Part shown: positions 1 to 56,601 of the stretch, one piece after another
Numbering within the stretch: position 1 is the stretch's first letter
Layout of the letters: the number at the start of each line of letters is the position of its first letter
Origin: an uncultured Bacilli bacterium
Lineage (GTDB): Bacteria; Bacillota_I; Bacilli_A; RF39; UBA660
Direction: 5' to 3'
Length of the DNA stretch: 56,601 bases
Assembly: GCA_947589495.1 (NCBI GenBank)
Contig: CANQAK010000005.1
Span: 1-56,601 of the forward strand
The notes under the pieces: model-generated
What the model was told of the DNA's origin: nothing
Seen by the model: only the letters and a program-made list of their open reading frames with translations
The model's database searches: none
Program-made: the position numbers and the translations under genes

Positions 1-257
1 ACATTTTGTATAAAAAGAAAAGCCTAATTTCAATAGAAATTAAACTTTTTTTATTTCTTCATCTGTCAAACTCGGGTTATAACATACAAAAAATAAAAAT
101 ACTATTTTGTTTAACATAAATTTTCCAAAAAAGATAAAAATAATACTAATGAATACTTTTTTCATATTCCTTGTTTTGTTTATAAAATAGTGATAGAATA
201 TTGTATTGAAATTTAATATATTATACTTTGTTGAATTTGTTGTAGATAGGAGGATTT

Positions 258-2210
258 ATGTTTAAATTAGTAAGTAATTATAAACCAAGTGGGGATCAAC
301 CAGAGGCAATTAAAGAATTAGTTGAAGGAATAAATAATAATAAAAAACATCAAGTTTTACTGGGTGCAACCGGTACTGGTAAAACTTTTACAATAGCTAA
401 TGTCATTAAAGAAGTTAATAAACCTACTCTAGTTCTTGCTCACAACAAAACTTTAGCAGGTCAACTTTATAGTGAGTTTAAAGAATTATTTCCAGAAAAT
501 CATGTTGAGTATTTTGTTTCCTATTATGATTACTACCAACCAGAAGCATATGTTCCATCAAGTGATACATATATTGAAAAAGATGCCTCTATTAATGATG
601 AAATAGATGAACTTAGACATAGCGCAACAAGTGCTTTAATTAACTACCGTGATGTAATTGTAGTAGCGTCTGTTTCATGTATATATGGTATTGGGGAAAA
701 AGATGAATATGAAAAAAATATGTTAGTTCTTAATATAGGAGATGAAACAAGTAGAAGTTATATTATTAATCATTTAGTTGATATGACATATGAAAGATGT
801 GATTTAGATTTTCACCGTGGAACATTTAGAGTTAGAGGAAATTCTATTGATATTATTCCAGTTAATGAAAAAGAATCAGGAATAAGAATTGAACTTGATG
901 GTGATATTGTTGAATCATTAACAGTATTTGATCCTTTAACGGGAGTTGTTAAAGAAGCAAAAAAAACTATTGTAATATCACCGGCATCTCACTTTGTTAC
1001 CAGTCCAGAAAAATTAGAAGAAGCTATTAAAAGAATTGAAAAAGAAAAAGAAGAAAGATTAAAATACTTTCATGAAAATGGCAAATTTATTGAAGAACAA
1101 AGATTAAGAGAAAGAGTTAATTATGATTTAGAAATGTTAAAAGAAACCGGATATTGTAACGGTGTAGAAAACTATTCAAGACACCTTGCTTTAAGGGGTG
1201 AAGGCGTTACACCAACCTGTTTAATTGATTTTATGCCTGAAGATTTTATGCTTGTAGTAGATGAATCTCATGTAACATTACCCCAAGTAAGAGGAATGTA
1301 TAATGGCGATAGAATGCGTAAACAAACTTTAGTAGACTATGGTTTTAGATTACCTAGTGCACTTGATAATAGACCTCTTAAATTTAATGAATTTGAAGAA
1401 AAAATTAACAATGTCATTTATGTATCCGCAACTCCAGGGGATTATGAATTAGAAAAATGTTCTCATGTAACTGAACAAATTATTCGTCCTACTGGACTTT
1501 TAGATCCACTTATTGAAGTTAGAAAAACTGAAGGACAAATTGATGATATAATTGGAGAAATAAATAAACGTATTGAATTAAATGAAAGAGTTTTAATTAC
1601 TACTTTAACGATCAGAATGAGTGAAGAATTAACTAATTATTTAAAAGAAATGAATATTAAAGTAGCATATTTACATAATGAAATTAAAACTTTAGAAAGA
1701 TTAAAAATAATTCACGATTTAAGATGTGGAATTTATGATGTTGTAGTAGGTATTAATCTTTTAAGAGAAGGAATAGATATTCCTGAAGTAAGTTTAATTT
1801 GTATTTTAGATGCTGATAAACAAGGATTTTTAAGAAGTGAAAGAAGTTTAATTCAAACAATTGGAAGATGTGCAAGAAACGCAAATGGTAAAGTAATTAT
1901 GTATGCTGATAATTACAGCGATGCTATGAATAAAGCAATTGAAGAAACTAAAAGAAGAAGAATTATTCAAGAAAAATACAATGAAGAACATAACATTACT
2001 CCTAAAACAATTAAAAAAGATATTAAAGATGTAATTAGTAATCAAATTAATACAGAAAGTAAAAAGAAAAAAGTTAGTAAAAAAGAAGCAATGGAAATGA
2101 TCCAAAAAATTGAAGAAGAAATGAGAGAAGCTGCTAAAAAATTAGATTTTGAAAGAGCAATGGAATTAAGAGATATTTTATTTGAACTTAAAGGAGATAT
2201 GAAAAAATGA
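258..2210 (+). CDS. uvrB: Excinuclease ABC subunit B
   Basis: PSGDQPEAI, Walker [24 protein letters not shown]-terminal [11 protein letters not shown]; RBS AGGAGG. Confidence 0.98.
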
Positions 2211-2959
2211 AAGCACTTATAACGGGAGCATCTTCTGGTATTGGAAGAGATATGGCTAGATATTTAGCTAGTAAAAATATAGATTTAATTTTAGTAGCAA
2301 GAAGAAAAAATAAATTAGAAAGTTTGGCTAAAGAATTAAATGTCAATGTTAAAATAATTAGTATTGATTTAAGTATTGAAAAAAATGTTTATAAATTATA
2401 TGAAGATTGTAAAAATGAAAATATTGATATTTTAATTAATGATGCGGGTTTTGGCTTATTTGGAGATTTTACCAAAACTGATTTAGATACTGAATTAAAA
2501 ATGATTGATGTAAATATTAAAGCATATCATATCTTAACTAAACTTTTTTTAAAAGATTTTGTAAATAAAAATAAAGGTTATATATTAAATGTATGTTCTT
2601 CAGCAGGATTTATGGCGGGCCCTCATCTAAATACTTATTATGCTACTAAAAATTATATTACCAAATTAACTATGGCCATAAATGAAGAACTTCGTGAACA
2701 AAAAAGTAATGTTAAAATTTGTGCTCTATGTCCTGGACCAACAAATACTGAATTTAATAAAGTAGCACATGGTACATTTAGTATTAAAGAATCTAGTAGT
2801 GAATATGTTGCTAAATATGGAATAGATAATATGTTTAAAGGAAAAATGATTATTATTCCTACTCTAAGAATGAAATTAGGAATATTTGGTTTAAGATTTA
2901 TTCCATATCGTTTACAATTAATTATATCTTCATTTATTCAACATAGAAAAACTAAATAA
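2207..2959 (+). CDS. Short-chain dehydrogenase/reductase (SDR)
   Basis: [11 protein letters not shown](F)G, YYATK (YxxxK); ATGA overlap with uvrB. Confidence 0.92.
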
Positions 2960-2967
2960 AAAAGTTA

Positions 2968-5031
2968 TTATGAATTTTTATTTTCACAATAACTTTTTTT
3001 TAATATTCTTGTTGTATTTAATATTGTTAATAAAGTTACTCCAGTATCAGCAAAAACTGCTTGCCACATAGTTGCAATACCTATTGCACTTAGTATTAAT
3101 ACCAAAATTTTAACAGTAAATGCAAATATTAAATTTTGTTTAATTATTTTATCGGTTTTATGAGATATTTTTAATAATACCAATAAACTATTTAAATTAT
3201 CATTCATAATTACAACATCACTTGCTTCAATTGCAGAAGCACTTCCAATATTTCCCATAGAAATACCTACTTTAGCAATTCTTAATGCGGGAGCATCATT
3301 TACTCCATCTCCAACAAAAGCAACATTGCCATTATATTTTTTAATTTCTTTTTCTAAAAGATTAAATTTATCTTTAGGAAGTAATTCATAAGAAACATCT
3401 TTAATACCTACTTTTTTAGCAATATCTAAAGCAATACTTTTACTATCTCCCGTAAACATTTTAACATTAATACCCATGCTATTTAATTTTTCTATTGTTT
3501 CTTTAGCATTTTCTTTTATACCATCTATTAAGAGTAATTTAGAAATTATTTCATTATTAATACTTAGAAAAATTCCCGGAATATTATTTTCATAATTACA
3601 GAATTTGGCAGAACCAATTTTTATTTTATCATCATCTATTTTAAAACTAATACCATTACCTTCAATTTCTTTAAAATTTCTAACTTTAAATTTTTCTTTT
3701 ACTTTGCATAATTTTAAAATTGATTTAGCAATTGGATGATTAGATAATTCTTCTCCACTAACATAATATTTTAAAATCTCTTCTTTTTTATATTTATTAT
3801 TATAAATTTCTAAAGAATAATTTAAATTTTCATTATTAGTAATAGTACCTGTTTTATCAAATATAATTTCTTTGATAGTTCTAATGCCTTCAAGATAATC
3901 ACTACCTTTAATTAAAATTCCATTATTACTAGAAGCTCCAATACCTGAAAAATAAGCAAGAGGAACTGATATAGCAATAGCACAAGGACAAGAAACTACT
4001 AAAAATACTAAGGCTCTATATAAAGAATCACTAAAAGTTATACCAGGGACTAAAGGAAGAAGTAATGCGATTAAAATAGCTAATAATAAAATAATGGGAG
4101 TATATATTCTGGCTGCTTTAGATACAAATTTTTCTGTTTTAGCTTTTTTATCAGAAGCATTTTCTACTAAAGATAATATTTGAGCAACTGTACTATTTTC
4201 ATATAATTTAGTAACTTTCATAGTAATTAATCCATCAGTATTAATAGATCCTGAAAGTATTTCATCACCTACATTTACTTCAGATAAAATGCTTTCTCCA
4301 GTTAAGGCCTTTTTATCTAAAAGCCCATGACCTTCAATTACTTTACCATCTAATGGAACTTTTTCACCTTTTTTTATTACTATGATATCATTTATTTTTA
4401 CTTCAGTAGGATTTGTTCTTAACAAATCCCCATTAACTTTTAAATTAGCATATTCTGGTTTAATATCCATTAAATCTCCAATTGATTTTCGAGTATTATT
4501 AACTGCTAATCCTTCTAAAATTTTACCTATTTCATATAAAATAATAACCATTAATCCTTCATGAATATTATTAGTAAAATATGCACCAATACAGGAAATA
4601 GATACTAATAAATTTTCATCAATATTAAATCCTTTAATAAGCATAGTAATCGCTTTTTTTAATACTCTTTCCAATAATACTAAATAAGCAATTATAATTA
4701 AAATATTATGTATTAAAGAATTTTTTATAAATATTGATAATATAAAACAAATAATTCCTACTGCTAATCTAATAACATCAAATAACAATTTATTTTTATA
4801 TGTATTTTCATCTTGACTATATACTAATGTATCTGGTTCTACACTATGAACGATCTCTTTAACTAATTCTTTAACTCCATTTTTTAAAGGTGTTTCTATT
4901 ACTAAACTTAAATTAGCAAAATTAACACTGGCTTTATTAATATTTTCATTTTTATTTAAAGCATTTTCTATTTTTTTAGCACAATTAGCACAATCAAGAT
5001 TACTCAATTTAAATTTATATTTATAATTCAT
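2968..5031 (-). CDS. Heavy-metal (Zn/Cd/Co) P1B-type ATPase, CadA/ZntA-like
   Basis: N-terminal CANC HMA domain, TGES, SCPC, DKTGT, HP, GDGVND. Confidence 0.93.
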   Translation of the reverse strand: MNYKYKFKLSNLDCANCAKKIENALNKNENINKASVNFANLSLVIETPLKNGVKELVKEIVHSVEPDTLVYSQDENTYKNKLLFDVIRLAVGIICFILSIFIKNSLIHNILIIIAYLVLLERVLKKAITMLIKGFNIDENLLVSISCIGAYFTNNIHEGLMVIILYEIGKILEGLAVNNTRKSIGDLMDIKPEYANLKVNGDLLRTNPTEVKINDIIVIKKGEKVPLDGKVIEGHGLLDKKALTGESILSEVNVGDEILSGSINTDGLITMKVTKLYENSTVAQILSLVENASDKKAKTEKFVSKAARIYTPIILLLAILIALLLPLVPGITFSDSLYRALVFLVVSCPCAIAISVPLAYFSGIGASSNNGILIKGSDYLEGIRTIKEIIFDKTGTITNNENLNYSLEIYNNKYKKEEILKYYVSGEELSNHPIAKSILKLCKVKEKFKVRNFKEIEGNGISFKIDDDKIKIGSAKFCNYENNIPGIFLSINNEIISKLLLIDGIKENAKETIEKLNSMGINVKMFTGDSKSIALDIAKKVGIKDVSYELLPKDKFNLLEKEIKKYNGNVAFVGDGVNDAPALRIAKVGISMGNIGSASAIEASDVVIMNDNLNSLLVLLKISHKTDKIIKQNLIFAFTVKILVLILSAIGIATMWQAVFADTGVTLLTILNTTRILKKSYCENKNS

Positions 5032-5314
5032 TTATATGTTCACATCCTAACAAAAATATTTTTTTTACATGATCATCAGACAAAGAATAAATAATACAAT
5101 TACCTTCTTTTCTATATTTAACTAACTTAGCTTGTTTTAAAATTCGTAACTGATGAGAAACTGCCGATTGACTAATATTAATTTTACTAGCAATATCACA
5201 AACACATAACTCATTTTGTAATAAAACATTAATTATTTTTATTCTAGTTGAATCTCCAAATATTTTAAATAACTCAGCAATATCTATTGTTAAATCATCA
5301 TCCAATAAATTCAA
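5021..5314 (-). CDS. ArsR/SmtB family metal-sensing repressor
   Basis: FKIFGDSTRIKI, ELCVCDIA, SQSAVSHQLRIL, alpha5-type DDH-x10-H site; TTG start. Confidence 0.92.
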   Translation of the reverse strand: MNLLDDDLTIDIAELFKIFGDSTRIKIINVLLQNELCVCDIASKINISQSAVSHQLRILKQAKLVKYRKEGNCIIYSLSDDHVKKIFLLGCEHINEL

Positions 5315-5327
5315 TTAAATCACTCCC

Positions 5328-5363
5328 ATATTTATATATGAATAGATGTTCATATATAAATAT
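5328..5363. promoter_or_regulatory. SmtB/CzrA-type operator palindrome
   Basis: Perfect 15-6-15 inverted repeat ATATTTATATATGAA-tagatg-TTCATATATAAATAT with TGAA-N6-TTCA core just upstream of the ArsR gene. Confidence 0.85.
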
Positions 5364-5416
5364 ATTAGCATACTTTATATTAAATGTCTACAATAAAAAA
5401 ATGTGCTACTTACACA

Positions 5417-7114
5417 TTATTTTAAATTTTCTTTAATATATTCTTTAACAAAAGTTACTGCTTCTTTAACTTGTTTTTCTTCAAAATCTTTTTTAGTTCT
5501 TAATTTTACTTCCACAATATCATTTTCTATTTTACTACCCACAGTAATACGAATTGGAATACCTATTAAATCCATATCTTTAAATTTAATTCCTACTCTT
5601 TCATCACGGTCATCAAGTAATACTTCAATTCCTAATTTAGTTAATTCATCATATATTTCGTTTGCTTTTTCACATGATTTTTCATCTTTAATATTAACAA
5701 TAACTATACATACTTGAAAAGGTGCAATATTTAGAGGTAAAATAATTCCATTTTCATCATTATTTTGTTCGATAATACTAGCTAAAATTCTACCCACACC
5801 AATTCCATAACTACCCATTATAACTGGTTTAGATAAATTTTTTTCATCAAGATAAGTTAACCCTAAGGCTTCAGAATATTTTGTACCTAATTTAAATAAA
5901 TTACCTATTTCTATACCTTTTTTAAAATATAATGAACCACCACATTTTGGACAAATATCATTTTCTTTGACATTAACAATATCCCCCACTACATCATATT
6001 TAAAATCTTTTAAATTAACGTTAATATAGTGTTTACCTTCAATATTTGCTCCACAGCAAAAATTCTTCATATTTAATATTTCTTTATCAATAACAATTTT
6101 CGTATTTAAATTGATAGGGCCAGTAAAACCTGCAACAGCATTACTTTTACTAATTAATTTATCAGTTGCAAAAGATATTTCATTAACCCCTAAAAGTTTA
6201 CAGGCCTTTGTTTCATTAAATTCTCTATCCCCTCTTATAAAGAAAACAACTAATTCTGAAGATACATTCATAAGTAATGCTTTTACTGTATCTTTAATGC
6301 TTATTTTTAAATAATCACAAACTTCTTCAATTGTTTTCTTATTTGGAGTATCAACTAATTCTAGTTTTTTTTCTTCTTGATTATTTTTTTCATTAGATAT
6401 AACTTCAGATACTTCAAGATTGGATGCATAATCACATTTATCACATAATACTAAACAATCTTCCCCTATATCAGTTACTGCTTGATATTCTTCAGATAAA
6501 CTTCCTCCCATAACACCAGTATCAGCTTTAACTATTTTATAATTTATTTGTAATCTATTATAGATATTGTTATAAGCATCTTTCATTTTATGATAAGATA
6601 AATCTAATCCTTCTTCATCTTTATCAAAAGAATAAGCATCTTTCATAATAAATTCTCTTACTCTAATTAAACCATATCTAGGTCTTGGTTCATCACGAAA
6701 TTTATCAGCTTGTTGGTATAAAGTAAAAGGTAAATCTTTATAACTTTTAACCATTGATTTTGCAGCAATTGTAAATAATTCTTCATGAGTTGGTCCTAAT
6801 ACATAAGGTTTATCAAATCTATCTTTTAAATTAAACATACTATTTCCTAGTAATTTAGTTCTACCACAAACTTCATAATATTCAGTAGGTATTAAACTAG
6901 GCATTAATAATTCTAAAGCTCCAGCATTATCCATTTCTTCTTTAACAATTTTTTTAATTTTATCTAATATTCTTAGTCCAAGAGGTAAATACATATAAAT
7001 ACCTGCACCAACTTTTTTAATCATTCCTGCTCTTACTAATAAATTACCACTTATACTTTCTTCATCTTTAGCATCTTCTCTTAAAGTATAAAAATAACTC
7101 CCTTTAAGTTTCAT
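5417..7114 (-). CDS. proS: Proline--tRNA ligase (bacterial type with editing insertion)
   Basis: LGPTHEE, KFRDEPRPRYGLIRVREFIMKDAYSF, GIEIGNLFKLG, MGSYGIG. Confidence 0.97.
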   Translation of the reverse strand: MKLKGSYFYTLREDAKDEESISGNLLVRAGMIKKVGAGIYMYLPLGLRILDKIKKIVKEEMDNAGALELLMPSLIPTEYYEVCGRTKLLGNSMFNLKDRFDKPYVLGPTHEELFTIAAKSMVKSYKDLPFTLYQQADKFRDEPRPRYGLIRVREFIMKDAYSFDKDEEGLDLSYHKMKDAYNNIYNRLQINYKIVKADTGVMGGSLSEEYQAVTDIGEDCLVLCDKCDYASNLEVSEVISNEKNNQEEKKLELVDTPNKKTIEEVCDYLKISIKDTVKALLMNVSSELVVFFIRGDREFNETKACKLLGVNEISFATDKLISKSNAVAGFTGPINLNTKIVIDKEILNMKNFCCGANIEGKHYINVNLKDFKYDVVGDIVNVKENDICPKCGGSLYFKKGIEIGNLFKLGTKYSEALGLTYLDEKNLSKPVIMGSYGIGVGRILASIIEQNNDENGIILPLNIAPFQVCIVIVNIKDEKSCEKANEIYDELTKLGIEVLLDDRDERVGIKFKDMDLIGIPIRITVGSKIENDIVEVKLRTKKDFEEKQVKEAVTFVKEYIKENLK

Positions 7115-7180
7115 ATTACTTGCCTCTTTTCTAATACATATTATAATCTACAAAATGTTTTAAGTCTAGTTAAATGATAT

Positions 7181-7206
7181 TAAAAAACACACCACTACAG
7201 TGTGTT
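7181..7206 (-). terminator. Putative intrinsic terminator after dehydrogenase gene
   Basis: AACACAC-N7-GTGTGTT hairpin with A-run on + (U-tract on -). Confidence 0.55.
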
Positions 7207-7209
7207 AAA

Positions 7210-8223
7210 TTATTTATTTGGATCTACTAAAATTTTAATTGAATCAGATTCTCCACTATAAAGTTCTTCATAAGACTTTCCTACTTCTTCTAAACTTACT
7301 GTTTTAGAAACAAATTTTAATACTTCTACTTCTTTATTAGCTATCATACTAATACATTTAGCAAATTCTGCTTTAGTATAAGCAATTGCTCCAATAACAG
7401 TTATCTCTTTCATAACTGTTTCTATAGTAGCTAAATTTATCGGTGTCATTGAAACACCAACAAGTATTACTGTACCTCCAGCTTTCACTAAAGACATAGC
7501 ACTGTTAACTGCTGGAGTATTTCCACAACATTCTATAACTTTATCAAATTTACTGTTATAATCAGCCATAACTTTTTCATCTTTAGCATCAATCCATTCA
7601 TCAGCAACCCCTAAACTGACAGCTTTTTCTCCCCGTCTTTCATTAGTTTCTGATACAACTACTTTACTAGCACCACTTCTTTTCGCAAACATAGCAGATA
7701 CTAAACCAATAATACCTCCACCAATTACTAAGACATTATCGCCAACATCAATATTAGCTAAATTAATTGCATGATAACCAACTGCAGTTGGTTCTACTAA
7801 AGCTCCTTCTTCATAACTCATATTATCTGGTAATTTTAAAACCATATCACTACGAACTTTAAGTTGTGGCGCAAGCCCTCCCGGATTATCTAAAGAAAGC
7901 CCACTTGCATGTAACCATGTATCATGACAATAATGAATATTACCAGTTAAACACGCCTCACATTCACCACAAGGTGAAATTGGTAACGCTGTTACTCTAT
8001 CTCCTACTTTTAAATCTTCTCTTCCACCATTATCTAAAACTTCTCCAGCATATTCATGTCCCATAACCAAACCAACAGGTTGTCCTAACTCCCAATAATG
8101 AATATCTGAACCACAAATACCCGTTTTCTTAACTTTAATTAATACTTTTCCTTCTTCTTTTTCTGGTTCATTTATTTCTTTAATTTCAAATTCTTTTTTT
8201 CCTTTAATTGCTACACTTTTCAT
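7210..8223 (-). CDS. Zn-dependent alcohol/polyol dehydrogenase (MDR family)
   Basis: GICGSD, GHE, CxxCxxC-x7-C, EP, GGGIIG. Confidence 0.93.
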   Translation of the reverse strand: MKSVAIKGKKEFEIKEINEPEKEEGKVLIKVKKTGICGSDIHYWELGQPVGLVMGHEYAGEVLDNGGREDLKVGDRVTALPISPCGECEACLTGNIHYCHDTWLHASGLSLDNPGGLAPQLKVRSDMVLKLPDNMSYEEGALVEPTAVGYHAINLANIDVGDNVLVIGGGIIGLVSAMFAKRSGASKVVVSETNERRGEKAVSLGVADEWIDAKDEKVMADYNSKFDKVIECCGNTPAVNSAMSLVKAGGTVILVGVSMTPINLATIETVMKEITVIGAIAYTKAEFAKCISMIANKEVEVLKFVSKTVSLEEVGKSYEELYSGESDSIKILVDPNK

Positions 8224-8291
8224 AAATCCTCCTTATTCTTATTATACCAAACAAATTCTTTATTATAAATTAATTTACAAAATTTTGACAT

Positions 8292-9482
8292 TTATTTATA
8301 CATAATATCTATATCAACATCTCCATTAATTCCATCGATATGTCCATTATTGCAAAGTTGCCATATTTGATAATCACCTTCATAATTAGTTTTAGATGTA
8401 TAATGAGCAAGCCAAACAGGAAATTCTTTTTTATTTGTCCAAATAGTTTCTAAATAAAATTTACTACTATAAAGCATTCCTTCATAACCTTTTTTCTTAA
8501 TTCTATCCATAAAATTATCAGCAATTTCATTTATTTCATGAAAACTAATTTTATAACTATTCCATTTTGTCCAATTTTCCCAATCAAATACTATTGGTAA
8601 ATCTATTTTTTTACCATCTAACTTTTTAATAACCCAATTAGCTTGTTTAATAGCTTCCTTCGAACTAGTTGCTATACTATAAAGATATACTCCTACTTTA
8701 AGTCCAGCTTTTTTAGCATTCTCATAATTTTGTTCAAAATATGCATCCATACTTAAATCCCCTAAGGCTTCTTTTTGGACACCTATTCTCATCATTACAA
8801 AGGAAGCCCCGGCATTCTTTACCTTTTCAAAATCAATATTTTCTTGCCATTTAGATACATCAATTCCAAATTCATTATTATCTGTTTTATATTCATTTAT
8901 TACATCTGCAAATTCTTTTTTAGGTGCTTCTTCAGGCGTACTAGGTTTTGAATTATTATCTTTTTTTGGTTTTTCAATAACATTAACGGTCACATTAACT
9001 TCTTTTTTATTATTACTACTATCACTTAAAGTATATAAAAGTTTATAAGTCCCAGCTTTATTTAAATCATATTCTCCAGTGATTTCACATTTAACATCCC
9101 CCGTATAATTATCGCCATAAGTAATTAAGTTACATAAGTCCCCTTCATAACCTACATACACCGTTTTATTTGTACCACTAAAAACTTTAGGCATTTCTCC
9201 GTCAATCACATTCAACACATAATTATAAACATAATTTTTTTTATCTTTTTTAAAATATACTTTTAATTTTTTTTCTCCTAAACTATTTGTATCAATTTTA
9301 TAATTTTCACTAATTACTTTAACATCACTTTGAAGAGTCATAATATCTTTTAAATAAGTATCACTATAAACAGGAACACTATTAACTATAATACTAATAT
9401 TATCATTTGTTTTATCTTCATAAGTTTTTCCTTCACAACCAGTAATAATTAAACTTGCTAACAAAATAAAAATCCATTTCAT
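8292..9482 (-). CDS. Lipoprotein with Ig-like domain(s) and C-terminal GH25 muramidase
   Basis: Likely start MKWIF (9482); lipobox IITGC; GIDVSKWQ, FDWE (DxE), WQ...DVDID. Confidence 0.88.
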   Translation of the reverse strand: MKWIFILLASLIITGCEGKTYEDKTNDNISIIVNSVPVYSDTYLKDIMTLQSDVKVISENYKIDTNSLGEKKLKVYFKKDKKNYVYNYVLNVIDGEMPKVFSGTNKTVYVGYEGDLCNLITYGDNYTGDVKCEITGEYDLNKAGTYKLLYTLSDSSNNKKEVNVTVNVIEKPKKDNNSKPSTPEEAPKKEFADVINEYKTDNNEFGIDVSKWQENIDFEKVKNAGASFVMMRIGVQKEALGDLSMDAYFEQNYENAKKAGLKVGVYLYSIATSSKEAIKQANWVIKKLDGKKIDLPIVFDWENWTKWNSYKISFHEINEIADNFMDRIKKKGYEGMLYSSKFYLETIWTNKKEFPVWLAHYTSKTNYEGDYQIWQLCNNGHIDGINGDVDIDIMYK

Positions 9483-9578
9483 AAAAAACCTCACAAAAAG
9501 ATTATACAATAAAATTATATGTACACCAATAAATTTTTAATATTATGCACAAAAAAAGATGTTTAATAACTAAACACC

Positions 9579-9866
9579 TTATAAATATTCAACAACTTTA
9601 ATATTTTTTTGAAGCTTCTCAATTAAATCCTCTGGTTCATATTTAGAAAACACTTCGACAAAATTACTATGATCCATTAAAAACATATCATAATATTCTA
9701 AGAAAATTTGTTGATAATTAGTTACTCCTAGTTCTTTTAAATAATCAATATTTGCACTTACTAATTTTTTGCTTTTTTTAATAGCATCAATTAATTTTTT
9801 AGGAGAATTATTTAAAAATTCAGCAATCTCTTCTTTATTAAAATCATATTTTTCTAAAAATTTCAT
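9579..9866 (-). CDS. Hypothetical helical protein, mTERF-like repeat pattern
   Basis: Coupled ORF (ATGA overlap); NIDYLKELGV..IFLEYYDMF pattern. Confidence 0.6.
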   Translation of the reverse strand: MKFLEKYDFNKEEIAEFLNNSPKKLIDAIKKSKKLVSANIDYLKELGVTNYQQIFLEYYDMFLMDHSNFVEVFSKYEPEDLIEKLQKNIKVVEYL

Positions 9867-10564
9867 GCTGCTCTACCTCTTCCTATTTCAAATTGTTCAT
9901 CAGGAATATCATTTATACCAACATATCCCATATCATTATTCATATTTTTTAAACTATCAAGTTCTGCTAATTCTCTTTCTAAATCTGCTCTTATTGCATT
10001 AAAACTAGTTTTTTCAGCTTCAATTTTTTCCATATCTTCATGAGCTTTTCTATATTCATTTATATCAACAATATTATTATTAATAGTATCGGCCTCATTT
10101 TGAATAGCAGGTTCAACAGTAATAATTTCTTTATTTAAAGTCTCTTTATTATCTACTGTCATATCTTTATTAAATTCTTGTTGCCAAGCTTTACTGCTAA
10201 AAAGAAATGGTTCATAAGTTCCATCTTCTTTTTTGTAAGGTTTACCTATTTGAATACAATAATTAATTTTTTTATAAATATCTATAACATTACGATTAAT
10301 CATTGAAGGATTTTGTCTATAAATATCTGATTCATGTATTTCTTCTAAAATAGCAAATTTCTTTTCAATTTCTGCTAAACCATTACCAAAAATAGTAAGT
10401 TCATGAGCTTTAGTAATTGTAACATTTTTTGAAGTTAAAAATTTAAGAATATCTTTTATCTCTTCTGTACTTACTAAAGATAATGAAACAGCATGTTTCT
10501 CTATTGCTCTTCTTCTTTCTTCTTCACTAAAATTAAATAATTCTAATTTTTCTTTTAAATCCAT
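9863..10564 (-). CDS. Hypothetical protein, mTERF-like repeats plus C-terminal coiled coil
   Basis: RBS GGAGG; KKFAILEEI..DIYRQNPSMI, KKINYCIQIG; ends GRGRAA. Confidence 0.65.
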   Translation of the reverse strand: MDLKEKLELFNFSEEERRRAIEKHAVSLSLVSTEEIKDILKFLTSKNVTITKAHELTIFGNGLAEIEKKFAILEEIHESDIYRQNPSMINRNVIDIYKKINYCIQIGKPYKKEDGTYEPFLFSSKAWQQEFNKDMTVDNKETLNKEIITVEPAIQNEADTINNNIVDINEYRKAHEDMEKIEAEKTSFNAIRADLERELAELDSLKNMNNDMGYVGINDIPDEQFEIGRGRAA

Positions 10565-10573
10565 ATTAACCTC

Positions 10574-11695
10574 CTAATATGCCATTAATGGAACTTTTTT
10601 AGGATCAAGTCCACTACTTCTTAATTTATTAATCGTATCGTCTAAATCATTTTTATTATATTTTATTAGAATTCCTGGATTTAAGTAAATGTCCAAAGGT
10701 TCTTTTCCAATTTCAATTAATTTATTAATTTTTTGTTCAAATTCTTTATCATATAATAATTCAACATTATCTATAAATAAATCTAAATTAATTTTATTAT
10801 TTTTTGCATATTCTACATTATTCTTTAAAACATTTACACTATAATTTGCTAATACTTTATCTAAATCATTACTTGTAAATTCCAAATGATCAAATCCTAA
10901 ATCTGTAAGAAGTTCAATTAACTCATCTTTCGGTGATTTTACTTCTTCTACTTCTTCATATGAATTATCTTTTACTTCTTCTTCTTTATTTTGAACATTT
11001 TCCTTTGCTTCTTGGAACACCTCAGAAATACTCATTCCCGGATGGGCAGCATTTTTTAATTTATTTTCATAATCGTATAAAGCATCTTCAGGGAACATCA
11101 TAATTTTAGCAGCTTCTCTACGTTCATCTTCATTAAAATCAAATTTTTCAAGTAAACTTGTTATTGAATCTCTAGTAATATTGATATTACCATTTAAAGC
11201 TAATTCAAAGTATTCATTTAATCTTTCTTGATTTTCAATAGCTTCATCTTTTCTAATTGCTAACTCTTCAATTGTAGCAATTGCTGTATTCATTTCAGCT
11301 TCTACCTTAACAAGTTCATCTTTAGCACTTTTTTTCTCTTCTTGAACTTTCTCAATTGTTTTAGGAAGCAATCTATTAACTTCTTCACTTAATCTATCTG
11401 GATTAAAATCAACTTTTAATTTTTCTAAAACAATCTTAAAATCATCAGTTTTAATATGACTTAAAGCATTAACAAGTTTTTCTCCTTCTTCAGCTAAAAC
11501 TCTTTCTTCCTCTGTTAAATTTTCTATTTTTTCTTGTAATGTAGTTTTTTCACTAGAAGTTCTTTCTTTAGTTTTAGTAGCAATATCTTTTTCTTGTTTC
11601 ATTTTTGCTAATATAACACTATCTTCGCCACGCAAATTATATAATTTATCTAATAGTCTTGTTATCTCTGCAGTTAACATTTTCATTAGAATCAC
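10574..11695 (-). CDS. Hypothetical coiled-coil protein with C-terminal mTERF-like repeats
   Basis: Long E/K heptad region; KINKLIEIGKEPLDIYLNPGIL, TINKLRSSG. Confidence 0.65.
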   Translation of the reverse strand: MILMKMLTAEITRLLDKLYNLRGEDSVILAKMKQEKDIATKTKERTSSEKTTLQEKIENLTEEERVLAEEGEKLVNALSHIKTDDFKIVLEKLKVDFNPDRLSEEVNRLLPKTIEKVQEEKKSAKDELVKVEAEMNTAIATIEELAIRKDEAIENQERLNEYFELALNGNINITRDSITSLLEKFDFNEDERREAAKIMMFPEDALYDYENKLKNAAHPGMSISEVFQEAKENVQNKEEEVKDNSYEEVEEVKSPKDELIELLTDLGFDHLEFTSNDLDKVLANYSVNVLKNNVEYAKNNKINLDLFIDNVELLYDKEFEQKINKLIEIGKEPLDIYLNPGILIKYNKNDLDDTINKLRSSGLDPKKVPLMAY

Positions 11696-11764
11696 TCCCT
11701 CTTATTATAAGTTCATTATAACAAAAGTGTCTTTATTTGTAAATAATAACTATAAATTTAAATT

Positions 11765-12388
11765 CTAATTATTTCTGTTAATAATATTTTTTACTTTATT
11801 TTTTATTCTTTGAATTGTATTATCAATTTGTTTACTATTTTTATTTAATATTTTTGCTATTTCTTGATAATTTAAACCTCTTATTTTTAAAACAAAAACT
11901 TCATATTCATTTTTGGTAAGTCTACTTTTTATTAAACTAATTAATTCTTTATAATCTTCTTCTTCTGTAATATTTTTAAGTGGATCATATTCACCTTCAT
12001 CACTTATTATATCCATAAGTCTTGAACCATTTTCAACATAAATAAAATCTAATGAATACATATCTTGAAGATTTCTATATTTATCTCTACTATATTTTCT
12101 TATAATACCAAATATTCTTCTTTCAATACAAACAGTTATAAATGTTGGTAATGATGCATTTCTATCATCTCTATAATTATGTAATGCATCACTAAAACCT
12201 ACACTACATTCACTATAAATTTCTTGATAATCAACATTTAAATTATTTAATTGAGAAGAATGTTTTTTTATTAAAATATTAATTATAAACTTATATTTAG
12301 CATAAAGTAAATTTTTAGCATCTTCATCATTTTCTCTATATAACATTAATAATTCATTATCATTAGTATCAACTGTATAATCTATCAT
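11765..12388 (-). CDS. sigH: RNA polymerase sigma factor, SigH/ComX-like
   Basis: Region 2 (ASLPTFITVCIERRI), region 4 YQEIAKILNKNSKQIDNTIQRIKNKV; follows rlmB as in Bacillota. Confidence 0.8.
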   Translation of the reverse strand: MIDYTVDTNDNELLMLYRENDEDAKNLLYAKYKFIINILIKKHSSQLNNLNVDYQEIYSECSVGFSDALHNYRDDRNASLPTFITVCIERRIFGIIRKYSRDKYRNLQDMYSLDFIYVENGSRLMDIISDEGEYDPLKNITEEEDYKELISLIKSRLTKNEYEVFVLKIRGLNYQEIAKILNKNSKQIDNTIQRIKNKVKNIINRNN

Positions 12389-13047
12389 TTCTTAACCATC
12401 CCATATAAAAGTATACCAGCAGAAGTACTTGCATTTAAGCTATTAATCTTTCCATACATTGGAATACTTATAACAAAATCACTATTATCTAAAACTAATT
12501 TACTTATTCCCTTACCTTCATTACCAATTACTAAAACTTTTTTTGATGCATAATCTATTTGTTGATAATTTTCTCCAATCATATCAGCAGCATATACAAA
12601 ATAACCATCTTTTTTTAATGATTTTAATGCATTAACAATATTATTAACTCTAATTATTTTTACATGTTCAATTGCTCCTGCACTAGTTTTAACAACAGTA
12701 TCTGTAATTCTTACACTTCGATCTTTAGGAATAATAATACTTTTTACTCCTACACATTCACAAGTTCTAATAATTGCTCCAAAATTATGAGGATCTTCTA
12801 AATGATCTAGTACTACTACTAAATTCCCCTCTACATCTTGTAATGAATAATATTCATAATCATCTATATCTATAACAATACCTTGATGATTACCATTAAC
12901 CATTTTTTCTAAAACTTTTTTATCAACAAAATTATATTTTAAATTATTTTTCCCTAAATAATTTATATATTCTTTACTACTAATATAGATTTTTCTAATT
13001 TTATTTTTGTCAATTTCCGTTAAGATGTTTTTTCCATATACTAGCAT
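12385..13047 (-). CDS. rlmB: 23S rRNA Gm2251 2'-O-methyltransferase (SPOUT)
   Basis: NHQG, LDHLEDPHNFGAIIRT, IGNEGKG, IPMYGKINSLNAS; likely start MLVYG at 13047. Confidence 0.92.
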   Translation of the reverse strand: MLVYGKNILTEIDKNKIRKIYISSKEYINYLGKNNLKYNFVDKKVLEKMVNGNHQGIVIDIDDYEYYSLQDVEGNLVVVLDHLEDPHNFGAIIRTCECVGVKSIIIPKDRSVRITDTVVKTSAGAIEHVKIIRVNNIVNALKSLKKDGYFVYAADMIGENYQQIDYASKKVLVIGNEGKGISKLVLDNSDFVISIPMYGKINSLNASTSAGILLYGMVKK

Positions 13048-13141
13048 ATTCTCACCTAGCACTTATTGTATCATATTTTTTCCTACTTGCATAACATTTA
13101 TTTTTTAAGTATATTAATAATAAATTTATCGAGGTGTTTAC

Positions 13142-14062
13142 ATGTTTAAATATAGTTTAGATAATAAAAGATATCACACTCTTAATTATTTTTATAGAAC
13201 AAAATTTAATAGTAAAGTATTTAAAGTACCTATTGATGCCCATTTTAGTTGCCCAAATAAAATAAATAATCATGGTTGTATTTATTGTTATGAAAATAGT
13301 AAAGCTAATATTATTGATAGTAAGGCTTCTATTAAAGAACAATTTTTAAATAATATTAAAGTATTAGAAAAAAAATGGCCAAATAGTTTATATATACCTT
13401 ACTTTCAAGCTGGTACTAATACTTATGCTCCACTTAGTACTTTAAAAAATATTTATGAAGAGTTATTAAATGAACCAAAAGTTGTTGGCCTAGCTATTGC
13501 TACTAGACCTGATACTTTATCTAATGAAATACTTGATTATTTAGAAACATTAAATAAAAAAACATTTTTAACAATTGAGCTAGGCTTACAATCAAGTAAT
13601 AACAATACTTTAAAATTTATTAAAAGAGGACATGATGTTAATACATTTATTAATGCTGTAAAAGAACTTCATAAAAGACATATTTTTGTAGTAGCCCATA
13701 TTATAAATGGGCTACCCTATGAAACAGAAAAAGATATGCTAAATACTATTAAATTATTAAATAATTTAAATATTGATGGTATTAAAATACATATGTTATA
13801 TGTTTCAAAAAATACAGAATTAGCTTCTATATATGAAAAAGAAAAATTTCATATATTAACTAAAGAAGAATATATAGATATTGTTATTAAACAATTAGAA
13901 TTATTAAAACCAGAGGTAGTTATTGAAAGAATTACTGGTGATCCTATCAAAGAAGAATTAATTACTCCAACTTGGTTATTAAAAAAATTTTGTGTATTAA
14001 ATGATATTGATAAAGAAATGGTAAAAAGAAATACCGAACAAGGTATTTCATCTTCCAAATAA
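13142..14062 (+). CDS. Radical SAM protein, YhcC/YtqA (TIGR01212-like) family
   Basis: FSCPN...GCIYC, YFQAGTNTYA, ATRPD, IELGLQS, RGHD, GIKIH, RITGD. Confidence 0.9.
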   Translation: MFKYSLDNKRYHTLNYFYRTKFNSKVFKVPIDAHFSCPNKINNHGCIYCYENSKANIIDSKASIKEQFLNNIKVLEKKWPNSLYIPYFQAGTNTYAPLSTLKNIYEELLNEPKVVGLAIATRPDTLSNEILDYLETLNKKTFLTIELGLQSSNNNTLKFIKRGHDVNTFINAVKELHKRHIFVVAHIINGLPYETEKDMLNTIKLLNNLNIDGIKIHMLYVSKNTELASIYEKEKFHILTKEEYIDIVIKQLELLKPEVVIERITGDPIKEELITPTWLLKKFCVLNDIDKEMVKRNTEQGISSSK

Positions 14063-14093
14063 TTGTTAATAACTTCTTAGTTTTCAACAAAAT

Positions 14094-14156
14094 AAAAGGG
14101 AGGTCGTTACTTCTCCCAGGGTTAAGTTAAGTCTATTTTTACGTCTTCGTTGACGA
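14094..14156. repeat. 63-bp conserved element, copy 1 (3' of cassette-1 surface gene)
   Basis: 61/63 identical to 15799-15861 by manual alignment; contains CGTC-N6-GACG mini-hairpin and GGGAG-N10-CTCCC hairpin followed by U-tract on minus strand. Confidence 0.92.
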
Positions 14157-14168
14157 TTTTTTTATTTG

Positions 14169-15422
14169 TTATGAAACGATGTAAAATGGAGTTCCTATTT
14201 CTCCTGTACCTTCGAGTACCACATCGGACTTCAGATAGAAGACCGGGCGGATAGCATATCCAAGGCTTAAATTGCTGTAGTCAACGGCTCCACTTGGGCC
14301 CACCCACCACGCAGAGAAGGCAGCAGTCCCGGCAGCGTTGTTTCGACCCATACGAGTCATGGTCCATTCGAATCGCTCATCTGTAGATGTTTCTCCTCCA
14401 TTATTACTCATATGTATCCAACTTGTTTTACATTGTGCAGCATCTTGCCTACAACTCGATTCTGATCCTGTTCCACTTAATGCATATGCATAATCATGTA
14501 TATACATTAATCCTATTGGTTTTGATTCTGTCTTTTTTTCCCATTTTTTATCTGTTACTTCTTTTCCAGTTATTGGATCAATATATTTTGTATTTGCTTG
14601 ACCTGTTTCTATTTTATATACTGTCTCTGTTGGTATATTTGAATTTATATAACCATAACTTATATCTCCATATAACCATTGTTGTGGTTCTATTTTATTT
14701 TGTATACTACTATCTAATGTATTATAGTATGTATTATTTAATGTGCTAAATATTGTACTTTCTGGCCACTCTTTGTTTGTTGAATAATTATCCCACCATT
14801 GATGTGTACTTTCATATCTTGTTTGTTTTATTACTTTGATATTTCCTTCTTCTGTTATTCCTATGATTCGATACATGTTTTCATCTGTTCCACTACTAGT
14901 TGCATTACATCCATTTAGTCCCACTTCATTCAAACATATATAATTTTTTACTTTATTTCCTTTTAATTCATCTACACCTTGGTAACGGTACATTCCTCCA
15001 ATTGGTTCATCACTTAAACTTTCATCATTTGTTCTTGAATCTATTAATTCTTGTGGATTCTCTGGTGTTTTTTTATCAAAATATAAATAACAGTATGATG
15101 TTTTATTTGTACTTACTGTTATTTTATCACTTTCATATGTTAAACTATTTTCTATTTTTTCTCCATTATTATCCATACATCCTGACTTTTCTGTATTTAA
15201 CTTATAATCATTTCCTGGAAATATTGATTGTTCTTTATATTCTCCATCTTCCCCTTTTACCATAATAGCAAACATATTATTTTTTTCAACATCTTTTAAG
15301 CTAACTGTATCCAATGTTGCATTTACCGATTTATTCTTGCTTATAAAAACTATACTTGTTGTTAATAATAATATTAGAATTAATAATGTAATAGTTATTT
15401 TCTTATTCATATTTTTATCCAT
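14169..15422 (-). CDS. Membrane-anchored surface protein with one C-terminal CLec-like domain; putative DGR target
   Basis: N-terminal hydrophobic anchor (start may be 15410), 2-Cys adaptor GCMD...SYCYLYFD, domain ending EWTMTR...W.V...AIRPVFYL...GTG...PFYI. Confidence 0.8.
   Translation of the reverse strand: MDKNMNKKITITLLILILLLTTSIVFISKNKSVNATLDTVSLKDVEKNNMFAIMVKGEDGEYKEQSIFPGNDYKLNTEKSGCMDNNGEKIENSLTYESDKITVSTNKTSYCYLYFDKKTPENPQELIDSRTNDESLSDEPIGGMYRYQGVDELKGNKVKNYICLNEVGLNGCNATSSGTDENMYRIIGITEEGNIKVIKQTRYESTHQWWDNYSTNKEWPESTIFSTLNNTYYNTLDSSIQNKIEPQQWLYGDISYGYINSNIPTETVYKIETGQANTKYIDPITGKEVTDKKWEKKTESKPIGLMYIHDYAYALSGTGSESSCRQDAAQCKTSWIHMSNNGGETSTDERFEWTMTRMGRNNAAGTAAFSAWWVGPSGAVDYSNLSLGYAIRPVFYLKSDVVLEGTGEIGTPFYIVS
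14232..14369 (-). other. DGR-type variable region VR-A
   Basis: About 54% GC over 14221-14380 (manual count) in an AT-rich gene; aligns with VR-B1/VR-B2 plus one extra codon. Confidence 0.72.
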
Positions 15423-15433
15423 CCTATATGTCC

Positions 15434-15510
15434 ATAGGTAATATTTACCTATACAACAATTACATTATAGGCAAATTATGCCTAAAAGTCAATAGGTAAA
15501 ATATAACTAT
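15434..15510. promoter_or_regulatory. Three operator palindromes ATAGGYAA-N3-(TTACCTAT-like) in cassette-1 divergent control region
   Basis: 15434-15452 ATAGGTAAtatTTACCTAT (perfect), 15467-15485 ATAGGCAAattATGCCTAA, 15492-15510 ATAGGTAAaatATAACTAT. Confidence 0.8.
15464..15492 (-). promoter_or_regulatory. Sigma-A promoter of cassette-1 surface gene
   Basis: TTGACT (15492-15487), 17 bp, TATAAT (15469-15464). Confidence 0.8.
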
Positions 15511-15534
15511 ATTAAAATGGTGTTGGTGTTATAA

Positions 15535-15762
15535 ATGAATAGATTAAAAGAGATTCGAGAAGACAAAGATTTATTTCAAAAAGATATAGCAGAATATCTA
15601 AATGTTGATCAATCTAATTACAGTAAATATGAATTAGAAAAAATTAACATTCCCATTTCTATACTTATAAAATTAGCAGATTTTTATAATACAAGTGTTG
15701 ATTATTTAGTATATAGAACTGATGATAGAAAACCTTATCCTAAAAGTAAATTATCTAAATGA
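15535..15762 (+). CDS. Small XRE-family HTH regulator (cassette 1)
   Basis: RLKEIRED..QKDIAEYLNVDQSNYSKYE..LADFYNTSVDYL. Confidence 0.93.
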   Translation: MNRLKEIREDKDLFQKDIAEYLNVDQSNYSKYELEKINIPISILIKLADFYNTSVDYLVYRTDDRKPYPKSKLSK

Positions 15763-15766
15763 GATT

Positions 15767-15790
15767 CTACCAAATATGGTAGTTTTTTTT
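15767..15790 (+). terminator. Intrinsic terminator of XRE-1
   Basis: CTACCA-AATA-TGGTAG followed by T8. Confidence 0.8.
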
Positions 15791-15798
15791 ACAAACAA

Positions 15799-15861
15799 AA
15801 AAGGGAGGTCGTTACTTCTCCCAGGGTTAAGTTAAATCTATTTTAACGTCTTCGTTGACGA
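15799..15861. repeat. 63-bp conserved element, copy 2 (3' of cassette-2 surface gene)
   Basis: 61/63 identical to 14094-14156; same position relative to the stop codon. Confidence 0.92.
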
Positions 15862-15880
15862 GTTTTTATTTGTTTTATTA

Positions 15881-18028
15881 TCAATTTGCTATGTAGAATG
15901 GTTCTAACGTTGTTCCTTTTCCTTTTAATTTAATATCATTTGTTAGATAGAAGACGGGACGAACAGCAACCTTACGTTCTAAGGTGCTGGTGTCGACACG
16001 ACCGTCTACATACACAAACCACGCATCGAAGAAATTAAGGGAGTCATTACGCCGACCCACACGCGACATGGTCCATTCATAATCTGATGTATTTCCATTT
16101 TGGTACATATGCATCCAGCCACTATCTCTACATTTATTATATGAATCTGCTCCTTTAGAATTATGGCAACCATCTTGGTTTGCTTGATAATAATAATCAT
16201 GTAAGTACATTAATCCTATATTGGCTTCTTTTGTATTTGTCCATTTCTCTCCTGTTACTTCTTTCTTATCAGATGTTGTTGGTCCATAGTATTTGGTATT
16301 CATGTCTCCACTTTCTACTTGATATATTTGATTTGCTGTTAATGTTCCTACAAAATTATAATGCATATCTCCATAATACCAGTTCCATTTTTGTATTTTT
16401 CCTTGTATTTCACTATCTAGTGTTTTATAAAATGTTTCATTTAAAGTTGTATATACATCACTTCGAGGCCATTCTGGACATCCACTACTTCCACAATAAG
16501 AATCATCATAACGTCCGCTCCATGCATATGTACTTGTTCCGTTGTTCGTAAATTTTGTTTGCTTTATTACTTTGATATTTCCTTCTGGAGTTATTCCTAT
16601 GATTCGGTACATATTGTCATCATAACCATTATTTTTTGCATCACATCCATTTGTTCCTACTTCTTTTAAGCATATATAGTTTTTTACTTTATTTTCTTTT
16701 AATTCATCTGCTCCTTGGTAACGGTACATTCCTCCAACTAAAGTTTTACTTAACGCATCTGTAGTATCTTCTAATCTTAATGTATTTTCTTGATCTGTTG
16801 GTATTACTTCTGTTAATGTATATGGATCTTCTACTGTTCCACTTCCATATAATGTTATATTACTTTTTAAATAGAATACTGGGCGAAGCGCAATAGCACC
16901 TACCAAGGAGCCGTTGGTGATTTCACCGTCCGTATCCACATACCATCTCCAGAAGAGAACAGAGTTATAATTACCCCGACCAACACGCGTCATGGTCTGT
17001 TCTCTTGCCTCATTTCCAGATGTTGTTATTCCATTATTTTTTATGTGCATCCAACCATTATCTTTACATTTTTGATACGAATCTTTTCCTTTTGCATAAT
17101 GACAACCATCTTCGTTTGCTTGATAATAGTAATCATGTAAATATATTAATCCTATATTAGCTTTTTCATTCATTTGAGTCCAGCTTTCATTTGTTACTTC
17201 TGCTGTATTACTTGATTTATGTCCATAGTATTTTGTATTTTTTGCTCCTGTTTCTACTTGGTATATTTCATTTGCACTTAATGTCCCTACAAAATCATAA
17301 TGCATATCTCCATACCACCAGTTTTGTGGTTCTATTTTATTTTTTATTTCTTCATTTAATGAATTGTAAAATGTGGTATTTAATGTTGTATATAATTCAC
17401 TTTCTGGCCATTCTGGACAACCATCTGTTCCACATGTTGAATCGCTATCATTTGAGTTCCATGCATAATTTCCTATACTTGTTTGTTTCATGACTTTTAT
17501 ATTTCCATTCTCTGTGATTCCTATAATCCTATACATTTCATCACTTTGACTTGAACATTTTCCTTCGAAACATAAATAGTTATCTACATCTGGTCCTTGG
17601 TAACGATACATACCTCCTACAGGATTAATACTTAATCCACTGCTCTTTTTTAATTGTTCTATTAATTCTTTTGCATTATTCTTATCAAAATATAAATAAC
17701 AATATGATGTTTTATTTGTAGTAAGAGTTACTTTGTTACTATCTGAATCATATGTTAAGCTGTTTTCTATTTTTTCTCCATTATTATCCATACATCCAGA
17801 TAATTTTTCATTATAGAAATAATCTTCAGGCCATTCATTAGAGTTACTTACTTCATATTCTCCACTATCATTTTGAAGCATTATTGCAAACATATTATTT
17901 TTTTCTACTTCTTTTAAACTAACTGTATCTAATGTTGCATTTACCGATTTATTTTTTCTTATAAAAACTATACTTGTTGTTAATATTAATAATAAAATTA
18001 TTGTTGTAATAAATATTTTCTTTTTCAT
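15881..18028 (-). CDS. Membrane-anchored surface protein with two tandem CLec-like domains; putative DGR target
   Basis: Start MKKKIF at 18028 (the ORF-track start lies inside the promoter); N-terminus nearly identical to the 14169 gene; two GGMYRYQG...RPVFYL domains. Confidence 0.8.
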   Translation of the reverse strand: MKKKIFITTIILLLILTTSIVFIRKNKSVNATLDTVSLKEVEKNNMFAIMLQNDSGEYEVSNSNEWPEDYFYNEKLSGCMDNNGEKIENSLTYDSDSNKVTLTTNKTSYCYLYFDKNNAKELIEQLKKSSGLSINPVGGMYRYQGPDVDNYLCFEGKCSSQSDEMYRIIGITENGNIKVMKQTSIGNYAWNSNDSDSTCGTDGCPEWPESELYTTLNTTFYNSLNEEIKNKIEPQNWWYGDMHYDFVGTLSANEIYQVETGAKNTKYYGHKSSNTAEVTNESWTQMNEKANIGLIYLHDYYYQANEDGCHYAKGKDSYQKCKDNGWMHIKNNGITTSGNEAREQTMTRVGRGNYNSVLFWRWYVDTDGEITNGSLVGAIALRPVFYLKSNITLYGSGTVEDPYTLTEVIPTDQENTLRLEDTTDALSKTLVGGMYRYQGADELKENKVKNYICLKEVGTNGCDAKNNGYDDNMYRIIGITPEGNIKVIKQTKFTNNGTSTYAWSGRYDDSYCGSSGCPEWPRSDVYTTLNETFYKTLDSEIQGKIQKWNWYYGDMHYNFVGTLTANQIYQVESGDMNTKYYGPTTSDKKEVTGEKWTNTKEANIGLMYLHDYYYQANQDGCHNSKGADSYNKCRDSGWMHMYQNGNTSDYEWTMSRVGRRNDSLNFFDAWFVYVDGRVDTSTLERKVAVRPVFYLTNDIKLKGKGTTLEPFYIAN
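15944..16078 (-). other. DGR-type variable region VR-B2 (C-terminal)
   Basis: GC-rich 45-codon block GAA TGG ACC ATG...CGT CCC GTC TTC TAT CTA; NNC/NNT variable codons. Confidence 0.78.
16868..17002 (-). other. DGR-type variable region VR-B1 (internal domain)
   Basis: GC-rich 45-codon block colinear with VR-B2; differences concentrated at codon positions 1-2. Confidence 0.75.
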
Positions 18029-18048
18029 ATTTGACTTTCCAATCTTAT

Positions 18049-18125
18049 ATACAATAGATATTTTGTATCTTAAGTTGATTATACAAAACTTATTTTGTAT
18101 TGTCAATACAAAGCTTTAGTTGTAT
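18049..18125. promoter_or_regulatory. Three operator palindromes ATACAA-N8-TTGTAT in cassette-2 divergent control region
   Basis: 18049-18068, 18081-18100 (ATACAAAActtaTTTTGTAT), 18106-18125; all three have exact ATACAA/TTGTAT arms. Confidence 0.85.
18078..18106 (-). promoter_or_regulatory. Sigma-A promoter of cassette-2 surface gene
   Basis: Perfect TTGACA (18106-18101), 17 bp, TATAAT (18083-18078). Confidence 0.85.
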
Positions 18126-18151
18126 GAGAATTTTTGTTAAAGGTGATATTT

Positions 18152-18385
18152 ATGAATATTAATAGAATAAAAGAAATAAGAGAAGATAGAGATCTATATC
18201 AAAAAGATGTTGCTAATGCTTTAAAAATAAAACAACAACAATACTCAGAGTATGAAATAGGTAAAAGGCTAATTCCAATTAATTATTTAAGTGATTTAGC
18301 TGATTTTTATGATGTATCAATAGATTACTTATTAGGTAAAACTGATGAAAGAAAGCCTTATCCAAAAAGTAAATTAATGAAATAA
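18152..18385 (+). CDS. Small XRE-family HTH regulator (cassette 2), paralog of 15535
   Basis: RBS AAGGTG; RIKEIRED..QKDVANALKIKQQQYSEYE..LADFYDVSIDYL..RKPYPKSKL. Confidence 0.93.
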   Translation: MNINRIKEIREDRDLYQKDVANALKIKQQQYSEYEIGKRLIPINYLSDLADFYDVSIDYLLGKTDERKPYPKSKLMK

Positions 18386-18405
18386 AATGTAAAAGGAAGA
18401 AGTTT

Positions 18406-20211
18406 TTAAGCTTCTTCCATTTTTTCAAATTGACTATTATATAATTCAGCATATTTACCATTAAGTTTTAATAATTCTTCATGAGAACCTTGTTCTACTA
18501 TATTACCTTCTTGCATCATTAATATTAAATCAGCATTTTTAATAGTGGATAATCTATGAGCAATAATAAATGATGTTCTTCCTTCAGTTAATTTATCCAT
18601 CGCTTTTTGAACTAATTCTTCTGTTCTTGTATCAACACTACTAGTGGCTTCATCTAAAATTAAGAAAGGGGCATCTTTAACCATACCACGAGCAATAGTT
18701 AACAATTGTTTTTGTCCTGAAGATAATGTTTCATTATCACTAAGTATTGTATTATAACCTTTAGATAAAGATTTAATATAATGATGTAATCCCACTATCT
18801 TACATACTTTTTCTATTTCTTCATCAGTAATATTACTTTTATTATATTTAATATTTTCTTTTATAGTACCTTCAAAAACCCATGTATCTTGTAATACCAT
18901 AATAAATAAATCATGAATATTTTTTCTAGTTAAATTTTTAGTAGATACACCATCAATTTTAATATCACCATCTACTATATCATAGAATTTCATTAACAAG
19001 TTAACCATTGTTGTTTTACCAGCTCCCGTTGGTCCTACTATGGCTATTTTATCCCCTGGATTAACTTTAACATTAAAATCTTTAATTATTGTTTTATCTT
19101 TATCATAACCAAATTTAACATGTTCAAAAACAATTTCTCCTTTAACATTATTTTTGTTTAGTGACTCTTTGATTCCATCTTCACTACTCATTTCTTCTTC
19201 ATCTAAAAATTCAAATACTCTTTCAGATGCAGCAGCACAAGATTGAAGACTTGATAAAGATTGAGCAATTTGTGATAAAGGTTGAGTAAATAAACGAATA
19301 TATAACATAAATGCTACTATTACACCAAAATCAATAATATTGTTCATAGTTAGTAGAGCTCCTACTACACATACACAAACATAACCAAAGTTACCAATAA
19401 ATCCCATAAATGGATGCATTAACCCTGATAAAAATTGTCCTTTTCTTACATCATCAAATATTTTATCATTAACATTATCAAAAACTTCTTCAGCTTCTGT
19501 AATACCATTATAAACTCTTACTATATTGTGTCCAGAATACATCTCTTCAATATGACCATTAAGTTCACCAATTTCATCTTGTAATCTATCAAAATATTTT
19601 TGACTTTTACTAATAACAAAAATCATAAAAGCAAACCCAATTAAACTAGAAAGTATTGCAGTAAGTGCCATAATACCATTAGTTATAAACATCATAAATA
19701 CTGATCCGATTAAAAGAGTTATGGCACTTACTAACGTACCTAAACTTTGATTTAATGTCATACTTAAAGTATCAACATCATTCGTTACTCTTGATAAAAT
19801 ATCTCCATAACTATTTTTATCAAAATATTTTAAAGGCATATTATTAATTTTTTCACTAATTTCTTTTCTTAATTGTTTAGAAAACTTATTAGTAACTACA
19901 GCCATAATAAATTGTTGTAAATAACCAAAGATAGCACTTACAATATACATTATTAATAATATTAAACTAATTTGTTTAATTTTAGTCATATTTATACCAT
20001 TAAATAATCCTTCAGTAATTAAATTAGTTATTTCTTTTAATTTATCAGGACCTATTATTGATAAAATAGAACTAATCATCGCAAGAATAACCGCTACTAA
20101 AACAGGAATAAAATAAGGTTTACAATAATTTATTAATGTTTTCATAGACTTTTTAAAGTCTTTAGCTTTTTCATTATTTTGTCCTGGCCCTCTTCTTCTA
20201 CCATGGTTCAT
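18406..20211 (-). CDS. Heterodimeric ABC exporter subunit (consensus NBD)
   Basis: TMD plus GPTGAGKT, LSSGQKQ, LILDEATS, IAHRLST. Confidence 0.95.
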   Translation of the reverse strand: MNHGRRRGPGQNNEKAKDFKKSMKTLINYCKPYFIPVLVAVILAMISSILSIIGPDKLKEITNLITEGLFNGINMTKIKQISLILLIMYIVSAIFGYLQQFIMAVVTNKFSKQLRKEISEKINNMPLKYFDKNSYGDILSRVTNDVDTLSMTLNQSLGTLVSAITLLIGSVFMMFITNGIMALTAILSSLIGFAFMIFVISKSQKYFDRLQDEIGELNGHIEEMYSGHNIVRVYNGITEAEEVFDNVNDKIFDDVRKGQFLSGLMHPFMGFIGNFGYVCVCVVGALLTMNNIIDFGVIVAFMLYIRLFTQPLSQIAQSLSSLQSCAAASERVFEFLDEEEMSSEDGIKESLNKNNVKGEIVFEHVKFGYDKDKTIIKDFNVKVNPGDKIAIVGPTGAGKTTMVNLLMKFYDIVDGDIKIDGVSTKNLTRKNIHDLFIMVLQDTWVFEGTIKENIKYNKSNITDEEIEKVCKIVGLHHYIKSLSKGYNTILSDNETLSSGQKQLLTIARGMVKDAPFLILDEATSSVDTRTEELVQKAMDKLTEGRTSFIIAHRLSTIKNADLILMMQEGNIVEQGSHEELLKLNGKYAELYNSQFEKMEEA

Positions 20212-21974
20212 TATTTATCACCTTCTTCTAATTCACTTTGCGATAATTGAGATAAAGCAATTTCTTTATAAACTTTACAATTTTTTAATAATTCTTTATG
20301 TGTACCCATTCCTACTACTTTACCTTCATCAATAACTAAAATTTTATCAGCTTCTTTAATCGTACCTATTCTTTGAGCTACAATTAAATTAGTAGCATCT
20401 TTAGTATATTTTTTTAATTCTTTTCTTAAAGTAAAATCTGTTTTATAATCAAGTGCACTAAAAGAATCATCAAATATATATATTTCTGGCTCACGAGCAA
20501 TCGCTCTTGCAATAGCTACTCTTTGTTTTTGACCACCAGAAATATTAGTACCACCTTGAGAGATGCTTGCATCATATGTTCCTTCCATTTTAGAAATAAA
20601 TTCAGTTCCTTGTGCAACATCTATTGCTTCTTTTATTTTTTTATCATTAGGTTTTTTACCATCATTCATTCCATAAGCAACATTTTCTTTTATAGTACCT
20701 CTAAAAATAACAGCTTTTTGTGATACATATCCTAATATATTATTTAAAGATTCAATTTTATAATCTTTAACATTTACACCATCTACTAATACTTCTCCTT
20801 CAGTTGCATCATAAAATCTTGGTATTAAATTAATTAATGTTGATTTACCTGAACCAGTTGAACCAATAAATGCCACTGTCTCTCCACGATTTGCTTTAAA
20901 TGAAATATCATGTAACATATATTCTTCAGCATCTGGATATTTAAAAGATACATGTTTAAATTCTACTGTTCCAACTTCATTACCTTTTGTAACAGTACCA
21001 TCTTTAATTTTTTCATCTGTTTCTAAAACTTCTAAAATTCTTTTAGCTGATACAGATGCTCTTGGATAAATAATAAATATCATTATTAACATCATAAAAG
21101 ACATAAGTACTTGCATAGCATAAGATGAAAATACAACCATATCACTAAATAAAGATATTTTATCCATCATATTAGCTTTATCTATTAATATTGCTCCAAT
21201 AAAATAAATAGCTAAAGATAAAGTTGTCATTACAAGTGACATTACTGGAGATAATATTCCCATTGTTTTTTGATTAAATAATTGAACATTTTTTAATTCT
21301 TCATTAGCGTGTTCAAATTTCTTTTGTTGATAATTTTCAGCATTAAACGCTCTTATTACACGAATACCAGTTAAATTTTCTCTAGTAATTCTATTTAAAT
21401 TATCAGTTAATTTTTGAACAATTTTAAATTTAGGGAATACTAATAACATTAAAATAACTATTGTAATTAGTAAAACTACTACCCCAATAAGAGTAGCTAA
21501 ACTCCATGTTAAATTTTTACCTGTTATTTTAACAATAGCCCACGTAGCCATAATCGGAGCTTTAATAATTGCTTGTAAACCCATACCAATAAGCATTTGT
21601 ACTTGGGTAACATCATTAGTAGTTCTAGTTATTAAACTACTAGTAGAAAAATTTTTAATTTCTTCTGTACTAAATTTTCCAACTTTAGAAAAAATTTCTC
21701 TACGAATTATTTTACCAAAATATGCTGCTACATATGCTGCAAAATAGCCAACAACAAATGACGCCACTAAACTTCCTAGGGCACAGGCTACCATGTAGCC
21801 ACCTTCTTTTAGAATGCTAGACATAGTACTGCCTTCAGTTTGAACTAAAACAGTAATTTCCGACATATAATCAGGTATTTTTAATTCTAAAAATACATTT
21901 ATAGAAATAAAAATTACACATATAAGTGCATATATTAATTGTTTTTTCCCCATTTTTTTAAATAACTTAAACAT
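20211..21974 (-). CDS. Heterodimeric ABC exporter subunit (degenerate NBD)
   Basis: TMD plus GSTGSGKS, ISGGQKQR, FDDSFSALD, VAQR. Confidence 0.95.
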   Translation of the reverse strand: MFKLFKKMGKKQLIYALICVIFISINVFLELKIPDYMSEITVLVQTEGSTMSSILKEGGYMVACALGSLVASFVVGYFAAYVAAYFGKIIRREIFSKVGKFSTEEIKNFSTSSLITRTTNDVTQVQMLIGMGLQAIIKAPIMATWAIVKITGKNLTWSLATLIGVVVLLITIVILMLLVFPKFKIVQKLTDNLNRITRENLTGIRVIRAFNAENYQQKKFEHANEELKNVQLFNQKTMGILSPVMSLVMTTLSLAIYFIGAILIDKANMMDKISLFSDMVVFSSYAMQVLMSFMMLIMIFIIYPRASVSAKRILEVLETDEKIKDGTVTKGNEVGTVEFKHVSFKYPDAEEYMLHDISFKANRGETVAFIGSTGSGKSTLINLIPRFYDATEGEVLVDGVNVKDYKIESLNNILGYVSQKAVIFRGTIKENVAYGMNDGKKPNDKKIKEAIDVAQGTEFISKMEGTYDASISQGGTNISGGQKQRVAIARAIAREPEIYIFDDSFSALDYKTDFTLRKELKKYTKDATNLIVAQRIGTIKEADKILVIDEGKVVGMGTHKELLKNCKVYKEIALSQLSQSELEEGDK

Positions 21975-22109
21975 TATAACTCCTCTTTCTAGTCATTATA
22001 TGATTTTATCAACATTTAAAATATATTTCAACTAATTTCAAACATTCCTATATTTTATTATCAAAATGTGATAATTTTATGAAATTTGCTATAAAAAAAG
22101 TAGTTAATA

Positions 22110-24731
22110 CTACTTATGTCTTTTAAATTTAAAATATTTGTATATTTCTACTATATATAATATAGAAAAAGCAAGTAAAAATAAAATAATTAAATGAAGA
22201 AAAGGAACACTTCTAATTTGTAATAAATTATTAAATAAAGGTATTTCCATAACCAATATTTGTAGTATTAAAGTTACAAATACTCCATAAAATATTAATT
22301 TATTATTTTTAAAAGGTATTTCTAAAATACTTTTACTTTCACTACGACAATTAAAAACATGAATGTTTTGAATAAAAACCATTAAAGCCATTATATAACT
22401 TCTAGCTACAACTACATCATAATTTAAAACTCTTAATAAATATATCCAAACCATAAAGACTATCACACTAATAGAAAAAGCTGAAAATAATATTTCACTT
22501 ATTAATTCTTTATTAAAAAGTGGTTCTTTAGGACTTCGTGGTTTTTTAGTCATAATATCTTTTTCACTTTTTTCAAACGATAAAGAAAAATCTTGTATTC
22601 CATCAGTAACAACATTAAGCCAAAGTAAATGAATTGCTAAAAGAGGCATAGGTAGATTAAAAAGTAGCGAAAAGGCAAAAAATAAAACTTCTGCAATACC
22701 ACAAGAAATTAAAAAATATACTATTTTTCTTATATTATCATAAGCACATCTACCTTCAATAATACCTGTAACAATTGATTTAAAACGATTATCTAAAATA
22801 ATCATATCAGATGCATCCATAGCAATATCAGTTCCACTACCCATAGCAATACCAATATTTGCAGCTTTTAAAGCTGGGGCATCATTTACTCCATCACCAG
22901 TAACAGCTACAAACTCGCCATTTCTTTTTAAAGATTCTACTATTTGTAATTTTTGTATTGGGCTTACGCGTGAAAAAACTCTTTTATTAGAAATATATTT
23001 ATCAAACTTTTTTTCACCCATTTCATAATACTTTAATAACTCTTCTCCATCTGTAACTAAATTATAATCATTTACTAAATTTAATTCTTTAGCAATAGAA
23101 AATGCTGTTAAAGGATGATCACCAGTAATCATTAAAACTTTAATACCAGATTTTTGACAATTAAGTATTGAAGATATTGTATCTTCTCTAATGGGATCTA
23201 TAAATCCTGTTAATCCCATAAAACATAATTTTTTAATATCTTCTTTAGTATAATTATCTTTTCTTTTAACTTCTCCTTTAGCTAAAGCTATTACTCTATA
23301 ACCATCTTTAGCTAAATATTCATATTGTTTATCTAAATAATCAGTATTTATTTTTTTGGAACACAAATTAATTTTATTACAAAATTTTTTAATAACCTCT
23401 AATGATCCTTTAACGGTACAATATACTTTATTATTTTCTTCATAAAATATAGCAGAATATTTATTATCTGATTCATAAGGTATTGTTGCCAATACCTTTA
23501 TATCATCTTTATTTATTTTTAATTTTTTACCTAATACTAAAAAAGCTAAATCTATAGAATCTCCACCCATTTTATTACCATTAATAAAAGCTTCATTATT
23601 AATAATACCTAATTTAGCAATCTCTTCAGCATAAGATATATTTTCTCCGATAACTTTTCCTTTAGTACTGTAACCAGTACCTGTTACTTGATATTCCATA
23701 TTATTAGGTAAAAGAATTTTTTTCAAAGTTTGTTCATTAACCGTTAAAGTACCTGTTTTATCTGAAGCAATAACTGTACAACTTCCTAAAGCTTCTACTG
23801 CATTTAATTTTCTTACAACAACATTTTTCTTAGACATTTTATTAGATGCTATAGTTAATGCCATAGTTAATGCTAATGAAAGCCCTTCCGGCATAGCAGA
23901 TACTGATAAAGCAATGACTGATAATAATATCTCGTTAGTAGGTACCCCTTTCATTGCAAGTAGAATAATTAAAATAAAAGCAATTAAAACAATTAAAATA
24001 ATTATTTCTTTAGAAAATTTCTCAATTCTAATCGTTAATGGAGATTTTTCTTCTTCTGTATTATTTATTGTATTAGCTATTTTACCTATTTCTGTATCTA
24101 AAGAAATAGCTACTACGATACCTTCTGCTCTTCCACTAAGTATATTAGTACCTGCAAATAACATATTAGTTTGTTCATTTATTAAAGCTTTTTCTTTATC
24201 AATTATTAGATTATTTTTTGGAACACTTGTACTTTCACCCGTTAAAACTGATTCATCAACACATAAATTTTGTGATTCTACAACTCTTATATCAGCACTA
24301 ATTTGATTACCAGATTCCAGTAATACATAATCCCCTACTACTAAATTTGAAGAATCAATTTCTTCTTTTTTACCATTTCTTATTACTTTAGTTTTTATAC
24401 TTACTAAATTTTCTAAAGCTTCCTTAGTTTTATTAGCTTTATTCTCTTCAAATGTTCCCATTAAAACATCCATTAAAATAATAATTAAAATAGCTAAAGC
24501 ATCTACTACTTCACCCACTATAAAACTAATTAAAACAGTAATTAATAATAAAATAACTATAGGACTTTTAAATTCACTAAAAAATATTTTTAAAATACTA
24601 TCTTTTTTCTTTTTAGGAATAATATTTTTTCCATAAATTTTTCTTCTTCTTAAAACTTCTTCATCTTTAAGACCATATTCATTTGTATCTAATTCTTTTT
24701 GAATTTCTTGAATACTTTTATTATAATACAT
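22110..24731 (-). CDS. Cation-transporting P2-type (Ca2+-like) ATPase
   Basis: TGES, PEGL, DKTGTLT, KGS, TGDHP, TGDGVNDAPALK. Confidence 0.93.
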   Translation of the reverse strand: MYYNKSIQEIQKELDTNEYGLKDEEVLRRRKIYGKNIIPKKKKDSILKIFFSEFKSPIVILLLITVLISFIVGEVVDALAILIIILMDVLMGTFEENKANKTKEALENLVSIKTKVIRNGKKEEIDSSNLVVGDYVLLESGNQISADIRVVESQNLCVDESVLTGESTSVPKNNLIIDKEKALINEQTNMLFAGTNILSGRAEGIVVAISLDTEIGKIANTINNTEEEKSPLTIRIEKFSKEIIILIVLIAFILIILLAMKGVPTNEILLSVIALSVSAMPEGLSLALTMALTIASNKMSKKNVVVRKLNAVEALGSCTVIASDKTGTLTVNEQTLKKILLPNNMEYQVTGTGYSTKGKVIGENISYAEEIAKLGIINNEAFINGNKMGGDSIDLAFLVLGKKLKINKDDIKVLATIPYESDNKYSAIFYEENNKVYCTVKGSLEVIKKFCNKINLCSKKINTDYLDKQYEYLAKDGYRVIALAKGEVKRKDNYTKEDIKKLCFMGLTGFIDPIREDTISSILNCQKSGIKVLMITGDHPLTAFSIAKELNLVNDYNLVTDGEELLKYYEMGEKKFDKYISNKRVFSRVSPIQKLQIVESLKRNGEFVAVTGDGVNDAPALKAANIGIAMGSGTDIAMDASDMIILDNRFKSIVTGIIEGRCAYDNIRKIVYFLISCGIAEVLFFAFSLLFNLPMPLLAIHLLWLNVVTDGIQDFSLSFEKSEKDIMTKKPRSPKEPLFNKELISEILFSAFSISVIVFMVWIYLLRVLNYDVVVARSYIMALMVFIQNIHVFNCRSESKSILEIPFKNNKLIFYGVFVTLILQILVMEIPLFNNLLQIRSVPFLHLIILFLLAFSILYIVEIYKYFKFKRHK

Positions 24732-24792
24732 ATCTTAGTCATTCCTTTTACATTAATATAAGATTAACATAAATTATTTTATTTGAAAATAC

Positions 24793-26250
24793 TTATTTAT
24801 AACTAATATCATAATTACTAGGTCCTTTAATACATTTTCCTTCTTTAGAAAACCTAGAAGCATGACAAGGACAATCCCATGTTTCTTCAACTTCATTAAA
24901 TATTAAACTACAACCTAAATGAGGACATTTATTATAAACAATATATTCTTCATTATCTTTTTTATATATAGCTATATTTTTTCCATTTTCATTTTTAAAA
25001 ATTATATTTTTATTATACCATTTTTTATTTTTAAGAATTTTACTTTCTAAATAACTTTTAGTATTACTATAAACATTTTTTATTAAATTATTAATGTTAG
25101 AAAAATTATTAGCATTTAAAGGAGAAAATAATTTTTCATATTTATTTTCTCTTCCTTCCACTAAATCACTTAAAATAATTCCTGCTAAAAAACCATTAGT
25201 CATTCCCCAAGTATTATAACCAGTACCAATTAATAAAGAATCATTATTTTTTTCTATTTGACCTACATAAGGTAATTTTGTAGTAGTAAGTAAATCATCA
25301 TTTTTCCAAATATATTCTGGTTTTAAATTTAATTTTTCACATTTTTTAATTACTCTTTCAAAATTACTCTTTTCGTCTAAATTATTACATATATTTGATG
25401 AATTACTTAAAAATATTATATAATCTTTATAATATCTTACTGAAGTACATGGATTTTTAGAGGTAATTAAAGTTATATTATTATATTTACTTTTAGATGC
25501 TGTTATAAATGATTTTTCTCTTTCAAACTTTAATGGTGATAGAAATGGAATTAGAAAAAATGGTTCATGACACGCTAAAATAATTTTTTTAGTTTTAATG
25601 GTATTTTTAAAAGTTTTACAAACATAACCATCATTCATTTTTTCTATTTTTATTATCTTAGTTCTTTCGTATATTTTTTTATTTTTTTCTAAACAAATCT
25701 TTTTTAAAGATTTTAAAAATTTTAAAGGATGAAATGTATAAGTATTTGAAACAGATATAGCATATAAACAATTAATATTTAAAGGTAACTGATTACTTTC
25801 ATGCACTTTTATATTGAACTTTTCTAAAAGTTCTTTTTCATGTTTAACCATCTTTACTTCATTTAAATTATTTGTAAATACATAAGAATCTACTTCTTTT
25901 AAATCACAATTTATTTTCTCTCTCTTTATTACTTCTTTTATCTTTTTTATCGCATCAAGTTGACTTTCTAAATAAAGTTTAGATACATCATAAGAATATT
26001 TCTTCTCTAAATCACTATATATTAATTCTTGTAAATAATTAATTTTAGCAGTTGTTTTACCACTTACACCACGACCAATTAAATCTTGTTCCACTAAACA
26101 TATATTTAAATTACTATTTCTTAAATTATATAATGTTGATAACCCAGTAATTCCTCCTCCTATTATTAACACATCTACATCTATATCTTTTTTTAAACTT
26201 TCATATTCTTCTTTTTCTACTGTATCTAACCAAATACTCATTTTTTTCAT
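24793..26250 (-). CDS. FAD-dependent oxidoreductase with C-terminal Rieske domain (YhfW-like)
   Basis: IIGGGITG; CPHLGC...WDCPCHASRF. Confidence 0.9.
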   Translation of the reverse strand: MKKMSIWLDTVEKEEYESLKKDIDVDVLIIGGGITGLSTLYNLRNSNLNICLVEQDLIGRGVSGKTTAKINYLQELIYSDLEKKYSYDVSKLYLESQLDAIKKIKEVIKREKINCDLKEVDSYVFTNNLNEVKMVKHEKELLEKFNIKVHESNQLPLNINCLYAISVSNTYTFHPLKFLKSLKKICLEKNKKIYERTKIIKIEKMNDGYVCKTFKNTIKTKKIILACHEPFFLIPFLSPLKFEREKSFITASKSKYNNITLITSKNPCTSVRYYKDYIIFLSNSSNICNNLDEKSNFERVIKKCEKLNLKPEYIWKNDDLLTTTKLPYVGQIEKNNDSLLIGTGYNTWGMTNGFLAGIILSDLVEGRENKYEKLFSPLNANNFSNINNLIKNVYSNTKSYLESKILKNKKWYNKNIIFKNENGKNIAIYKKDNEEYIVYNKCPHLGCSLIFNEVEETWDCPCHASRFSKEGKCIKGPSNYDISYK

Positions 26251-26292
26251 AATAATTCACCATTTATATTATGGTAATTAAATTTTATTTTA

Positions 26293-29200
26293 TTATTTAT
26301 TTTTTTTATATATTAATTTATCGAATAATGCTAGTACTCCCGGAAGTAAAATTACTATTAGTAGTACAGAACATAAAGAACCTTCAGATAATGTTTTACA
26401 TATTTTTGAAGCAATAGCAGATGTAAAATTACCAACAATTAAAGTTACGATAATAAGAATTGATCCACTTGTTAAAATAGTTTGAATTGAATTATTATAA
26501 GCTTTTATTAATGAATTTTTAACATCTAATTTTTTTCTTGCTTCTAAATAATAAGATGTATATAAAATAGCATAGTCAATAGTAGCACCCATTAAAATAC
26601 TTTGAACAATTAAAATAGATATAAAATATACAGAACCTCCAAATGATAAAATTCCCATAGTAAGATAAACAGCACATTGAATAAATAATATTAAGATAAT
26701 TGGAATAATTAATGATTTAAAAGTAATTGCTACTACTACAAAGATAAAAATTATTGTTAAAATTGTTATTAAATTTAATTCATCTTGAAATGTATTACTT
26801 ATTTCATAAGCTACTGGTGAATCTCCTACTACATAAGATGTATCAAGTATTTTTGATAAATCATTTTTAACACTTTTTATAAAATTAAAAGTATTATCCC
26901 CTTCTAGTTCATAAGTAGTATTTAAAACAATTCTGGAATAGGTATTACCTACTAATAAATCTTTAGCATCTAATACATCATTTCTACCATTTTTTATATC
27001 ATTTTTCATTTCTAAAGAAATAAAATCATCAAATTTTTTATCAGTAATAATATCTTTATTTAAAAAATCTATAAACTGTTCAATAGTTAATGAGTAATCA
27101 ATATTATAATCATTTTCACTACCATAATAAATGTATACTAAATTAATTAAGTTTTCATCTAAATCATCTGTAAGCTTAGATAAAGTATTATATATCTCTT
27201 TATTTGAGTATTTTTTATCATTTAAACTATTATTAATTATAGTATTTAAAATTTCTAATCTATTTTTAGAAAACTCACTAAAATTAGCACTGTAAGTTTC
27301 ATTTTTCATAACATCCGTTACCAAAAATGAAACAAAATCTTTGTAAGAAATAGTCCTATTTAAGCCAGATTCAGTTGCATATAAAGAATAAATTAAAGAA
27401 ATTGTTTCTTTTTTAATACCTAAAAATTTTGCTAATTCTTCTTGACTATATTTTACATTGTTTAAAGAACTTTCCATTATATTTTTAAGAAGTGTTAAAT
27501 TTTGTAAACTATTTTTATCTAAACTATTTACTAAATTTTCATTAGATAGGATAAAATTAATAAATTCTATGGGTGAAAATGTTTCATTTTCACTTTCATA
27601 TAAAATATAAATATTTTTAAGTTGTTCTTCTGGAATATTAAATTTTTCACTCAATTCTTTATAATCATATTGATTACCATTAATAGTACTATTCATAATA
27701 AAATTTAATGTTAATAAATTATTTATAGTTTGTTCATCTAAACTTTTTAAAATCATTTCATTATTTATTAAAACATTTACAAATTCATATGGACTCATAT
27801 TATCAACATTTAAAGATTTAAAAATATTTTGAACTATATTTTCATCTAAATTAAACAATATAGAAATATCTTTACTAGATAATTTATTATTTATAAAATC
27901 TTTATTACTAAAAGTTTTAAGTAAAGAAATTTTATTTTTTAAAAGATCATTAACTAAACTTTTATATTCTTCATTATTCATCATTTTTTCACTAACAAAA
28001 TTAGTAAATTCAGATAAACTTAAAGTTTTATCTTCAATATTTAAGCTCTCATTATATAAAATTACTTGTTTAACTAAATTTTCATCTAACGCAAAGATAT
28101 TTGCTAACTCTTTACTATTTAATTCATTAGATATAAGTGATTTATTAGTAAACTTATTTATAGTATAAATATTATTTTTAGTATTTTCATCAATATTTTT
28201 AGAATATTCGGAATTAGAAAATACGTAAGTAGTCATAAATGTTGTAAATTCTTCTAAAGTTAGTTTAGTATTATTATTTTGAGAATTATAATATATTAAA
28301 AGTTTATTAATTGTTTCTACAGGAATATTTAATGTATCTGAAATTTCTTTAATACTTCTTTTCTTATTAATATTTTCTTTATTAGCAAAATTTTCTAATT
28401 TATCTATATTAATTCTCATTTCATTACTAATTTTTTTATTCATATCTTCATTATTATAAACATTACTTTTAATAAATTTTAATAAATCATTTAAACTAAT
28501 TAAATTATTTTCATCTTTATTATAATAGTAATAATAAAGTATTTTAATTAAACTATCTTTAGCATTAATACTTGTATTTAAACTATCTAATTTATCATTT
28601 AACTTTTCATATTTTAAAGGCATATTTATAGTATTACTATAACATAATACATCATCAATATTATTATTATTTTCTAAAACATTACAATAATCCTTTATTT
28701 TTTCTTCATCTTTAGTAGGATATAAAATAACCATTTGATTATTTGGTTTAAATACTTCATCTATTTTATTATCCTCTTCATTAGTATAAAGAATACCTAA
28801 ATTACCTTTTAAAAGAAAACTTGTTCCAAATATAGCTATAAAGATTAATAAATTAAGATATCGACATTTATAAGATATTTTTCCAAATCCATCCATTTTA
28901 ATAATAGGACTTTTCTTTTGCGTTTTAATAATAGCTTTATCAAATATTAAAATTAAACCAGGGAGAATAGTAAAAATACATATTAAACTTAATAATACTC
29001 CTTTAGCTAAAACAAAACCTAAATCTCTTCCAATTGTAAAACTCATAAAGATAAGTGCTAGTAATCCTACTATTGTTGTTACTGAACTACTAGAAATAGC
29101 TTTAAATGAATGGTATAAAGCATTTTCCATTGCTTTTACTTTATCTTTTTCTATTTGTCTTTCTTGATTATAACGTTCCATTAACATAATTGAATAATCC

Positions 29201-29868
29201 ATTGATAATGCTAATTGTAAAATAGCTGCAATAGAATTAGTTATATTAGATACGCTAGAAAAAATAATATTAGTACCATGGTTTAATAAAACTGCAATCA
29301 AAATACATGTTAAAAATAAGAATGGTTCTATATAAGAGGTACTCATAATTATTAGAATAACTAAAGCAGTACCTACTGCTAAGGCAATAATAGAAAATGG
29401 TAAAACAACTTTATTATATTCACTAATTGTACCTGATGTATCAACTAGCTTATCATCAAAATGATCTAAAATATCGTTATAAATATCTCTAGCAATTTTA
29501 GACCTAGATTTACTAGATACTGTTAATTTATATAAAGTATAATCATCTTTATTATAATCTTCACTATCTTTTTCATAATCTATTTCTTTAATATTTTTTA
29601 AATTTTTTAAATAATTATATGCTTCATCTTTTTCTTCACTTTTCAAAGACTTCAACATAATATTTAAAGTACTAGTATTATCATTTTGAAATTCTTCATC
29701 CATAATATTCATACCAATTTTTGTCTCTGAAGTCTTAGGTAAATATTTTGATATATCATGTTCAATTTCTACTTTAGTTGATAAAAAAGCAGAAATAACA
29801 CTTAAAATTATAAATAATATTAATATAAAATTTCTTTTTTTAACAATAAAATCAGTAATTTTTTTCAT
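26293..29868 (-). CDS. MMPL/RND family transporter with long repetitive extracellular insert
   Basis: Two TM bundles with LSMDYSI and ATIDYAI motifs; repeated helical units in between. Confidence 0.88.
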   Translation of the reverse strand: MKKITDFIVKKRNFILILFIILSVISAFLSTKVEIEHDISKYLPKTSETKIGMNIMDEEFQNDNTSTLNIMLKSLKSEEKDEAYNYLKNLKNIKEIDYEKDSEDYNKDDYTLYKLTVSSKSRSKIARDIYNDILDHFDDKLVDTSGTISEYNKVVLPFSIIALAVGTALVILIIMSTSYIEPFLFLTCILIAVLLNHGTNIIFSSVSNITNSIAAILQLALSMDYSIMLMERYNQERQIEKDKVKAMENALYHSFKAISSSSVTTIVGLLALIFMSFTIGRDLGFVLAKGVLLSLICIFTILPGLILIFDKAIIKTQKKSPIIKMDGFGKISYKCRYLNLLIFIAIFGTSFLLKGNLGILYTNEEDNKIDEVFKPNNQMVILYPTKDEEKIKDYCNVLENNNNIDDVLCYSNTINMPLKYEKLNDKLDSLNTSINAKDSLIKILYYYYYNKDENNLISLNDLLKFIKSNVYNNEDMNKKISNEMRINIDKLENFANKENINKKRSIKEISDTLNIPVETINKLLIYYNSQNNNTKLTLEEFTTFMTTYVFSNSEYSKNIDENTKNNIYTINKFTNKSLISNELNSKELANIFALDENLVKQVILYNESLNIEDKTLSLSEFTNFVSEKMMNNEEYKSLVNDLLKNKISLLKTFSNKDFINNKLSSKDISILFNLDENIVQNIFKSLNVDNMSPYEFVNVLINNEMILKSLDEQTINNLLTLNFIMNSTINGNQYDYKELSEKFNIPEEQLKNIYILYESENETFSPIEFINFILSNENLVNSLDKNSLQNLTLLKNIMESSLNNVKYSQEELAKFLGIKKETISLIYSLYATESGLNRTISYKDFVSFLVTDVMKNETYSANFSEFSKNRLEILNTIINNSLNDKKYSNKEIYNTLSKLTDDLDENLINLVYIYYGSENDYNIDYSLTIEQFIDFLNKDIITDKKFDDFISLEMKNDIKNGRNDVLDAKDLLVGNTYSRIVLNTTYELEGDNTFNFIKSVKNDLSKILDTSYVVGDSPVAYEISNTFQDELNLITILTIIFIFVVVAITFKSLIIPIILILFIQCAVYLTMGILSFGGSVYFISILIVQSILMGATIDYAILYTSYYLEARKKLDVKNSLIKAYNNSIQTILTSGSILIIVTLIVGNFTSAIASKICKTLSEGSLCSVLLIVILLPGVLALFDKLIYKKNK

Positions 29869-30031
29869 ATATTAAATCCTTTCTAAATAAACAAAAAAAA
29901 TTATAGCAATTTCAGTAATTTATTGTAAACATCAAATAATTAAATAGTGTCAAAATTTTTACAGTATATACAAATGTGTTTAAATATGATAAAATAGGCA
30001 CATAATATATAATGAAAAAGGAAGTGACTTT

Positions 30032-30586
30032 GTGAAAGTTAAAGTAATAAATTCTTCTTCAAAAAAGACAAGAGAAAAAATAAAAGAAGCTTTTGCTCTA
30101 CTTTTAAAAGAAAAACAATCTCTAAATAAAATAAGTGTTACTGAAATTGCTAAAGAAGCTGATATTACAAGAAGTGCTTTTTACACCCATTATGATAATA
30201 TTTATGATGTTGCCAAAGAATTACAACATGAAACATTAGATGTCTTAACATCTTCTTTAGAAAATTTAAAAAGTATGGAAGACTTAAACAATTATTTTGA
30301 TAATATATTTAATTATATTAAAATGCATGAATCACTTTATTCCATGATTTTATCGAGTAATGAACCATTAATATTTACAGATACTTTAGGAAATATAATT
30401 TCTAAAAATATATTTTCTATTTTAGAAAATACTCCCCACAATGATAATTTAAAATTAAAAATTAGTTTCTTTATTGATGGTTTTATAAGTTTAATTATTA
30501 AATATTTTCATAAAGAATTAAAATGTTCTTTAAACGATTTAAATACATTAATGAAAGAAACATTTGTACTTTTATTTAAAAATTAA
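30032..30586 (+). CDS. TetR/AcrR family regulator
   Basis: ISVTEIAKEADITRSAFYTHY; divergent from the MMPL gene. Confidence 0.92.
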   Translation: MKVKVINSSSKKTREKIKEAFALLLKEKQSLNKISVTEIAKEADITRSAFYTHYDNIYDVAKELQHETLDVLTSSLENLKSMEDLNNYFDNIFNYIKMHESLYSMILSSNEPLIFTDTLGNIISKNIFSILENTPHNDNLKLKISFFIDGFISLIIKYFHKELKCSLNDLNTLMKETFVLLFKN

Positions 30587-30591
30587 ATTAA

Positions 30592-30620
30592 TTGACATAT
30601 ATAAATAATTATAGTATTAT
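30592..30620 (+). promoter_or_regulatory. Sigma-A promoter for intergenic small RNA
   Basis: TTGACA (30592-30597), 17 bp, TATTAT (30615-30620); no downstream + ORF. Confidence 0.75.
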
Positions 30621-30626
30621 TTTTTT

Positions 30627-30740
30627 ACCGGAGACTTTTGTCTTGTCAGGTCGATAGTTAGGTTTCGATTTATTTAAATTAAGCGTGCTATATTGTACGT
30701 CGTCCTAACTGGGAAAAAGACATATTGCATGTCTTTTTTT
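30627..30740 (+). ncRNA. Putative DUF3800-associated structured small RNA (~110 nt)
   Basis: GC-enriched; AGTTAGG/CCTAACT stem, inner CGTGC-tatatt-GTACG hairpin after ATTAAG, own promoter and terminator; abuts the DUF3800 gene. Confidence 0.7.
30714..30740. terminator. Bidirectional intrinsic terminator
   Basis: AAAAAGACAT-attgc-ATGTCTTTTTTT. Confidence 0.85.
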
Positions 30741-30741
30741 C

Positions 30742-31482
30742 TTATGGTAATAATATTTTAAAATCGACTAATTTAGATAATTTATAATTTATTGAATCTT
30801 TTTCATTAATTGCTTCTAAAGATTTTCTTCTTATAGTACCCGCTAATAAATCGGCTGCTTGAACTACATAACATTTTTTTGAATTTTTATAATAAATACA
30901 AATATCTAAAGAACTTTTAACTATGGGAGATATAGTTGAAGCATAATTATAATTACTTATACCATATTTTAATTCTTCTATTAAACCATCCTTTAAATTA
31001 TAATAACCATTACTCTTAGTACTTTGTTCATCAATATTAATAATAATTCTAATTGGTTGATTAGATTTTACCTCTTCATTTTTAATTAATGCTTTAATAA
31101 CTTCTTTAATCATTCTTCTAATCGAATAATCTACAAATCTTCCTTTTGCAGCTTTATTTTTCTTAATATGATTATATACTTCATCATTTTGGATAATCAA
31201 CGCTACTACAAAATATTTTTTAATATAATTCATAATTCTTCTTTTATCAGCATTTTTAATATTAGTATTTTTTATTTCTGGACATTTTTTATTACAACTA
31301 TTTCTTTGAAAACAATATTTACATTTTATATCATTAATAATACTTTTATATTGAGTAATAAATTTATCTTTTTCCTTCTTAGATAAAAAAACTAATCCAC
31401 CATAAACACTTACATGTTCTTTTGGTGTTAGTTTACCTGAATCATCTAAACTGATATAAATTTCTTGCGTTTTTAAATTCAT
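30742..31482 (-). CDS. DUF3800 family protein (predicted RNase H-like acidic triad)
   Basis: YISLDDSG, EIK, NIDEQ, VQAADLLAG; start at 31482 after GGGGG RBS. Confidence 0.82.
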   Translation of the reverse strand: MNLKTQEIYISLDDSGKLTPKEHVSVYGGLVFLSKKEKDKFITQYKSIINDIKCKYCFQRNSCNKKCPEIKNTNIKNADKRRIMNYIKKYFVVALIIQNDEVYNHIKKNKAAKGRFVDYSIRRMIKEVIKALIKNEEVKSNQPIRIIINIDEQSTKSNGYYNLKDGLIEELKYGISNYNYASTISPIVKSSLDICIYYKNSKKCYVVQAADLLAGTIRRKSLEAINEKDSINYKLSKLVDFKILLP

Positions 31483-31548
31483 ATTAATTCCCCCTGAATT
31501 ATATATCATGAATTATAACACAAGTTACTTAAAAATAGAAAGTAATAA

Positions 31549-32649
31549 TTATTGATTTTTTAAATTCCATGTTAATCCTTGATCAGTACTAAAAAATTTT
31601 AAATTTACTCTTTCATCTTTTTTAATAATATAAGAACAATCTAAAATAAGTTCATCATTTTCTAAATAAGGTACTTTAGTAACTTTTAAATATTCTATTT
31701 CATTATTAGAATAATTTATTTGAGCATTTTGAAACGTTTTACCACCATCTAAAGTAACATAAACACTATTATTTAAATTATTGATTTTTATATTTTCTGC
31801 AGTTATTGCAAACCCTAAATCTTCAGTTAAAAAAGTAAATTTAGCTTCATTACTTACTTTAATATAACTTTCAGAAACTGGAGTAAAATCTTCCCCATTA
31901 TTTGTACTTTTTAAAACATGAACAATACTATTTTGTCCTAATACTGAATCTAATTTAGAAAATCTTAAAATAACATTATCAAATTTTTTCTCATAAAATA
32001 CTTCTTCATCTATAGGTAATATATAATTATCATTTTCATTATATTCAATTTTTTCATTATTTTCTGTATAGTCAAAATTATCTATTACTTTACCATCTTC
32101 ATTTTTAATATTCACAACATATTTTTTATATATAACTTTTCCATCATCATCATAGAAATAATACTCTATTTGATCAGGTAAACTAGTTTTTTCAAATGGA
32201 TCATATCCACCTTCCCCAAAATATCCATGAACTTTTACTTTAGTACCCATTATAAATGGATTATAATAATCATAATAATCAACATCAACACTTAAAAATG
32301 AATTAACTACTGCAATATATTTATGTTCATCTAAAATAACAAAATGTTCTGGTTTATATAAAAATGCTAAAACTAATAATATTACTTGATAAAATACTAT
32401 ACATAACATAATAAATATACCTACAAAAATAGAAGTAACTATTTTAAATACTTTATCTTTTCTTATAAAAGTTTGTATTAACCCTATAACAAATAATAAA
32501 GCTAATAATCCTAACATTAAAATAATAAACCATAATTGAAATCTCATATTAAATAAATTTAAAATAATATTAGTAATTATAAATATTCCCAAAAAGATAA
32601 AAAATGTTATTAAAATATGGTTTTTTATTTTATTAAAAAAATTTTTCAT
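31549..32649 (-). CDS. Membrane protein with Asp-box/BNR repeat extracellular domain
   Basis: Three N-terminal TM segments; STNNGEDF, TLDGGKTF, STDQGLTW. Confidence 0.7.
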   Translation of the reverse strand: MKNFFNKIKNHILITFFIFLGIFIITNIILNLFNMRFQLWFIILMLGLLALLFVIGLIQTFIRKDKVFKIVTSIFVGIFIMLCIVFYQVILLVLAFLYKPEHFVILDEHKYIAVVNSFLSVDVDYYDYYNPFIMGTKVKVHGYFGEGGYDPFEKTSLPDQIEYYFYDDDGKVIYKKYVVNIKNEDGKVIDNFDYTENNEKIEYNENDNYILPIDEEVFYEKKFDNVILRFSKLDSVLGQNSIVHVLKSTNNGEDFTPVSESYIKVSNEAKFTFLTEDLGFAITAENIKINNLNNSVYVTLDGGKTFQNAQINYSNNEIEYLKVTKVPYLENDELILDCSYIIKKDERVNLKFFSTDQGLTWNLKNQ

Positions 32650-32659
32650 ATAGATCTCC

Positions 32660-33682
32660 CTACTTTAAAATAATACTTTTTTCATAATTAGATAAATAAT
32701 TATCTTTTAAAATTAATCTTTGACTTCTAATAACAAAGTTAGAAATCGCGGGAACATTTATACTATTATCTCTTTCTATTAAAGAATCTCTATAATAAAT
32801 TAATTCATCATTTATAATTTCAAATGTTCCCGATGACTTTTCTAGTACTTTTTTGGAATTTGTTTTATTATCAAAATAATATATACTAAGTTCTGCTGTA
32901 AACAAATTTTCAGATCCATCATTATTTATATGTGTATAAAAAGATATTCTTAAATTCGTATCTTCTTTATTTAAAGCATGAGAAACATTCATTCCCCCTA
33001 AAGATTTAATATAGTCCTTTATTTCAAATTTTTTACAATAGTTACCATTTCTAATACTATAAAAAATATTACGATAAAAGAAACTATTAGTTACTTCATA
33101 ATTTATAATGGTAATATCTAAATCTTCATCATAGTAATAAGTTGTATTATTACAATTAAGATGCTCTAATGTATTTAAATAAGATTTTATCTCTGTTGTT
33201 AATATTTTTTTACCTCTAAAATTTTTATAAGAATAATTATTTTCATTATTTTGCATTAAGAATGAATACTTTGGTATTCCTAAATCAATTAATTTATTTT
33301 GTCCATAATTATAGCGAAGATGTTTTATTTCATAACCAAAAGGAATTACCATAAATAAAATAATAAGAAAAAGAATTAAAATAGCTACAGCTGCAATAGT
33401 AATTTTTTTTATTAACTGTTTTTTTATTTTTAATTTTTCTTCAATAATAATTTTTTCAACATCTATATTATTTTTTTTATCTATTTGTAAAATAGTATAA
33501 ATATCAGTATCAAGAACACGAGCCAGTTTTTCTAAAATCATTACATCAGGTAAACTTAATCCCCTTTCCCATTTACTTACTGCTTTATCAGTAACATAAA
33601 GAAGATTTCCTAGTTCTTGTTGGGTTAAACATTTGGCTTTTCTTAATTTAGCTATATTTAAACCAATTTTATTATTATCCAT
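32660..33682 (-). CDS. XRE HTH-transmembrane-extracellular domain protein
   Basis: LTQQELGNLLYVTDKAVSKWERGLSLPD followed by one TM. Confidence 0.85.
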   Translation of the reverse strand: MDNNKIGLNIAKLRKAKCLTQQELGNLLYVTDKAVSKWERGLSLPDVMILEKLARVLDTDIYTILQIDKKNNIDVEKIIIEEKLKIKKQLIKKITIAAVAILILFLIILFMVIPFGYEIKHLRYNYGQNKLIDLGIPKYSFLMQNNENNYSYKNFRGKKILTTEIKSYLNTLEHLNCNNTTYYYDEDLDITIINYEVTNSFFYRNIFYSIRNGNYCKKFEIKDYIKSLGGMNVSHALNKEDTNLRISFYTHINNDGSENLFTAELSIYYFDNKTNSKKVLEKSSGTFEIINDELIYYRDSLIERDNSINVPAISNFVIRSQRLILKDNYLSNYEKSIILK

Positions 33683-33745
33683 AATTTTTCACCCAAAATA
33701 ATTATAACATATAAACCTATTTTTGCTTCTCGACTCTTAGTTTAG

Positions 33746-33781
33746 TTAAAAAAAATAACATCTCCCATAAGAGATGCTATC
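33746..33781 (-). terminator. Putative terminator after tuf
   Basis: CATCTC-N5-GAGATG core with A-run on + strand. Confidence 0.65.
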
Positions 33782-33803
33782 TTTTATAAAATTTTTGAAT
33801 TAA

Positions 33804-34970
33804 TTATTTAATAATTTCTGATACTACACCAGCACCAACAGTACGTCCACCTTCACGGATTGAGAATTTAGTACCATTTTCAAGTGCAACTGGTGCGATT
33901 AATTCAACTGTCATATCTACATTATCTCCAGGCATAACCATTTCAACACCTTCTGGTAACTCGATAACACCAGTTACGTCAGTAGTTCTGAAATAGAATT
34001 GAGGACGATAATTTGAGAAGAATGGTGTATGACGTCCACCTTCTTCTTTAGATAGAACATATACACTAGCTTTAAACTTAGTATGTGGAGTAACACTTCC
34101 TGGTTTTGCAAGTACTTGTCCACGTTCAACGTCTTCACGAGCAATTCCACGTAGAAGTACACCAGCATTATCTCCAGCTTGAGCATAATCTAATGATTTA
34201 CGGAACATTTCAATACCAGTAACAACTGATTTTTGAGTAGGTCTTAAACCAACGATTTCTACTTCATCATTAAGATTTAATCTACCACGTTCAACACGTC
34301 CTGTAACAACAGTTCCACGTCCTGAAATTGTAAATACATCTTCAATACTCATTAAGAATGGTTTATCTGTATCACGAACAGGAGCATCAATGTATGAATC
34401 AACTGCAGCCATTAAATCACGAATTGATTGAGCAGCTTTTTCATCACCTTCTAATGCTTTTAATGCACTACCACGAATGATAGGGCAATCAGAATCAAAA
34501 TTATATTCTCCTAATAATTCTCTAATTTCCATTTCTACTAAGTCTAGTAATTCTGGATCATCTACTTGGTCACATTTATTCATGTAAACAACAATCTTAG
34601 GCACACCAACTTGACGAGATAATAAAATATGTTCTCTAGTTTGTGGCATAGGACCATCAGCTGCAGAAACAACAAGGATTGCTCCGTCCATTTGAGCAGC
34701 ACCAGTAATCATGTTTTTAACATAATCGGCATGTCCTGGACAGTCAACGTGAGCATAATGACGTTTTTCAGTTTCATACTCAACGTGAGCAGTATTAATA
34801 GTTATACCTCTTTCCCTTTCCTCTGGAGCTTTGTCGATATCAGCATAATCAACAAATTGACCAAAATATTTAGTGATCGCAGCAGTTAATGTAGTTTTAC
34901 CATGGTCAACGTGTCCAATAGTACCTATATTAACGTGTTCTTTAGAACGATCAAATTTTTCTCTTGCCAT
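33804..34970 (-). CDS. tuf: Elongation factor Tu
   Basis: [42 protein letters not shown]. Confidence 0.99.
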
Positions 34971-35042
34971 ATAATATTTTCCTCCTTTTCTTATTTACTA
35001 TTATATTTTATCTAATGCTTGAAATTTTTTCAAGTATTATTC

Positions 35043-37118
35043 TTAATTAACGCTGTTTTTCTTTATAATATCATCAGCAATATTTTTTGGTACTTCTTCA
35101 TAATGATCTAATGTCATTGTAAATGTACCACGTCCTTGTGAATTAGAACGTAATGTTGTAGCATAACCAAACATTTCTGCTAAAGGTACCATTGCATTAA
35201 TTGATAATGCATTTCCTCTTGATTCATTTCCTAGAGGTTTACCTCTTCTACTTGTTAAATCACCCATAACATTACCCATATATTCTTCAGGAACAACTAC
35301 TTCAACCTTCATAATTGGTTCAAGTAATACTGGTTTACATTTATTTAATGCTTCTTTTAAAGCCATTGATGCAGCAATTTTGAAAGCCATTTCTGATGAG
35401 TCTACATCATGATAAGAACCATCAAATAATGTTGCTTTAACATCTACCATTGGGTAACCTGCTAAAATACCACCGGCCATTGCTTCTTGTAAACCTTTAT
35501 CAGTAACAGGAATATATTCACGAGGAACTACCCCTCCTACAATTGCATCAACAAATTCATAACCTTTTTCAGGATTTGGTTCAAATTTAACCCAAACATG
35601 TCCATATTGTCCACGTCCACCTGATTGTTTAATATATTTTCCTTCACAGTCAGCTGCTTGTGTAATTGTTTCACGATAAGCAACTTGTGGACGGCCTATA
35701 TTGGCTTCAACATTAAATTCATCTTTCATACGACGAACTAATACTTCAAGGTGTAATTCACCCATACCACTAATAACTGTTTGACCAGTTTCAACATCAG
35801 TTCTATATCTAAATGTTGGATCTTCTTCAGCTAGTTTTTGTAAAGCTTGACCTAATTTATCTTGATCAGCTTTACTCTTAGGTTCAATAGCTTCATCAAT
35901 AACTGGTTCAGGGAATTCCATTCCATTCATTATTACTGGACTCTTTTCATCACAAAGTGTATCAGCTGTAGTTGTATTTTTTAAACCAACTAATGCAGCA
36001 ATTTCTCCAGTATAAACTTCAGAAATTTCTTTTCTTTGGTTAGCATGCATTTGTAAAATACGTCCAACTCTTTCTTTAACATTTTTAGTACTATTTAAAA
36101 TATATGACCCACTTGTTAAATGTCCTGAATATACACGGAAGAAAGCAAGTCTACCAACATATGGATCTGTCATAATTTTAAATGCCATAGCAGTAAAAGG
36201 TTCATTATCACTAGGATGACGTTTAACTAAATTACCGTTTGCATCAGTACAATCTATAGCTTCAATATCAGTTGGAGCTGGCATGTAGTCAATAACAGCA
36301 TCAAGTGCTAGTTTTATACCTGTATTTGATAATGCACTACCACATAATACTGGGAAAAATTCAGCGGCTAAAACACCTTTTCTAATTGCTCCTTTAATTT
36401 CTTGAACAGTTAATTCTTCTCCCATTAAGTATTTTTCCATTAAAGCATCATCAAATTCAACTGCTTTTTCTACTAATTCTAATCTTTTAGTAGCAACAAG
36501 ATCTTTTAAATCTTCAGGAATATCTATTTCTTTATAATTTTCATGTTCATCAGTACGATCAAATGTATAAGCTTTTTGTTCAATTAAATCTATTATACCA
36601 TGAAAATCATTTTCAGCTCCTATTGGCCATTGAATTGGAGCATAATTAACACCTAATCTTTTACCAATAGTCTCTAAAGAAAATTCAAAATCTGCTCCAA
36701 GTTTATCCATTTTATTAACAAAAATCATTCTTGGAACTTTATATTCAGTAGCTTGACGCCATACTGTTTCTGATTGTGGTTCTACACCAGCATTACCATC
36801 TAGTAAGCATATTGAACCATCTAATACTCTTAAACTTCTTTGAACTTCAACAGTAAAGTCTACGTGTCCCGGAGTATCAATAATATTTAAACGATATCCT
36901 TTCCAATGTGCTGTTGTTGCAGCACTTGTTATAGTAATACCACGTTCCTTTTCTTGTTCCATCCAATCCATTTGAGATTCTCCATCATGAGTTTCTCCAA
37001 TTTTATGTGTAATACCTGTATGAAATAAAACTCTTTCTGTAAAAGTAGTTTTACCGGCATCAATATGTGCCATAATACCAATATTACGAACTTTATCTAT
37101 TGTAACGTCTCTTGCCAT
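35043..37118 (-). CDS. fusA: Elongation factor G
   Basis: [39 protein letters not shown]. Confidence 0.99.
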
Positions 37119-37121
37119 AAT

Positions 37122-37589
37122 CTACCATCTATAATGAGCAAATGCTTTATTTGCTTCAGCCATTTTATGTGTATCTTCACGTTTTTTAACAGCTCCACCT
37201 ACACCATTAGCAGCATCTATAATTTCATTTGCTAAATTTATAGCCATACCCTTTCCATTTCTTAATTTTGCATAATTTACTAACCAACGAAGTGCCAATG
37301 TTTGAGCTCTTTCATCAGTAACTTCCATTGGAACTTGATAGTTAGAACCACCAACACGACGAGATTTAACTTCTAGTGCTGGACTTATATTTTTTAAAGC
37401 TTCTGTATAAACATCCATAGCTTTTTTACCTGTTTGTTTTTCAACAATGTCAAAGGCTTCATATAAAATCTTTTCTGCAGTACCTTTTTTACCATCTAAC
37501 ATAATTGCATTAATAAGTTTAGTAACAACTTTTGAATTATATATAGGATCTGGTAATACATCTCTTTTAATTGCTCTTCTTTTACGCAT
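37122..37589 (-). CDS. rpsG: 30S ribosomal protein S7
   Basis: [29 protein letters not shown]. Confidence 0.99.
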
Positions 37590-37612
37590 TTAATTTCCTC
37601 CTTTTCTAATTT

Positions 37613-38023
37613 TTATTTACTTTTTTTAGTACCATATCTACTACGTGCTTGTTTACGATTTTCTACACCATGAGTATCAAGTGTACCACGTACAATGTGA
37701 TAACGAACACCGATTAAGTCTTTTACACGACCACCACGAACTAATACAACGCTGTGTTCTTGTAAATTGTGTCCTTCTCCTGGAATATATGCATCAATTT
37801 CTTTACCATTAGAAAGTCTAACACGAGCATATTTACGTAATGCTGAGTTTGGTTTCTTTGGTGTCTTTGTTCCTACACGAGTACAAACTCCTCTTTTTTG
37901 TGGACTTTTTGCATCAGTTTGTTTTCTTTCTAATGTATTAAATCCAACATTAAGTACTGGACTTTTACTCTTTTTAGTTTTCTTTTGACGATTTTTCTTA
38001 ACTAATTGATTTATTGTTGGCAT
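37613..38023 (-). CDS. rpsL: 30S ribosomal protein S12
   Basis: Start MPTINQLV at 38023; [18 protein letters not shown]. Confidence 0.99.
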
Positions 38024-38164
38024 ATTATCTCTCCCTTCTATTAACACGAATCCAAGTGTGTCAAAAATATCTTTTAAATTAAGTTCTACAAGGTAGAACC
38101 TAAATAAAATGCGTACTTAATATACCATTTTAATATATGTTTTGTCAACAATTTTTAGACATAT

Positions 38165-38545
38165 TTAATAATTTAAAGTTTGATATCCTTTACATAATAC
38201 ATATCCATTATAATAATCTATATTATCTACATTACTAACAATAACATATCCATCACAATTTTTTCCTTTTCCATCTTTTAATTCATCTATATAATTATTA
38301 CTCTTTAATGTCTCAAAACTTATTCTATATTCTCCATTTACTTTTATATTATTGTCATCAATATAATTTTTAGCAGCAACTTCTAAATTACTTTCTAAAT
38401 CTAAATAAATTTTATTTTCTATAGAGTTCCCAATAGAACCATATAATTTATAAATAAAAAATACTGCAATTAATAACGCAATTAATAAGCCACCACTTAA
38501 TAAAAGCATTTCAAGAGTTCCCCATCCTTTATTATTTAACTTCAT
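38165..38545 (-). CDS. Type IV pilin-like protein
   Basis: MKLNNKG|WGTLE plus hydrophobic helix (Glu at +5); C-terminal Cys pair. Confidence 0.6.
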   Translation of the reverse strand: MKLNNKGWGTLEMLLLSGGLLIALLIAVFFIYKLYGSIGNSIENKIYLDLESNLEVAAKNYIDDNNIKVNGEYRISFETLKSNNYIDELKDGKGKNCDGYVIVSNVDNIDYYNGYVLCKGYQTLNY

Positions 38546-38555
38546 TTATATCTTC

Positions 38556-38831
38556 CTAACTATTTGTTGGTAATTTCTCCCTGACATTTATAAATATATG
38601 CCCAAATTCTTTTCCATATAAGCTATTTCTTTCATATGTTATTGATTTATATCCTAACCCCCAATAAACATAAACATGTCCATCATCATATGTCAAAGTA
38701 TCTTCTTTTAATACTATTAACATTGGTTCATTATTTTGATATCTAATATATTCTATAATTATTAAACCAATCCACATTACAACAAGTGTTAAAATAAACA
38801 CTTTAAATATAATCCCCAATGTTTTACGCAT
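38556..38831 (-). CDS. Small membrane-anchored hypothetical protein
   Basis: RBS GAGGTG; one N-terminal TM. Confidence 0.7.
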   Translation of the reverse strand: MRKTLGIIFKVFILTLVVMWIGLIIIEYIRYQNNEPMLIVLKEDTLTYDDGHVYVYWGLGYKSITYERNSLYGKEFGHIFINVREKLPTNS

Positions 38832-38888
38832 AGTATCACCTCTAATAATTATAAAATATAGTTATTAAAAATGCAATTAAGTTTAAAC

Positions 38889-38920
38889 AAAAAAGATTGC
38901 TAACTCATGTTAACAATCTC
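38889..38920 (-). terminator. Putative terminator after rplL
   Basis: AGATTGCTAAC-tcat-GTTAACAATCT hairpin with A-run on + strand. Confidence 0.7.
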
Positions 38921-38933
38921 TATCATAAAATAA

Positions 38934-39302
38934 TTATGCTAATTCTACTTCAGCACCAGCTTCAGTTAATTGATCAGCAATAGCTTTAGCTTCATCAGCA
39001 GGAACATTTTCTTTAATATTTCCACCATTATCTGCTAAACCTTTAGCTTCAACTAATCCTAAGCCTGTAATTTCTTTAATGATTTTAATTACAGCGATTT
39101 TATTTCCGCCAGCACTTTTAAGAACAACAGTTTTTGTAGAAGATCCTTCATCTTCAGCACCTTGTGCTGGAGCAGCAGCTACTGCAACTGCAGATGGATC
39201 AACACCAAATTCTTCTTTCATTGCATCAACTAATTCTTTTACTTCAAGAATAGTCATTTCTTTTAATGCACTTATAAATTCATCTTTTGTTAATTTTGCC
39301 AT
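38934..39302 (-). CDS. rplL: 50S ribosomal protein L7/L12
   Basis: EEFGV, KIAVIK, ITGLGLVEAK, EAGAEVEL. Confidence 0.98.
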   Translation of the reverse strand: MAKLTKDEFISALKEMTILEVKELVDAMKEEFGVDPSAVAVAAAPAQGAEDEGSSTKTVVLKSAGGNKIAVIKIIKEITGLGLVEAKGLADNGGNIKENVPADEAKAIADQLTEAGAEVELA

Positions 39303-39309
39303 TTTTCTC

Positions 39310-39807
39310 CTATTCCTTTCCTTCTAATTGTTCGGCATAAAGATTTAAACTTATTGATAAATCTCTAACATATTGGATCATGCCACCAGCAAGCATTGTA
39401 AGAAGTCCTTCTCTTGATGGAATACTTGCATATTCTTTAATAACGTCAAGACTTGCTACATCACCACTGATAATTCCAACACGAATGTTTAACTTGTCAT
39501 GTCCTTTAGCAAACTCTGCTATTACCTTAATTGGTTCTAACAAAGTATTACCAAATAACAAAGCGTTTGGGCCTTCTAAAAATTCATCCATGTTAATTTT
39601 TAATTCATCTAAAGCTCTTTTTAAAAGAGTATTCTTATAAATCTTAACATTAGAATTAATTTCATTTAGCTTATTTCTTAATTCAGTCATTTCTGAAACA
39701 GTTAAACCTTGATATTGAAATAAAATAACAGATTCGCTATTTTTGATATTATCAATAATTTCACTTACGATAACTTTCTTCTCATTAAGAATTTTTTCGC
39801 TTGCCAT
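39310..39807 (-). CDS. rplJ: 50S ribosomal protein L10
   Basis: YQGLTVSEMTELR, KNTL, IPSREGLLTML. Confidence 0.98.
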   Translation of the reverse strand: MASEKILNEKKVIVSEIIDNIKNSESVILFQYQGLTVSEMTELRNKLNEINSNVKIYKNTLLKRALDELKINMDEFLEGPNALLFGNTLLEPIKVIAEFAKGHDKLNIRVGIISGDVASLDVIKEYASIPSREGLLTMLAGGMIQYVRDLSISLNLYAEQLEGKE

Positions 39808-39824
39808 TTTTCCTCCTTATATAT

Positions 39825-39922
39825 TAAGAAAAGCTTCCGATTTTGGGAAGCTAAAAAACAAGTTTAAAGTTCCCCTCGGTAGGATTTTTAAAAGTATTAC
39901 TTCCCTACTGTCTTCGGTTTTT
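39825..39922 (-). ncRNA. L10 leader (ribosomal protein autoregulatory RNA)
   Basis: Minus strand ACCGAAGACAGTAGG...CCTACCGAGG, then GCTTCC/GGAAGC hairpin with U-run, upstream of rplJ. Confidence 0.85.
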
Positions 39923-39956
39923 CTTTTCTTCTTTAAGTATTATATACTACAACTTA

Positions 39957-40655
39957 TTAAATGTCAAAGGAATTTTTATCAACTTTAATTCCAGGACCCA
40001 TAGTTGTAGAAATAGTAATTTTATCTATAAATACACCTTTTACTGCTTGAGGTTTAGCTTTATTTATAGTTTTAATTACATATTCTAAATTTTCTAATAA
40101 TTTAGATTCATCAAATGATACTTTACCTATAATAGTATGAATGTTTCCATAAGAATCAGTTCTATAAGTAACCATACCACTTTTTAAATCTTTAACAACA
40201 TCAGCAACTTTAGTAGTTACAGTTCCTGTTTTAGGATTTGGCATTAAACCTTTTGGACCTAAAACATTACCAATTTTACCAACTTCTGGCATCATATCTG
40301 GAGTAGCTACGATAACATCAAAATCAAACCAATTTTCAGCTTTAATTTTATCAAGCATATCTTTATCTCCAACATAGTCAGCACCAGCTTTTTTAGCTTC
40401 TTCAGCAAACGCACCTTTAGCAATAACTAAAACTTTTTTACTTTTACCTGTTCCATTAGGCATAACTAATGAACCTCTTAATTGTTGGTCAGTTTTTTTA
40501 GCATCAATGTTTAATTTTATTGCAACTTCAACAGTGCTATCAAACTTAGTAACTGATGTATTTTTAACTAATTTTGTTGCTTCTTCTTTAGTATAAAGTT
40601 TATTACTGTCAACAGTATTAGCAACTTCCACATATTTTTTACTATGTTTCTTCAT
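39957..40655 (-). CDS. rplA: 50S ribosomal protein L1
   Basis: KFDSTVE, PNGTGK, LGPKGLMPNPKTGTVT, TMGPG. Confidence 0.98.
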   Translation of the reverse strand: MKKHSKKYVEVANTVDSNKLYTKEEATKLVKNTSVTKFDSTVEVAIKLNIDAKKTDQQLRGSLVMPNGTGKSKKVLVIAKGAFAEEAKKAGADYVGDKDMLDKIKAENWFDFDVIVATPDMMPEVGKIGNVLGPKGLMPNPKTGTVTTKVADVVKDLKSGMVTYRTDSYGNIHTIIGKVSFDESKLLENLEYVIKTINKAKPQAVKGVFIDKITISTTMGPGIKVDKNSFDI

Positions 40656-40708
40656 CTTATTCCTCCTAACTGTGGTTAATTAGCGGATTTTTTATTATAA
40701 ATAATTTA

Positions 40709-41302
40709 TTATTCACTTTCTTCTTCGTTTTTATCTTCTTCACCAATAACTGGTACATCGATTTCTTCTTTGCTAGCAGCTTCTTCTTCCATTTGAGAAA
40801 GTTCAGCTTCACGTTTTTGCATTTCTTTTTCTTCTTCAAGAGCTTCTTTAGCTTGTTCAGCAAGTTCTTTATCAGTTCTACCAGAAACAGCAATTCCCAT
40901 ATTTCTTGCTGTACCTTCAATGATATTCATAGCTTCATCTACAGTATAAGCATTTAAATCTGGTAATTTAGTTTCAGCAATACTTCTCAAATCAGCTTCG
41001 CTTATTGTAGCAACGATTTGATTAGCACCCTTACTGCTACCTTTTTGGATTTTTGCTACTTTTTTTAGTAAGAATCCAGCAGGTGGAGTTTTTAATACAA
41101 AATCAAACGTTCTATCATCATAAATAGAGATTTCACAAGGAACTACATCTCCCATTTTATCACGAGTAGCGTCATTAAATTTTGTACAAAATTCTTGTAA
41201 GTTAATACCAGCAGGTCCTAAAACTGTTCCAACTGGTGGTGCTGGTGTTGCTTTGCCAGCTTGAATTTCAAGTTTAATTTTCTTTACGACTTCTTTTGCC
41301 AC
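40709..41302 (-). CDS. rplK: 50S ribosomal protein L11 with acidic C-terminal extension
   Basis: GTG start at 41302 after AGGAGG; AGKATPAPPVG, KTPPA, GTARNMGI; about 55 extra E-rich residues. Confidence 0.96.
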   Translation of the reverse strand: MAKEVVKKIKLEIQAGKATPAPPVGTVLGPAGINLQEFCTKFNDATRDKMGDVVPCEISIYDDRTFDFVLKTPPAGFLLKKVAKIQKGSSKGANQIVATISEADLRSIAETKLPDLNAYTVDEAMNIIEGTARNMGIAVSGRTDKELAEQAKEALEEEKEMQKREAELSQMEEEAASKEEIDVPVIGEEDKNEEESE

Positions 41303-41331
41303 GAAAACACCTCCTATATAATTTTTTCGTG

Positions 41332-41368
41332 TTAGTGGTATTGGGCAAATCCGCATTCCCTCCCACAT
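41332..41368 (-). promoter_or_regulatory. Putative L1-binding leader upstream of rplK
   Basis: Minus strand GTGGGAGGG...CCCAATACCAC, resembling the L1 operator hairpin. Confidence 0.6.
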
Positions 41369-41541
41369 AACTTATACAATTAATAAATTGCATGTTAAAT
41401 AATATCATAAAAATTAAAGATATGCAATACTTCGTGCTATAAAATTATATGCATACATATGTCAATATAATTAATAAAATATTAGCATTTTTATACATAT
41501 TATGTTATTATTAAGTTATATTAAGGATAGAGGTTTTTATT

Positions 41542-42597
41542 ATGGCTAAAAAATTTTTCTATAATAAAGTACATAACACTAAAAAAACAATTATAAATAT
41601 AGTTATTATTGGTGTATGTATAATAGGAGTAATTATATGCTTTATCGTTACCGCCAATTTTCAAGGTGAATCTCAAAATGAACAAGGTGGCGAATTAAGC
41701 ATTAAAAATGATGTTACTATTGAAGTAAATGAAAAATTTACAAATGAAATCTTTTTTTCAAAAATTGAAAATGTTAATTTGAATAATATAAAAGTTACTT
41801 ATCCTAATGATTATGATGTTTCAAATATTGGAAAATATAAAGTTACATTGAATATAAATGGTAAAGATTATACTTCCAATTTAAACGTTGTTGATACAAT
41901 TAAACCAGAACTTGCTTTAAAAGAATTAACAATTGAAGAAAATGGTATTTATTCATCTAATGCCTTTGTAAAAAGTTGTACAGATAATAGTGAAAAAGAT
42001 TGTGATATTGAATTTTATAAAGAAGGTATGGATGAAGAAGGAAATACTATTGATTATTCAAAATATAAAGATGCAGGAACTTATCCAATCAAAATTGTAG
42101 CACGTGATGCTGCTGGAAATGAAGCAATTGAAGAAACTAATTTAATTATTACTAAAAAGAATACGACACCAACAGAGCCCCCACAAGAACCTGAGCCTGA
42201 AGTAGACGAGCCAGAACCTACTACATGTAAATATGGAAATGGTGAATATGATACAGATAATTACCTAGTGGCTATAAATATTACTTCAAATAATTGTGCT
42301 GTAAGCCTAGATTTATATAAAGATGCAACAATGTTAAATTCTACTAATAAATTAATGGAAAGTGAAACAACAAGAATTAAAAAAGATATTGAAGCTTTAA
42401 ATTTAAATGGTACTTTAGCTTTAAGTAGAGTTGTAATAGCGGTTGTAAATAAAAGTGGAAATGGTATTGTAGGATATGAATTAAAAATGACTGTAACAAT
42501 TACAAATAATGGTAAAACAGAAACTGCTGCAGAATATAAAGTTAATAATAAAGGAAAAAGAGTATTTACTCAAAACCCTTATAATTTAGGAGAGTAA
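41542..42597 (+). CDS. Membrane-anchored surface protein with Ig-like domains and Pro/Glu linker
   Basis: N-terminal TM; VVDTIKP, GTYPIKIVARDAAGN; PTEPPQEPEPE. Confidence 0.7.
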   Translation: MAKKFFYNKVHNTKKTIINIVIIGVCIIGVIICFIVTANFQGESQNEQGGELSIKNDVTIEVNEKFTNEIFFSKIENVNLNNIKVTYPNDYDVSNIGKYKVTLNINGKDYTSNLNVVDTIKPELALKELTIEENGIYSSNAFVKSCTDNSEKDCDIEFYKEGMDEEGNTIDYSKYKDAGTYPIKIVARDAAGNEAIEETNLIITKKNTTPTEPPQEPEPEVDEPEPTTCKYGNGEYDTDNYLVAINITSNNCAVSLDLYKDATMLNSTNKLMESETTRIKKDIEALNLNGTLALSRVVIAVVNKSGNGIVGYELKMTVTITNNGKTETAAEYKVNNKGKRVFTQNPYNLGE

Positions 42598-42721
42598 ATA
42601 AATCCAATGTCATTAATTAAAAAATGAATAAAAAAATAGAATCAAATATAAAAATTCTATTTTTTTTATTCTATAAATTTATTTTTATTGTCTATTAGAT
42701 ATCAAAAAAATAGACTATTGT

Positions 42722-43303
42722 CTATTTCTTACCCATAATTACTAAACCAGCAAATCCACCAATTAATATTACAAATATTCCAACAATAATAATGGCATCA
42801 TATTTTCCTGATTTTTCTGTATCTTCATTTGTTGTTGCGCTTTGATTTGCAACTGTTTCTAAATCAATTCCTAAATCATCAGCTAAATCTTTAACAACAT
42901 CAACTTTTTCTTTACTATCTCTAGCTTTTTCAATTTCTTCTTTTACTGTATCAGTATTTTGTGGTAATCCAATTGTATGGTAATCACCAATAACAATTGT
43001 AGGCGTAGCCATTTCAGTTTCATTATAATGTTCATATACTTTTGTAATTAATTGATATAAATCATCATTTCCTACTATCCAATTACCATTACTGTCTGCA
43101 CCACTCCAAACTTCTAAAGTTACTAATTCAAATAAATCAGGTTCATCTTCTAATAAACCAGTAAAATATTCATTAGCAGATTCACAAGCAGGACAGCCAT
43201 TTTTTGTAAACATATATACTTTTACAGTATCTTCAGCTTTAACAACTGGTATCATAATTAATGCTATTGCTAAAGTTATAATAAATAATGCTATTTTTTT
43301 CAT
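42722..43303 (-). CDS. Exported thioredoxin/glutaredoxin-fold protein with C-terminal membrane anchor
   Basis: Signal peptide (VKA|E), CPAC, cis-Pro TPTIVIG, C-terminal TM plus KK. Confidence 0.78.
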   Translation of the reverse strand: MKKIALFIITLAIALIMIPVVKAEDTVKVYMFTKNGCPACESANEYFTGLLEDEPDLFELVTLEVWSGADSNGNWIVGNDDLYQLITKVYEHYNETEMATPTIVIGDYHTIGLPQNTDTVKEEIEKARDSKEKVDVVKDLADDLGIDLETVANQSATTNEDTEKSGKYDAIIIVGIFVILIGGFAGLVIMGKK

Positions 43304-43353
43304 TTTTACCTCCCATTAAAACAATTATAACAAAATTATCATGTCTTTTAAAG

Positions 43354-43902
43354 CTATTTTTCTAAAGTTTTAAAGATTTTCACAATTCGAACAATAATTT
43401 CTTTATCATCTAGTTCTATCTTATTTGTAGAAATTAAAGTTGCTAATCCATTAGCATAAAGCCATACATGCATAAACAATTCTTTAGCTTCATCAAATGT
43501 ATAACCACTTTTATTGACTAAATTTATTATTGCTCCTTGATTCCATTTTTCATTTAAAACATCATCAATAGTTTTCCATTTTAAATTATCTGATAAAAAT
43601 AAACTAATAAATAAATTTTTATAATATTTTGCAAATTCAACATAAGCAACGCACAAGGTAACTAAAGCTTTTTTATTATCAACTCTACTTGTTATAAATT
43701 CATCATATTGTTTATATATTTCTTTATAAATGTCTTCTTTTATTTCATCCATGTTTTGATAAATTCTATAAAGTGGTTTAGTTGAAATTTTTAACTCTTT
43801 AGCTAAATCACGAGCATTAATTGATTCCCAACCCTTTTTATTAACCATTACAACTGCTTTTTTAATTATTGTTTCTTTACTTAATTTGCAACTAGCTGGC
43901 AT
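43354..43902 (-). CDS. TetR family regulator
   Basis: GWESINARDLAKELKISTKPLYRIY. Confidence 0.88.
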   Translation of the reverse strand: MPASCKLSKETIIKKAVVMVNKKGWESINARDLAKELKISTKPLYRIYQNMDEIKEDIYKEIYKQYDEFITSRVDNKKALVTLCVAYVEFAKYYKNLFISLFLSDNLKWKTIDDVLNEKWNQGAIINLVNKSGYTFDEAKELFMHVWLYANGLATLISTNKIELDDKEIIVRIVKIFKTLEK

Positions 43903-43920
43903 ATAATTCCCCCATTCTTA

Positions 43921-43936
43921 GATAACCATTGTTACC
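43921..43936. promoter_or_regulatory. Possible TetR autoregulatory operator
   Basis: GATAAC-catt-GTTACC near-palindrome just upstream of the RBS. Confidence 0.4.
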
Positions 43937-43986
43937 ATAATTATAACGGTTTAATATTTTTTTGTCAAATGTTACCAATTATTTAA

Positions 43987-46356
43987 TTATTGATTTCTTA
44001 ATTCAGCATCATATTTTTGTTCAACTTCATTTATGATCTTATTAAATTGTTCCATTACTTCTTCTTCTGTTAAAGTTTTATTTGTATCAGTAAATGTTAA
44101 ATTAAATGCAATTGATTTTTTACCTTGGAAAACATTTTCACCTTTATAGACATCAAATACTGATACATTTTCTAACATTCTACCCCCAGCTTTTTTAATT
44201 GTATTTATAATTTCTCCTGCACTTACATCTTCATTAACTATAAATGCCATATCTTTTTCCATTTCTGGATACTTATTTGCTTCTTTAAACTTAAGCGGTT
44301 TAATATCTTTCATTAATTCATTTAAAGAAAGTTCAAAAACATATATTTCATCTTTATTTATTTTTGGATGAACTCTTCCTAAAACTCCGATTTCTTTTTT
44401 ATCAAGTAATATTTTAGCACTTATTCCTGGATGAAAAGAATTATTTTCATTTACTACAAATTCATATCTATTTTTAAATCCCATATAATCTAAAATATTT
44501 TCAACAATACCTTTAACTAAATAAAAATCTATTTTTACAAATGTATTCCAACCGTTACTCATATAATTACCACTTAAAAGTCCTGTTATTAAACTTTCTT
44601 CTTGATAATTTTTATCATAAGTTTTACTTATCTCATATATAAGAATATCTTTTACTTTACGTTTTTTATTATATTCATACACATTCATAAGTGATGGAAT
44701 TAATGTAGTTCTTACAACACATTTATCTTTACTTAATGGATTTGGTAATAAAATATTTTCTTTGTTACGATAATTAAATTCCTTAGCTTCTTTTTCACTA
44801 ACTAATGTATATGTTTTTACTTCATTTAATCCTAAACTTCTAAGTCTTTTAGAAATAGATTTTCTATATTTTACATCACCAACATATTGACCTCTTCTAA
44901 TATTGGTATTAGGTAATGTAGAAGTTAAATTTTGATAACCGTATAATCTACCAATTTCTTCTGCTATATCATTAACATAACAATCTATATCTAATCTTCT
45001 ATTTGGAATAGTAACATTAAAAATACCATCTTTTAATTCATAAGGAAAATCTAATCTTTCTAATTCAATTTTCATATCATTTTCGCTTATATCTATACCC
45101 AAAATATTATTAACTTCTTCTTTTTCAAATTGAACTTTTTTAAGAGTTTTATCAATTCTATCATGACAAACTATCCCTGATAAAATTTTAGCACCAGCAT
45201 ATTTTTCTAATAAATGACATGCTCTTTTTATAGCCATTTCTGTATATTCATAATTTAAACCTTTTCCATAACGAATAGATGCTTCACTTTTTAAATCTAA
45301 ATTTTGAGCAGTATATCTTATACTAACAGCATCAAAAATTGCACTTTCAATTAATATAGTTTTAGTAGTATCTAAAACTTCAGTGTTTTCACCACCCATT
45401 ACACCAGCAATACATACAGGTTTTTCGCCATCAGTTATCACAATATCATTATTAGTTAAAATTCTTTTTTTACCATCTAAAGTAACAATTTCTTCTTGAT
45501 CTTTTGCGTCTCTTACAAGAATTTTATCTCCTAAATAATCTTTATCAAAAAAGTGTAGAGGTTGACCAAATTCAAGCATAACATAATTAGAAATATCTAC
45601 TACATTATTTAATGGACGCATTCCAGCATCAATTAATCTTTTTTTAATAAAATCAGGAGATTCACCAATTTTTATATCTGTTACCATTTTTGCTAAATAA
45701 TAAGGACATTTTGGTGTTTCAACTTTAAGTGAAAAATGTTTTTCAATTGAATCTTCTATTTCATTAAATGATAAATCAGGTAATTTAACTTTTCTATTTA
45801 AGATAGCTGCTATTTCATATGCAAACCCAATATGATAATAACAATCATTATTTCTATGTTTATGAATATCAAGTTCATATAAAGTATTACATAACCCTAA
45901 ATATTCAAGAGGATTTTTACCTACTGGAGCCTTATCATCTAATTCATAAATTCCTTTATTATAATTTTCTTCTGTTTTCTCTTCTAATCCTAATTCAAAT
46001 AAAGCACAAATCATTCCATTAGATTCTACTCCTCGAATTTTACTTTTTTTAATTTCAAAATCCCCTGGTAAAACTGCTCCTGGAAGTGAAACAATAACTT
46101 TTAAACCTTTTCTAACATTTGGAGCACCACAAACAATTTGAATAACTTCATCTCCAATATTTACTTTACAAACATGTAAATGATCACTATCAGGGTGATT
46201 CTCACATTCAATGATTTCTCCAATTACTAATTTATCAATATCATTAGTTATAACTTTTTCAACATTAATACCTGCTTTGGTAATTTTAACTGCTAATTCT
46301 TTTAAATCTTGATCACTTATATCAATATAATCTTTTACCCATTCTAAACTTATCAC
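43987..46356 (-). CDS. pheT: Phenylalanine--tRNA ligase beta subunit
   Basis: HPDSDHL, QIVCGAPN, RGVESNGMIC, NNVVDISNYVMLEFGQPLH, EEIGRLYGY, FDVY. Confidence 0.97.
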   Translation of the reverse strand: MISLEWVKDYIDISDQDLKELAVKITKAGINVEKVITNDIDKLVIGEIIECENHPDSDHLHVCKVNIGDEVIQIVCGAPNVRKGLKVIVSLPGAVLPGDFEIKKSKIRGVESNGMICALFELGLEEKTEENYNKGIYELDDKAPVGKNPLEYLGLCNTLYELDIHKHRNNDCYYHIGFAYEIAAILNRKVKLPDLSFNEIEDSIEKHFSLKVETPKCPYYLAKMVTDIKIGESPDFIKKRLIDAGMRPLNNVVDISNYVMLEFGQPLHFFDKDYLGDKILVRDAKDQEEIVTLDGKKRILTNNDIVITDGEKPVCIAGVMGGENTEVLDTTKTILIESAIFDAVSIRYTAQNLDLKSEASIRYGKGLNYEYTEMAIKRACHLLEKYAGAKILSGIVCHDRIDKTLKKVQFEKEEVNNILGIDISENDMKIELERLDFPYELKDGIFNVTIPNRRLDIDCYVNDIAEEIGRLYGYQNLTSTLPNTNIRRGQYVGDVKYRKSISKRLRSLGLNEVKTYTLVSEKEAKEFNYRNKENILLPNPLSKDKCVVRTTLIPSLMNVYEYNKKRKVKDILIYEISKTYDKNYQEESLITGLLSGNYMSNGWNTFVKIDFYLVKGIVENILDYMGFKNRYEFVVNENNSFHPGISAKILLDKKEIGVLGRVHPKINKDEIYVFELSLNELMKDIKPLKFKEANKYPEMEKDMAFIVNEDVSAGEIINTIKKAGGRMLENVSVFDVYKGENVFQGKKSIAFNLTFTDTNKTLTEEEVMEQFNKIINEVEQKYDAELRNQ

Positions 46357-46358
46357 TA

Positions 46359-47405
46359 TTAATCCTCCCTTCTATCAAAATTTCTAATTTCTCTTAAATC
46401 GGTATTATAAAATACTCTTATATCATTAATATCGTATTTTAACATAGCCATTCTCTCAGCACCAAAACCAAATGCAAAACCACTCCATGTCTTTGGATCA
46501 TAACCACTCATTTTTAAAACATTAGGATGAACTATACCCGCCCCAGCAATAGTAATCCAACCAGTTTTTTTACAAATATTACAACCCTTTCCTTTACAAT
46601 TAAAACAACTTATATCAACTTCTACTGAAGGCTCTGTAAATTGATAATAACTAGGTCTAAATCTAGTAACAATATCATCACCAAATAATTTTTTAACAAT
46701 TACATCTATAGTACCTTTTAAATCTGATAAACTTATATTTTTATCAACCAATAAACCTTCAATTTGCATAAATTGATGTGAATGAGTTGCATCATCATCA
46801 TCTCTTCTGTAAGTTTTACCAGGGCAAATCATTCTAATTGGTTCTTTTCCTTTACCTTTTAACATAGTTCTAACTTGAACAGGAGAAGTTTGACTACGTA
46901 AAAGTATTTCTTCACCTTCTATATAGAAAGTATCTTGAGCATCTCTTGCTGGATGTCCTTTGGGAATATTTAACATTTCAAAATTATACTTATCTTCTTC
47001 AATTTCAGGACCATCAACTACATCATAACCCATACTCATAAATACTTCTTCTACTTCTTCAATTAATTTTTCTAAAATATTTGGAGATCCATTCTTTATT
47101 TTTGTAGCAGGTAAACTTATATCAATTGTTTCTTTTTTTAATTTTTCATTAATTTCTGCCTCTTCTAATTTATTATTAATAGTTATATAATTATCATTAA
47201 AAATATTTCTTAATTCATTTACATGCATTCCAAACTCTTTTTTCTCTTCATTAGGAATTTCTTTAATTAATTGATTTAAAGATGTAATTTTTCCATTTTT
47301 ACCCATATATTTTATTTTTAAATCTTCTAATTCACTTTTACAATTAATATTTGTAAATAAACCATCCAGTTCTTTTTTTAAATTTTCAATTTGTTCTTTA
47401 TACAT
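46359..47405 (-). CDS. pheS: Phenylalanine--tRNA ligase alpha subunit
   Basis: [34 protein letters not shown]. Confidence 0.98.
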
Positions 47406-47421
47406 TTTATCCTCCCTTTTA

Positions 47422-47635
47422 AATAAATAAAAGTTTCATAAATAAGGCTAAAGGACGAAATGATATCCGCGGTACCACCTTTATTTATGAAACTAATCAT
47501 ACACTTTAATTCTTAATGCGAATTCACATTAACACTCATTAACTGAAATTCAATTTATAATTTAACTAAAATATTTCCACCATATATATTTTTCTCTAAA
47601 AAAGTTTTTATAAATTTACTTAATTTAAATCATCG
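47422..47635 (-). ncRNA. T-box leader of pheST
   Basis: Minus strand AGAGA and GGTGGAA stem-I motifs, GAATTTC (Phe specifier), T-box AAGGTGGTACCGCG...CGTCCTTT. Confidence 0.9.
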
Positions 47636-47642
47636 TGTTATT

Positions 47643-48182
47643 TTAATAATTTTCAGCTTTCATTTCAAAAAAGCTTTTTGGATGTTTACAAACTGGACAA
47701 ATTTCTGGAGCTTTATTTCCAATAACTATATGTCCACAGTTGCGACATATCCAAATAGTATCACCATCTTTTGAGAAAACTAATCCTTCATCAATATTGC
47801 TAATTAATTTTCTATATCTTTCTTCATGTTCTTTTTCTATTTTACCAACCATTTCAAATAAAGTGGCAATACGAGTAAATCCTTCTTCTTTAGCTACTTT
47901 AGCAAATTCAGCATACATATCTGTCCATTCATAATTTTCTCCATCTGCTGCATCTTCTAAATTAGTATGAGTATCAGGAATATCTCCACCATGTAATTCT
48001 TTAAACCAAAGTTTAGCATGTTCTTTTTCATTATTGGCAGTTTCTTCAAAAATTGCTGCTATTTGTTCATAACCATCTTTTCTAGCTTTACTAGCATAAT
48101 ATGTATATTTATTTCTAGCTTGACTTTCTCCTGCGAAAGCCGCCATTAAATTGCTTTCTGTTTTAGAACCTTTTAACTCCAT
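47643..48182 (-). CDS. rbr: Rubrerythrin
   Basis: [27 protein letters not shown]...CPVC. Confidence 0.95.
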
Positions 48183-48240
48183 TTTATACACTTCCTTTTC
48201 ATAAAAGATTATAAATCATTAAACTAAAAAAGTAAAGAAA

Positions 48241-49032
48241 TTATTCATTTTTATTCTTTACTTTTTTTAAATCATCGTAAGCTTTTTCTAATCGTTCTTT
48301 TTCTAAAGAACTTTCTTCTTCTTTTTCATCATTATTATCTTCATCTAAAGATAAATCTTTTTCATTTAACTTGGGAATTTCTTCCGTTTTATCTTTTATA
48401 TTATCTATTTTCTTAGTATTATCTTTTTCATTTTTTTCATCAGAACTTTTTGCTAAATTAAATATTTTCATTATATCTTTAATTATTATAAATAATGCCG
48501 GAATTAACACTACTAAAAGCCATCCAAAACTACTTGATAAGAAAGATTGAATTCTTCCTAAACCAGGTATAACAGCTTTAACAACTCCAATAACGTTGCT
48601 TTCTTTAACACATGCTTGATCTTCTTGAGTATTATTATCTCCTCTAGTAACTAAACAAGTAGAACCATCATCTAATGTTTTTGTTCCTACTACCCGGTGA
48701 GTAATAGTCATACCATAAGTTACTTGCCAAGTTGAAATAAATGTTATAACATCATTAACTTTTATATCATCTATATCATCAACTTTTGTATTAATTATAA
48801 CATCATACACATTTATAGTAGGTTCCATACTTTCACTTACTATTGTATAAACAGAAAATTTTGGTTCAAATTTTTCACCCTTAGTTGCATAAAGTTTAAC
48901 TGAAACATAATAATAAGCTAGAAGAATACCAATTATTATTAAAATCGTAAAAACAGTCCAACTTAATACGGTAGATATGTATTTAAATAGACCTTTAAAA
49001 TTATAACGTGTTTCATCCATTTTATTTTCCAT
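48241..49032 (-). CDS. Signal peptidase I, SipW/ER-type
   Basis: SESMEPT, ITHRV, TRGDNN (Ser-His type). Confidence 0.88.
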   Translation of the reverse strand: MENKMDETRYNFKGLFKYISTVLSWTVFTILIIIGILLAYYYVSVKLYATKGEKFEPKFSVYTIVSESMEPTINVYDVIINTKVDDIDDIKVNDVITFISTWQVTYGMTITHRVVGTKTLDDGSTCLVTRGDNNTQEDQACVKESNVIGVVKAVIPGLGRIQSFLSSSFGWLLVVLIPALFIIIKDIMKIFNLAKSSDEKNEKDNTKKIDNIKDKTEEIPKLNEKDLSLDEDNNDEKEEESSLEKERLEKAYDDLKKVKNKNE

Positions 49033-49095
49033 AATAATGCTTTCCTATTCTAAATTAATTATAAACAACTTTTTCAATATTAACAAGAACTAAAA

Positions 49096-49812
49096 CTAAT
49101 TTTCTTTATATTCTACTTTAAAATTAGCTTTAATACTTTTATCTATATTATTATTAGCATTTTTAATAATTGTTTCACTTTTCCAATACATAGTTTTTTC
49201 TTCTCCTGGATTAGTAGTTAACTCATAATTAGTTTCAATACTAAGATTTGTATTTAATCCTGCTATATCATAATAATTTCCCATTAAAGGACTTAAATTA
49301 CTACTATCTGTAGAAATTACATTGTTAACATAAGTCCAATTTTCATTATCAAATGAGTAAGAAAAACGAACTAATAAGTCACTATCATTTGTAGCAATTA
49401 AATTATTATAAAAATTATTTTCTAAAATATTATATTTAACATCAAAAAAGATCTTACCAGCTTCTTTTGCACTACTATTAGTTTTAAATGTTATATTAGA
49501 AGTATTTTCTAAAACAATATCTTCTTTACTTTCTAAATCACTTGCTAATACTTTCTTATCTATATCATCAAGACTAGTTATTAAAATACGACTATTTTTA
49601 TTATTAATTTCAATAACTTCAGCATTTTTATTATCATCTCGATAATATTTTCCAATAAATACTAATGAACTAAATAAAGTAAACCCAAAAAGAATAATTA
49701 AGACAAATAAAAGAATTACTTGAGAAGAATTTTTAAAATAGGCTACTTCTTTAATTTCTAAATCTTCTGTATCATCATATTTTTTCTTATTTGTACCCAC
49801 TTTTTTATTCAT
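49096..49812 (-). CDS. Membrane-anchored hypothetical protein
   Basis: Single TM near N-terminus, beta-rich exported domain; upstream of SipW-like gene. Confidence 0.7.
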   Translation of the reverse strand: MNKKVGTNKKKYDDTEDLEIKEVAYFKNSSQVILLFVLIILFGFTLFSSLVFIGKYYRDDNKNAEVIEINNKNSRILITSLDDIDKKVLASDLESKEDIVLENTSNITFKTNSSAKEAGKIFFDVKYNILENNFYNNLIATNDSDLLVRFSYSFDNENWTYVNNVISTDSSNLSPLMGNYYDIAGLNTNLSIETNYELTTNPGEEKTMYWKSETIIKNANNNIDKSIKANFKVEYKEN

Positions 49813-49944
49813 CTTTATATTCTCCTTATTCTATTAATGAGTATAGCATAAGTTCAAATTAACCGCAAGAATTATAATTTAAAAAAAATCTATTCTTAAT
49901 TGAAATAGACTTGTTATTACATCAAATATAAATAGATTTTTTTC

Positions 49945-51309
49945 TTATTCATCATAGAAATTATTCATATAATTAATATTTTCTTCTATTATTTGATAAT
50001 TTTCTTTAGAAATATGAATAACTATTTTTTCTTCACCAGTATATATTTTTATTTCTTTTTTCTTAATGTAATTTAAAAATTCATTAATATAATCTTTAAT
50101 ACTCATTTCATATTTTTTAAAAATAGACCAATAATCATAAGTTATATAATTATTATTATTAATATTATAAATATGTTTTTCTTCATTTATATCATAATGT
50201 TTTTTATCTAAAGTATAGTATTCTACTAGAATATCACTTCTATCTTCAAAAACTATTTCCGTTATATAACAATTCATATTTTTTAATATAAGATTTGGTT
50301 CCATCACTATATTAAAAGTATTAGTTAATTCAGTATGATTTTCCTCTATTATTTTATAAGTTGATAATTCACACGCTATTAAACCACTGCTAATTCCAAA
50401 AATAATTAAAGCTATAATAAACATTATAAATACTTTTTTTACTTTTATTTCTATACTCAAAATTAATTTAATAAGTATTTCTATAATAAGATAAATTCCT
50501 AATATTAAAGAAAATAAACAAATTGCTCCATAAATAAGTAATATACCATTTTTAGCAAAATAAATTACAAATATAGTTAAAGCAATTAAAAACACAAAAC
50601 AAACTAACAATGGAATTAACAAGAAAAATGCCATGAATTTTAATAATAAGATAAATATTTTTTTTAATATTTTATATGGTTCAAATTCATTATTATCTCT
50701 TATAATTATTTTTTCTTCTTTAATTTTTATTTTTTCTTTTTCTTCAACATTTTTAATACTAATTTTTTCTTTATAATCTTCATAATAATCTAAATATCTT
50801 ATTTTATATAATTTAACTAATAAATATAAAGTAATTATAAAATAAATAATAATTAATATACCATTAAACATTCCTTTTAAACTATTAAATATTTCATAAG
50901 GTAAAAAATTAAATATATTATCTAAAACATATTGAATAATAAAATTCCCTAACAATAAAAATAAAATAATTATTAAAGCATAAAAACCCATTTCAAATAA
51001 ACATTTTATTTTTTGAACAAAAGTCATACTATAAAACATTTTTATTCCTTTAATAAACATATCTAAATAGAAAGATAAATAATCCATTATTCTTTTTTCT
51101 TTTTTTACTGGTTCTTTTAACCCAATTAATTCATCCATACTTGAATTAAATAATTTACATATTGCTACTATTTTTTCTGTTTCTGGATAAGAACTATTTG
51201 ATTCCCATTTTGATACAGCTTGTCTGGATACATTTAACTCATTAGCTAAATCTTCTTGACTTAATCCTTGCTCTTTTCTTAGTTTTGCTAATTTTTCTCC
51301 AAAACTCAT
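49945..51309 (-). CDS. XRE HTH fused to multi-pass membrane domain
   Basis: LSQEDLANELNVSRQAVSKWE; about five TM segments; likely start MSFGE after GAGGTG. Confidence 0.85.
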   Translation of the reverse strand: MSFGEKLAKLRKEQGLSQEDLANELNVSRQAVSKWESNSSYPETEKIVAICKLFNSSMDELIGLKEPVKKEKRIMDYLSFYLDMFIKGIKMFYSMTFVQKIKCLFEMGFYALIIILFLLLGNFIIQYVLDNIFNFLPYEIFNSLKGMFNGILIIIYFIITLYLLVKLYKIRYLDYYEDYKEKISIKNVEEKEKIKIKEEKIIIRDNNEFEPYKILKKIFILLLKFMAFFLLIPLLVCFVFLIALTIFVIYFAKNGILLIYGAICLFSLILGIYLIIEILIKLILSIEIKVKKVFIMFIIALIIFGISSGLIACELSTYKIIEENHTELTNTFNIVMEPNLILKNMNCYITEIVFEDRSDILVEYYTLDKKHYDINEEKHIYNINNNNYITYDYWSIFKKYEMSIKDYINEFLNYIKKKEIKIYTGEEKIVIHISKENYQIIEENINYMNNFYDE

Positions 51310-51432
51310 TTTTCTCACCTCGCTATCCATTTTATCTTATTTTATGAAATGCAACTACCAACTTTCAGTAGTAATTTGTTAACTTTTAGTTGCAAATTAC
51401 TATTATAAACAAAAAAATCTCATTAATCGAGA

Positions 51433-52176
51433 TTATTTTAATTTCATTTGATAATTTTCTAATTCAGGATTAATTCCTGTTACACATGCTAATATACTTT
51501 TAATAGATTTTAAATCTTTATTAAATGAAACAATTTTATCGGCAGAAGCCATAACTTGTCCTTCAATATATTTACTTTTAGAAAATGATATATTTCTAAT
51601 ATTATTGATATTAGTTGTTTCAATAATTAATGCTTTTAGATGAAGAGGTATTTTTTTATATTTCTCCATATTATTTATTTCTAAAATTTCAATTGGTACA
51701 TTTATTGAACGTACTGGAAATGGATACATATGATGAATTACACCATCTATAATAATTTTAGCTTCATCAATTGATTCAAAATACTCTGGAAACCAAGTTA
51801 TTGCATTAACAATAGCTTCAATCGGATGAGTAAATCCATGACGATTAATTAACATACTTTTTTTATTATTTTGATTTTGCCATGGCTTTTCATATAAATC
51901 ATGGAATAATGCTATTATAACTGCTAATCTTAAATCAATGGGATTAGTTGAAGTTGATTTTTTTTTGGAAATGGCATATGTTACAATAGCATCATTTATA
52001 ATATGACTTCCTAAACTAACATTACCATGATGTGGAAACACTTTAGCATCACATCTTTTTATAAATTCTTTATGAAATATTATAGGACTAGCTATATTTA
52101 AAAAGAATTCTTTTTCTTCATCCGGAAATTGATATTCATCTAATAATTTATAAATGTGATTTAGCATTTTATTCAC
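51433..52176 (-). CDS. HD-domain phosphohydrolase
   Basis: H...FHDLY...HGFTHP...HHMYP...ADK. Confidence 0.85.
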   Translation of the reverse strand: MNKMLNHIYKLLDEYQFPDEEKEFFLNIASPIIFHKEFIKRCDAKVFPHHGNVSLGSHIINDAIVTYAISKKKSTSTNPIDLRLAVIIALFHDLYEKPWQNQNNKKSMLINRHGFTHPIEAIVNAITWFPEYFESIDEAKIIIDGVIHHMYPFPVRSINVPIEILEINNMEKYKKIPLHLKALIIETTNINNIRNISFSKSKYIEGQVMASADKIVSFNKDLKSIKSILACVTGINPELENYQMKLK

Positions 52177-52312
52177 CTTTATTAAATTATATGCGAATAT
52201 TAAATTTTATACAATAATTTTTTTAGAAAATATGTCAATTATATATAAATATTTCTAAATAAAATTTTAAAACTTTCATATAATATTTATATATTCAAAA
52301 AATATAACACAT

Positions 52313-52341
52313 TTGACATGTAATGCTTTTTAAGGTAAAAT
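52313..52341 (+). promoter_or_regulatory. Sigma-A promoter of tRNA-Cys
   Basis: TTGACA, 17 bp, TAAAAT. Confidence 0.7.
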
Positions 52342-52362
52342 AATAAATGTTAATTTATTTAT

Positions 52363-52436
52363 GGAGCCGTAGCCAAGTGGTAAGGCCCCGGTCTGCAACA
52401 CCGTCATCGCCGGTTCAAATCCGGCCGGCTCCTCCA
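52363..52436 (+). tRNA. tRNA-Cys (GCA)
   Basis: GGAGCCG/CGGCTCC acceptor stem, anticodon loop CTGCAAC, GGTTCAAATCC, U73, encoded CCA. Confidence 0.96.
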
Positions 52437-52479
52437 ATATTGATTGTTACTTTAAATAATTAGTTTGAAAGTAATAAAT

Positions 52480-52503
52480 GCTAACAGAAATGTTAGTTTT
52501 TTT
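52480..52503 (+). terminator. Terminator after tRNA-Cys
   Basis: CTAACA-gaaa-TGTTAG plus T7. Confidence 0.8.
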
Positions 52504-52533
52504 GTGCATATAAAAAAGTTCTATTATAAGAAC

Positions 52534-53736
52534 TTAAATTACAATATTTCCATCTTTCATAATAGTAACTTTACCATCTATAGTATCAGCTTCAATTGTT
52601 AAATCATCAGTTCCAATCATAAAATCTACATGATTTTCTGACATATTTAATCCTATTTTCTTTAATTCATCTTTACTTAAATTATTTCCATCTTCAATAC
52701 ATTCTAAGAAACCACTTCCAAGAGCAACATGACAAGATGCATTTTCATCAATTAAAGTACTTTTAAAAACAATGTTAGTATTAGAAATTGGTGAATCAAA
52801 ATTTACTAAAGCTACTTCTCCTAAATAACAAGCGTTTTTATCACTTTCAATTATTTGTTTTAAAGTTTCTTTCCCTTCTTTTGCATCATAATCTACTACT
52901 TTGCCATTTTTAAATTTTACATGAAAATCATCTATTTTTTGTCCATTATAAATTAATGGTTTAGAACTATAAACAACACCATTAGTATAATGAAAGTCTG
53001 GAGAAGTAAATACTTCATAGCTAGGAACATTAACAATCCATTCTCCTGAACTTGCACTACACCATAAAGCCTTTTCATTTAATGTTACTTCAAGATTGGT
53101 TCCTAAAGAATTTTTATAATATAATTTATTTATTTTTAAATCATTTAATTTATTTTTTAATTTTTCTTGCTTGTCTAAATATTCATCCCATCTTTGAATA
53201 GGGTTACCTTCATCAAACATACATATTTTAGATAAGACATTCCAAAAATCTTCCACAGGATTTTCACTATCAGGAAATAAATCTTTAGCCCAAGGTTCAT
53301 TAGGAACACAAGCTATACACCATGGTATTTCTGATTTTAATTGCTTTTCTTTATAAACTGGTTTAGTAGTTCTTTTTATATTAGATGACTCAGCAATTTT
53401 ATCTGCTTCAATATCATCCATTAGTGCAGGTATCTCACTATCTAACATTAAAAATGCAGCATTTTTTTTAGCATACTCATCCCAAATACTACAATCAAAT
53501 AATTTACTATTTTTTATTTCCTCGACATTTGCGTCTTTTAAAAAATCATGTATATAATACTCATCTTCTTCTGCTAAATAAATATCTTGTACTCCTAAAG
53601 TTTTAGCAAATGACACCACTTCATCTACAAAATCCTTAATTAAAGTATTGTAATTAATAAAAAGTGGAGTATCACTACTTACTTTTAAACATCTTTTAAG
53701 TAAAAGTTCAATATATTTTTCTTTCATATTATTCAC
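52534..53736 (-). CDS. Aminopeptidase, M29 (AmpS/PepS) family
   Basis: NVPSYEVFTSP, YLGEVALV, LIDENASCHVALG, HVDFMIG. Confidence 0.93.
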   Translation of the reverse strand: MNNMKEKYIELLLKRCLKVSSDTPLFINYNTLIKDFVDEVVSFAKTLGVQDIYLAEEDEYYIHDFLKDANVEEIKNSKLFDCSIWDEYAKKNAAFLMLDSEIPALMDDIEADKIAESSNIKRTTKPVYKEKQLKSEIPWCIACVPNEPWAKDLFPDSENPVEDFWNVLSKICMFDEGNPIQRWDEYLDKQEKLKNKLNDLKINKLYYKNSLGTNLEVTLNEKALWCSASSGEWIVNVPSYEVFTSPDFHYTNGVVYSSKPLIYNGQKIDDFHVKFKNGKVVDYDAKEGKETLKQIIESDKNACYLGEVALVNFDSPISNTNIVFKSTLIDENASCHVALGSGFLECIEDGNNLSKDELKKIGLNMSENHVDFMIGTDDLTIEADTIDGKVTIMKDGNIVI

Positions 53737-53754
53737 CCTTTTGATTATATCATA

Positions 53755-54000
53755 TTATTCAAAAAATCTTCCAATATTAGTATTTAACACAATTGAAATT
53801 TTATACAATGTTTTTAAAGAACAACCAACTTTACCTTTTTTAAATTCTAATCTTCTAACAAAATCATAAGAAAGACCAATATCTACTGCTAACTGTTCTT
53901 GAGTAATTCCTTCCTTTAAACGATATTTTTTAATATTTTTAGAAACAACCTCCATAATATTTTCATTAAATTCATATTCTTTTCTTTCAAACGTTACCAT
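53755..54000 (-). CDS. Small XRE-family HTH protein
   Basis: NIKKYRLKEGITQEQLAVDIGLSYDFVRRLE. Confidence 0.88.
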   Translation of the reverse strand: MVTFERKEYEFNENIMEVVSKNIKKYRLKEGITQEQLAVDIGLSYDFVRRLEFKKGKVGCSLKTLYKISIVLNTNIGRFFE

Positions 54001-54103
54001 AATTTAATCACCCAATACATTGTGACATTAAAAAACTATAAAGTCCGGTAACTATTATGTCCTGTTTATGTTATAATATACATTATAAAGGTAAAGTGAT
54101 ATT

Positions 54104-54310
54104 ATGAAAAATCCCTATGTTTTTTATATAAAAATTATAAAACCTATTGAAAATAAATACACTAGATACTGTATTTTACATTCAATATTTAAAATTAATT
54201 ACTTTAAAAGAAAAAAACAATTTTATAATAAAATTTTAATAGAGTATTATAGAATGTTACAAAACGATTATAAAAATATTAAAGAACTTGAAAAAAGAAT
54301 ATCTAAATAA
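54104..54310 (+). CDS. Small basic hypothetical protein
   Basis: Fills the gap divergent from XRE; extended -10 TGTTATAAT upstream. Confidence 0.45.
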   Translation: MKNPYVFYIKIIKPIENKYTRYCILHSIFKINYFKRKKQFYNKILIEYYRMLQNDYKNIKELEKRISK

Positions 54311-54311
54311 T

Positions 54312-55916
54312 TTATTTTAAATTAATTAAATATTCTTTATTTCTAATTGTAATAGCTAAATATAATTCATCAGCGTCATTAATTTCATTTGATGTTTCTA
54401 AAACTATTTTATCTTTTAAATTACTTGGGGTATTATTTTTAATTGTTAAATATTTTTCTTGATTATTAATTATCGCTTTAATTTTCAAAAAATTATTAAC
54501 AAACCCTGCAATATTACTTGAAGTTTTATAATATGGAATATTATTATCAAGATTAAATTTATATCCTAAAACAACCAAAGTTTTATCTTTTTGCATAAAA
54601 TCAATATTTACTTGATTTTTATAAGTATTACATTTATCGTCTTGACATACTTCATAATCATATATATATTTATCAGTTATTACTACATCACTAACTTTAA
54701 AAGTAGAATCCCCTAAATTAGAATTAATTAAAGAAATTTCATCATTTTTTTTATATTTTCCTTCAGTTGAAACTTGAGTAATTATTGTTGGTGAAATACT
54801 TATATTATTAAATTTACCAATTTGTAAACTGTTACTTAATACAAAACCACTTTCTATTTTTATTTTATAATTTTTTTTAACTTCATTTTTATTTATTTTA
54901 TATACTAAAGAAAAATAATTTTGACTACCAGGATCTAATTCTTTACCATAATATTCATTAGCGTAATCTATAAATCTTTTACCCATATCTTTTACTGGAT
55001 ATTCATATCTATTATTAACATCTAATCGAAACTTATTATAATCAAGTGCTATTTTTTCAGTTGTTTTATTTTCAATATTTAATTTTACAACAACATAATA
55101 ATAATCATTACTTATAATATCTCCTTTATAATCTAAATTTGTAATAATACTATCTTCAATACGATATTGTAATCCCGTTATATTAAATAAATCACCTTGT
55201 CTATAATTAGTATCTACTATTTCTGGTAAAGCTTTATAAACAATAAATGCTACTCCAAAAAATAAAAATATACAAATTAGAATAAAAATAAACTTATTTT
55301 CAACAATATAATATTGAAATTCTCTTATAAATCTTCGCAAATTCCTTTGAATTTTTACGCCATCTTTTTTAAAAGTTATTTCTACTTCTTCATTATCTTC
55401 TTCTGATATTTCTAATTCTTTTAAATCTTCTTTAAAATTAAATTTATGAATATTAAATCCAAATCCTCTTAATAAAAATAAAATAATAAATAAAGGTTGG
55501 GGTATAAATGATAAAATTGATAAATCTCGATAAACTCTAATAGTACCAGAACTTAAAGTTGTAGATTCTAAAGTAATCATTACATTTTTTATTACACTTA
55601 AAAATATTAAAAATATAACAAAATAAATTATACTCGATATATAAATTTTACTAGGTTTCTTTTTATAATAAAATAACAATACAATTGCAGCTAATCCAAA
55701 AATGATTAAAAGAATAAGAATATTTAATAAAGCTGAAATATAATTAGAATAAAAACCTGCATAAAAACTACCTGTATAATTACTAGTAATAAAGTTTTGA
55801 AAAAAAACTATTATATTATAAGTTTTATATGCTACATAAAAAGAAAGTATTGCTATTAAAAAATGAATAATTTTAAAATGTTTAATTAAAAATGCATATG
55901 GCTTTCTAAATATCAT
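54312..55916 (-). CDS. Multi-pass membrane protein with large exported beta-rich domain
   Basis: About five TM segments then YYVVVKLNIENK-type Ig-like domain. Confidence 0.7.
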   Translation of the reverse strand: MIFRKPYAFLIKHFKIIHFLIAILSFYVAYKTYNIIVFFQNFITSNYTGSFYAGFYSNYISALLNILILLIIFGLAAIVLLFYYKKKPSKIYISSIIYFVIFLIFLSVIKNVMITLESTTLSSGTIRVYRDLSILSFIPQPLFIILFLLRGFGFNIHKFNFKEDLKELEISEEDNEEVEITFKKDGVKIQRNLRRFIREFQYYIVENKFIFILICIFLFFGVAFIVYKALPEIVDTNYRQGDLFNITGLQYRIEDSIITNLDYKGDIISNDYYYVVVKLNIENKTTEKIALDYNKFRLDVNNRYEYPVKDMGKRFIDYANEYYGKELDPGSQNYFSLVYKINKNEVKKNYKIKIESGFVLSNSLQIGKFNNISISPTIITQVSTEGKYKKNDEISLINSNLGDSTFKVSDVVITDKYIYDYEVCQDDKCNTYKNQVNIDFMQKDKTLVVLGYKFNLDNNIPYYKTSSNIAGFVNNFLKIKAIINNQEKYLTIKNNTPSNLKDKIVLETSNEINDADELYLAITIRNKEYLINLK

Positions 55917-56014
55917 ATTCTATTCTCCTATTATTCATTTTACTAAATTTCCAATAAAAAGTAAATTATAATAAATAAACTAGATTGCATTTAACACATA
56001 TCTAGTTTAATAAA

Positions 56015-56464
56015 TTATTTTTTATTAACAAGTAATTGACCTGCCATTAAATAAATAGTACCATTTTCATCTAAAAATTTATCTTTATTACTATTAAATA
56101 TTTTTATAACCTCATCAATTGTATCACCTTCAGCAGTTATATAATAAGAATATCCACTTTTAGGTATAAGTATTTGTTGATTTGGATAAATATAATCATC
56201 CATATTTAATCCATTCATACTTGCTAATAATTCAGGATTAATATTGTATTTTCTAGCAATTGCATATAAACTATCTCCTTTTTCTACTACATAATAATTA
56301 AAATAATCTTTACTTTCAGTTGGAACAATTAATTCCATATCAGCTCTTAAATCTTCTAAAAAATATAAATTGTTAATATCTTGTAATATTTTAACACTAG
56401 TATTAAATTTTTTAGCTACATCTTCTAAACTTTCATTACTTTTTAAACGATAACTTTCAAACAT
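56015..56464 (-). CDS. LysM-repeat peptidoglycan-binding protein
   Basis: YVVEKGDSLYAIARKYNI...LASMNGL...IYPNQQILIP plus two degenerate repeats. Confidence 0.9.
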   Translation of the reverse strand: MFESYRLKSNESLEDVAKKFNTSVKILQDINNLYFLEDLRADMELIVPTESKDYFNYYVVEKGDSLYAIARKYNINPELLASMNGLNMDDYIYPNQQILIPKSGYSYYITAEGDTIDEVIKIFNSNKDKFLDENGTIYLMAGQLLVNKK

Positions 56465-56601
56465 TTAACCCACCTTCTAATATAAAGTATGAAAAAAACA
56501 CAAATGTGTTATTAAGAAATAAAAAGGTTCTTAAACATTAAGGAGTGATGAATAAAAAATCATCATTCTTTTTTGAAGATCTAAATACATTAGTAGCAAA
56601 T

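What the first reader, a model, noticed from the sequence alone, without database searches (positions are those of the whole stretch)
14094..18385. Tandem cassettes pairing a hypervariable (DGR-type) surface protein with its own XRE switch
Seen: the same four-part unit occurs twice, head to tail: 63-bp element, anchored CLec-like gene (minus strand), consensus promoter with three operators, divergent 75-77 aa XRE gene. Established: DGR targets are often C-type-lectin-fold proteins with a C-terminal variable region, and can lie far from the RT. Inference: this is a modular repertoire of diversified adhesins/receptors in which sequence diversification is combined with independent per-gene on/off control. 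I do not know of this combined architecture being described, but I cannot search the literature.
Basis: partly seen in the sequence, partly recalled or inferred. Interest (0 to 1): 0.92.

Follow-up and report, generated by a model that had tools for sequence, protein, structure and literature searches.

The report
XRE-switched surface lectin genes, frozen DGR targets
Two neighbouring genes for membrane-anchored, lectin-like surface proteins each sit behind a strong promoter that appears to be guarded by its own small repressor, and their binding tips were once written by a mutagenic retroelement found elsewhere in the genome but now look frozen.

Summary
Window 14094-18385 carries two head-to-tail copies of a four-part unit. 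Each unit has a conserved 3' element, a minus-strand gene for an anchored C-type-lectin-like protein, a near-perfect sigma-70 promoter with three palindromic operators, and a divergent 75/77-aa XRE gene.

The DGR reading is half right. The same 1.11-Mb genome has a complete DGR (target, TR, MutS-like gene, Avd, RT) on contig C7, and about 50 paralogues of the window genes. The window's three VR-like segments keep the template's rare codons and are saturated with changes at its adenines. They also differ at 13/76 and 19/76 non-adenine positions, and the third has a one-codon insertion. They are DGR-derived but not current strict targets.

The XRE pairing is real and conserved. All 7 genes with this anchor type have a divergent XRE. 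Each operator motif occurs only in its own cassette. Across the genus, operators covary with the XRE recognition helix and sit in the promoter spacer. However, most family genes have no XRE.

I read this as a genus-specific repertoire of frozen, individually repressed surface receptors. It is a new variant of known kinds. Repression and on/off switching remain inferred.

The parts
14094..14162 (-). Element B, copy 1. A conserved roughly 40-nt 3'-UTR motif (core at 14141-14156) followed by a terminator hairpin (14098-14117) and a T-run.
   Evidence: 95.7% identical to copy 2. (10 core copies in the genome, 8 of them 13-39 nt after a family gene's stop). (motif invariant across species while the hairpin sequence changes but stays paired, by inspection).
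14169..15422 (-). Surface protein gene 1 (417 aa): N-terminal TM helix, small beta-sandwich, one enlarged C-type-lectin-like head.
   Evidence: Z 14.6 to the IgAse N-terminal CTLD, Z 7.1 to the Lcl C-terminal domain, then many CTLDs, TvpA Z 5.1, Mtd Z 4.6.
14235..14357 (-). VR-like segment of gene 1 (123 nt, one codon longer than the TR, 56% G+C).
15434..15452 (.). Operator O1 of cassette 1, a palindrome downstream of the -10 box.
15464..15492 (-). Promoter of gene 1, TTGACT-17-TATAAT (11/12).
15468..15484 (.). Operator O2 of cassette 1; it fills the 17-nt promoter spacer.
15493..15509 (.). Operator O3 of cassette 1 (imperfect palindrome), abutting the -35 box on the XRE side.
   Evidence: the same three-site layout in orthologous cassettes of other species.
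15535..15762 (+). XRE1, a 75-aa HTH_3 protein.
   Evidence: RstR-like, below cut-off.
15767..15782 (.). Hairpin with T-runs on both sides; the likely terminator of XRE1.
15799..15867 (-). Element B, copy 2.
15881..18028 (-). Surface protein gene 2 (715 aa from ATG 18028): the same anchor and beta-sandwich, then two lectin-like heads in tandem.
   Evidence: P0003, 715 aa; two separate matches, to query residues 3-415 and 130-416.
15947..16066 (-). VR-like segment of head 2. Over the 113-nt core scan: 13/76 non-A and 26/37 A-position mismatches to the TR.
16871..16990 (-). VR-like segment of head 1. Over the core scan: 19/76 non-A and 27/37 A-position mismatches to the TR.
18049..18068 (.). Operator O1' of cassette 2 (ATACAA-N8-TTGTAT).
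18078..18106 (-). Promoter of gene 2, TTGACA-17-TATAAT (12/12).
18081..18100 (.). Operator O2' of cassette 2, in the promoter spacer.
18106..18125 (.). Operator O3' of cassette 2, abutting the -35 box.
18152..18385 (+). XRE2, a 77-aa HTH_3 protein.
18395..18418 (.). Bidirectional terminator between XRE2 and the convergent ABC-transporter gene.

Best explanation
The region holds two modular cassettes from a genus-specific repertoire of surface receptors.

Each cassette encodes a protein held in the membrane by an N-terminal helix. The protein carries a small beta-sandwich stalk and one or two enlarged C-type-lectin-like heads. The last roughly 40 codons of each head descend from a DGR variable region. 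They were written by adenine mutagenesis from the template repeat now on contig C7, or from its ancestor. They then stopped being rewritten and drifted, so each now has a fixed binding specificity.

Expression of each gene is most likely set by its own small XRE repressor. A dimer would bind three cassette-specific palindromes: one in the transcribed leader, one filling the 17-nt spacer of a consensus promoter, and one abutting the -35 box towards the XRE gene. This would shut the surface gene and autoregulate the XRE.

Shown: the anatomy, the TR-templated origin, the lack of a strict TR match, the privacy of the operators, and the helix-operator covariation.

Inferred: DNA binding, the direction of regulation (repression), surface exposure, and any on/off heterogeneity.
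For: DGR in the genome:
- There is one RT match.
- The C7 locus reads double-HTH XRE, 533-aa target, TR, MutS_I-like gene, bAvd-like gene, RT, 95-aa ORF.
- The adjacent VR differs from the TR at 0/76 non-A and 15/37 A positions.

Window VR-like segments:
- A-position mismatches are 26/37 and 27/37 against non-A mismatches of 13/76 and 19/76 (Fisher P 4e-8 and 1e-6).
- Among A-free TR codons that keep the amino acid, 10/14 and 9/10 use the TR's own rare codon. About 2.4 and 1.8 are expected from genome codon usage.
- G+C is 49-56% in a genome of about 24%.

Fold.

Cassette recurrence:
- The core of element B occurs 10 times, 8 of them just after family genes.
- 6 of 7 evaluable B-linked genes have a divergent XRE.
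- All 7 genes with the TTSIVF-type anchor have an XRE, and none of the 33 non-XRE genes examined has that anchor.

Operators:
- Each motif is found only in its own cassette.
- In 29 XRE loci with upstream sequence (28 from other species plus the window's own), the spacer sequence changes with the recognition-helix class. 11 of 13 loci of the XRE1 class keep a promoter scoring at least 11/12 with the class operator in its spacer.

Linkage seen from the XRE side: 14 clear cases plus 4 probable or uncertain, out of 24 evaluable loci in other genomes.

The site is variable. In 2 relatives the radical-SAM gene is followed directly by the ABC-transporter gene, and in a third about 1 kb further on. 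In 5 others a family gene sits there, in 1 an XRE gene, and in 1 the DGR RT.
Against: - No expression or binding data exist. No RNA run holds the stretch.
- The XREs have no sensor domain, and nothing shows what would lift repression.
- A single autorepressor is not by itself bistable.
- Most family genes lack an XRE yet also have strong promoters, so XRE control is not a general property of the family.
- The assembly is 88% complete, so a second TR cannot be strictly excluded.
- Enrichment of mismatches at TR adenines is also expected if those codons simply encode the ligand-contacting, fast-evolving residues. The shared rare codons are the stronger argument for TR templating.
- The anchor could be a cleaved signal peptide rather than a membrane anchor; this was not tested.
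Confidence: 0.7

Rival explanations
1. One reading: the two genes are currently diversified remote DGR targets, so ongoing hypermutation and per-gene switching act together on the same genes.
For: - A DGR is present in the genome, and the VR-like segments align in register with its TR.
- One window segment keeps a near-perfect copy of the conserved GC-rich 3' end of the VR.
- DGRs can act on remote targets (PMC5758913, passages read).
- The assembly is incomplete.
Against: - Non-A mismatches (13/76 and 19/76) are spread over the whole segment, including synonymous changes near its 3' end.
- The third segment has a codon insertion.
- The three segments differ in length and sequence, so they could not share one unseen TR.
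- An all-against-all test of 32 segments found no second template.
- Logan contigs of the one sample that holds the region reproduce 15897-16217 and 15841-16368 without any difference. Contigs drop rare variants, so this is weak evidence.
Confidence: 0.08
2. Ordinary local regulation, not a switch. The XREs are conventional regulators (repressor, or activator-then-repressor like restriction-modification C proteins) that set the level or timing of expression. The tandem arrangement is just duplication of a gene together with its regulator.
For: - The XREs match generic HTH_3, RstR and control-protein profiles only.
- A divergent autoregulated XRE beside its target is common architecture (general knowledge).
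- Non-XRE paralogues have equally good promoters.
Against: - The XRE type is expanded to as many as 36 copies in genomes of 1.2-1.4 Mb.
- Operators diversify in step with the recognition helix.
- Each operator motif is private within the genome.
This points to selection for independent addressability rather than simple co-duplication. It does not show bistability.
Confidence: 0.2
3. Remnant of a mobile element or a defence module: a phage-type immunity repressor paired with a surface protein that masks receptors or excludes superinfection.
For: - The XREs are closest to phage RstR-type repressors, and to the HTH and CapH regulators of defence systems, all below curated cut-offs.
- The cassettes occupy a variable site between two housekeeping genes.
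- DUF6273-type lectin domains are known from phage receptor-binding proteins (PMC10743442, passages read).
Against: - No phage, integrase or transposase genes flank the cassettes. The neighbours are a sigma factor, a SpoU methylase, a radical-SAM protein and ABC transporters.
- The surface proteins match no PADLOC family.
- The family is present in 24 of 24 genus genomes searched, with 2-68 matches each. That fits a core host trait.
Confidence: 0.05

Closest known systems
DGR variable proteins with a C-type-lectin fold (Mtd of phage BPP-1, TvpA of Treponema, DUF6273 'tentaclins' of gut phages) and their undiversified paralogues
   Same: - The VR lies at the C-terminal end of a lectin-like fold.
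- A TR, Avd and RT are in the same genome, with the MutS-like accessory gene of 'architecture D' (PMC5758913, passages read).
- Paralogues with graded or remnant TR-VR homology have been described in cyanobacteria (PMC7517822, passages read).
   Different: - The window copies fail the A-to-N-only test.
- The family is far larger relative to genome size: 52 ORF pieces, 6.4% of a 1.11-Mb assembly.
- The head is about twice the size of a canonical CTLD.
- A subfamily carries private XRE/operator sets, and the cognate DGR target has a conserved double-HTH XRE upstream. I found no description of this in print (searches; open-access library only).
N-terminal domain of Thomasclavelia ramosa IgA peptidase (PDB 9qa6)
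   Same: It is the best structural match: Z 14.6, rmsd 3.7 A, 205 residues aligned, model residues 125-417. The depositors describe it as an enlarged C-type-lectin-like domain, double the usual size and most similar to the Legionella Lcl C-terminal domain (PMC12237041, passages read).
   Different: - Sequence identity is 14%.
- That domain is fused to a metallopeptidase, is dispensable for catalysis, and has no known function.
- It has no VR, DGR or XRE context.
Phage-type Cro/CI (XRE) repressors with a tripartite operator over divergent promoters; RstR; restriction-modification C proteins
   Same: - A small HTH_3 protein.
- Three palindromes between divergent genes, with one in the promoter spacer.
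- Operator specificity tracks the recognition helix.
   Different: - There is no partner (Cro-like) repressor, so the classic bistable pair is missing.
- The controlled gene is a surface lectin, not lytic or restriction genes.
- The module is multiplied many times per genome with diverged specificities.
Phase-variable multigene surface-protein families of small-genome Mollicutes (Vsp, Vlp, Vsa and similar; recalled, not searched)
   Same: A small genome devotes several percent of its DNA to one family of membrane-anchored surface proteins. The 5' and 3' ends are conserved and the middles are variable.
   Different: Those families switch by site-specific inversion, slipped-strand repeats or gene conversion. 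Here there is no invertase or simple repeat in the cassettes. The candidate control is a private transcriptional repressor, and the variability comes from a retroelement.

Membership tests
Current DGR target (variable region) | A DGR reverse transcriptase with accessory gene(s) and a template repeat in the same genome | tested here: met
   RT on C7. bAvd-like and MutS_I-like genes. NCBIfam DivGenRetAVD hit at E 7.6e-9, below cut-off. TR at C7:12374-12486. The RT carries IGNMTSQ; that the [ILV]GxxxSQ motif marks DGR RTs is recalled.
Current DGR target (variable region) | VR differs from TR only at TR adenines (minor exceptions allowed) | tested here: not met
   Window segments have 13/76 and 19/76 non-A mismatches, and the third has a 3-nt insertion. 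The cognate VR on C7 has 0/76.
Current DGR target (variable region) | VR at the 3' end of the gene or domain, in a ligand-binding fold | tested here: met
   The segments encode the last strands of each lectin-like head.
Current DGR target (variable region) | Adenine-position polymorphism within a population | not testable with these tools
   Only Logan contigs of one sample were available. Contigs drop rare variants.
DGR-derived (former) variable region | Nucleotide-level descent from the TR: shared atypical codons, A-depletion, excess change at TR adenines | tested here: met
   10/14 and 9/10 TR codons kept against about 2 expected. G+C 49-56%. A-position mismatches 26-27/37.
DUF6273 (PF19789) / C-type-lectin-like fold | Pfam gathering score | tested here: not met
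   22.7 and 16.4 bits against 23.5. Some paralogues carry the precomputed PF19789 label.
DUF6273 (PF19789) / C-type-lectin-like fold | CTLD core fold | tested here: met
   VIA-align gives Z 14.6 to 9qa6 and Z 7.1 to 8q4e, followed by dozens of CTLDs at Z 4.5-5.9, including TvpA and Mtd. The model has pLDDT 87.6.
XRE / Cro-CI type HTH repressor | HTH_3 domain above the Pfam cut-off | tested here: met
   48.6 and 46.6 bits against 23.
XRE / Cro-CI type HTH repressor | Palindromic operators overlapping the regulated promoter, specific to the protein | tested here: met
XRE / Cro-CI type HTH repressor | Demonstrated DNA binding and repression | not testable with these tools
   Needs EMSA or footprinting and a reporter assay.
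Bistable genetic switch (lambda-like) | Two mutually antagonistic regulators, or positive feedback | tested here: not met
   Each cassette holds only one regulator gene. No second small ORF of regulator type lies in either intergenic region.

The most novel reading that the evidence does not exclude
An 'archive-and-address' receptor system in a lineage of uncultured, small-genome gut Bacilli. One DGR continuously writes new binding sites into a lectin head. Useful variants are duplicated to other sites and released from the retroelement. A subset is then placed under private, orthogonal XRE/operator pairs. A cell could thereby express chosen members of a stored receptor library independently, perhaps heterogeneously or exclusively. 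This would be a bacterial analogue of generating, storing and selectively expressing an antigen-receptor repertoire. The conserved 3' motif shared by the cassettes and the DGR operon would tie the two layers together.
Probability: 0.2. Interest if true: 0.85.

Novelty: new variant of a known kind. Interest (0 to 1): 0.55.

Why it matters
DGRs are usually studied as one element acting on one or a few live targets. Here a genome of about 1.1 Mb spends about 6% of its DNA on some 50 descendants of a DGR target. A whole genus of rabbit and goat gut Bacilli shares the family, the retroelement and a much-multiplied XRE family.

The data suggest what happens to DGR products over time: write, copy, freeze. 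They also show that some copies acquired orthogonal repressor/operator pairs. If the XREs are real per-gene switches, two things follow. First, this would be a natural library of dozens of non-cross-reacting repressor-operator pairs. Second, it would be a testable model for how a minimal-genome symbiont varies its surface without invertases or repeats.

The conserved XRE upstream of the live DGR target also raises the question of whether expression of DGR targets is generally gated. That question has hardly been asked.

Tried and rejected
- Rfam on 13500-19000 at a permissive threshold gave only two chance-level hits, E 0.5 and 0.15. Element B matches no described RNA family.
- Folding element B as RNA gave z-scores of -1.1 and -3.1. 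This is no strong structure beyond the terminator hairpin.
- I first thought the cognate target's GC-rich downstream hairpin ('type A') was shared by many near-TR paralogues. A stricter test found it, or a variant of it, after only 3 genes, so I dropped the idea that the element type marks live against dead targets.
- A second template repeat was sought by testing each of 32 same-length VR-like segments as template for all the others. None was found.
- PADLOC and NCBIfam gave nothing for the two surface proteins.
- No RNA holder was listed for the stretch.
- Logan contigs of four runs of one sample were laid on the region. The region is shattered into 160-530-nt pieces at depth of about 4-8. 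Most listed differences and joints come from paralogues at the 85% likeness I chose. No conclusion on VR polymorphism or recombination is possible.
- Supplementary files were not consulted, because they are closed. Supplementary Table S1 of PMC5758913 and the target lists of large DGR surveys could show whether DGRs of this genus are already catalogued.
- Roux et al. 2021 and Paul et al. 2017 are recalled only and were not read.
- I did not run complex prediction, because no claim here rests on a protein-protein contact.
Full report
**Anatomy**

The window is one whole contig (C5) of a 1.11-Mb assembly in 51 contigs. The assembly has about 24% G+C and is 88% complete.

Between a radical-SAM gene (13142-14062, + strand) and two ABC-transporter genes (18406-21974, - strand) lie two units of identical layout. 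Read on the minus strand, each unit runs as follows:
- a consensus promoter: TTGACT-17-TATAAT scoring 11/12, and TTGACA-17-TATAAT scoring 12/12;
- a gene for a protein with an N-terminal hydrophobic helix;
- a stop codon;
- a conserved element ('B'), 13 or 20 nt after the stop. The two copies are 95.7% identical over 69 nt.

Divergent from each promoter is a 75- or 77-aa HTH_3 (XRE) gene.

Each intergenic region has three palindromes in the same positions: one downstream of the -10 box, one filling the 17-nt spacer, and one abutting the -35 box. The palindromes differ between the two cassettes (TAGGYA..TRCCTA against ATACAA-N8-TTGTAT). The strict motifs occur nowhere else in the assembly: 2 of 2 and 3 of 3 genome-wide hits lie in their own cassette, against 0.15 and 0.8 expected in shuffles.

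The element is 69-82 nt rather than 63. Gene 2 carries two heads. The true starts are probably ATG 18028 (gene 2) and ATG 18152 (XRE2).

**The protein**

Pfam gives only sub-threshold DUF6273 hits. An AlphaFold2 model of the 417-aa protein, built on 80 homologues, has mean pLDDT 87.6. It shows a helix at residues 3-31, a disordered linker, a small beta-sandwich at 51-117 and a large head at 125-417.

A Foldseek-independent search of 48,161 chains puts the N-terminal domain of the Thomasclavelia ramosa IgA peptidase first (Z 14.6, 205 residues aligned). Next come the Legionella Lcl C-terminal domain (Z 7.1) and a long run of C-type lectin domains. That run includes the two classical DGR variable proteins, TvpA (Z 5.1) and Mtd (Z 4.6).

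The depositors of the top hit describe it as a C-type-lectin-like domain of double size and unknown function (PMC12237041, passages read). DUF6273 has already been described as a lectin-fold DGR target in gut phages (PMC10743442, passages read). 'CLec-like' is supported.

**The DGR**

The genome has one RT match. Its locus on C7 reads as follows:
- a double-HTH XRE (164 aa, divergent);
- a 533-aa paralogue of the window genes;
- a non-coding template repeat;
- a MutS_I-like gene;
- a bAvd-like gene;
- a 375-aa RT;
- a 95-aa ORF.

This is the MSL-containing architecture of Wu et al. (PMC5758913, passages read).

The 113-nt core of the TR (37 A, 76 non-A) differs from the adjacent VR at 0 non-A and 15 A positions. 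That is the textbook DGR signature. So the refutation condition 'no DGR RT/TR in the genome' is not met.

**Are the window genes targets?**

An ungapped scan of the whole genome with the TR core found 44 other VR-like segments. They form a continuum from 3 to 30 non-A mismatches.

The window's segments stand at 13/76 (15955-16067) and 19/76 (16879-16991). The third (14235-14357) is one codon longer than the TR. The non-A differences are spread along the segments and include synonymous changes in the conserved GC-rich 3' end. No recent homing from this TR can therefore have occurred. No other segment behaves as a template for them.

Their origin from the TR is nevertheless clear:
- A-position mismatches are near saturation (26/37 and 27/37; Fisher P 4e-8 and 1e-6).
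- The segments are 49-56% G+C in a 24% genome.
- At A-free TR codons where the amino acid is kept, they use the TR's own codon in 10/14 and 9/10 cases. These include codons used for about 0.6-4% of their amino acid genome-wide. About 2 matches are expected by chance.

I conclude that they are former variable regions, now frozen. Paralogues with 'remnant TR-VR homology' and the idea of removing diversification once a variant is selected are in print for cyanobacteria (PMC7517822, passages read).

**The family**

phmmer with gene 1 finds 52 ORF pieces at E below 1e-10, totalling 71,007 nt or 6.4% of the assembly. Several are cut by contig ends or frameshifted, so there are about 45-50 genes.

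The family is present in 24 of 24 other genomes of the genus searched, with 2-68 matches each. It was found in 0 of 16 genomes from other families of the class.

Record titles of related loci call them uncultured Bacilli MAGs from rabbit and goat gut. The runs that hold the window are labelled rabbit gut metagenome.

An intact close orthologue of the RT is in 13 of the 41 other genus genomes. Five more have broken, split or truncated copies. In all, 26 of 41 have some match.

**The cassette as a unit**

Family genes fall into at least five N-terminal anchor types. The window's type (TTSIVF..KNKSVNATLD) occurs in 7 genes. All 7 have a divergent XRE, and none of the 33 non-XRE genes examined has this anchor.

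The 16-nt core of element B occurs 10 times in the assembly:
- 8 copies lie 13-39 nt after a family gene's stop;
- 1 is a second copy about 190 nt beyond one of these;
- 1 lies at the very end of the DGR operon, overlapping the stop of the 95-aa ORF.

Six of 7 evaluable B-linked genes have an XRE. There are thus 6 complete four-part cassettes (C5 x2, C18 x2, C4, C1) plus one cut by a contig end. C18 repeats the head-to-tail tandem arrangement.

The XREs in these cassettes belong to at least three sequence types, so the parts are shuffled rather than co-inherited as one block.

**XRE-operator specificity across species**

XRE1-type proteins are found in 40 of 41 other genus genomes, with up to 36 matches in one genome.

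Of 29 loci fetched from other genomes:
- 5 have no upstream sequence;
- 14 clearly have a family gene divergently adjacent;
- 4 more probably or possibly do;
- 6 do not.

Upstream sequence could be read for 29 loci: 28 of those from other genomes, plus the window's own. Grouping them by recognition-helix sequence shows that the palindromes change with the helix:
- ..DQSNYSKYE goes with TAGGYA..TRCCTA;
- ..SQVAYSYYE goes with AAAACA..TGTTTT;
- ..TQPQYSRYE goes with TATACG..CGTATA;
- ..KQQQYSEYE goes with ATACAAAA..TTTTGTAT;
- ..TQVQYSRYE goes with ATAACC..GGTTAT;
- ..SQRNYSYYE goes with AGAAGA..TCTTCT.

In 11 of 13 loci of the first class, the opposite strand carries a promoter scoring at least 11/12 with a 17-nt spacer made of the class operator. 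Overall 16 of 29 loci reach 11/12.

This is the strongest evidence that the XREs bind these sites and act on the surface-gene promoter. The position of the sites argues for repression. Binding and direction remain inferences.

**Limits of the pairing**

Starting from the family genes instead gives a different picture. I used 62 of the 80 related loci, dropping the 18 whose match began after query residue 40. Of these 62, 44 had at least 700 nt upstream, and only 5 of the 44 have a divergent XRE within 900 nt. That sample is dominated by a few MAGs.

In this genome, non-XRE genes also have strong promoters. The paralogues nearest to the TR (3-7 non-A mismatches) are not XRE-linked.

The one gene that combines live diversification with an XRE is the cognate DGR target. 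Its double-HTH XRE is conserved, at 75-79% identity, upstream of the target in 4 of 4 relatives with sequence there.

**The site**

I examined 29 relatives downstream of the orthologous radical-SAM gene:
- in 2 it is followed directly by the ABC-transporter gene, and in a third after about 1 kb;
- in 5 a family gene lies on the opposite strand;
- in 1 an XRE follows;
- in 1 the DGR RT follows;
- in 19 none of the genes I queried appears within the 1.5 kb fetched.

The window's 4.3-kb block is therefore an insertion into a variable site, not part of a prophage. No phage or mobility genes flank it.

**Element B**

Across species the first roughly 40 nt are nearly invariant. The following hairpin changes sequence while keeping its pairing and its T-run (by inspection, with no formal covariation test). 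Nineteen of 41 other genus genomes have matches, with up to 21 copies. In three of those genomes, besides this one, a core copy lies near the 3' side of the RT gene (positions compared).

I read B as a conserved 3'-UTR motif plus an intrinsic terminator. What the motif does is unknown.

**Verdict**

The genes are DGR-derived but frozen, and the XRE control is real in architecture but unproven in function and confined to a subfamily.
- Compared with known systems, this is a new variant. It combines DGR target paralogues, a lectin-fold surface family and Cro/CI-type repressors. The unusual features are the scale, the orthogonal repressor-operator sets and the conserved XRE at the live target.
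- I found no description of this combination in the open-access library. Subscription literature and supplements were not searchable.

Noticed in passing
G000 contig C7:14587-14874 (L002:8588-8875): A 95-aa ORF directly after the DGR RT has no Pfam hit. It is conserved in the same position in 5 of 5 relatives examined, at 46-71% identity. It may be an undescribed DGR accessory gene. Its last codons overlap a copy of the element-B core.
   Followed up: partly
L062 (G001:C21) 2700-6920: Five TR-like matches lie between the DGR target and the MutS-like gene in one relative, and two or three lie there in others. This suggests several template repeats or short extra VR-bearing genes in those loci.
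   Followed up: no
Loci of G010 and G021 listed: Many proteins of about 465-477 aa match only the first roughly 200-240 residues of the window protein (anchor plus beta-sandwich). A second family therefore shares the stalk but carries a different head. Several of these also sit beside XRE genes (positions compared).
   Followed up: no
G000, upstream of non-XRE family genes: At least five N-terminal anchor types exist. The non-XRE types share a conserved TTGACT-16-TATAAT promoter about 100 nt upstream of the start. This implies long conserved 5' leaders whose role is unknown.
   Followed up: no
L159 (G003:C37): In one relative the DGR RT and the 95-aa ORF lie immediately downstream of the radical-SAM gene. 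This is the site occupied by the two cassettes in the window.
   Followed up: partly
G000 contig C4:37179-37243: An orphan second copy of element B lies about 190 nt beyond the copy that follows gene C4_37466. It may be the scar of a lost cassette.
   Followed up: no
G000 contig C1:84116-85364: One cassette gene is split into two ORFs (142 and 282 aa) by a frameshift or stop. Its XRE and element B are kept.
   Followed up: no
window 14094-18385, Logan contigs: Short contigs join homologous positions of gene 1 and gene 2 (for example 14849 to 17514). They may be other paralogues or recombinants between family members. The two cannot be told apart at this depth and likeness.
   Followed up: no

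Follow-up and report, generated by a model that had tools for sequence, protein, structure and literature searches.

A candidate 3'-end small RNA with an anti-RBS seed and a putative exonuclease-blocking 5' motif in an uncultured Bacilli bacterium

RNAs derived from mRNA ends, such as Vibrio OppZ, S. aureus RsaC and Streptomyces s-SodF, pair with the ribosome-binding site (RBS) of their own operon or of related genes (available part of PMC8406224). According to the same portion of that source, a 5' protective structure is expected on 3'-UTR small RNAs in bacteria with RNase J, and this nuclease is thought to keep processed 3'-UTR small RNAs rare in Gram-positives. A viral xrRNA stops RNase J1 in vitro (available part of PMC5760640). 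For hairpins that mark DGR targets, the published criteria are a GC-rich stem of 7-10 bp, a 4-nt GRNA loop and a distance of 4-34 bp from the VR end. The literature surveyed, mostly titles and abstract openings with few subscription journals, contained no paper on the element described here or on a native bacterial xrRNA.

The window analysed is a stretch of 56,601 nt from an uncultured Bacilli bacterium with a genome of 1.11 Mb (G000), in which a repeated element follows two paralogous genes, A and B. We lean, with somewhat more conviction than doubt, towards a small RNA from an mRNA 3' end that carries an anti-RBS seed against four paralogues and a 5' motif that would stop RNase J. Like OppZ, RsaC and s-SodF, such an RNA would pair with ribosome-binding sites of related genes. 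Compared with the processed 3'-UTR small RNAs, as far as the available part of the source describes them, it would be capped by a proposed 23-nt mini-pseudoknot rather than a stem-loop of 20-25 nt, it occurs in up to 32 copies per genome with exchangeable seeds, and its putative targets form a DGR-type paralogue family.

Anatomy and distribution of the repeat

The two copies in the window (14094-14156 and 15799-15861) agree at 61 of 63 aligned positions, and the coding tails of genes A and B share only 45 of their last 78 nucleotides, which bears out the contrast between repeat and flanks drawn in the earlier note. Over their first 39 nt, the eight gene-linked copies of the genome are on average 97% identical, whereas the coding tails reach 70% (28 pairs). 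The minus-strand layout had also been read correctly as CGTC-AACGAA-GACG, a spacer, TTAACTTAAC, GGGAG-N10-CTCCC and a U-tract; the distance from the VR, put at 75-85, is slightly longer at 87 and 94 nt in the window.

The element has a three-part build (Table 1). Part 1 comprises a 4-bp stem, an AACGAA loop and an A-rich tail ending in AUAG, and is proposed to act as a 5' exonuclease block. Part 3 fits an intrinsic terminator in its predicted fold, with a GC stem and a U-tract 3' of a gene; a consensus terminator scanner, which allows loops of up to 8 nt, misses it. Covariance models of Rfam 15 gave best E-values at the element of 0.86 (9.5 kb searched) and 4.6 (116 nt), far below gathering scores. 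They gave no match for one further copy (L083), nothing near the gathering score for another (L113), and only rRNA and tRNA matches in 20 metagenome loci. Half of a pistol ribozyme was dropped as it had no Rfam match. An independent promoter at a copy lacking a gene was likewise rejected: the site matches at 10 of 12 positions, but four such sites were found against 2.2 expected.

Table 1. Coordinates of the element copies, host genes and neighbouring features in the window, and locations of the candidate seed targets elsewhere in the genome
Feature	Position	Strand	Remarks
Copy A, part 1	14133..14155	-	23-nt hairpin plus tail; loop-tail covariation; mini-pseudoknot predicted
Copy A, part 2	14118..14129	-	12-nt seed; complementary to SD-to-start region of four paralogues
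Copy A, part 3	14094..14117	-	predicted intrinsic terminator; 5-bp stem, 10-nt loop, U-tract
Host gene A	14169..15422	-	413-417 aa; hydrophobic N-terminus; weakly matches DUF6273; a single VR-like region, terminal
Gene A VR-like region	14243..14356	-	compared with the TR of contig C7: 24 non-A mismatches, 3-nt gap
XRE/HTH_3 gene	15535..15762	+	divergent from gene A, convergent on copy B
Copy B, part 1	15838..15860	-	hairpin plus tail
Copy B, part 2	15823..15834	-	12-nt anti-RBS seed
Copy B, part 3	15799..15822	-	predicted terminator (fold); loop conserved
Host gene B	15881..18106	-	two-module paralogue; 715 aa from ATG near 18028; terminal and internal VR-like regions
Gene B terminal VR-like region	15955..16068	-	mismatches to the TR: 26 at A positions, 13 non-A
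Gene B internal VR-like region	16879..16992	-	no element 3' of VR
XRE/HTH_3 gene	18134..18385	+	divergent from gene B
Candidate seed targets, four paralogues	C2:79295, C2:28078, C3:34628, C35:9626	+, -, -, +	SD-to-start region

The product of gene A is likely a membrane-anchored surface protein, judging from its sequence, and its VR-like region would be either old or derived from another template. The regions are of genuine DGR type: an RT, an Avd-like gene and a TR lie on contig C7, and the cognate target VR there differs from the TR at 15 A positions and no others. This arrangement of one RT-Avd-TR core with dispersed VR genes is shared with remote-target DGRs that have DUF6273/C-type-lectin-like targets. 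The genome differs from them in its 56 VR-like regions, most of which have many non-A differences. The sequencing material consisted of four DNA runs from one rabbit-gut sample, and the placement of contigs from it was dominated by paralogues. One 319-nt read contig (depth 4) covers the gene A VR with 12 differences, and those listed all lie outside the VR; we do not treat this as evidence.

The claim that the element lies downstream of each terminal VR holds inside the window, but genome-wide it follows only 8 of 44 terminal VRs, 87-113 nt from the VR end. Similarly, the expectation that all copies lie 3' of VR genes is correct for the eight gene-linked copies of this genome and fails elsewhere, where copies also follow non-VR genes, tRNAs and IS ends. 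One further copy in the genome is solo, with seed and terminator and no gene. In the genus, the core is present in 21 of 42 genomes and a reversed control pattern in none of the 42, so the element is not a product of chance. It starts at a median of 5 nt past the stop codon, and 89 of 103 copies lie within 40 nt of it, although such counts overstate independence because copies and paralogues are related. Across the class, the exact pattern was found in 4 of 401 genomes, all of its own family, in assemblies where rRNA operons and repeats are often missing.

Covariation and contexts of the 5' motif

One loop-tail base pair of part 1 is C-G in 46 copies and U-A in 33, with no exception among the 79 copies retrieved by a search that left the last base free. 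Among metagenome and viral matches, the pairing is kept in 49 of 57 intergenic copies (Fisher p 3.5e-8) and in 9 of 18 copies inside ORFs (p 1.0). A Watson-Crick variant, type 2, with loop AGG and tail CCU, occupies the same position in 10-24 copies in each of five genomes of the genus scan, none of which has the type 1 motif. The first hairpin is CGUC/GACG; its outer pair occurs as C-G, U-A, A-U, G-C and U-G, and some copies are mismatched. A search for stem variants in the window genome and the fetched loci returned just three rows (a U-G closing variant, an AT-rich match and a copy that breaks the covariation), hence no new stem class. The second hairpin stands a few nucleotides away in the G023 copies of the U-A class and in the copies at DGR operons.

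The motif recurs in 16S-23S spacers, where it follows tRNA-Ala, in tRNA clusters and ABC operons, 5' of binding-protein genes and of scaffold/capsid genes in phage operons, at IS110 and IS6-like ends, and in RNA-virus-like contigs adjoining coat genes (S-domain). In one such contig (L352), a type-1-like and an exact type 2 copy are arranged in tandem 3' of the coat ORF. BLAST against annotated phages gave chance-level matches only. A relaxed viral pattern matched 83 loci, mostly by chance or as palindromes; a few of its rows with Watson-Crick loop-tail pairing were left out of the counts. Every context of the motif is upstream of RNA worth keeping. The host genome of the window has two RNase J genes; the organisms that carry the rRNA-spacer and phage copies have a best 16S match of 85%, and because they are unplaced the RNase J link does not cover them.

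Complementarity of the seed to paralogue ribosome-binding sites

The 12-nt complement of the seed occurs outside the element four times in 1.11 Mb, both strands included, each time at the start of a family gene. Of the 902 start regions of the genome, the remaining 898 match the seed over at most 8 contiguous nt, and only 2 of 20,000 shuffled linkers matched a family start region over 12 nt. The loop of part 3 is complementary as well: its 8-mer (14103-14110) matches a second site in all four leaders, about 62-65 nt 5' of the same start codons, and element and leader fold jointly at -39.6 kcal/mol compared with -11.1 and -4.6 separately. The earlier note rightly argued that the conservation of spacer and loop exceeds what a terminator requires; both are complementary to paralogue mRNA leaders. 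As a group, the 42 family genes of this genome are no better targets than others (median -4.05 vs -5.5).

Seed and site co-vary between genomes as compensatory changes, judged from sequence: CUUAACCCU is matched by AGGGUUAAG in G000 and G017, ACAAUCCU by AGGAUUGU in G024, and UCUUUCUUCCU by AGGAAGAAAGA in the U-A class of G023. With seed windows and start codons set by our own rules, median cognate energies are -18.1 in the G023 U-A class and -10.4 in G024, and the G024 seed reaches only -3.8 to -5.3 on the sites of other groups. The copy at the end of the DGR operon has a different seed, and in four of four genomes the leader of the same operon contains an 11-12 nt complement to it.

The pattern is uneven. 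Several genes of G017 and of the G023 C-G class pair weakly (-0.6 to -8.2). Two genomes do not fit the seed model: in G028 the seed scores -2.3 to -6.9 on its own three genes and no family target was found, and in G008 its complement is no richer than in controls. In type 2 genomes, the only long exact complement of the seed is the antisense strand of the element itself, and one of the 20 shorter candidate sites fetched is a family start. Pairing there is imperfect, at -11.8 to -15.7 in seven of eight genes, and the seeds also bind sites of other groups. With regard to the features of 3'-UTR small RNAs, the position between stop codon and predicted terminator fits, and the RBS-complementary seed fits outside G028 and G008.

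Given this three-part build, a small RNA for silencing sister genes is likely, and the best reading is a 3'-UTR regulatory RNA that would repress its paralogues; the idea of a small 3' RNA, one of several in the earlier note, is supported. We infer transcription through the element, termination at its hairpin, stalling of RNase J, pairing in the cell and repression. In an active host gene the mRNA would be cut and then degraded 5' to 3'; RNase J would halt at the 5' motif, which by analogy likely protects the element, and an RNA of about 60 nt would survive. Its seed would cover the SD-to-AUG region of a paralogue mRNA and block translation, and the terminator loop would pair with the second leader site, brought near by an 8-bp leader hairpin. 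In the window genome this would constitute a between-class circuit, in which eight producer genes and the solo copy act on four element-free targets. In G017, G023, G024 and the type 2 genomes, family-wide negative feedback would be expected because the host genes carry the site themselves.

A broader reading, which we put forward tentatively and with more reserve than confidence, takes part 1 as a bacterial exoribonuclease-resistant RNA, a 23-nt mini-pseudoknot akin to coremin that serves bacteria, phages and IS as a portable RNase J cap and has been fused in this genus to exchangeable anti-RBS seeds. Such a cap would protect pre-23S rRNA and tRNA clusters as well as IS read-through RNA and downstream genes with high expression. 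Through the exchangeable seeds, dozens of DGR-diversified surface proteins, and the DGR operon too, would come under a post-transcriptional circuit of exclusion or budgeting.

Alternative readings and comparison with known systems

The seed may act within an intact mRNA, either in trans between mRNAs or in cis by 5'-3' looping, with the 5' motif as a protein-binding or Nus-antitermination (boxB-like) helper; we consider this unlikely. Thirty distinct motif copies, in rRNA spacers, IS ends and one phage, are followed after 1-22 nt by what we take to be a boxA-like sequence, the host has NusB, and no Rho was found over the cut-off in its genome. However, the window motif lies 16 nt 5' of a terminator, where antitermination would be self-defeating, and many copies in tRNA clusters, ABC operons and RNA-virus-like contigs have no boxA-like neighbour. 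Looping in cis is impossible for the perfect match in the window genome because producers and targets are different genes. Precedents exist in Listeria hly-prsA2 and S. aureus icaR, where pairing between 3' and 5' UTRs needs no release of the Hfq type (available part of PMC8406224); unlike these, as described there, the element would pair across the SD-to-start region of several paralogues and also exists as a solo copy.

That a terminator block was simply copied with duplicated genes and gene-converted, its complementarity stemming from C/U-rich 3' ends, seems to us improbable. Other subfamilies of the 44 genes do have their own common 3' flanks, two unrelated 12-nt matches to family start regions arise outside the seed among the 44 3' flanks (70 nt), which shows that a pyrimidine-rich 3' end may match an SD region through its composition alone, and G028 and G008 are without clear targets. 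Such copying nevertheless leaves unexplained why loop and tail covary in IS, phage, tRNA and viral settings alike, as well as the paired seed/RBS changes in three lineages, the second loop site and the DGR-operon match.

A site acting at the DNA level, as inverted repeats or an att-like hairpin for mobilising or shuffling cassettes, we rate as improbable too. In several genomes, seed and RBS do form an inverted repeat around one gene, the motif occurs at IS ends, and the 3' site of a radical SAM orthologue carries inserts in 5 of 28 loci (28 of 30 parsed). The recombination site suggested earlier finds no support at this locus, where the element is present only with a surface-gene or DGR-operon insert (4 of 28 loci) and absent from the empty sites (L453, L464). 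Moreover, the copies remain homologous past the seed and across the terminator, which means that the repeat does not mark where the unit ends, the two halves lie on different genes in the window genome, and the motif is also found in RNA-virus-like contigs and rRNA spacers.

A DGR target-recognition hairpin licensing remote VRs, also proposed earlier, is the least credible and in large part refuted: although the eight gene copies follow VR genes, a variant ends the DGR operon, non-A mismatch medians are alike with and without the element (21 vs 19.5, p 0.52) and the split of fresh VRs is not significant (0/8 with vs 9/36 without, p 0.17), the element is missing from the cognate target and all nine TR-closest terminal VRs, departs from the published DGR geometry (4-bp and 5-bp stems in its DNA fold, 6- and 10-nt loops, 87-113 nt from the VR) and follows non-VR genes, and type 1 is absent from the operon end of 13 of the 17 RT loci examined, one of which has type 2. 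With the BPP-1 hairpin/cruciform, as given in the available part of PMC3240598, it shares a location 3' of a VR and differs in stem, loop, distance and distribution. A relic of a DGR cassette end was rejected because the element occurs far beyond DGRs.

For the preferred small RNA, a close structural parallel is coremin (xrRNA-C), which occurs in RNA viruses including beny- and cucumoviruses (PMC6546385, PMC10520033, PMC10321173). Both have the 4-bp CGUC/GACG stem, within the 3-4 bp of the xrRNA-C first hairpin, a loop ending in CGAA, and a U-U-A-A-A spacer of 9-10 nt followed by a second hairpin of free sequence, and both are located behind stop codons, within 3' UTRs or in intergenic stretches. 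A loop-spacer pseudoknot with Watson-Crick variants is proposed for coremin and, in agreement with the observed covariation, predicted for the element. The element departs from both sequence criteria, with loop AAYGAA instead of YGAD or YGNNAD and spacer end AUAR instead of CUAC (A16-A20 essential). Its second hairpin may be at least 16 nt off instead of directly following the spacer, and it resides in bacterial chromosomes, IS ends and phages, whereas coremin is viral; its resistance is predicted by analogy. The motif combines two features that are inactive in coremin: an AACGAA loop in the BNYVV context is not Xrn1-resistant (PMC10520033), and the spacer change C18A abolishes resistance (PMC6546385). 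We infer that its own tail would compensate for them.

If true, a 23-nt RNase J block would explain how one lineage crossed the barrier to processed 3'-UTR small RNAs, would extend xrRNAs from viruses to bacteria and could serve as a minimal part for stabilising mRNA. The seed would offer a possible way to ration or switch more than 40 variable surface proteins in a 1.1-Mb gut bacterium, and perhaps to limit its own DGR. For coremin, whose fold is unsolved, the natural C-G, U-A and Watson-Crick variants of the element supply the covariation that had been missing.

Anatomy and distribution of the motif

The two copies of the element in the window lie on the minus strand, each immediately following the stop codon of one of two paralogous genes, and share 61 of 63 bases, as the earlier note had observed; the neighbouring coding ends have diverged, as it also saw, with 45 of the last 78 coding bases shared. 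Both paralogues have a hydrophobic N-terminus, a weak DUF6273 match and a divergent XRE gene. In the host assembly (G000; 1.11 Mb, 25% GC) the element core occurs ten times: eight copies stand behind terminal variable regions (VRs), one stands alone and one ends a reverse transcriptase (RT) operon. Rfam scans gave no match for the element or for the L083 and L113 copies of its motif, and records sharing the motif are uncultured Bacilli, mostly from animal gut.

The first part of the element is a 23-nt motif (type 1, with an AAYGAA loop) present in 21 of 42 genus genomes in up to 32 copies (reversed-control pattern, 0 matches), at a median distance of 5 nt 3' of the stop codon. The third base of the loop covaries with the final base of the tail, with 46 C-G and 33 U-A states among the 79 copies retrieved with the last tail base left free; 46 further C-G copies, being pattern-selected, were excluded. 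In matches from metagenomes, viruses and three more genomes, searched with both covarying positions free, the rule is kept in 49 of 57 intergenic copies versus 9 of 18 copies that lie within ORFs. Surface-gene 3' UTRs, IS110 ends, IS6-like ends, ABC operons and tRNA clusters each include copies of both states, which means that the loop-tail switch took place several times. Five other genomes carry, in the same position, 10-24 copies of a variant (type 2) whose loop and tail can pair Watson-Crick, and a sixth has a single diverged copy. We infer that the motif is a compact H-type pseudoknot working as RNA.

Other copies were found in 16S-23S spacers directly 3' of tRNA-Ala, between the tRNAs of bacterial and phage clusters, between ABC permease and binding-protein genes, upstream of a phage scaffold and capsid gene pair, and at IS110 and IS6-like element ends, antisense to the transposase. 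In two RNA-virus-like contigs the motif also adjoins S-domain coat genes, and one of the two has a tandem pair in which one copy is type-1-like and the other exactly type 2; the copies in such contigs are candidate new viral xrRNAs. The thread common to these contexts is a downstream RNA worth keeping. A boxA-like sequence comes after the motif in thirty copies. At the IS ends, motif and boxA-like sequence point into the insertion element and deleted forms provide the opposite end with a new RBS, an arrangement that resembles an inbuilt means of avoiding polar effects.

Coordinates of the features discussed (C, contigs of G000; L, loci fetched from genomes, metagenomes, phages and viral contigs)
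Feature	Location	Remarks
Element copies	window 14094-14156, 15799-15861
DGR core	C7:10300-14950 (L001, L256)	target gene, TR (~12373-12490), accessory ORF, Avd-like gene, RT, 95-aa ORF; sole core in genome; motif overlaps the 95-aa ORF at its final codons and stop
DGR-operon seed/leader site	C7:12712 and 14911-14921; L155, L061, L040	leader site 220 nt after TR
Four seed targets	C2:79295+, C2:28078-, C3:34628-, C35:9626+	among most TR-like terminal VRs; 10, 6, 7, 6 non-A mismatches
Stand-alone copy	C4:37181-37242 (L249 1461-1522, minus)	194 nt behind another copy; weak promoter-like match; different terminator loop, with a 10-nt match from its 3' part to the RBS of an element-bearing C18 gene and a 12-nt match to a non-family start region
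Element-bearing gene in two ORFs	C1:84119-85364 (minus)	probably split by a frameshift; ORFs of 142 and 275 aa
3' flanks sharing another subfamily's terminator	C2:26873, C17:12545, C18:216, C35:450, C37:4642	5' arm resembles complement of largest gene class's RBS, one bulge; three flanks run into poly-G promoters
G023 U-A class	L139-L154	on visual inspection, post-motif hairpin loop complementary to stretch ~21 nt into same family's coding sequence
Site after radical SAM gene	window 14062-14094; L436-L465	occupied in 5/28 genomes by a convergent surface gene or a DGR operon
RNA-virus-like contigs	L352 1345-1530; L113 2742-2833; L372 ~1500-1570	motif or variants before/after coat genes, between polymerase and capsid ORFs
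IS110 and IS6-like elements	L187, L188, L193, L196, L199, L202, L203, L223, L228; L182, L231, L243; L083, L103 (IS loci)	several of the IS110 elements lie just 3' of RBS-like sequence
Related phage contigs	L280, L282, L284, L287, L290, L292	A-U-closed variant in conserved non-coding stretch; no tRNA called
Phage motif-like hairpin	L380 ~1501-1560	directly upstream of what resembles a hammerhead ribozyme core

Complementarity to paralogue leaders

Directly after the motif, a 12-nt seed is the exact complement of the region from Shine-Dalgarno sequence to start codon in four element-free paralogues, and this complement occurs nowhere else in G000 outside the element. By duplex energy the four targets rank 2-5 among 902 start regions, rank 1 being a scattered duplex at an unrelated gene; contiguous matches in all other start regions reach at most 8 bases, and 2 of 20,000 in a shuffle control equalled the seed's match to a family start. 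Seeds vary between genomes, with the RBS changing in step in the genus relatives G017 and G024 and in both classes of G023. Pairing is weak in some G017 and G023 genes and imperfect and broad for type-2 seeds; no clear seed target was found in the relatives G028 and G008. The 42 family genes taken together show no enrichment as seed targets, and unrelated 12-nt matches occur in 2 of 44 3' flanks. The seed-by-site energy matrix covers only groups with at least two complete genes (8 groups, 59 genes), under our own seed-window and start-codon rules.

The copy ending the operon of the diversity-generating retroelement (DGR) carries a seed distinct from the others, and in all four genomes the leader of that operon contains an 11-12 nt complement to it. 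Judged from sequence, this 3' module is possibly a self-limiting DGR control, or may have a role in handling the template repeat (TR) RNA. The U-A class of G023 may represent a second two-site design.

Part 3 is a predicted terminator with a 5-bp stem, a 10-nt loop and a U-tract. The earlier note had argued that a terminator alone would not need a conserved loop, and the loop is accounted for by 8 bases that match a second site, which precedes the start codon of each of the four targets by ~62-65 nt; since the four leaders are related, these matches count as one or two events. A leader hairpin lies between this site and the seed site.

Most likely, host mRNA decay would halt at the motif and leave a ~60-nt RNA that would cover the RBS of paralogues, between classes in G000 and as family-wide feedback in other genomes. 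The anatomy, covariation and complementarity are observed; the model predicts expression, termination, stalling of the nuclease and repression. The host encodes NusB and two RNase J enzymes, and no Rho scored above the cut-off. The main rival retains the seed, with the motif helping the intact mRNA through protein binding or antitermination.

Relation to the DGR and to gene insertion

The DGR in G000 is real, yet it does not explain the element. There are 56 VR-like regions (44 terminal, 12 internal) in ~44 genes. The cognate target, which differs from the TR at 15 A and 0 non-A positions, lacks the element, as do all nine TR-closest terminal VRs. Such VRs make up 0 of 8 element-bearing versus 9 of 36 element-free terminal VRs, which is not significant (p 0.17), and the medians of non-A mismatches are alike, so the element is unrelated, rather than opposed, to recent homing. 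Compared with the four seed targets, element-bearing genes have older terminal VRs, with 13-29 non-A mismatches to the TR. The expectation that every copy lies 3' of a VR-bearing gene holds for eight of ten copies in G000 and fails in relatives, where some copies come after genes that lack a VR-type end. Nor is the proposed DGR hairpin supported: a 4-bp stem, a 6-nt loop and a distance of 87-113 nt miss the published pattern, given in excerpts of PMC3240598 as 7-10 bp, GRNA and 4-34 bp.

The suggestion of a recombination site finds no support 3' of the radical SAM orthologue: there the element occurs solely alongside an inserted gene (4 of 28 loci) and is missing from two empty sites. Other neighbours at this site are varied, which marks it as an insertion hotspot.

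Comparison with known RNAs

3'-UTR sRNAs and xrRNAs are both already known kinds. According to excerpts of a review (PMC8406224), RNase J restricts processed 3'-UTR sRNAs and protective 5' structures are required; a viral xrRNA stops RNase J1 in vitro (excerpts of PMC5760640). Our literature search, of incomplete coverage and mostly at title and abstract level, returned no native bacterial xrRNA and no account of the element. The closest described RNA, in excerpted sources (PMC10520033, PMC6546385, PMC10321173), is the Xrn1-resistant coremin motif; however, ours departs from both its loop and spacer rules and falls outside that class. An AACGAA loop on the viral coremin spacer is inactive (excerpts of PMC10520033). 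That spacer offers no partner for the loop C, whereas the tail of the bacterial motif supplies a covarying G, which may restore the fold.

Follow-up and report, generated by a model that had tools for sequence, protein, structure and literature searches.

Putative three-operator repressor cassettes at surface-protein genes of an uncultured Bacilli bacterium: recognition helices that covary with palindromes, and homologs in filamentous phages

Two neighbouring surface-protein genes in the window (the whole stretch of 56,601 nucleotides analysed here) each lie divergent from a small XRE-type regulator gene, and three palindromes stand between the members of each pair. The first-pass annotation likened this arrangement to the OR switches of lambdoid phages and read the two cassettes as co-evolved regulator/operator pairs without cross-talk, which it thought might be bistable. 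The locus raises two questions: whether regulator and palindrome are matched in each cassette, and whether the likeness to phage switches goes beyond analogy.

The positions and steps first given for the three palindromes of each cassette are right at every coordinate (Table 1). On direct reading, O1 of cassette 1 is a perfect 8-3-8 palindrome, ATAGGTAA-TAT-TTACCTAT; O2 (ATAGGCAA-ATT-ATGCCTAA) and O3 (ATAGGTAA-AAT-ATAACTAT) have 2 mismatches each, and the steps are 33 and 25. Cassette 2 holds three perfect ATACAA-N8-TTGTAT sites at steps of 32 and 25. Scored as three-site arrays, cassette 1 reaches 42 and cassette 2 reaches 44; the highest score among 420 shuffles is 38. With up to 3 mismatches allowed, the cassette 1 pattern gives 5 matches against 2.18 expected, a count not significant by itself (11 of 100 shuffles reach 5), and its sole perfect copy in the assembly is the one at 15434. 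The cassette 2 pattern, at up to 1 mismatch, has 4 matches in the window, 3 of which are the cassette 2 operators (shuffle mean 1.32; 2 of 100 reach 4), and the perfect palindrome occurs only 3 times in the 1.11-Mb assembly, each time as a cassette 2 operator.

Table 1. Features of the two cassettes, in window positions.
Feature	Position	Strand	Description
Surface-protein gene 1	14169..15410	-	ORF, 413 aa from ATG 15410; alternative ATG 15422
Cassette 1 O1	15434..15452		ATAGGTAA-N3-TTACCTAT; ~ +5 to +23 of surface-gene promoter
P_surf1	15464..15492	-	-35 TTGACT 15487-15492, 17-nt spacer, -10 TATAAT 15464-15469; 11/12 consensus
Cassette 1 O2	15467..15485		within P_surf1 spacer
Candidate P_xre1	15486..15513	+	-35 AAGTCA 15486-15491, 16 nt, -10 TATATT 15508-15513; weak (8/12), inferred only
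Cassette 1 O3	15492..15510		within spacer of candidate XRE promoter
XRE1	15535..15762	+	75 aa; HTH_3 only; helix 3 VDQSNYSKYE; operator class D
Terminator-like hairpin, then T run, 3' of XRE1	15767..15782	+	
Surface-protein gene 2	15881..18028	-	715 aa from ATG 18028
Cassette 2 O1	18049..18068		ATACAA-N8-TTGTAT; ~ +3 to +22 of P_surf2
P_surf2	18078..18106	-	-35 TTGACA 18101-18106, 17-nt spacer, -10 TATAAT 18078-18083; 12/12 consensus
Cassette 2 O2	18081..18100		within P_surf2 spacer
Candidate P_xre2	18100..18128	+	-35 TTGTCA 18100-18105, 17 nt, -10 TATGAG 18123-18128; 9/12, inferred only
Cassette 2 O3	18106..18125		within spacer of candidate XRE promoter
XRE2	18152..18385	+	77 aa; HTH_3 only; helix 3 IKQQQYSEYE; operator class A
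Bidirectional terminator-like hairpin 3' of XRE2	18395..18418		

P_surf1 and P_surf2 are the two best promoter-like sites in 15350-18450 in a consensus scan, which also bore out the claim that in both cassettes the middle operator fills the spacer of a TTGAC(T/A)-17-TATAAT surface-gene promoter. O1 lies just past the inferred surface-gene start site in each case. For the XRE genes a plain promoter scan called no site with at least 9/12 matches, so their candidate promoters were deduced from the conserved geometry. Each intergenic region has one back-to-back -35 box, which the surface-gene promoter and the candidate XRE promoter share on opposite strands. The inferred starts of the two divergent promoters are ~64 bp apart and the layout is mirror-symmetric, with the centre of O3 ~44.5 bp upstream of the inferred P_surf start and the centre of O2 ~44.5 bp upstream of the inferred P_xre start. 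An alternative XRE -10 box (TAAAAT, 3-8 nt after O3) was rejected because its start site would land on the ribosome-binding site. Cooperativity between O2 and O3 on the same face of the DNA was not adopted either, since their spacing of 25 bp corresponds to ~2.4 helical turns. Each XRE gene is monocistronic and is followed by a terminator-like hairpin.

Both XREs match HTH_3 (PF01381), at 48.6 and 46.9 bits (cut-off 23), and their Pfam matches are of HTH type only, in line with the earlier remark that they have no sensor or peptidase domain. They are identical at 46 of 75 positions overall and at 6 of 15 in residues 26-40; the two were thus correctly described as paralogs alike overall and different at the recognition helix, and the helix strings stand as quoted. 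We modelled XRE2 as a homodimer via residues 40-50 and 56-76, with a score of 0.60 (best control 0.00) that the model may owe to dimers of XRE proteins already solved. Among proteins of known structure, 20 of 30 that pair two copies of one chain attained this mark, as did 1 of 23 that are single chains, and the runs gave at least 98% contact agreement with a partner pLDDT of at least 87. As modelled, the XRE would act as a dimer through its conserved C-terminal tail.

Surface protein 1 has an N-terminal membrane anchor, a β-sandwich domain and one C-type-lectin-like (DUF6273-like) domain. The Pfam match to DUF6273 is weak; the structure model (pLDDT 85.6) has its best PDB match in 9qa6 (E 3e-5), then in the Lcl C-terminal domain, FGE and C-type lectin domains. 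Surface protein 2 shares its N-terminus and has two lectin-like domains, and its gene contains two GC-rich stretches that resemble a DGR template (15947-16067 and 16879-16945). The same surface-protein family has 25 poly-G promoters and a DGR. The proposed repressor switches, slipped-strand promoters and a retroelement all act on this one family, and three systems of variation or control therefore converge on one cell-surface repertoire.

The two cassettes belong to a family found throughout the genus, with relatives in 41 sister genomes, and we compared 84 cassettes; further relatives occur in small filamentous phages. A three-site array above all 420 shuffles is present in 46 of the 84, and in the other 38 no complete array exceeds the null. 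Among the 46 arrays, 45 have an O2-O3 step of 25, and 45 have a surface-gene promoter with a 17-nt spacer; this promoter matches at least 10/12 of the consensus in 37. The candidate XRE promoter averages 7.7/12. The -35 box has been lost in two array-positive cassettes (L054 and L055). One further locus, L118, was rejected as a true array, being a chance AT-rich triple without a promoter; it is kept within the count of 46 and left out of the host/phage XRE tree. With the N-terminal 260 aa of the surface proteins as queries, a divergent member of the surface family was found in 46 of 76 cassettes, and most of the remaining ones carry another anchored protein, with a 'HAYY...GNF' N-terminus. No array accompanies the three XREs whose neighbour is a sigma factor, an ATPase or MutS. 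A literature search outside supplementary files returned nothing on XRE/surface-protein cassettes of this kind.

The helix-versus-palindrome covariation test that the first-pass annotation had proposed could be run on these homologous cassettes, and it supports co-evolved, cassette-specific pairs. The 46 arrays fall into nine real operator classes, each tied one-to-one to a helix-3 variant. Single-linkage clustering of operators (up to 2 differences) merged real classes and was replaced by explicit class definitions. The six half-sites of an intergenic region share one common 8-mer. Within classes, half-site positions 2-7 are conserved at 69-100% and the central bases at 33-89%, and classes of equal spacing differ at no fewer than 3 of 8 half-site positions. 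On the XRE tree, the ten class labels (nine real classes) require 9 changes, the possible minimum. In a hold-out set of 37 cassettes, the palindrome predicted from the helix ranked first by itself in 27, shared the first rank in 6 and was wrong in 4.

Alignment column 29 is the best predictor of class, with 0.95 of the class information and a within-class entropy of 0.11 bits. Gln29 occurs in three host classes and in phage L129, all with C at half-site position 4; the residue 29/base 4 rule is not strict, as Thr29 goes with A in class G and with G in phage L132. In a partial Mantel test that controls for the rest of the protein, operators correlate with four helix residues (r = 0.317; 0 of 2000 permutations attain this value). 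When the helix residues are controlled for instead, the partial correlation of operators with the remainder of the protein is 0.435, so co-inheritance accounts for much of the covariation. Every class forms a single clade, so that about nine events underlie the covariation. Judged from sequence, these comparisons show that repressor and binding site appear to have changed together at least nine times.

The likeness to phage OR switches proved to be more than analogy, since homologous repressors with the same three-operator layout are present in inovirus genomes. The nearest phage relatives of the XREs come from inoviruses of 4-5 kb found in rodent faeces; these repressors are 55-60% identical to XRE2 (tblastn) and 67-74% identical to other host classes, and they nest inside host XRE clades in the tree. 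Phage L128 has an array score of 42 with steps of 30 and 25, and phage L127 has three class C sites scoring 11, 10 and 10 of 12; the same operator layout was read by eye in phages L129, L130, L134 and L136. The neighbours of the cassettes in the window are housekeeping and ABC-transporter genes, with no phage genes nearby.

We propose that the cassettes are exapted repressor/operator switches of the phage-immunity type that silence single members of the surface family and regulate themselves, a reading that we hold to be probable. Each XRE would bind its palindromes, repress, autoregulate and be orthogonal to the others. A dimeric repressor of 75-77 aa, similar to the 434 repressor and ImmR, would recognise only its own palindrome, which helix 3 would read with residue 29 as the main discriminator. 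Occupancy of O2, in the 17-nt spacer, and of O1, past the start site, would shut the near-consensus surface-gene promoter, and occupancy of O3, in the spacer of the repressor's weak promoter, would give negative autoregulation. The module shares ancestry with the repressor switch of small filamentous phages. In this genus it would have been exapted with at least nine specificities that differ from one another, and individual members of the ~45-gene surface-protein family would be kept silent by default.

The kinship with phage repressors could be turned the other way: host XREs may mainly be immunity or decoy repressors against filamentous phages, or phage repressors may hijack host operators, with surface-gene control secondary or part of a phage-host conflict. 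The identity of the inovirus repressors to XRE2 and to other host classes (up to 73-74%), their nesting in host clades and the class C sites of L127 are all consistent with such a role, as is the filamentous-phage repressor Pf4r, which confers immunity and regulates host genes according to PMC8402870. We consider this unlikely, however. In viral contigs scanned for the O2/-35/O3 junction of classes A and D, none of the 42 and 28 pattern hits has flanking operators (0/42 and 0/28 after filtering), and Zot, an inovirus marker, is found in only 1 of 42 genus genomes and had no match in the organism's own genome. In 45 of the 46 arrays, moreover, the position of the host operators coincides exactly with that of the surface-gene promoter.

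A position ~44.5 bp upstream of a start is also a usual one for an activator, and the mirror-symmetric placement of O3 and O2 would suit an XRE that activates the surface gene, or regulates it in both senses, for example from O3 at about -44.5 of P_surf. This seems improbable to us, since P_surf is already at consensus (11-12/12 with a 17-nt spacer) and needs no activator, and since O2 lies inside the P_surf spacer and O1 over +3 to +23. It is more improbable still that the palindromes are bound by another factor, or are chance AT-rich repeats unrelated to the adjoining XRE. A genome of 24.8% G+C would favour such repeats and the raw count for cassette 1 is not above chance, but the array scores exceed all shuffles, operator class and helix class go together in every one of the nine real classes, and the hold-out prediction was right in 27/37.

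Beyond the proposed silencing, each cassette might act as an epigenetic ON/OFF switch whose state is inherited, with one repressor and promoter occlusion as its components; the specificity classes might at the same time define phage immunity groups to which co-resident inoviruses also belong. We offer this tentatively and regard it as doubtful. The occlusion would follow from the single shared -35 box, at which polymerase on one promoter excludes the other. If it is true, surface-protein display and phage immunity would be wired together, beside poly-G phase variation and DGR hypermutation; the specificity shared by host cassettes and inoviruses suggests such a link between immunity and display. 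On the main reading, switch modules of the phage-immunity type would have been recruited to control individual genes of a very large surface-protein family in a 1.1-Mb bacterium of the gut (sample label: rabbit gut). The cassettes also form a natural set of at least nine distinct small-repressor/operator pairs with one scaffold, one promoter geometry and a legible residue-base link, which could serve as a test bed for the HTH recognition code and as a source of orthogonal parts for synthetic circuits.

We compared the cassettes to other known systems. Controller (C) proteins of restriction-modification systems are dimeric XRE proteins of ~80 aa that act on two or three palindromic operators and autoregulate; unlike these, the XREs here have no restriction or methylase genes in 12000-24000, and are monocistronic and divergent from their target. 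Unlike type II toxin-antitoxin modules, they have no small ORF partner, the terminator-like hairpin following directly. With a family profile, the best PDB sequence matches were ImmR (7t8i, E 1.8e-12), DdrO (6rnz, E 1e-7) and CylR2 (E 4.7e-5). ImmR of ICEBs1 and DdrO are inactivated by the partner metalloproteases ImmA and IrrE; a search of the organism's own genome (88% complete) for an ImmA-type protease (Peptidase_M78, PF06114) that might relieve repression in all cassettes found 0 matches. CylR2 of Enterococcus faecalis is similarly small (66 aa, HTH only) and acts as a repressor at an inverted repeat where two divergent promoters overlap. It works with a membrane partner, CylR1, whereas the cassettes contain no CylR1-type gene.

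The lambda OR region shares the three operators, the divergent strong and weak promoters and the third operator over the repressor's own promoter. Unlike lambda CI/Cro, each cassette has one regulator only, without an S24 (LexA-like) self-cleaving domain, and its promoters share a single -35 box. The 434 repressor/Cro OR1-OR3 system is alike in the predicted XRE fold, in three operators between divergent promoters and in the ACAA contained in the class A half-site. The alignment to the 434 repressor (1per_L) is weak (E 0.0078), from sequence only, and in register (residues 4-66 against 4-65), with Q28, Q29, E35, G37, K38 and P42 identical. In 434, Gln28 and Gln29 read ACAA; a literature search gave nothing usable on these contacts. 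The class A operator is ACAA-N8-TTGT in 20 bp, unlike the ACAA-N6-TTGT in 14 bp of 434. Moreover, the cassettes have no Cro-like second regulator, as the divergent gene encodes a surface protein (413 or 715 aa), and the XREs lack a C-terminal oligomerisation or cleavage domain.

The closest known systems are the inovirus repressors (bajarodino viruses 37, 42 and 28, and also CTXphi RstR and Pf4r), which are nearest by sequence. Variants of RstR confer class-specific heteroimmunity. According to PMC8402870, it is as a dimer of dimers that RstR represses rstA, and the region upstream of the Pf4r gene itself holds three copies of the Pf4r motif. The inovirus switch has the same O1-O2-[GTCA]-O3 layout, and there too the repressor gene diverges from a strong promoter. 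Unlike in the phages, the divergent gene in the window is a chromosomal surface-protein paralog in place of a replication/morphogenesis operon, and the host module has been multiplied into many specificities in one genome.

The two tandem cassettes of the window were read directly from the sequence, and every palindrome reported in the first-pass annotation was found at its position and with its steps. Scanning the whole assembly (1.11 Mb, 24.8% G+C, 51 contigs, 88% complete) showed that perfect copies of either palindrome are confined to their own intergenic region. The top two promoter-like sites in 15350-18450 are minus-strand TTGACA-17-TATAAT (12/12) and TTGACT-17-TATAAT (11/12), both with the middle operator in the spacer, as had been described for both cassettes. 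Also as described, the XREs carry no visible sensor domain, since Pfam gives HTH_3-type domains only. The neighboring genes are rlmB-like, sigma-factor, radical-SAM and ABC-transporter genes, and the cassettes are not prophages. At the DNA level the two surface genes are 83-93% identical in their 5' coding parts, versus 47-63% for the operator regions between genes; thus, conserved gene ends flank a diverged switch. Named homologues of the window proteins come from uncultured 'Bacilli bacterium' MAGs, and only four DNA runs (one sample, labelled rabbit gut metagenome) hold the stretch.

We explored the cassette family across the genus, where 41 of 42 genomes have XRE homologues at E ≤ 1e-12. 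The upstream sequence sufficed in 84 cassettes, comprising the 80 top single-domain matches among those listed and four single-XRE cassettes of the window's own genome. A de novo search for three equally spaced sites with one common half-site, using 420 shuffled controls as the null, placed 46 of the 84 above the maximum of the shuffles. The O2-O3 step is 25 in 45/46 arrays and the O1-O2 step is 30-35. The arrays fall into nine real operator classes and one chance array (L118), each class having its own helix-3 variant; cassettes 1 and 2 belong to classes D and A, respectively. Within classes, half-site positions 2-7 are 69-100% conserved and the central bases 33-89%; any two classes that share a spacing have at least 3 of the 8 half-site positions different. 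At four loci of the own genome a fused double-XRE protein (150-164 aa, two HTH domains) replaces the single XRE, and two tandem XRE genes do so in one cassette.

Operator classes and their helix-3 variants
Class	Half-site and spacing	Helix-3 variant
A	ATACAAAA-N4	KQQQ..E
B	ATACAYCT-N4	TQQQ..K
C	ATATAACC-N4	(S/T)QVQ..R
D	ATAGGTAA-N3	DQSN..K
E	ATATACGT-N3	TQPQ..R
F	TTAAAACA-N3	(S/T)QV(A/T)..Y
G	ATAACTTA-N3	SQTG..Q
H	ATACTCAT-N3	SQQQ..R
I	ATAGAAGA-N3	SQRN..Y

The design of the switch was taken from an alignment of many cassettes, with box counts from the 46 arrays. Left of O2 stands ATT, which with the first bases of O2 forms the surface-gene -10 box (plus strand, ATTATA in 25/46 arrays and ATTTTA in 11/46). 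The O2-O3 gap reads (T/A)(T/A)GTCA, and the next base is the opening A of O3; on the minus strand this gives TTGAC(A/T), the -35 box of the surface gene. The plus-strand reading of these bases is a weaker, candidate -35 box for the XRE gene, with a -10-like hexamer 16-17 nt further on, at the right edge of O3, that begins with TA in 43 of the arrays. Thus, O2 fills the spacer of the surface promoter and O3 that of the putative XRE promoter, mirror-symmetric about one shared -35 box. A 17-nt spacer separates the boxes of the surface promoter in 45/46 arrays, and 37/46 have at least 10/12 consensus matches; the candidate XRE promoter averages 7.7/12. We infer the XRE promoter and both start sites from the sequence, which would place O1 at roughly +3 to +23 of the surface transcript.

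Kinship accounts for much of the covariation between operator and XRE. On the tree of 46 XREs the ten labels take 9 changes, the minimum, so that about nine events underlie the covariation; the three N4 classes group in a single clade (support 91), and with the helix residues controlled for, operator shows a partial Mantel correlation of 0.435 with the remainder of the protein. Four lines of evidence extend beyond co-inheritance. Whenever the class changes, the six half-sites of an intergenic region are all altered together, with promoter boxes and spacing unchanged. Operator distance correlates with the four helix residues when the remainder of the protein is controlled for (r = 0.317, matched in 0/2000 permutations). 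Column 29 varies overall (2.23 bits) but hardly at all within a class (0.11 bits), unlike other variable columns (e.g. 23, 47, 48), which vary within classes as well. Finally, among 37 cassettes held out of the class definition, which are orthologues and not independent draws, the palindrome expected from the helix came out alone at the top of the nine in 27 cassettes, shared the top place in 6 and was missed in 4. Co-evolved regulator/operator pairs had been postulated, with helix-palindrome covariation as the check, and the nine classes with nine helix variants and the hold-out predictions argue for them. As a whole, the comparisons support cassette-specific repressor/operator pairs.

A code linking residue 29 to half-site position 4 is tentatively suggested. 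Q29 accompanies C in classes A, B and H and in phage L129, V29 or P29 accompanies T (or A in class F), and S29 or R29 accompanies G. The rule is not strict, since T29 pairs with A in class G, yet phage L132 combines T29 with G. L129 is informative for this code, as its scaffold lies within the class E clade (74% identity) and has Q29 for P29 and ATAC for ATAT.

In a profile search, the nearest solved sequences to the XRE were ImmR of ICEBs1, DdrO and CylR2. All classes share sixteen invariant columns, among them Y59 and Y70 in the conserved C-terminal tail. A homodimer model, with an interface of residues 40-50 and 56-76, scored 0.60 against 0.00 for the best control, a mark reached by 20/30 proteins solved as pairs of one chain and 1/23 solved as single chains; runs agreed in at least 98% of contacts, with partner pLDDT of at least 87. 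Because XRE protein dimers have already been solved, the model is a likeness and not proof. The tail could offer a releasing signal a handle common to all classes or, judging from the model, could simply be the dimer interface.

We propose that an XRE dimer on O1 and O2 would silence an otherwise very strong surface promoter, and that XRE on O3 would limit its own synthesis. Given the common -35 box and putative starts about 64 bp apart, polymerase at one promoter should exclude the other, an argument based on what is generally known of RNA polymerase footprints. Such exclusion could, speculatively, yield two self-sustaining states. A search for a shared de-repressor of the ImmA protease type found none in the own genome (88% complete).

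The regulated surface-protein family has 53 ORF matches, about 45 genes, in the own 1.11-Mb genome, is found in 24/24 sampled genomes of the genus and was absent from the 16 genomes of other genera searched (0/16). Named homologues of the surface gene are all hypothetical proteins. The structural model (pLDDT 85.6) combines a beta-sandwich and a lectin-like domain with a membrane anchor. The top PDB match to it is the IgA peptidase of Thomasclavelia ramosa (9qa6, E 3e-5), followed by the Lcl C-terminal domain, formylglycine-generating enzyme and C-type lectin domains. PMC12402451 gives DUF6273 as the N-terminal domain of this peptidase. A divergent small HTH gene, of several subfamilies, stands at 13 family genes of the own genome, each with its own palindrome over a strong promoter (by eye). 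Genus-wide, N-terminal queries found a divergent family member at 46/76 cassettes, and at most of the remainder the divergent gene encodes a different anchored protein. A TGTTGCA-N3-TACCGAA-like motif is conserved between O1 and the divergent gene start at many loci (e.g. L052, L054, L105, L110, L111, L124); the divergent genes at these loci encode membrane-anchored proteins with a 'HAYY...PIF.GK.GNF' N-terminus.

Small HTH proteins from other subfamilies (70-88 aa) serve five more surface-gene cassettes of the own genome, and each cassette has a palindrome of its own within or next to a TTGACA-17-TATAAT-type promoter. ATTGGYTATATAACCAAT is shared by two genes that have one HTH gene between them, and the TATACACAAATACGATAAAGTGTGATAGAAT-type promoter by four genes with one double-XRE gene. 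That one operator-bearing promoter stands both at genes that adjoin a regulator and at genes that do not suggests control of small regulons in trans.

Near-identical upstream modules with poly-G between TTGACT and TATAAT (G8 in 12, G9 in 13; spacer 15-16 nt) precede 25 surface-family paralogs of the own genome, 0 of them on the window contig; these look like slipped-strand phase-variable promoters. In two sister genomes the module adjoins an XRE gene (L104 in G012; L120 in G024, beside a remnant O3), and recombination thus seems to swap promoter modules among family members. The own genome also holds a diversity-generating retroelement (DGR), whose variable repeat lies at the 3' end of a family paralog; 16/18 mismatches between the repeats fall on template adenines. 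The template has 37 further matching places at paralog 3' ends, with mismatches in excess at template A, so the retroelement may have many targets. Two of these lie in window surface gene 2, the first with 27/42 mismatches at A (39/121 template bases).

Coordinates of the features; C-numbers are contigs of the window's own genome (G000), in which the window is contig C5, unless stated
Feature	Location	Details
Two tandem cassettes	window 14169-18385	surface-protein genes minus, XRE genes (75 / 77 aa) plus; 112-123 bp between genes
Cassette 1 ATAGGYAA-N3 palindromes	window, starts 15434, 15467, 15492	steps 33/25; first perfect, other two 2 mismatches each
Cassette 2 ATACAA-N8-TTGTAT palindromes	window, starts 18049, 18081, 18106	steps 32/25; all three perfect
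5' coding parts of surface genes	window 15257-15376, 17880-18000	
DGR-template matches	window 15947-16067, 16879-16945	
Fused double-XRE genes	C12:24640-25110, C7:9846-10340, C2:78693-79145, C38:8144-8605	
Tandem XRE genes	C25:919-1385	
Other-subfamily cassettes	C4:39599-39676, C18:14003-14054, C18:15812-15918, C1:85365-85497, C3:20368-20498	
ATTGGYTATATAACCAAT sites	C3:12263-12400, C3:20368-20498	
TATACACAAATACGATAAAGTGTGATAGAAT-type promoters	upstream of C2:79306, C2:26793, C17:20895, C1:58618	
Poly-G paralogs	C30:72-1364, C35:6077-7309, C4:31277-32545, C1:2700-3998	examples
DGR	C7:10636-14366	
DGR reverse transcriptase	C7:13668-14366	
DGR template repeat	C7:12374-12494	
DGR variable repeat	C7:12051-12171	
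Zot-family match (L135)	G022 (sister genome), C155:1-1951	E 1.1e-8; small contig

In the phage collection, XRE2 is matched best (55-60% identity) by the annotated 'repressor protein' of circular inoviruses of 4.4-5.4 kb from rodent faeces (bajarodino viruses 37, 42 and 28), followed by unannotated 4-9-kb contigs from human faecal samples. The inovirus repressor genes are divergent from the phage operon, with the intergenic layout of the host cassettes. Phage locus L128 has an array score of 42, steps of 30 and 25 and ATGTCA between O2 and O3; the O2-[GTCA]-O3 layout was also seen by eye in L129, L130, L134 and IMG/VR contig L136, and L127 has three class-C sites (scores 11, 10 and 10 of 12). 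On a joint host and phage tree, of 78 columns only and with many unresolved forks, the phage label takes 4 changes: L127 falls within the clade of host class C, at 73% identity to L066, L129 within class E, and L128 close to classes D, G and I. The nesting and the common layout thus indicate a single family that takes in host cassettes and inovirus switches, with repeated exchange in either or both directions. Scans of viral contigs found no viral counterpart of window classes A and D. Zot was not found in the own genome, and the sole Zot-family match among the 42 genomes of the genus, L135, may be a resident filamentous phage.

The match between XRE2 and phage 434 repressor is weak (E 0.0078), with no gaps up to residue 42 and with Gln28 and Gln29 kept. 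In 434 repressor these two residues read ACAA, which is present in the class A half-site, although the class A operator halves are 2 bp further apart than those of the 434 operator. The annotation had likened the switches to lambdoid OR, a comparison that is sharpened by homologous inovirus repressors with the same layout. These comparisons support a view of the window cassettes as exapted inovirus-type immunity switches, beyond lambda OR look-alikes.
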